Shown: piece after piece, positions 1 to 4,145 of the stretch | Numbering within the stretch: the stretch's first letter is position 1 | Layout of the letters: each line of letters begins with the position of its first letter | Virus record (IMG/VR): IMGVR_UViG_648276656_000001 | Coordinates: 1 to 4,145 of that record | DNA: 4,145 nucleotides | DNA from: a virus | Taxonomy: Duplodnaviria; Heunggongvirae; Uroviricota; Caudoviricetes | Strand: one strand, 5' to 3' | Notes under the pieces: model-generated | Told to the model about the DNA's origin: nothing | Databases searched by the model: none | The model's input: the letters and a program-made list of their open reading frames with translations, nothing else | Position numbers and translations under genes: made by a program

Positions 1-23
1 CCAAAAACCCCCCAAAATAACAC

Positions 24-57
24 AAAAAAAAAACCCGCCATCAGGCGGTTTTGTGTT
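24..57. terminator. Bidirectional rho-independent terminator: A-run 24-33, GC stem CCGCC (35-39) / GGCGG (44-48) with 4-nt loop ATCA, then TTTTGTGTT (49-57)
   Basis: Seen directly: a perfect 5-bp GC stem flanked by A10 upstream and a T-run downstream. On the minus strand the stem is followed by ten U residues, so it should terminate the minus-strand operon; on the plus strand it is followed by UUUUGUGUU and could also stop a transcript entering from the left. Confidence 0.8.
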
Positions 58-60
58 CTT

Positions 61-382
61 TCAGTTCTTCAATTCGAATATTGGTTACTTCTGCATGTGC
101 TATCTGCGCCCATATCATCCAGTGGTTATAGCAGTCGTTGATGTCCTCGGCTTAGATAACTCTGTTGAATGGTTCTCCATTCCATTCACCTGTGACTCGA
201 AAGTGCATTTATCATCTCCATAAAACAAAACCCGCCGTAGCGAGTTCAGATAAAATAAATCCCCGCGAGTGCGAGGATTGTTAGTTGCGCTCTGCTGCTG
301 CCTTAGCCATTACCATATCCACCCAATTTCACCAGACATGATTCTCGCAATCACTATCATAACCAAAGTGATAATCACAACT
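61..382 (-). other. About 320-nt apparently non-coding 3' tail between the last CDS and the terminator
   Basis: No ORF with a credible start and SD on either strand; the longest candidates are 14-42 codons without an RBS. Contains small imperfect hairpins (e.g. AATCC-N12-GGATT at 258-279) and a second copy of the AAAACCCGCC motif (227-236) that also forms the 5' arm of the terminator (30-39). Confidence 0.4.
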
Positions 383-1033
383 TTAACTGGCGGAATTATT
401 CACCATCCTGCTCGGCGGTTCTGGTAGCGGCATCCAGTGGGTTACATTGCGGCTCTGCGTTTCGAAGAACTCCTCACCATTGCGGACAACATCAAAAAAC
501 TCACCGTTTCGATATTGCGCATAAAGAACGAATGCGCCATCACATAAAATAATTACGTGCTGACCATCATCCGGCATTCGCTCACTACAGCTTATCCAAC
601 TATCCGGAATTACCGGAGAGTTGCCGGGTTCTTTAATGTGCAAGCGAGGCTCACCATCTTTTGGTTCAGGCCACTGGCGTTCCATGTTGATCTTCAATTT
701 ATTTTCCATAGCAGCGGTAATTTCAGCATCACTGATACCAGCACGGCGCTGTGCATCCCACAACAGGAACTGCATATCAGCCCACTCGCTGAGATCGTCA
801 GGTTCGGCTGCGGCTTCCAGTGCCTCTTTTGAGAGGTGTTTCAGTGGACCAATGGGGCCAACGCAGCCAAATGTGGAGTCAGACCATTTGGCATGCTCGT
901 GGCGAATCTGTTCGCGTTCCAGCGATGCCAGTGCGATTTCATAAGCCCGACGCTCAATATTGTCTCGGACGTCCAGGCTGCCTATACGCTCTTTGATTTC
1001 TTTAATCAGTTCTTTGTCGGTGAAAGTGGTCAT
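383..1033 (-). CDS. MazG-like NTP pyrophosphohydrolase domain (DUF550-type, N-terminal) fused to a DUF551 domain (C-terminal); 216 aa
   Basis: ATG at 1033 is preceded by AAGGAG with a 6-nt spacer and lies 1 nt past the TGA of the upstream gene. The N-terminal half carries an all-alpha MazG-like signature (LSEWADMQFLLWDAQRRAGISDAEITAAMENKLKINMERQW; compare the EELADVL...LGID...KN.RR motif). The C-terminal half ends in the DUF551-like motif ...VTHWMPLPEPP. The track's longer version starting at 1156 overlaps the upstream gene by about 120 nt and has no SD. Domain names are from memory. Confidence 0.8.
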   Translation of the reverse strand: MTTFTDKELIKEIKERIGSLDVRDNIERRAYEIALASLEREQIRHEHAKWSDSTFGCVGPIGPLKHLSKEALEAAAEPDDLSEWADMQFLLWDAQRRAGISDAEITAAMENKLKINMERQWPEPKDGEPRLHIKEPGNSPVIPDSWISCSERMPDDGQHVIILCDGAFVLYAQYRNGEFFDVVRNGEEFFETQSRNVTHWMPLPEPPSRMVNNSAS

Positions 1034-1034
1034 A

Positions 1035-1637
1035 TCACTCTCCTTTAATGCGAATGCCAGCGGCGCGGATAGATTTCCATTGTTTCCACATTCGGTTGAA
1101 GTCTGTGCCTGATAAGGTTGCGTTACGGTATCCAGTTTCAGTACGCAATCCTTCAAGCGTCGATTTGGAGATACAAATTGAATGCATTACCCATGATTCA
1201 AACAAATCACGCTCCCGGGCTTCGCAACTTTGCTTACTCATCTCTTCGATACGTTCAGCCATCGCAGCACACTCTTCAAAGTTGCTTAATGCTTTTCGCT
1301 CCCATTCGGCGCATTGTTTTCCAAGCTCTGCAATCAGCTTGTCTTTGCCTTCCAGCTCAACGCGCAGCCTCCCAACCGTTAGCGCAATATCCTCGTTCTC
1401 CTGGTCGCGGCGTTTGATGTATTGCTGGTTTCTTTCCCGTTCATCCAGTAGTGCCAGCACGGTTTCTGGTCCGGCCAGAAATTTGAAGGCGTTGAGCGCA
1501 TCAATATCCACACCGTAATCTTTAAGTTCTTGTTCACTTAACAAATCATCATCAGCTGGCAACATTAACAGGCGTTCCATTGCTGGAATTGCACGTTCCG
1601 CCGCCTCACGCAGTGCCTGGTAATTAATTTCGCTCAC
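1035..1637 (-). CDS. Phage ead/Ea22-like coiled-coil protein (probable); 200 aa
   Basis: GTG start at 1637 is preceded by AAGGAGG with a 6-nt spacer and overlaps the upstream stop as GTGA. The N-terminus [16 protein letters not shown] resembles the conserved start of ead/Ea22-like prophage proteins, and the central region is rich in charged heptads (ERERNQQYIKRRDQENEDIALTVGRLRVELEGKDKLIAELGKQ). Family assignment is from memory. Confidence 0.7.
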   Translation of the reverse strand: MSEINYQALREAAERAIPAMERLLMLPADDDLLSEQELKDYGVDIDALNAFKFLAGPETVLALLDERERNQQYIKRRDQENEDIALTVGRLRVELEGKDKLIAELGKQCAEWERKALSNFEECAAMAERIEEMSKQSCEARERDLFESWVMHSICISKSTLEGLRTETGYRNATLSGTDFNRMWKQWKSIRAAGIRIKGE

Positions 1638-2077
1638 TGGTTGCCTCCTTTGCGAAGCTGTTCAGCAATACTTACGCATATCTCTGCGCCTCTAATCAGC
1701 CCCGGAACGTTCTTGTTTGGCCCAACTTCACCATCAACAAAATCAATCATCGCGTTACGAGCCATATCCACCCCCTGCGCCCGCACTTCCGCCAAGAAAG
1801 CGTCGGTAGCTGGCGTTTCGCTGTGGTGCAGGGCATCATTAATAATCATCGCAGCAACTCCGGCCTGCCCTGCATCCGTTACCGACACATGCTCAAGAGT
1901 TACGGCCATTGCGTGTTTCAGTCCGGCGTTCTCCGCCGCCAGCGCCGCGCACTTGGCCTCCGCTTCAGCAAATTTACGCACCAGATATTCAGCGTTTGTT
2001 TCGTTGACCTTTAAATCTCGTGGAATGCATTTACCTTTCAGAAATCCATCCATCTCAATTAGTGACATTTGTTTCAT
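1634..2077 (-). CDS. Hypothetical phage protein, 147 aa (153 aa if the upstream GTG at 2095 is used)
   Basis: ATG at 2077 overlaps the upstream stop as ATGA and is preceded by GGAG about 9 nt upstream. The ORF is long and uninterrupted on the operon strand, with an Ala/Glu-rich helical segment ([30 protein letters not shown]). I do not recognise a family. Confidence 0.7.
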
Positions 2078-2238
2078 TTCTTCCCACTCCGCCACATTGC
2101 ATTCAGATATTTGTTGTCATTAACAGAGCCGAAACTATTTCTCTTAAGCAATTCCTCTCTCGATGGCATTGGCTTTACGCGTTGGCGAATAATCATTTCT
2201 GCCGGAAGAATGCTGGGATTGTATGCAAGTCCTCTCAT
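2074..2238 (-). CDS. Hypothetical small basic protein, 54 aa ([54 protein letters not shown])
   Basis: ATG at 2238 is preceded by GAGGA with a 7-nt spacer, and its TGA overlaps the ATG of the next gene (ATGA at 2077-2074). The track shows a longer 105-aa frame (2074..2391), but its 5' part overlaps the 98-aa gene out of frame and has no SD. The start is uncertain; ATG 2256 is an alternative. Confidence 0.45.
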
Positions 2239-2248
2239 GGTAAATTCC

Positions 2249-2545
2249 TCAGTCATTACTGATAGCGCCATAGCGTGAGCGGTAATTACGCAGGCGCGGG
2301 TCGATATATTCAGGGAAGTGGGTATATGTGGCTTTGCGGAATGGTCGGATTGATGTCTGGTAAATTCGCTCGCGTTCTTCTTTCTCTGCAAGCCATATAC
2401 AATGGCGAAATTCCTTTTCCTCTTTCGTTTCCTGCGGTAGCGACATTATCAGGTCGTAGTTTTTTCTGAATTTATCCAGCACCTCCGATACGGAATTGCC
2501 GGAACAGCGGCGCGCGTCGTCCGCACCATACAGAGGCGCTGGCAT
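2249..2545 (-). CDS. Hypothetical phage protein, 98 aa, sitting where P22 carries abc (anti-RecBCD) genes
   Basis: ATG at 2545 is preceded by AAGGA with a 7-nt spacer, 23 nt downstream of the ssb-like stop. The ORF is complete on the operon strand. The protein is rich in charged residues ([23 protein letters not shown]). No family recognised. Confidence 0.7.
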
Positions 2546-2568
2546 AATGGAATCCTTATGTTGCTACT

Positions 2569-2952
2569 TTAGAAGGGAATTGAATCGTCGTATTCAGGAT
2601 GATTTTGATGATTGCTACTTTGCTGCTGTTGGCTGTTTCCTGAAGTTGCAAATCCAATCTTTGCATTCAGTAATTCAAGAGTGATTGATTGACCATTTTG
2701 CCCCTGATAAACATCAACCCTGATGTTTTCTCCGGTAATTTCTACAATGCCACCTTCAACAAGAACACTACGGTAGTAATCCGCTTGCGCTCCCGGCTTG
2801 GCAAATACAACGGCGCTGTAGTTTGTCCATTCTTTCTTTTTTGTCTGGCGATCGTAATACTGAACGCCAGCACGGATGTTGAATCCGATATTTTCCCCGG
2901 CCTGAAACTCTCTTGCGGGCTTGTTTAGTCTTACAGTAATCGAGTGTGCCAT
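2569..2952 (-). CDS. ssb: Phage single-stranded DNA-binding (SSB-like, OB-fold) protein with C-terminal acidic tip ...EYDDSIPF; 127 aa
   Basis: ATG at 2952 overlaps the erf stop as TAATG and has AGGAG about 10 nt upstream. The C-terminus DDSIPF matches the conserved SSB tip (E. coli SSB ends ...DFDDDIPF) and follows a Gln/Ser-rich linker (SGNSQQQQSSNHQNH). The core (KEWTNYSAVVFAK...VEITGENIRVDVYQGQNGQ) resembles the SSB OB-fold. The track's 157-aa version begins inside erf and is rejected. Confidence 0.85.
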   Translation of the reverse strand: MAHSITVRLNKPAREFQAGENIGFNIRAGVQYYDRQTKKKEWTNYSAVVFAKPGAQADYYRSVLVEGGIVEITGENIRVDVYQGQNGQSITLELLNAKIGFATSGNSQQQQSSNHQNHPEYDDSIPF

Positions 2953-3557
2953 TAAGCAGCCGCTCCTTCTAATTCGTCTCGTCTTATGTTGTAAACGTCC
3001 TGCGCTTTGTGCTGCTCCGGTGTGCCTTCGAGCATCTTCCACGCTTTGGCGAACGCCTGTTTAAGCTCTTCCACGGTGTTTTTCTGCATTGCTGCGTCAG
3101 TGAATGCTTTTAGAACCTGTCCAGGTGTAGGTGATGGTTTTGATTGCTTTGCTGCTGCGTTCTGCTGATGTTTATGCTCGTCGGTATCTGCATCTTTCGC
3201 ATCATCAATGCCGAATAAACCATTGAGGCAATACTTGCGTGCATAAGAGCTTGTAGCTCCCGTAACTTGTGCAGAATCCATTCCTTTCTTGCTTTCTTCC
3301 TCTCGTGCTAGTGCGGTTGCCGTATGACTGTTTTCGCCATCGGTGATAGTTGCCGTGGCTTTCACGTAATACCGATCACCAATCAACACAACTTCATCGC
3401 TGATTGATAAAAACAGACCATTCAGTAACGGCTTAACGCCTTCAAGAATGTCTTCGCAGCTTCTGTATTTATATTTACCGAATGAGTTGTACTGATTCTT
3501 TGGCGCGTTCAGATTCTCCTGAATAGCTGCCAGTCTTGCATAAAATTCTTTGCTCAT
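2952..3557 (-). CDS. erf: Erf-family single-strand annealing (essential recombination function) protein, P22 Erf-like; 201 aa
   Basis: The protein MSKEFYARLAAIQENLNAPKNQYNSFGKYKYRSCEDILEGVKPLL...IGDRYYVKATATITDGE...GATSSYARKYCLNGLFGIDD matches my memory of P22 Erf and the Erf family over the N-terminal DNA-binding domain. ATG at 3557 is used; the track's TTG-extended start at 3587 has no SD. The SD for the ATG is weak (GAGA). Confidence 0.9.
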   Translation of the reverse strand: MSKEFYARLAAIQENLNAPKNQYNSFGKYKYRSCEDILEGVKPLLNGLFLSISDEVVLIGDRYYVKATATITDGENSHTATALAREEESKKGMDSAQVTGATSSYARKYCLNGLFGIDDAKDADTDEHKHQQNAAAKQSKPSPTPGQVLKAFTDAAMQKNTVEELKQAFAKAWKMLEGTPEQHKAQDVYNIRRDELEGAAA

Positions 3558-3658
3558 ATGTTTGTTCTCAGAATGGACATGGCCCAAGGAAATAACGCTG
3601 ATTTAATACTTCGACTCGGGACAAATTAAGGCATACCCGCATTCCTTCGCGGTCGCCA

Positions 3659-3817
3659 TTATGGCGATACCAGAGAGCTTTCTGCGTGTACATGCGTCTC
3701 TGTAACTTGCTCTCCTTCACTGTGGTTGCAAGTGACATGAATATCTCCTTCGTTACCGATTAATTCTTTCATCTGACGAATGAATTCTTCGTCTGACCAG
3801 TTATCTGTAAAACTCAT
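3659..3817 (-). CDS. Small acidic hypothetical protein, 52 aa (MSFTDNWSDEEFIRQMKELIGNEGDIHVTCNHSEGEQVTETHVHAESSLVSP), in the position of P22 arf
   Basis: Hand translation. ATG at 3817 overlaps the Kil-like stop as ATGA, and its TAA overlaps a further ATG (TAATG at 3661-3657). There is no separate strong SD (AGGA lies directly against the ATG), so expression would rely on translational coupling. Not in the ORF track because it is under the length cutoff. Confidence 0.45.
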   Translation of the reverse strand: MSFTDNWSDEEFIRQMKELIGNEGDIHVTCNHSEGEQVTETHVHAESSLVSP

Positions 3818-3966
3818 TTCCTGCGATACCACGGAAGGTTGATAGCTGATTTCATCGCTTTATTTGCTTCAAGCCACATTTTTGAATCACCAATAAATCT
3901 GGCTATTACTGCTTTGTTTTGTGCCGCACGAAGCATCTGGTGATTAATGGCTATTTCATTGCGCAT
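3814..3966 (-). CDS. kil: Kil-like host cell-division inhibitor peptide, 50 aa (MRNEIAINHQMLRAAQNKAVIARFIGDSKMWLEANKAMKSAINLPWYRRK)
   Basis: Hand translation. ATG at 3966 is preceded by GGAGG with a 4-nt spacer; an alternative ATG at 3936 has no SD. The core motif IARFIGDSKMWLEA resembles my memory of lambda Kil (...IATFIGDEKMFREA...), and the gene lies between a cIII-like gene and erf as in lambda and P22. Overlaps the cIII-like ORF by 16 nt. Confidence 0.6.
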   Translation of the reverse strand: MRNEIAINHQMLRAAQNKAVIARFIGDSKMWLEANKAMKSAINLPWYRRK

Positions 3967-4085
3967 AACGCCTCCAGTTGTTTCTTTGCTGCTCTGATTA
4001 ATTGTTTAACTCGGCGTGATAATTCAGATTCGTGCGGGTAGAAAGCGGACATGACGCCGCTACCCGCGAGCTGAAAGTGCATCAT
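3951..4085 (-). CDS. cIII: CIII-like peptide (putative FtsH inhibitor that stabilises CII), 44 aa (MMHFQLAGSGVMSAFYPHESELSRRVKQLIRAAKKQLEALCAMK)
   Basis: Hand translation. ATG at 4085 has a very good SD (AAGGAG, 6-nt spacer). The central stretch P-x-ES-L-x-R-(I/V)-x-(K/R)-x-L...K+L is a predicted amphipathic helix resembling lambda CIII (PSESLLERITRKLRDGWKRLIDIL, from memory), and the gene sits immediately upstream of kil. Confidence 0.6.
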   Translation of the reverse strand: MMHFQLAGSGVMSAFYPHESELSRRVKQLIRAAKKQLEALCAMK

Positions 4086-4145
4086 GGGTAACTCCTTATA
4101 TTTGATTGCATAACGAAAACGCCTCGAGTGAAGCGTTATTGGTAT

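Follow-up and report, generated by a model that had tools for sequence, protein, structure and literature searches.

An abc2 gene and its DUF2737 neighbour in the early-left operon of an HK97/HK022-like prophage

Phage proteins differ in how they handle the host RecBCD enzyme. With Gam of lambda, the DNA-binding site is obstructed and every RecBCD activity is inhibited; Abc2 instead attaches to RecC, and the enzyme stays active in an altered form (PMC9836394; PMC12315714). In the case of P22 Abc2, RecBCD with Abc2 on its RecC subunit becomes Chi-blind and is redirected (PMC9836394; PMC5928155). Structures of P22 Abc2 on RecBCD have been solved with the E. coli enzyme (8B1T and 8B1U), in which Pro68 of Abc2 is placed in the active site of PpiB (PMC9836394). 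According to the literature, no phage carries such an inhibitor without a recombinase. The gene order in P22 is erf-abc1-abc2-orf56-eaE, and the annotated order in HK97 is erf-gp40-abc2-gp38-gp37. Both Abc2 and HK97 gp40, the latter named SSB-1b on the basis of its predicted fold, have been catalogued as components of the Rec module (PMC12315714). A recent preprint described the OLD defence, which fires when RecBCD is compromised; Gp33 was identified as an OLD trigger and proposed as a new RecBCD manipulator, while Oad2 of HK446 binds and directly inhibits the P2 OLD nuclease, a tRNase (bioRxiv 10.64898/2026.07.10.737580).

An HK97/HK022-like lambdoid prophage of E. coli is the source of the 4,145-nt stretch of DNA analysed here (the window), which represents the early-left (pL) operon of that prophage and is read from the minus strand. 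On that strand the gene order is cIII, kil, gp33-like, erf, SSB-1b, abc2, DUF2737, EaE/Oad2-family, Ead/Ea22 and dATP/dGTP-PPase-DUF551. The following features were assigned:

3951-4085, minus strand: cIII (PF08134, E 2e-30)
3814-3966, minus strand: kil (PF06301, E 1.7e-20)
3659-3817, minus strand: homologue of Gp33 of HK75/HK446, 52 aa, acidic, pI 4.4 (phrog_2123)
3568-3738, minus strand: basic ORF of 56 aa, HK97 gp42-like (phrog_1723, E 9.4e-36)
2952-3557, minus strand: erf, Erf-type single-strand annealing protein, 201 aa (PF04404, E 3e-44; phrog_155, E 2.2e-57)
2569-2952, minus strand: divergent SSB-like protein, 127 aa, corresponding to HK97 gp40 ('SSB-1b') (phrog_44)
2249-2545, minus strand: abc2, anti-RecBCD protein 2, 98 aa (PF11043, phrog_656, PDB 8B1T/8B1U)
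2074-2238, minus strand: DUF2737 gene, 54 aa (PF10930, phrog_1117)
1634-2077, minus strand: EaE/HK97-gp37/Oad2-family protein, 147 aa (phrog_614)
1035-1637, minus strand: Ead/Ea22-like protein, 200 aa (PF13935, E 2.7e-29)
383-1033, minus strand: dATP/dGTP pyrophosphohydrolase domain with DUF551, 216 aa (PF04447, E 3.3e-42; PF04448, E 3.2e-21)
35-48, unstranded: hairpin resembling a bidirectional terminator, located where the leftward operon has its distal end (CCGCC-n4-GGCGG; T-runs present on either strand)

The ORFs of 98, 54 and 147 aa located after erf and the SSB-like gene had been pointed out in a sequence-only reading of this DNA. They are present as stated there, with exact coordinates and all on the minus strand, and are well-supported genes with hundreds to thousands of homologues each. 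The genes are tightly packed. The 54-aa gene starts 10 nt after abc2 and is preceded by a GAGGA that overlaps the abc2 stop codon and is Shine-Dalgarno-like. Its own stop overlaps the start of the 147-aa gene in ATGA, and at the stop of the latter gene there is a further overlap, with the GTG start of the Ead/Ea22-like gene. The erf gene is located two genes upstream of abc2 in the same operon, and its product is 74% identical to Erf of P22. At the other end, the hairpin aligns with an annotated putative terminator of HK97. Scanning six proteins against the PADLOC defence-system models gave no match, and none of the 98-, 54- and 147-aa proteins matched an entry in NCBIfam or PADLOC.

The 98-aa protein and RecBCD

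The 98-aa protein matched PF11043 (Anti-RecBCD_p2) over its entire length (residues 1-98 on profile positions 1-97 of 97; E 4e-62, 206.9 bits with a cut-off of 25). Similarly strong matches were obtained with phrog_656, annotated as 'abc2 anti-RecBCD' (E 3.4e-56), and with P22 Abc2 in PDB entry 8B1T_A (E 2.3e-56). The window protein and P22 Abc2 are 94% identical over the full length and differ by seven substitutions, five of which are located in the C-terminal third, a region that is disordered in the structure and has no assigned role (PMC9836394). In the part built on RecC in 8B1T (residues 6-52) the only difference is P11A, and in residues 53-66, the extension built with PpiB, it is S65A. 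Pro68 is invariant in seven out of seven aligned variants, window copy included. In HK97, HK022 and E. coli prophages the gene is already annotated, as abc2 or as 'phage anti-RecBCD protein', with the order erf, SSB-like, abc2; in the E. coli prophages it adjoins a 'DUF2737 family protein'. We are highly confident from these comparisons that the 98-aa ORF is abc2, a known gene, and that the RecBCD slot is filled by a known factor predicted to act as P22 Abc2.

Because of the 94% identity, the mechanism of P22 Abc2 was transferred to the window protein, which we infer to act on E. coli RecBCD in the same manner. The N-terminal helices of Abc2 would bind to the Chi-recognition ('inactivated helicase') domains of RecC. 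RecBCD would not be blocked by this binding; instead it would become unresponsive to Chi, cut the 5' strand more and be suppressed in RecA loading. The altered enzyme would deliver 3' ssDNA, which is the substrate of the phage annealing protein Erf, and host PpiB would engage Pro68. The protection of linear DNA ends, which had been assumed as the mechanism in the sequence-only reading, has to be corrected here: P22 Abc2 is not an end blocker of the Gam kind and hijacks RecBCD through RecC, with no shielding of DNA ends.

The same reading had considered the three proteins as unassignable and the slot as devoid of a known RecBCD factor, so that one of the ORFs would encode a novel, family-less RecBCD inhibitor. 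The window indeed has no homologue of Gam or Abc1, which speaks for such a factor. Yet the 98-aa ORF is Abc2 by every test applied and all three proteins gave full-length matches to catalogued families (PF11043, PF10930 and phrog_614). The Pfam, PHROG and PDB matches already refute this reading, and a novel inhibitor is very improbable. The expectation that at least one of the genes has an anti-RecBCD or anti-defence role stood, with abc2 and, with some support, with the 147-aa member of the Oad2 family; the new factor in an empty slot did not. Nor did homology place all three proteins in families with unrelated functions.

The statement that no gam or abc was recognisable was wrong for abc2 and right for gam and abc1. 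None of the 10 window proteins scanned with Pfam profiles matched Gam (PF06064), and the best tblastn match of P22 Abc1 to the window had an E-value of 0.67. A hidden Abc1 or Gam elsewhere in the window was rejected on these two results. The place held by abc1 in P22 is taken here by the gene of a divergent SSB-like protein. This 127-aa protein matched phrog_44 (E 1.8e-28), while it scored 16.4 bits with TIGR00621 (cut-off 53.95), had no match in Pfam and reached an E-value of 0.042 with the SSB of PDB entry 7D8J. Its C-terminal end, ...EYDDSIPF, resembles the acidic C-terminal tip of bacterial SSB. No Chi site is present in the window, a count that is uninformative at such length given a chance expectation of only 0.09; it is consistent with the literature, according to which Abc2 phages avoid Chi.

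Abc2 has already been characterised genetically, biochemically and structurally, and the layout of the module has been published for HK97/HK022 and catalogued again in 2025. The gene considered as unassignable is already known and its finding is ordinary.

The DUF2737 protein

The 54-aa protein matched PF10930 (DUF2737) with residues 1-52 on profile positions 1-52 of 53 (E 3.4e-30, 104.1 bits with a cut-off of 25), and phrog_1117 with an E-value of 1.5e-37. It is basic (pI 10.7), and PF10930 was found in all of its 170 homologues. The equivalent genes are orf56 of P22 (74% identity at the protein level), gp38 of HK97, HK75_29, HK446_028 and gene 23 of Sf6. The gene is conserved, translationally coupled and placed last in the Rec module, at its distal edge, and has no assigned function. 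A search of the literature for DUF2737, PF10930, hkaI and orf56 returned nothing relevant.

Profile searches and structure prediction had been proposed in the sequence-only reading. Profiles assigned the 98-aa protein to Abc2, the 54-aa protein to DUF2737 and the 147-aa protein to phrog_614; in PDB sequences, nothing credible was obtained for the latter two. A match in PDB sequences to the N-terminus of an aldehyde dehydrogenase (E 1.4e-4) involved an Ala-rich region and was treated as compositional. Confidence was low (pLDDT 63) in the AlphaFold2 models of the 54- and 147-aa proteins, which were built from family alignments, and searching with these models recovered no fold. For the 54-aa protein, three short helices were predicted (pLDDT 63.2), and Foldseek gave no significant match, with none at all in BFVD.

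The genomic context of DUF2737 was analysed in 147 non-identical neighbourhoods with enough upstream sequence. The upstream gene was abc2 in 132 of them, either directly (104) or with one inserted Sf6-gp24-like gene (28), and in another 10 it was a module with RecT, Sipho_Gp157 (Mu Gam-like) and an Abc1-like protein. In temperate-phage neighbourhoods, DUF2737 followed Abc2 or the Mu-Gam-like/Abc1-like pair without exception (142/142). Conversely, DUF2737 was present in every informative Abc2 locus (79 of the 79 IMG/VR loci), and the two also occur together in P22, HK97, HK75, HK446, ES18, Sf6, Phi75 and an Stx2a phage. The pairing outlasts swaps of the recombinase (Erf, the P-loop AAA_24 protein of the HK620 'Sak4' kind, or RecT), of the SSB type and of the downstream gene. 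In comparison with the window, Abc2 of the Stx2a phage is 62% identical and its DUF2737 protein 94%, which indicates recombination between the two genes with the pairing kept. Abc2 or DUF2737 served as bait for collecting the loci, which are closely related to each other (most Abc2 copies are 95-100% identical). For this reason, the linkage may reflect inheritance instead of selection.

One explanation for this context is that DUF2737 would be an unrecognised component of RecBCD handling, for instance a cofactor of Abc2 or Mu-Gam-like proteins, or else a second factor modulating either RecBCD itself or a defence by which RecBCD manipulation is sensed. The constant position behind a RecBCD-directed gene across three recombinase types, its presence in every informative Abc2 locus and the survival of the pairing after recombination between the genes would fit such a role. 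So would the GAGGA at the abc2 stop and the dN/dS of about 0.27 in the fetched loci, which equals that of abc2. This evidence is however positional and comes from bait-fished, closely related loci, and the literature search brought nothing in its favour. Expressed from plasmids, P22 Abc2 functions on its own. The RecBCD-Abc2 complex was also assembled without orf56 (PMC9836394). Finally, DUF2737 is found in virulent Guernseyvirinae with no Abc2 nearby (about 470 of 695 phage records, where it is located among small early genes), and truncated or frameshifted copies occur in eight loci. A role in RecBCD handling therefore appears unlikely.

The presence of DUF2737 alone in virulent phages and its occasional inactivation are better accommodated if the gene is unrelated to RecBCD, being a small host-takeover or accessory gene at the start of the variable 'ea' region that hitch-hikes by adjacency. 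The gene overlaps the start of its downstream neighbour (ATGA in the window), and this neighbour belonged to the EaE/Oad2 family in 100 out of 149 cases, so that the two could form one unit. On the other hand, the downstream partner varies (Ea22 in 8 cases, another gene in 40), while in temperate phages the upstream gene is always a RecBCD-handling one. On balance, we lean slightly towards hitch-hiking by adjacency. It is also conceivable, although improbable, that the distal edge of the Rec module would harbour a small anti-defence cassette made up of DUF2737 and the overlapping Oad2-family gene, in which DUF2737 would act as a cofactor or counter immune sensors of RecBCD manipulation.

An obligate Abc2-DUF2737 pair was rejected, as 10 temperate loci lack Abc2 and the Guernseyvirinae lack Rec genes nearby. 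In species-representative genomes, the scan for DUF2737 delivered only six loci. Five were Escherichia/Shimwellia prophages, all with abc2; the sixth was a contig labelled Taishania, the DUF2737 protein of which is identical to that of Salmonella phage SETP13, and which probably derives from a SETP13-like phage. DUF2737 stands out in the window as a small, conserved and unstudied gene linked to RecBCD-handling genes.

The 147-aa protein and the Gp33-like reading frame

The 147-aa protein matched phrog_614 over its full length (E 1e-51, profile positions 27-211 of 214) and had no match in Pfam, NCBIfam or PADLOC. The same PHROG was the top match of Oad2 (HK446 gp27, 8.3e-53), HK75_28 (1.2e-60), HK97 gp37 (9e-55) and P22 EaE (4.6e-55); the relation of Oad2 to P22 EaE and to Ea22 fusions has been proposed in the preprint (bioRxiv 10.64898/2026.07.10.737580). 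Compared with Oad2, the window protein shows 45% identity (E 2e-40). It is composed of conserved linkers and variable modules in a mosaic arrangement. Both proteins have in common the N-terminal module, the AAENAG.K motif, a stretch of 15 residues (letters not shown) and QLRKGGNQ at the C-terminal end, and they diverge in the variable modules of the middle and C-terminal parts. The AlphaFold2 model was all helical (pLDDT 63.4), and Foldseek gave no significant match (best PDB E-value 3.1).

The window also contains a homologue of Gp33. ORF 3659-3817 encodes a 52-aa product with an identity of 92% to HK75_33 and of 88% to HK446_033, and phrog_2123 was obtained for both the window ORF and Gp33. 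The 56-aa ORF (3568-3738) overlaps it by 80 nt in another frame. This split two-frame arrangement (Gp33-like/gp42-like) was found in 134 fetched loci, and the fused form only in HK97. The Gp33-like ORF lies outside the interval covered by the sequence-only reading (2074-2545).

The 147-aa protein may be considered as a candidate anti-defence protein of the Oad2 type, which would bind a nuclease of the OLD family (ATPase-TOPRIM) and prevent its activation, with the variable modules determining the allele or system that is targeted. The top PHROG common with Oad2, the 45% identity, the shared modules and motifs and the gene position after abc2-DUF2737, which is that of oad2 in HK446, point in this direction. 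A counter-measure would also make sense in a phage encoding a homologue of the OLD trigger Gp33, and the variable segments are extremely mosaic, which fits the arms-race interface argued for in the preprint (bioRxiv 10.64898/2026.07.10.737580). Against it, the variable modules are unlike those of Oad2, the structure model is of low confidence with no fold match, and the EaE/Oad2 family is very large (>7,900 matches) and mostly uncharacterised. Moreover, the HK75 homologue of Oad2, although closer to it (54% identity), gave no inhibition of OLD (bioRxiv 10.64898/2026.07.10.737580); the same figure of 54% was obtained here between HK446_027 and HK75_28. Because this closer homologue did not protect, the activity of Oad2 cannot be transferred to the 147-aa protein. 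An active Oad2-type protein is a tentative and rather less favoured interpretation, and anti-OLD activity of the window copy is doubtful. With its homologues of Gp33 (OLD trigger) and Oad2 (OLD inhibitor), the window belongs to a type of locus that is being actively investigated as a hotspot where recombination and immunity come into conflict.

Comparison with known phage modules

The role of neutralising RecBCD for phage recombination is shared with Gam of lambda (PF06064), while no sequence match to Gam is present in the window. In P22, Abc2 has the same size as in the window, with the RecC-binding N-terminal helices and Pro68, and abc2 is located in both cases in the Rec module of the pL operon, downstream of erf and followed by orf56/DUF2737. 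The two differ on the erf side of abc2, where P22 has abc1 and the window a divergent SSB-like gene, and in the host, which is Salmonella for P22 and E. coli for the window. P22 Abc1 has a HTH/Myb-type appearance (phrog_323) and is unrelated to the SSB-like protein that occupies its position. The Gp33-like ORF resembles P22 Arf in being small, strongly acidic and located between kil and erf, and in the N-terminal (W/F)SDEEFI motif; this similarity extends over no more than 7 residues (E 0.013 in one pairwise comparison). As for HK446 Oad2, it is like the 147-aa protein in phrog_614, N-terminal module, linker motifs and position after abc2-DUF2737, and exceeds it in length by 28 aa.

The Rec modules of HK97, HK022, HK75 and HK446 (gp33-like, Erf, gp40/SSB-1b, Abc2, gp38, gp37) have a gene order identical to that of the window, with 94-100% identity for Erf, SSB-1b, Abc2 and DUF2737. 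The difference lies in the 147-aa gene and the genes beyond, which represent a different mosaic combination, and coverage of the window is below 80% in each single record of a phage or of E. coli. The window is a further mosaic of the HK97/HK022/HK75/HK446 type of Rec module.

Gene content of the window and the 98-aa protein

The ORF scan placed all long ORFs of the window on the minus strand, closely packed.

Features of the window (coordinates, strand, identity)
3951-4085 (-), cIII (PF08134)
3814-3966 (-), kil (PF06301)
3659-3817 (-), acidic ORF of 52 aa (phrog_2123)
3568-3738 (-), basic ORF of 56 aa (phrog_1723), overlapping the 52-aa ORF by 80 nt in another frame
2952-3557 (-), erf (PF04404, E 3e-44)
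2569-2952 (-), divergent SSB-like protein of 127 aa (phrog_44, E 1.8e-28)
2249-2545 (-), 98-aa ORF, abc2 by homology
2074-2238 (-), 54-aa ORF, DUF2737
1634-2077 (-), 147-aa ORF, EaE/Oad2 family
1035-1637 (-), Ead/Ea22-like protein
383-1033 (-), dATP/dGTP-pyrophosphohydrolase + DUF551 protein
35-48, terminator-like hairpin, bidirectional

HK022, HK106, HK97, Stx-converting phages and many E. coli prophages matched the window piecewise with 95-97% identity. None of the phage and E. coli records spanned at least 80% of it, indicating that the window is another mosaic of known parts. The small gene at 41-208 (-), which is conserved among E. coli prophages, is interrupted by a premature stop (codon 19 is TAA, GAA in the E. 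coli copy), while the remaining frame is otherwise intact. Its E. coli prophage counterpart (55 aa, annotated as hypothetical protein) is located just before xis.

The 98-, 54- and 147-aa ORFs exist with exactly the coordinates and lengths proposed in the sequence-only reading, where they were considered unassignable. Profile searches placed all three in families, namely Abc2 (PF11043), DUF2737 and phrog_614, respectively. Structure prediction, as well as fold and PDB searches, brought nothing further for the 54-aa and 147-aa proteins.

The 98-aa protein is identified by homology as Abc2. At full length it matched Anti-RecBCD_p2 of Pfam (PF11043; 206.9 bits, cut-off 25, E 4e-62), and it also matched the PHROG 'abc2 anti-RecBCD' (E 3.4e-56) and P22 Abc2 as resolved with RecBCD by cryo-EM (8B1T/8B1U; E 2.3e-56). 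Identity to P22 Abc2 is 94%, the seven differences being P11A, A65S, K76H, I78P, one inserted Tyr, D87N and N98D. One of these lies in residues 6-52, which were built on RecC, and another in residues 53-66. In the P22 structure, Pro68 sits in the active site of host PpiB (PMC9836394); it is invariant in the seven aligned variants. In HK97 (gp39), HK022, HK106 and further phages this gene bears the name abc2, and E. coli prophage records call it 'phage anti-RecBCD protein'. The HK97 gene order erf-gp40-abc2-gp38-gp37 is exactly that of the window. HK97 gp40 was described as a divergent SSB ('SSB-1b') in a 2025 survey of lambdoid Rec modules, where Abc2 is one of four anti-RecBCD types (PMC12315714).

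The RecBCD slot of the window is filled by abc2, an already known gene. Since the 98-aa ORF is Abc2 by homology, the earlier statement that no gam or abc was recognisable was wrong for abc; it stood for gam (no Pfam match among window proteins) and for abc1 (best tblastn of P22 Abc1 against the window, E 0.67). The proposed anti-RecBCD candidate turns out to be this known abc2, so that the interpretation holds only trivially. The abc2 module is already on record in HK97, HK022 and E. coli prophages.

The DUF2737 gene

The 54-aa protein matched Pfam DUF2737 over its full length (104 bits, cut-off 25) and is 74% identical to P22 orf56, 96% to HK97 gp38 and 91% to Sf6 gene 23. It is basic, with a pI of 10.7 and a net charge of +6.5. 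The dN/dS across 82 distinct nucleotide versions was 0.27, the same value as for abc2, and the C-terminal motif PxPxREELxxRNSF...NKYLNxMW is retained, virulent Guernseyvirinae included. The 54-aa ORF is a real gene. Literature searches on DUF2737 returned nothing on function.

DUF2737 was located downstream of Abc2 in every informative locus fetched with Abc2 (79/79 for IMG/VR), and also in P22, HK97, HK75, HK446, ES18, Sf6, Phi75 and an Stx2a phage. Pooling of the fetched loci gave 151 non-identical neighbourhoods, 147 of them with enough upstream sequence. DUF2737 directly followed abc2 in 104 of these, and was separated from it by an inserted Sf6-gp24-like gene in 28. Another Rec module, with RecT (PF03837), Sipho_Gp157 and an Abc1-like protein, preceded it in ten. 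Four had no upstream Rec gene (three Guernseyvirinae phages and one bacterial contig with the same protein), and the remaining one carried a frameshifted DUF2737 copy. The upstream side is variable (SSB-1b, bacterial-type SSB, an extra Sf6-gp26-like gene, Abc1), and so is the recombinase, either Erf or P-loop (AAA_24) proteins of the kind called Sak4 in HK620. Downstream, members of the EaE/Oad2 family (100), Ea22 (8) or other genes (40) were found.

In the ten loci with the other Rec module (L121, L131, L132, L135, L137, L139, L141, L145, L156 and L173; ~970-3165) the distal end is the same as in the abc2 loci. The module starts with a 103-aa protein (phrog_3486), RecT, Sipho_Gp157 (PHROG 'Mu Gam-like end protection') and a 104-aa Abc1-like protein, which shares its PHROG with P22 Abc1. 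DUF2737 comes next, in some cases after an Sf6-gp24-like gene, and then a gene of the EaE/Oad2 family. Abc1-like proteins therefore accompany two unrelated RecBCD-directed proteins, Abc2 and the Mu-Gam-like one. Salmonella phage SETP13 has exactly the DUF2737 protein that the bacterial contig (L096, NZ_JACVEL010000022.1; label Taishania pollutisoli) encodes, and the contig probably derives from a Jersey-like phage, e.g. by contamination, rather than representing a Taishania gene.

The constant position of DUF2737 beside RecBCD-handling genes fits a functional tie, but the evidence is positional and comes from closely related loci that were selected with bait genes. In plasmid experiments Abc2 is functional without orf56, which counts against a necessity of DUF2737. 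DUF2737 is also found by itself in virulent phages, is truncated or frameshifted in eight loci, and was dispensed with when the RecBCD-Abc2 complex was made for structural work (PMC9836394). A RecBCD-related role of DUF2737 is considered unlikely. Seven IMG/VR loci (L053, L057, L059, L060, L061, L074 and L075) share only the C-terminal half of DUF2737, and one E. coli prophage (L002:4224-4389) has a frameshifted copy, indicating that the gene is dispensable in at least some prophages.

The 147-aa protein and the small ORFs upstream of erf

The 147-aa protein matched phrog_614 over its full length (E 1e-51), while no Pfam, NCBIfam or PADLOC match was obtained. More than 7,900 relatives were found, and an identical protein is on record in E. 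coli MS 182-1. Alignment A2, made of this protein and its EaE/Oad2-family relatives, is a mosaic of conserved pieces (the N-terminal module, [28 protein letters not shown] and the C-terminal QLRKGGNQ) with hypervariable segments between them. Many relatives combine the same C-terminal two-thirds with an N-terminal domain of the Ead/Ea22 type in one fusion. In the protein encoded at 1634-2077 (-) and its relatives, the hypervariable cassettes are set apart by short linkers that are nearly invariant ([36 protein letters not shown]) and resemble in-frame recombination joints at which modules would be swapped.

According to a July 2026 preprint (bioRxiv 10.64898/2026.07.10.737580), HK446 gp27 (Oad2) binds to the nuclease P2 OLD and keeps it from being activated, its 54% identical HK75 homologue gives no protection, and Oad2 is related to P22 EaE and Ea22 fusions. 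Oad2 and this homologue correspond to HK446_027 and HK75_28 of the phage records, both with the annotation 'similar to HK97 gp37', and their identity is exactly 54%. The top family is phrog_614 for both, for HK97 gp37 and for P22 EaE. With 45% identity to Oad2 (E 2e-40), the 147-aa protein thus belongs to the Oad2/EaE family, although its variable modules differ from those of Oad2. That it might inhibit OLD or another target is a tentative possibility.

Should the module contain an uncharacterised RecBCD factor, the current evidence points upstream of erf, and not to the 98-, 54- and 147-aa ORFs. HK75 Gp33 alone was reported to trigger the toxicity of the P2 OLD abortive-infection nuclease and was proposed as a new RecBCD inhibitor or manipulator (bioRxiv 10.64898/2026.07.10.737580). 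The 52-aa ORF (3659-3817 (-)) shares 92% identity with HK75_33 and 88% with HK446_033. Its resemblance to P22 Arf is a weak lead: both are small, strongly acidic, located between kil and erf, and display an N-terminal (W/F)SDEEFI motif. Both small ORFs, the acidic one and the basic one at 3568-3738 (-), are conserved. Two extra bases in the HK97 record join them into 'gp42.1' (83 aa); the split arrangement was present in all 134 other fetched loci, suggesting that the fusion in HK97 is either specific to that lineage or due to a sequencing error. Bacterial SSB recruits partners via its acidic C-terminal tip, which is resembled by the end (...EYDDSIPF) of the SSB-like protein (2569-2952 (-)); the rest of the latter barely matches SSB profiles.

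Abc2 in comparison with P22 and lambda

By homology, the Abc2 of the window would act as P22 Abc2, a direct transfer to this E. coli phage since the work on P22 Abc2 used RecBCD from E. coli. In a 2022 study (PMC9836394), P22 Abc2 left the activities of isolated RecBCD largely unchanged. Earlier work cited therein described Abc2-modified RecBCD as unresponsive to Chi, with more 5'-strand cutting, and no longer supporting the RecA-loading-dependent SOS response. In the working model, the hijacked RecBCD makes ssDNA for Erf, the loading of Erf being a proposed step (PMC9836394; also PMC5928155). Because RecBCD is hijacked in this model, the premise of the sequence-only reading that DNA ends need protection from RecBCD is only loosely right. 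Lambda Gam is a RecBCD blocker, and Abc2 is not Gam-like in this respect. Compared with the erf-abc1-abc2 order of P22, the window carries the SSB-like gene in the place of abc1.

Follow-up and report, generated by a model that had tools for sequence, protein, structure and literature searches.

A probable Erf–SSB recombination core with a host-like SSB tip in an HK97/HK022-like phage

Positions 2569-3557 of the window, by which we mean the whole 4,145-nucleotide stretch of phage DNA analyzed here, probably encode an HK97/HK022-like recombination core in which a Rad52-type Erf protein is paired with a diverged SSB carrying a host-like C-terminal tip and is recruited through that tip. The Erf–SSB pair recognized in the initial annotation is correct but already described in HK97/HK022-like E. 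coli phages, because a recent survey of lambdoid Rec modules (PMC12315714; Genome Res 2025) names HK97 gp40 ‘SSB-1b’ on the basis of its AF3 fold and places it in the module. The initial annotation missed this description, as well as the membership of abc2 (2249-2545) in the module. Our additions are the conservation of the tip across the family, a frameshift that masks it in HK97, the presence in some loci of a canonical SSB where this protein would otherwise be encoded, and a pattern in which the C-terminal domain of Erf and the SSB gene behave as a cassette.

All convincing genes in the window lie on the minus strand and constitute the early-left (pL) operon of an HK97/HK022-like lambdoid phage. 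A leftward transcript from pL would read cIII (3951-4085), kil (3814-3966), two small ORFs, erf (2952-3557; ATG at 3557, TAA at 2954-2952), the gene for a 127-aa SSB-like protein (2569-2952; ATG at 2952-2950, stop at 2571-2569) and abc2, the third gene of the recombination module, which encodes an anti-RecBCD protein (Pfam PF11043, E=4e-62). One of the two small ORFs (3659-3832) overlaps the other, a 56-aa ORF (orf56; 3568-3738; PHROG 1723, E=9.4e-36) that lies directly upstream of erf and is conserved with the block. This ORF is not P22 arf; P22 carries arf at that position and is absent from the tblastn matches listed or tallied by organism. Beyond abc2 lie a 54-aa ORF (2074-2238), a 153-aa ORF (1634-2095), an Ead/Ea22-like gene (1035-1637) and a dATP/dGTP pyrophosphohydrolase-DUF551 fusion (383-1033), all likewise on the minus strand. 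Plus-strand ORFs within 2569-3557 are antisense to two conserved genes, and we take them to be spurious; no RNA family from Rfam matched the window. By megablast, segments 95-97% identical to the window occur, in the usual mosaic pattern, in HK022, HK97, HK106, CUS-3, Sf101 and many Stx-converting phages. The order orf56, erf, 127-aa gene, abc2 is present in 80 of the 80 IMG/VR loci listed as matches with the same Erf allele, most of them near-identical to one another, and in every related locus examined abc2 comes after the SSB gene.

The 201-aa product of the upstream gene belongs securely, by sequence, to the Erf family, as had been proposed. Over residues 5-141 it scores 151.1 bits with Pfam ERF (PF04404; cutoff 25, E=3e-44). 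It also matches PHROG 155 (E=2.2e-57) and is 74% identical over residues 1-200 to P22 Erf, which has been studied experimentally. The resemblance to P22 Erf is uneven along the protein: identity is 92.8% in the core (aa 1-125), 60% in the linker and 37.5% in the last 55 residues. Family membership suggests that Erf is a Rad52-type ring annealase. Its annealing core, defined by the span of the Pfam match, occupies aa 1-141 (3135-3557), and its C-terminal domain, aa 147-201 (2955-3119), is predicted by AF2 to be a three-helix bundle that may serve in partner binding. In a 62-aa construct covering Erf residues 140-201, this bundle is modeled confidently (mean pLDDT 90.6), with helices at construct residues 6-19, 23-36 and 42-60.

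Direct reading of the sequence bears out the claim that the two genes overlap in a TAATG (2950-2954), in which the erf stop codon and the following ATG share one base. A strong AAGGAG Shine-Dalgarno sequence (2963-2968) within the last codons of erf precedes this ATG by 10 nt, and together with the overlap suggests that both proteins are co-expressed from one mRNA. The overlap may also couple translation of the two genes, with this separate Shine-Dalgarno sequence likewise present. The 127-aa ORF is a real gene and not a chance ORF, because its product is 100% identical to that of an HK022 ORF, the databases contain 320 relatives of it, the order of the locus is fixed, the tip described below is conserved, and 556 of the 5426 complete E. 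coli genomes (~10%) carry the erf/127-aa gene pair at an identity of at least 95%. In those genomes PGAP labels the second gene ‘hypothetical protein’. The protein belongs with HK97 gp40, to which it is ~94% identical and with which it shares a place in the pL module, flanked by the annealase gene and abc2; the UniRef name of one relative is ‘Bacteriophage HK97 gp40’.

Assignment of the 127-aa protein as an SSB requires evidence of several kinds. The HMM searches proposed in the initial annotation confirmed Erf, gave no match above cutoff with the curated SSB models and recovered the SSB family of PHROG. Specifically, the 127-aa protein has no match to Pfam SSB at E<=0.1, scores 16.4 bits with TIGR00621 against a cutoff of 53.95, and matches PHROG 44 (‘single strand DNA binding protein’) with E=1.8e-28 over profile positions 89-228, a span close to the 82-228 covered by E. 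coli SSB. Of 47 family members, just 6 gave weak matches to PF00436, the best at E=0.0056. A profile of the 47 relatives retrieved only low-complexity Q-rich matches and no SSB from the PDB sequences, phmmer with the single protein found one weak SSB match in the PDB (7d8j, E=0.042), and the OB domain has no significant pairwise similarity to E. coli SSB. In an hhalign comparison, the family aligned with E. coli SSB at a probability of 5.5%; at this value, the pairing of conserved Y32, W42, F50 and Y82 with W40, W54, F60 and W88 of E. coli SSB, which are the residues that stack on ssDNA in the 1EYG complex, is weak evidence. Because the PDB-profile, phmmer and hhalign searches were weak or empty, PHROG 44 is the one result that places the protein among SSBs at the level of sequence.

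Structure prediction gives a clearer answer. The initial annotation held that the lack of an OB fold in a predicted structure would count against the assignment, and AF2 models a confident, well-ordered OB core with SSB topology followed by a disordered tail (mean pLDDT 84 overall, below 50 for residues 108-123). All 45 Foldseek matches in the PDB at E<=1e-3 are SSB, mitochondrial SSB or PriB, and the best of them are SSBs. In the model, an OB-fold domain (aa 1-105; 2638-2952) leads into a Q/N/S-rich disordered linker (aa 106-119; 2596-2637) and then the tip (aa 120-127; 2572-2595). The protein and E. coli SSB (PDB 1eqq, 4mz9 and 1eyg) thus appear to share an OB fold, a disordered linker, an acidic IPF tip and PHROG 44, but differ in that the linker is ~14 residues here and ~60 in E. 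coli, and in that the phage protein scores below the Pfam and NCBIfam cutoffs for SSB. The description ‘compact, diverged’ was apt: at 127 aa the protein is shorter than E. coli SSB (178 aa), and Pfam SSB does not match it. Taken with the canonical SSB found in the same slot (see below), the predicted OB fold, the PHROG 44 span and the host-like tip support assignment of the 127-aa protein as a highly diverged bacterial-type SSB with a short disordered linker and an acidic IPF tip.

The C-terminus of the 127-aa protein reads ...NHQNHPEYDDSIPF, and that of E. coli SSB reads PPMDFDDDIPF, a sequence identical to that in PDB 1eqq/4mz9. Between the last eight residues of the two proteins, EYDDSIPF and DFDDDIPF, five positions are identical and two are conservative changes, and the aromatic residue at -7 corresponds to F171 of E. 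coli SSB. A disordered linker followed by an acidic tip ending in (I/L/P)PF is characteristic of the SSB family, and the 127-aa protein has both. Of the 108 relatives of full length, 82 have [ILVAPM]-P-[FY] as their last three residues, with an acidic residue just upstream in 81 of the 82; within these tip-bearing members, whose consensus is [FWY]-D-D-x-I-P-F, proline is invariant at -2 (82/82) and phenylalanine nearly so at -1 (81/82). By mean pairwise identity, the OB domain (76%) and the last six residues (68%) are better conserved than the 16 linker residues just before those six (19%), and the linker varies in both length and sequence. The suggestion that the protein carries a host-like tip therefore holds, and the tip is conserved across the family whereas the linker is not.

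Several members of the family nonetheless lack the tip or have a disrupted gene. HK97 reference gp40 belongs to the same family and occupies the same position between erf and abc2, but an additional C (+1) in the reference sequence, either genuine or an old sequencing error, converts its end to DDSNPILI and destroys the tip, whereas the copy in the window keeps an intact DDSIPF. In mEp234, an IS element lies shortly after residue 49 of the family gene, where the match ends, and some prophage copies are frameshifted. From these three kinds of disruption we conclude that phages are viable without an intact gene or tip, and that the function is accessory.

Comparison of more diverse loci indicates what the gene next to erf supplies. 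When an Erf protein has a C-terminal domain of the type in the window, the following gene mostly encodes a member of the 127-aa family. In six loci, however, a canonical SSB of 153-157 aa fills this slot (PF00436, 1.1e-40); it shares 74% of its residues with E. coli SSB, and its C-terminus is PMDFDDDIPF. Such an exchange argues strongly, if circumstantially, that both proteins have the same role. One type of Erf C-terminal domain is thus paired with two unrelated SSB sequence families, which have only the IPF tip in common. The pairing extends to Vibrio phages, in which an Erf protein (56% identical) adjoins an SSB-1b-like gene (50% identical) whose product ends in DWDEDIPF. Between Vibrio phages K72 and 1.091.O, identity is 23.7% in the Erf core but 89.1% in the C-terminal domain and 98.1% in the SSB. 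The comparison of the window with P22 is the reverse: the Erf core is kept, and the C-terminal domain and downstream gene are swapped, with SSB-1b in the window and Abc1 in P22. The Erf C-terminal domain and the SSB gene therefore travel together across breakpoints at the boundary between the core and the C-terminal domain. Such co-travel fits a partnership between domain and tip, and physical linkage explains it equally well.

The relationship to the P22 arf-erf-abc1-abc2 cluster deserves separate comment. Its abc2 is homologous to that in the window, and there too the stop codon of erf overlaps the next gene. That gene encodes Abc1, a 94-aa protein of PHROG 323 (transcriptional regulators). 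We considered Abc1 as a degenerate SSB and rejected the idea, as it falls in PHROG 323 and not PHROG 44 and has no similarity to SSB; BLAST of related loci cleanly separates an Abc1 class from an SSB-1b class, and the 127-aa protein does not resemble Abc1.

It is possible, although we offer this as a tentative and not especially likely proposal, that the three-helix domain of Erf is a dedicated receptor for SSB tips and is co-inherited, as a cassette, with a phage SSB that bears such a tip. A fold search with the model of this domain returned only generic or designed helical bundles, and the Red-beta C-terminal domain was absent among the best 60 matches; being generic, these matches leave the proposed link between domain and tip without structural support. 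A word-indexed search with the domain alone found only short Erf fragments, and an exhaustive representative search gave 20 matches, of which the interpretable ones are Erf proteins or fragments; neither search revealed further annealase families with the domain. By tblastn against a phage collection, a domain of the type in the window also ends a Sak4-like AAA_24 ATPase of Erwinia phage EhrS_59.

Known systems offer guides to function. The layout recurs in HK620, in which an annealase, a small diverged SSB with a host-like tip and abc2 likewise follow one another in this order. The last six residues of the HK620 SSB (HkaK), NDYPPF, are required for binding and stimulation of Sak4 in vivo and in vitro (PMC5928155). 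For an SSB tip that aids the annealing partner of a phage, HK620 Sak4/SSB is a direct precedent. The annealase of the window differs, being Erf (Rad52-like and ATP-independent) where that of HK620 is Sak4 (RecA-like), and PMC12315714 assigns the HK620 SSB to a non-homologous type, SSB-2. Red-beta of phage lambda recognizes the last seven residues of host SSB (10.1101/2020.04.14.041095), and published work shows more generally that Red-beta/RecT proteins read the last 7 residues of SSB and that SSAP function requires the last 7-9. Both Red-beta and Erf are two-domain annealases with a small helical C-terminal domain, which in Red-beta is the partner-binding part. As PMC12315714 describes it, SSB-1b is 15% or less identical to canonical phage SSB, the module class containing Abc2, SSB and SAP comprises 27 phages and corresponds to an HK75-type Rec module with no nuclease, and these SSBs have so far not been studied experimentally; the main text of that paper makes no mention of the C-terminal tip.

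These comparisons suggest the following sequence of events. Studies of P22, summarized in PMC5928155, show that Abc2 redirects RecBCD for resection, and because Abc2 harnesses the host enzyme in this way, the module would need no exonuclease of its own. In the phage described here, Abc2 may by analogy bind RecC so that host RecBCD acts as a resecting nuclease. The resected ssDNA, together with lagging-strand gaps, could then be coated by phage SSB, host SSB or both. The phage protein would be expected from its modeled structure to bind ssDNA via the OB fold while displaying the host-like tip, and Erf could be recruited to the coated ssDNA through this tip, probably by its C-terminal three-helix domain. 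Erf would next displace SSB and anneal complementary strands. Because its tip is host-like, phage SSB may also engage the partners of host SSB, and this likeness makes competition with host SSB for those partners plausible, as the initial annotation had suggested.

Competition might even be the main function. If so, the 127-aa protein would serve as a decoy that titrates or redirects ExoI, RecQ, RecO, PriA and Pol III chi, protecting phage recombination intermediates or disturbing host replication, and would support Erf only secondarily. The tip, which is under selection and nearly matches that of the host, would suit such a role, and the neighboring abc2 and kil genes do specify host-takeover functions. 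However, the OB domain is conserved to a similar degree as the tip, implying that ssDNA binding matters and that the protein is more than a peptide carrier. Moreover, a canonical SSB can take the same slot, and tight adjacency to SSAP genes in distant phages speaks for partnership with Erf. We consider a predominantly decoy function improbable.

We give a similarly low probability to a general replication SSB, coating DNA during theta or rolling-circle replication, that sits beside erf by mosaic accident and has no specific interaction with Erf. Phage SSBs often do serve replication, and the tip would recruit host replisome proteins. Nevertheless, the gene belongs to the pL recombination block and lies outside the replication module, it begins at the last base of the erf stop codon, and erf, ssb and abc2 keep this order in every locus examined. 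Accidental adjacency also fits poorly with retention of the pairing in Vibrio phages, where the Erf C-terminal domain stays when the core is exchanged, and with the HK620 SSB, which occupies an analogous slot and specifically stimulates its annealase. Least credible of all is an OB-fold adaptor unrelated to SSB by homology, which could be a primosome-type factor like PriB or itself an annealing protein like T7 gp2.5. PriB has an OB fold without a disordered acidic tail, whereas such a tail ends the 127-aa protein, and the long extra alpha-helix of gp2.5 is missing from it. An Erf annealase served by a tip-bearing phage SSB is the reading that we favor.

There are practical implications. RefSeq/PGAP and most phage records call the 127-aa gene product a ‘hypothetical protein’, so its annotation could be improved. 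Because a one-base insertion hides the tip in the HK97 gp40 type sequence, studies that start from it would overlook the part of the protein most likely to bind partners. By analogy with the HK620 Sak4/SSB and RecT/SSB pairs, erf with ssb, and perhaps abc2, would be a reasonable candidate for recombineering.

For basic biology, little is changed by these results, as the module is common in prophages, is found in about one-tenth of complete E. coli genomes and had its parts classified in 2025. More broadly, should our tentative assignment of the Erf C-terminal domain as an SSB-tip receptor prove true, annealase C-terminal domains and SSB tips would form a portable adaptor system, of a kind already proposed for RecT/Red-beta, that sets the host range and partner choice of Erf-type recombinases.

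The Erf protein encoded in the window is, by pairwise sequence comparison, a mosaic whose break lies at the boundary between the core and the C-terminal domain (residues 147-201; window 2955-3119, minus strand). The window and P22 proteins are 92.8% identical in the core and 37.5% identical in the C-terminal domain. Conversely, Vibrio phages K72 and 1.091.O share 23.7% identity in the Erf core, 89.1% in the C-terminal domain and 98.1% in the downstream SSB. Besides the window, the loci compared are L006:2001-2618, L003:2378-2989 and L180:1783-2385. In both comparisons, the Erf C-terminal domain keeps to its downstream gene. A domain of the window type also ends gp42 of Erwinia phage vB_EhrS_59 (L005:2302-3165), a Sak4-like AAA_24 ATPase whose C-terminal domain is 50% identical to that of the window Erf. 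Annealase cores that are not related to each other can therefore carry this portable domain. In this phage, gp42 has no neighbouring SSB gene.

In some relatives (L097-L101 and L103), the gene position directly after erf is filled by a canonical SSB, with an OB domain near-identical to that of E. coli SSB, a shorter linker and the tip of the host protein. In loci L097 (3110-3571 and 3580-4128) and L099, a DnaQ/Rv2179c-like 3'-5' exonuclease comes next after this SSB. Upstream of erf, the window has two small overlapping ORFs (3568-3738 and 3659-3832, minus strand), which lie in separate frames here and in several of the relatives inspected, L079 and L082 among them; their counterpart in HK97, gp42 (L014:2239-2490), is one fused 83-residue ORF. 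This difference is an indel polymorphism, or it may mark a site of frameshifting. Both small ORFs carry the PHROGs label 'recombinase', the basis for which is not visible. Elsewhere in the window, a 216-residue dATP/dGTP pyrophosphohydrolase-DUF551 fusion (383-1033, minus strand; PF04447, E=3.3e-42; PF04448, E=3.2e-21) is encoded in a non-essential region downstream of an Ead/Ea22-like gene.

Disrupted copies of the SSB-like gene exist, and the gene is therefore dispensable. In mEp234 (L004:2501-2665), an IS element directly follows a truncated 54-residue remnant that matches only residues 1-49 of the SSB-like protein, and two IMG/VR prophage loci carry internal frameshifts (L079:3106-3288; L082:3106-3342). 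Vibrio phage 1.091.O has a clear SSB-1b-like ORF directly after erf (L180:2397-2861), ending in NNEPPF, which is unannotated in the deposited record; a small opposite-strand 'TMhelix' ORF is annotated across part of it.

The C-terminal tip also varies among relatives of the SSB-like protein. A subgroup of longer proteins (154-182 residues; P0091, P0092, P0095, P0097, P0100, P0112, P0117, P0118 and others), most of them known solely from assemblies of metagenomes or raw reads, has no IPF tip and terminates in NFQQPR or similar. A few other relatives (P0101, P0102 and P0119) and the mEp013 SSB (L178:3025-3489) have 3 to 16 residues beyond a DDDIPF motif. These termini could represent different partner-binding solutions or frameshifts. 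In the HK97 reference (L001:2544-2933, compared with window 2569-2600), gp40 contains one additional C close to its 3' end, which changes the protein terminus from the YDDSIPF of the window to YDDSNPILI; removing this base would restore DSIPF followed by a stop. The additional C is either a true mutation of the laboratory strain or an error from early sequencing; whichever its origin, it masks the host-like tip in the family's type sequence.

Follow-up and report, generated by a model that had tools for sequence, protein, structure and literature searches.

CIII proteins fall into two classes, lambda-like and HK022-like, and the proteins of HK022, HK97 and H-19B are identical (Kobiler et al., PMC1838920). 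The essential region of CIII is an amphipathic helix, and the protein acts as a competitive inhibitor of FtsH (PMC1838920). Lambda Kil requires a helix-turn-helix core for ZipA-dependent disruption of the FtsZ ring, and the toxicity of lambda-type Kil through a block of FtsZ is documented (PMC3961180, PMC11762379). P22 Arf stimulates Erf-mediated recombination (Poteete et al. 1991, cited in PMC12315714, which describes its molecular function as not established). GenBank entries for cIII and kil from HK022/HK97-type phages date back to 1989–2000, Pfam families exist for both, and their mechanisms have been studied in lambda.

We compared with these systems a small-gene locus in a 4,145-nt stretch of viral DNA (the window, meaning the whole stretch analyzed). 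A preliminary description had translated three nested minus-strand ORFs of 44, 50 and 52 aa, the second containing the motif IARFIGDSKMW and the third joined to it by an ATGA overlap. All of these are present, but the set is one gene larger than described: a fourth gene, ORF56, had been overlooked. The features are as follows.

4118..4137, minus strand: candidate early-left terminator hairpin, from a pattern scan; function putative
4085..3951, minus strand: cIII, 44 aa, from the ORF list of the window
3966..3814, minus strand: kil, 50 aa, from the ORF list of the window
3817..3659, minus strand: ORF52, 52 aa, acidic, from an ATG start (the mechanical list gives 57 aa from a GTG at 3832)
3738..3568, minus strand: ORF56, 56 aa, basic, between ORF52 and erf
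3557..2952, minus strand: erf, 201 aa, Erf-family single-strand annealing protein (Pfam PF04404, E = 3e-44)

Small ORFs by themselves are unremarkable here: 61 of 20 aa or more occur in the window. We judge the small genes to be real because of their family matches, the 100% identity of the CIII and Kil proteins to deposited phage genes, and purifying selection. In the HK97/HK022 group of lambda-like phages, cIII, kil and the small acidic gene are already known or deposited.

The region very probably belongs to a lambdoid phage or E. coli prophage of the HK97/HK022/HK106 type and covers the promoter-proximal part of its early-left (PL) operon. At the DNA level, positions 3500–4145 share 98.6–98.8% identity with HK106 and HK97 and 94.6% with HK022 and H-19B, and the records of all four phages label the corresponding ORFs CIII and Kil. 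In HK97, HK106 and an E. coli prophage the locus is preceded by cI, PL, N and a terminator and followed by erf, a 127-aa gene and abc2; the two records that run further, HK97 and E. coli, then have a gene for an excisionase, annotated as xis and TorI respectively. The hairpin at 4118..4137, about 30 nt upstream of cIII, has an 8-bp stem, the loop ACTC and a T-rich tail, and its sequence does not differ among HK97, HK106, HK022 and the window. It may serve as the early-left terminator, one past which N antitermination would carry transcription. A promoter scan of 3400–4145 found nothing exceeding shuffle expectation, and an Rfam search at E <= 1 found no match within the locus, its sole match being a sub-threshold STnc420 at 23–80.

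This layout, a terminator-like hairpin followed by four tightly packed small genes and then a recombination module, would form the start of a delayed-early leftward operon. Repressor would keep it silent in a lysogen, and it would come on after induction or infection. Gene identities, conservation and arrangement are tool results here; the biochemistry ascribed to CIII and Kil is carried over from experimentally studied homologs.

On its family matches, the 44-aa ORF is an HK022-class CIII. It scores 104.7 bits against the cIII protein family PF08134 (cut-off 25, E = 2e-30), matches the CIII PHROG phrog_550, and shows 100% identity in translation to the CIII proteins of HK022, HK97, HK106 and an E. 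coli prophage. We detected no difference from the HK022-class proteins (HK022, HK97, H-19B), and its gene occupies the corresponding slot, directly behind the N-region terminator and in overlap with kil. The excellent Shine-Dalgarno site and amphipathic helix reported for this ORF both held up: AAGGAG lies 7 nt ahead of the ATG, and residues 21–38 form an 18-residue helix whose hydrophobic moment of 0.72 is the maximum of the protein and was reached by 0 of 1000 shuffles.

The relation to lambda CIII is looser. The 44-aa protein falls short of the lambda-class model PF02061 (12.4 bits, cut-off 25.7, E = 0.17), and BLASTP gives E = 0.68 for lambda CIII and 42% identity over 36 residues for P22 C3. 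Lambda CIII has 54 residues to the 44 here and differs in sequence outside the helix, but its hydrophobic moment peaks at the same position. Because the PF02061 score is below threshold, the equivalence of the two classes rests on the literature and on this common helix. By homology, the amphipathic-helix peptide would competitively inhibit the FtsH protease and so stabilize CII, favoring lysogeny.

The 50-aa ORF is, by the same kind of comparison, a lambda-type Kil. Its ATG is preceded at 5 nt by GGAGG, and its 5' end overlaps cIII by 16 nt. The protein covers positions 1–31 of the 31-position Lambda_Kil profile (PF06301; 72.6 bits, cut-off 27.6, E = 1.7e-20), matches the Kil PHROG phrog_2055 (E = 1e-35) and is 100% identical to Kil of HK97, HK022, HK106 and an E. 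coli prophage. These results, with those for the 44-aa protein, confirm the CIII-like and Kil-like identities first proposed. Against lambda Kil, 18 of 33 residues of the core (lambda residues 3–35) are identical, or 55%. The two proteins share the FIGDxKM motif in the core, a slot downstream of and overlapping cIII, and a basic C-terminus. They differ in length (47 aa in lambda, 50 aa here) and in their N- and C-terminal extensions: the protein here ends in PWYRRK, which is basic yet is not the RSK motif of PMC11762379 (YRRK here, the RSSK motif there).

Kil function follows the lambda protein by homology. The helix-turn-helix peptide would block FtsZ-ring assembly in a ZipA-dependent way and cause filamentation once PL is derepressed; in a lysogen, repressor would shut PL and keep kil silent. 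The portrayal of kil as a latent toxic locus of the prophage is thus correct under a repressor-controlled PL, yet it is textbook knowledge for lambda-type kil. The accompanying statement that Kil-type peptides block FtsZ and are toxic holds for the lambda type.

P22 and lambda each match part of the gene order. P22 Kil shares with the 50-aa protein a gene name and an operon slot, but it has 62 residues, is acidic and belongs to a separate protein family; BLASTP between the two gave no match even at E = 100 and word size 2. The comparison with P22 is therefore valid for gene order only. The preliminary description had likened the order cIII-kil-(arf)-erf to both phages. It matches P22 save for the extra ORF56, and it matches lambda only as far as cIII-kil, after which lambda continues with gam-bet-exo.

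ORF56 is clearly a protein-coding gene. It has an AAGGAG Shine-Dalgarno site 7 nt before its ATG, overlaps ORF52 by 80 nt, matches phrog_1723 (E = 9e-36) and has counterparts in HK97 gp42, HK022 gp42 and Sf6 gp29 (gene 29). An initial scan of viral contigs yielded 80 ORF56 loci with identical proteins; diversity was obtained with diverged queries. In 85 nucleotide haplotypes many residues, for example R14, L22, L37, L51 and G52, never change although as many as six synonymous codons encode them, and over codons 27–56 either dN is 0.13–0.20 with dS saturated or dN/dS is 0.08–0.27. This synonymous change at invariant residues and the low dN/dS carry the coding assignment. The protein is basic (pI 10.0), ends in an invariant NQRYFLGxCPF, and is modeled by AlphaFold2 as a two-helix hairpin (mean pLDDT 92); a Foldseek search of the model against the PDB returned no match at E <= 0.001, only generic helical hairpins.

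ORF56 accompanies recombinase genes of several kinds. In every locus with sufficient downstream sequence, a strand-annealing or recombinase gene follows within 1–16 nt; its product may be an Erf, of which several subtypes occur, a Rad52-like protein or one of AAA_24/Sak4 type. Below identical ORF56 sequences, Erf and Rad52-like genes alternate among otherwise similar loci. Such association with three recombinase kinds suggests that ORF56, instead of serving a single family, may work through a partner common to all of them, for example SSB, ssDNA or a host factor, or may couple the translation of the recombinase. Its stop codon forms part of the ribosome-binding site of the next gene (TGAGGTG) in many loci. 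In the window, erf lacks a clear Shine-Dalgarno site (ctgagaacaaacatATG, window 3546–3570, minus strand) and starts 10 nt past the ORF56 stop, which suggests that erf translation may be coupled to that of ORF56. The proposed product is a basic helical-hairpin protein whose stop codon would abut the recombinase start. Section 12 of PMC12315714, a survey of lambdoid recombination modules, contains no mention of an ORF56-like gene.

ORF52 is an acidic ORF (pI 4.4) with one constrained half. It matches phrog_2123 (E = 9e-42), and its counterparts, including HK022 gp42.1, Sf6 gp30 (gene 30), HK106_039 and many others, are deposited as hypothetical proteins. We gathered diverged loci for a codon-by-codon comparison. 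The first 26 codons, upstream of the overlap with ORF56, are under purifying selection, with dN/dS of 0.19–0.39 at dS of 0.7–1.3 and conservative replacements (F/I, D/E, I/V, K/Q). The C-terminal half, which overlaps ORF56, has dN/dS above 1 in its own frame and 0.13–0.38 in the ORF56 frame, so the tail is unconstrained as protein sequence. AlphaFold2 models one helix (residues 9–20) with disorder elsewhere (mean pLDDT 63).

A rival reading denies ORF52 a protein function of its own: it would serve for coupling or as a leader, bringing ribosomes from kil towards ORF56 and erf, and its overprinted tail would be accidental. Several observations fit it. The only candidate Shine-Dalgarno site, an AGGA 2 nt from the ATG, is not usable, and the ATGA junction, in which the start overlaps the kil TGA, is invariant in 52 haplotypes, though the upstream gene differs. 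The tail tolerates change where ORF56 is constrained, the length varies from 31 to 62 aa by lineage, and PGAP usually leaves the ORF uncalled. The openness of the frame adds no support for a protein: among about 10 loci without ORF52, four have the same −1 frame over the ORF56 start open for 29–42 codons. Because this frame can be open by chance, we relied on dN/dS instead. That measure is what makes the leader reading quite unlikely in our estimate, since purifying selection with conservative substitutions acts on codons 1–26; moreover, the N-terminal module is retained beside varying upstream and downstream genes. The reading we prefer is that ORF52 is translationally coupled to kil via ATGA and has a conserved N-terminal helix, and that its tail would be unconstrained read-through into ORF56. 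The 80-nt overlap and the unconstrained tail leave the amount of ORF52 protein made in question.

The preliminary description had put the 52-aa ORF in the place of arf; a reading of it as a true, divergent homolog of P22 Arf that would stimulate Erf-mediated recombination is not supported by family-level comparison. The likeness is real as far as it goes. Both proteins are small and acidic (pI 4.4 and 4.1), both genes sit after kil and ahead of erf, and both proteins carry a [FW]SDEEFI motif near the N-terminus; ORF52 also matches the Arf PHROG phrog_2445 weakly (E = 0.044), and a close relative (P0016) is named "accessory recombination function protein" by one database source. Yet the 57-aa form of ORF52 has no match to the Pfam Arf model PF17585 (Phage_Arf) at E <= 1, whereas all 42 P22 Arf relatives found carry it, and hhalign of the two families gives a probability of 14% over 16 columns. 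Nothing in ORF52 corresponds to the remainder of Arf, the conserved QQINLAAERQN...WDEF among it. The surroundings differ too: P22 arf overlaps the start of erf, whereas ORF52 is separated from erf by ORF56 and its tail overlaps that gene. Short ORF52 relatives of 31–35 aa, which share the first 18 residues and then have another acidic tail, are flanked by a kil-like gene upstream and by a RecT module, not Erf, downstream, in loci without ORF56. True homology to Arf is therefore unlikely, and on these comparisons we treat ORF52 as a positional analog of P22 Arf, not as a member of its family.

ORF52 and ORF56 are best read as two genes. Compared with the window, HK106 and HK022, HK97 (AF069529.1, locus 3929–4180; equivalent to window positions 3680–3690) has two extra bases, C and G, 7 nt apart, and a T>G change. 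These join the frame of ORF52 to that of ORF56, which gives the 83-aa gp42.1 of the HK97 annotation. One could suppose that the two ORFs are a single gene, fused in the window by a programmed +1 ribosomal frameshift, and further fusions of 81–83 aa with differing junctions do occur in our collection (P0007, P0014, P0017, P0023, P0030, P0046, P0049). We regard this as very improbable. Most of the fusions are singletons, their junctions are scattered over many sites, and shifts into the third frame also occur (P0033, P0036, P0045), a pattern expected of random mutation or of errors in sequencing. The ORF56 frame starts at its own ATG behind a strong AAGGAG Shine-Dalgarno site, many loci have ORF56 without ORF52, others have ORF52 without ORF56, and no slippery site was identified. 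A programmed frameshift or fusion gene as the general state was rejected on the scattered singleton junctions, the independent ORF56 start and the separate occurrence of the two ORFs. The HK97 fusion and the others of 81–83 aa may be either sequencing errors or real variants.

The remainder of the window begins with the recombination module. The erf product is 74% identical to P22 Erf. Onward from erf lie a gene for a 127-aa protein, Abc2 (PF11043), a DUF2737 gene and a 153-aa ORF with no Pfam match, followed by an Ea22-like protein (PF13935) and then a dATP/dGTP pyrophosphohydrolase-DUF551 protein. The 127-aa protein (2569–2952, minus strand) ends in EYDDSIPF, resembling the acidic C-terminal tip of bacterial SSB; it matches the ssb model TIGR00621 weakly (E = 0.008) and no Pfam model, and the HK022 record labels it "likely analog of P22 Abc1". 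The four small genes would thus be followed by erf, an SSB-like gene and abc2.

Farther along, a 216-aa protein (383–1033, minus strand) joins the PF04447 dATP/dGTP pyrophosphohydrolase domain to DUF551 (PF04448). Scanning positions 1–450 gave five terminator-like hairpins where shuffles predict 0.3; they lie at three minus-strand sites (35–48, 228–247 and 258–279) downstream of the DUF551 gene. The site at 33–48 carries two minus-strand terminator calls, and its plus strand reads as a terminator too. The window as a whole is a mosaic: parts of it are matched in 3797 of 5426 complete E. coli genomes, but none of these genomes, and no phage record, matches 80% of its length at a single site.

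Annotation of the small genes is uneven. The small-gene segment is matched in 2055 of the 5426 complete E. coli genomes. The phage records of HK97, HK022 and HK106 annotate all four small ORFs. PGAP, in RefSeq E. coli genomes, calls the cIII ORF under the label "hypothetical protein" and identifies kil as "host cell division inhibitory peptide Kil"; in two E. coli genomes inspected, it called ORF52 in one and ORF56 in neither. The expectation that automated annotation would miss all three described ORFs therefore fails for cIII and kil and holds in part for ORF52, which is called inconsistently. No NCBIfam model matches any of the four small proteins, and the lack of one for HK022-class CIII accounts for its "hypothetical" label.

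As a practical point, gene calling in bacterial genomes treats the two overlapping small genes that separate kil from erf inconsistently or passes over them. The sole research potential of the locus lies in the uncharacterized ORF52/ORF56 pair beside the recombinase gene. Our likeliest guess is that the two have accessory roles in phage recombination or its expression. A more specific and tentative possibility is that ORF56, possibly with ORF52, may be a general accessory factor or regulator of phage single-strand-annealing recombination.
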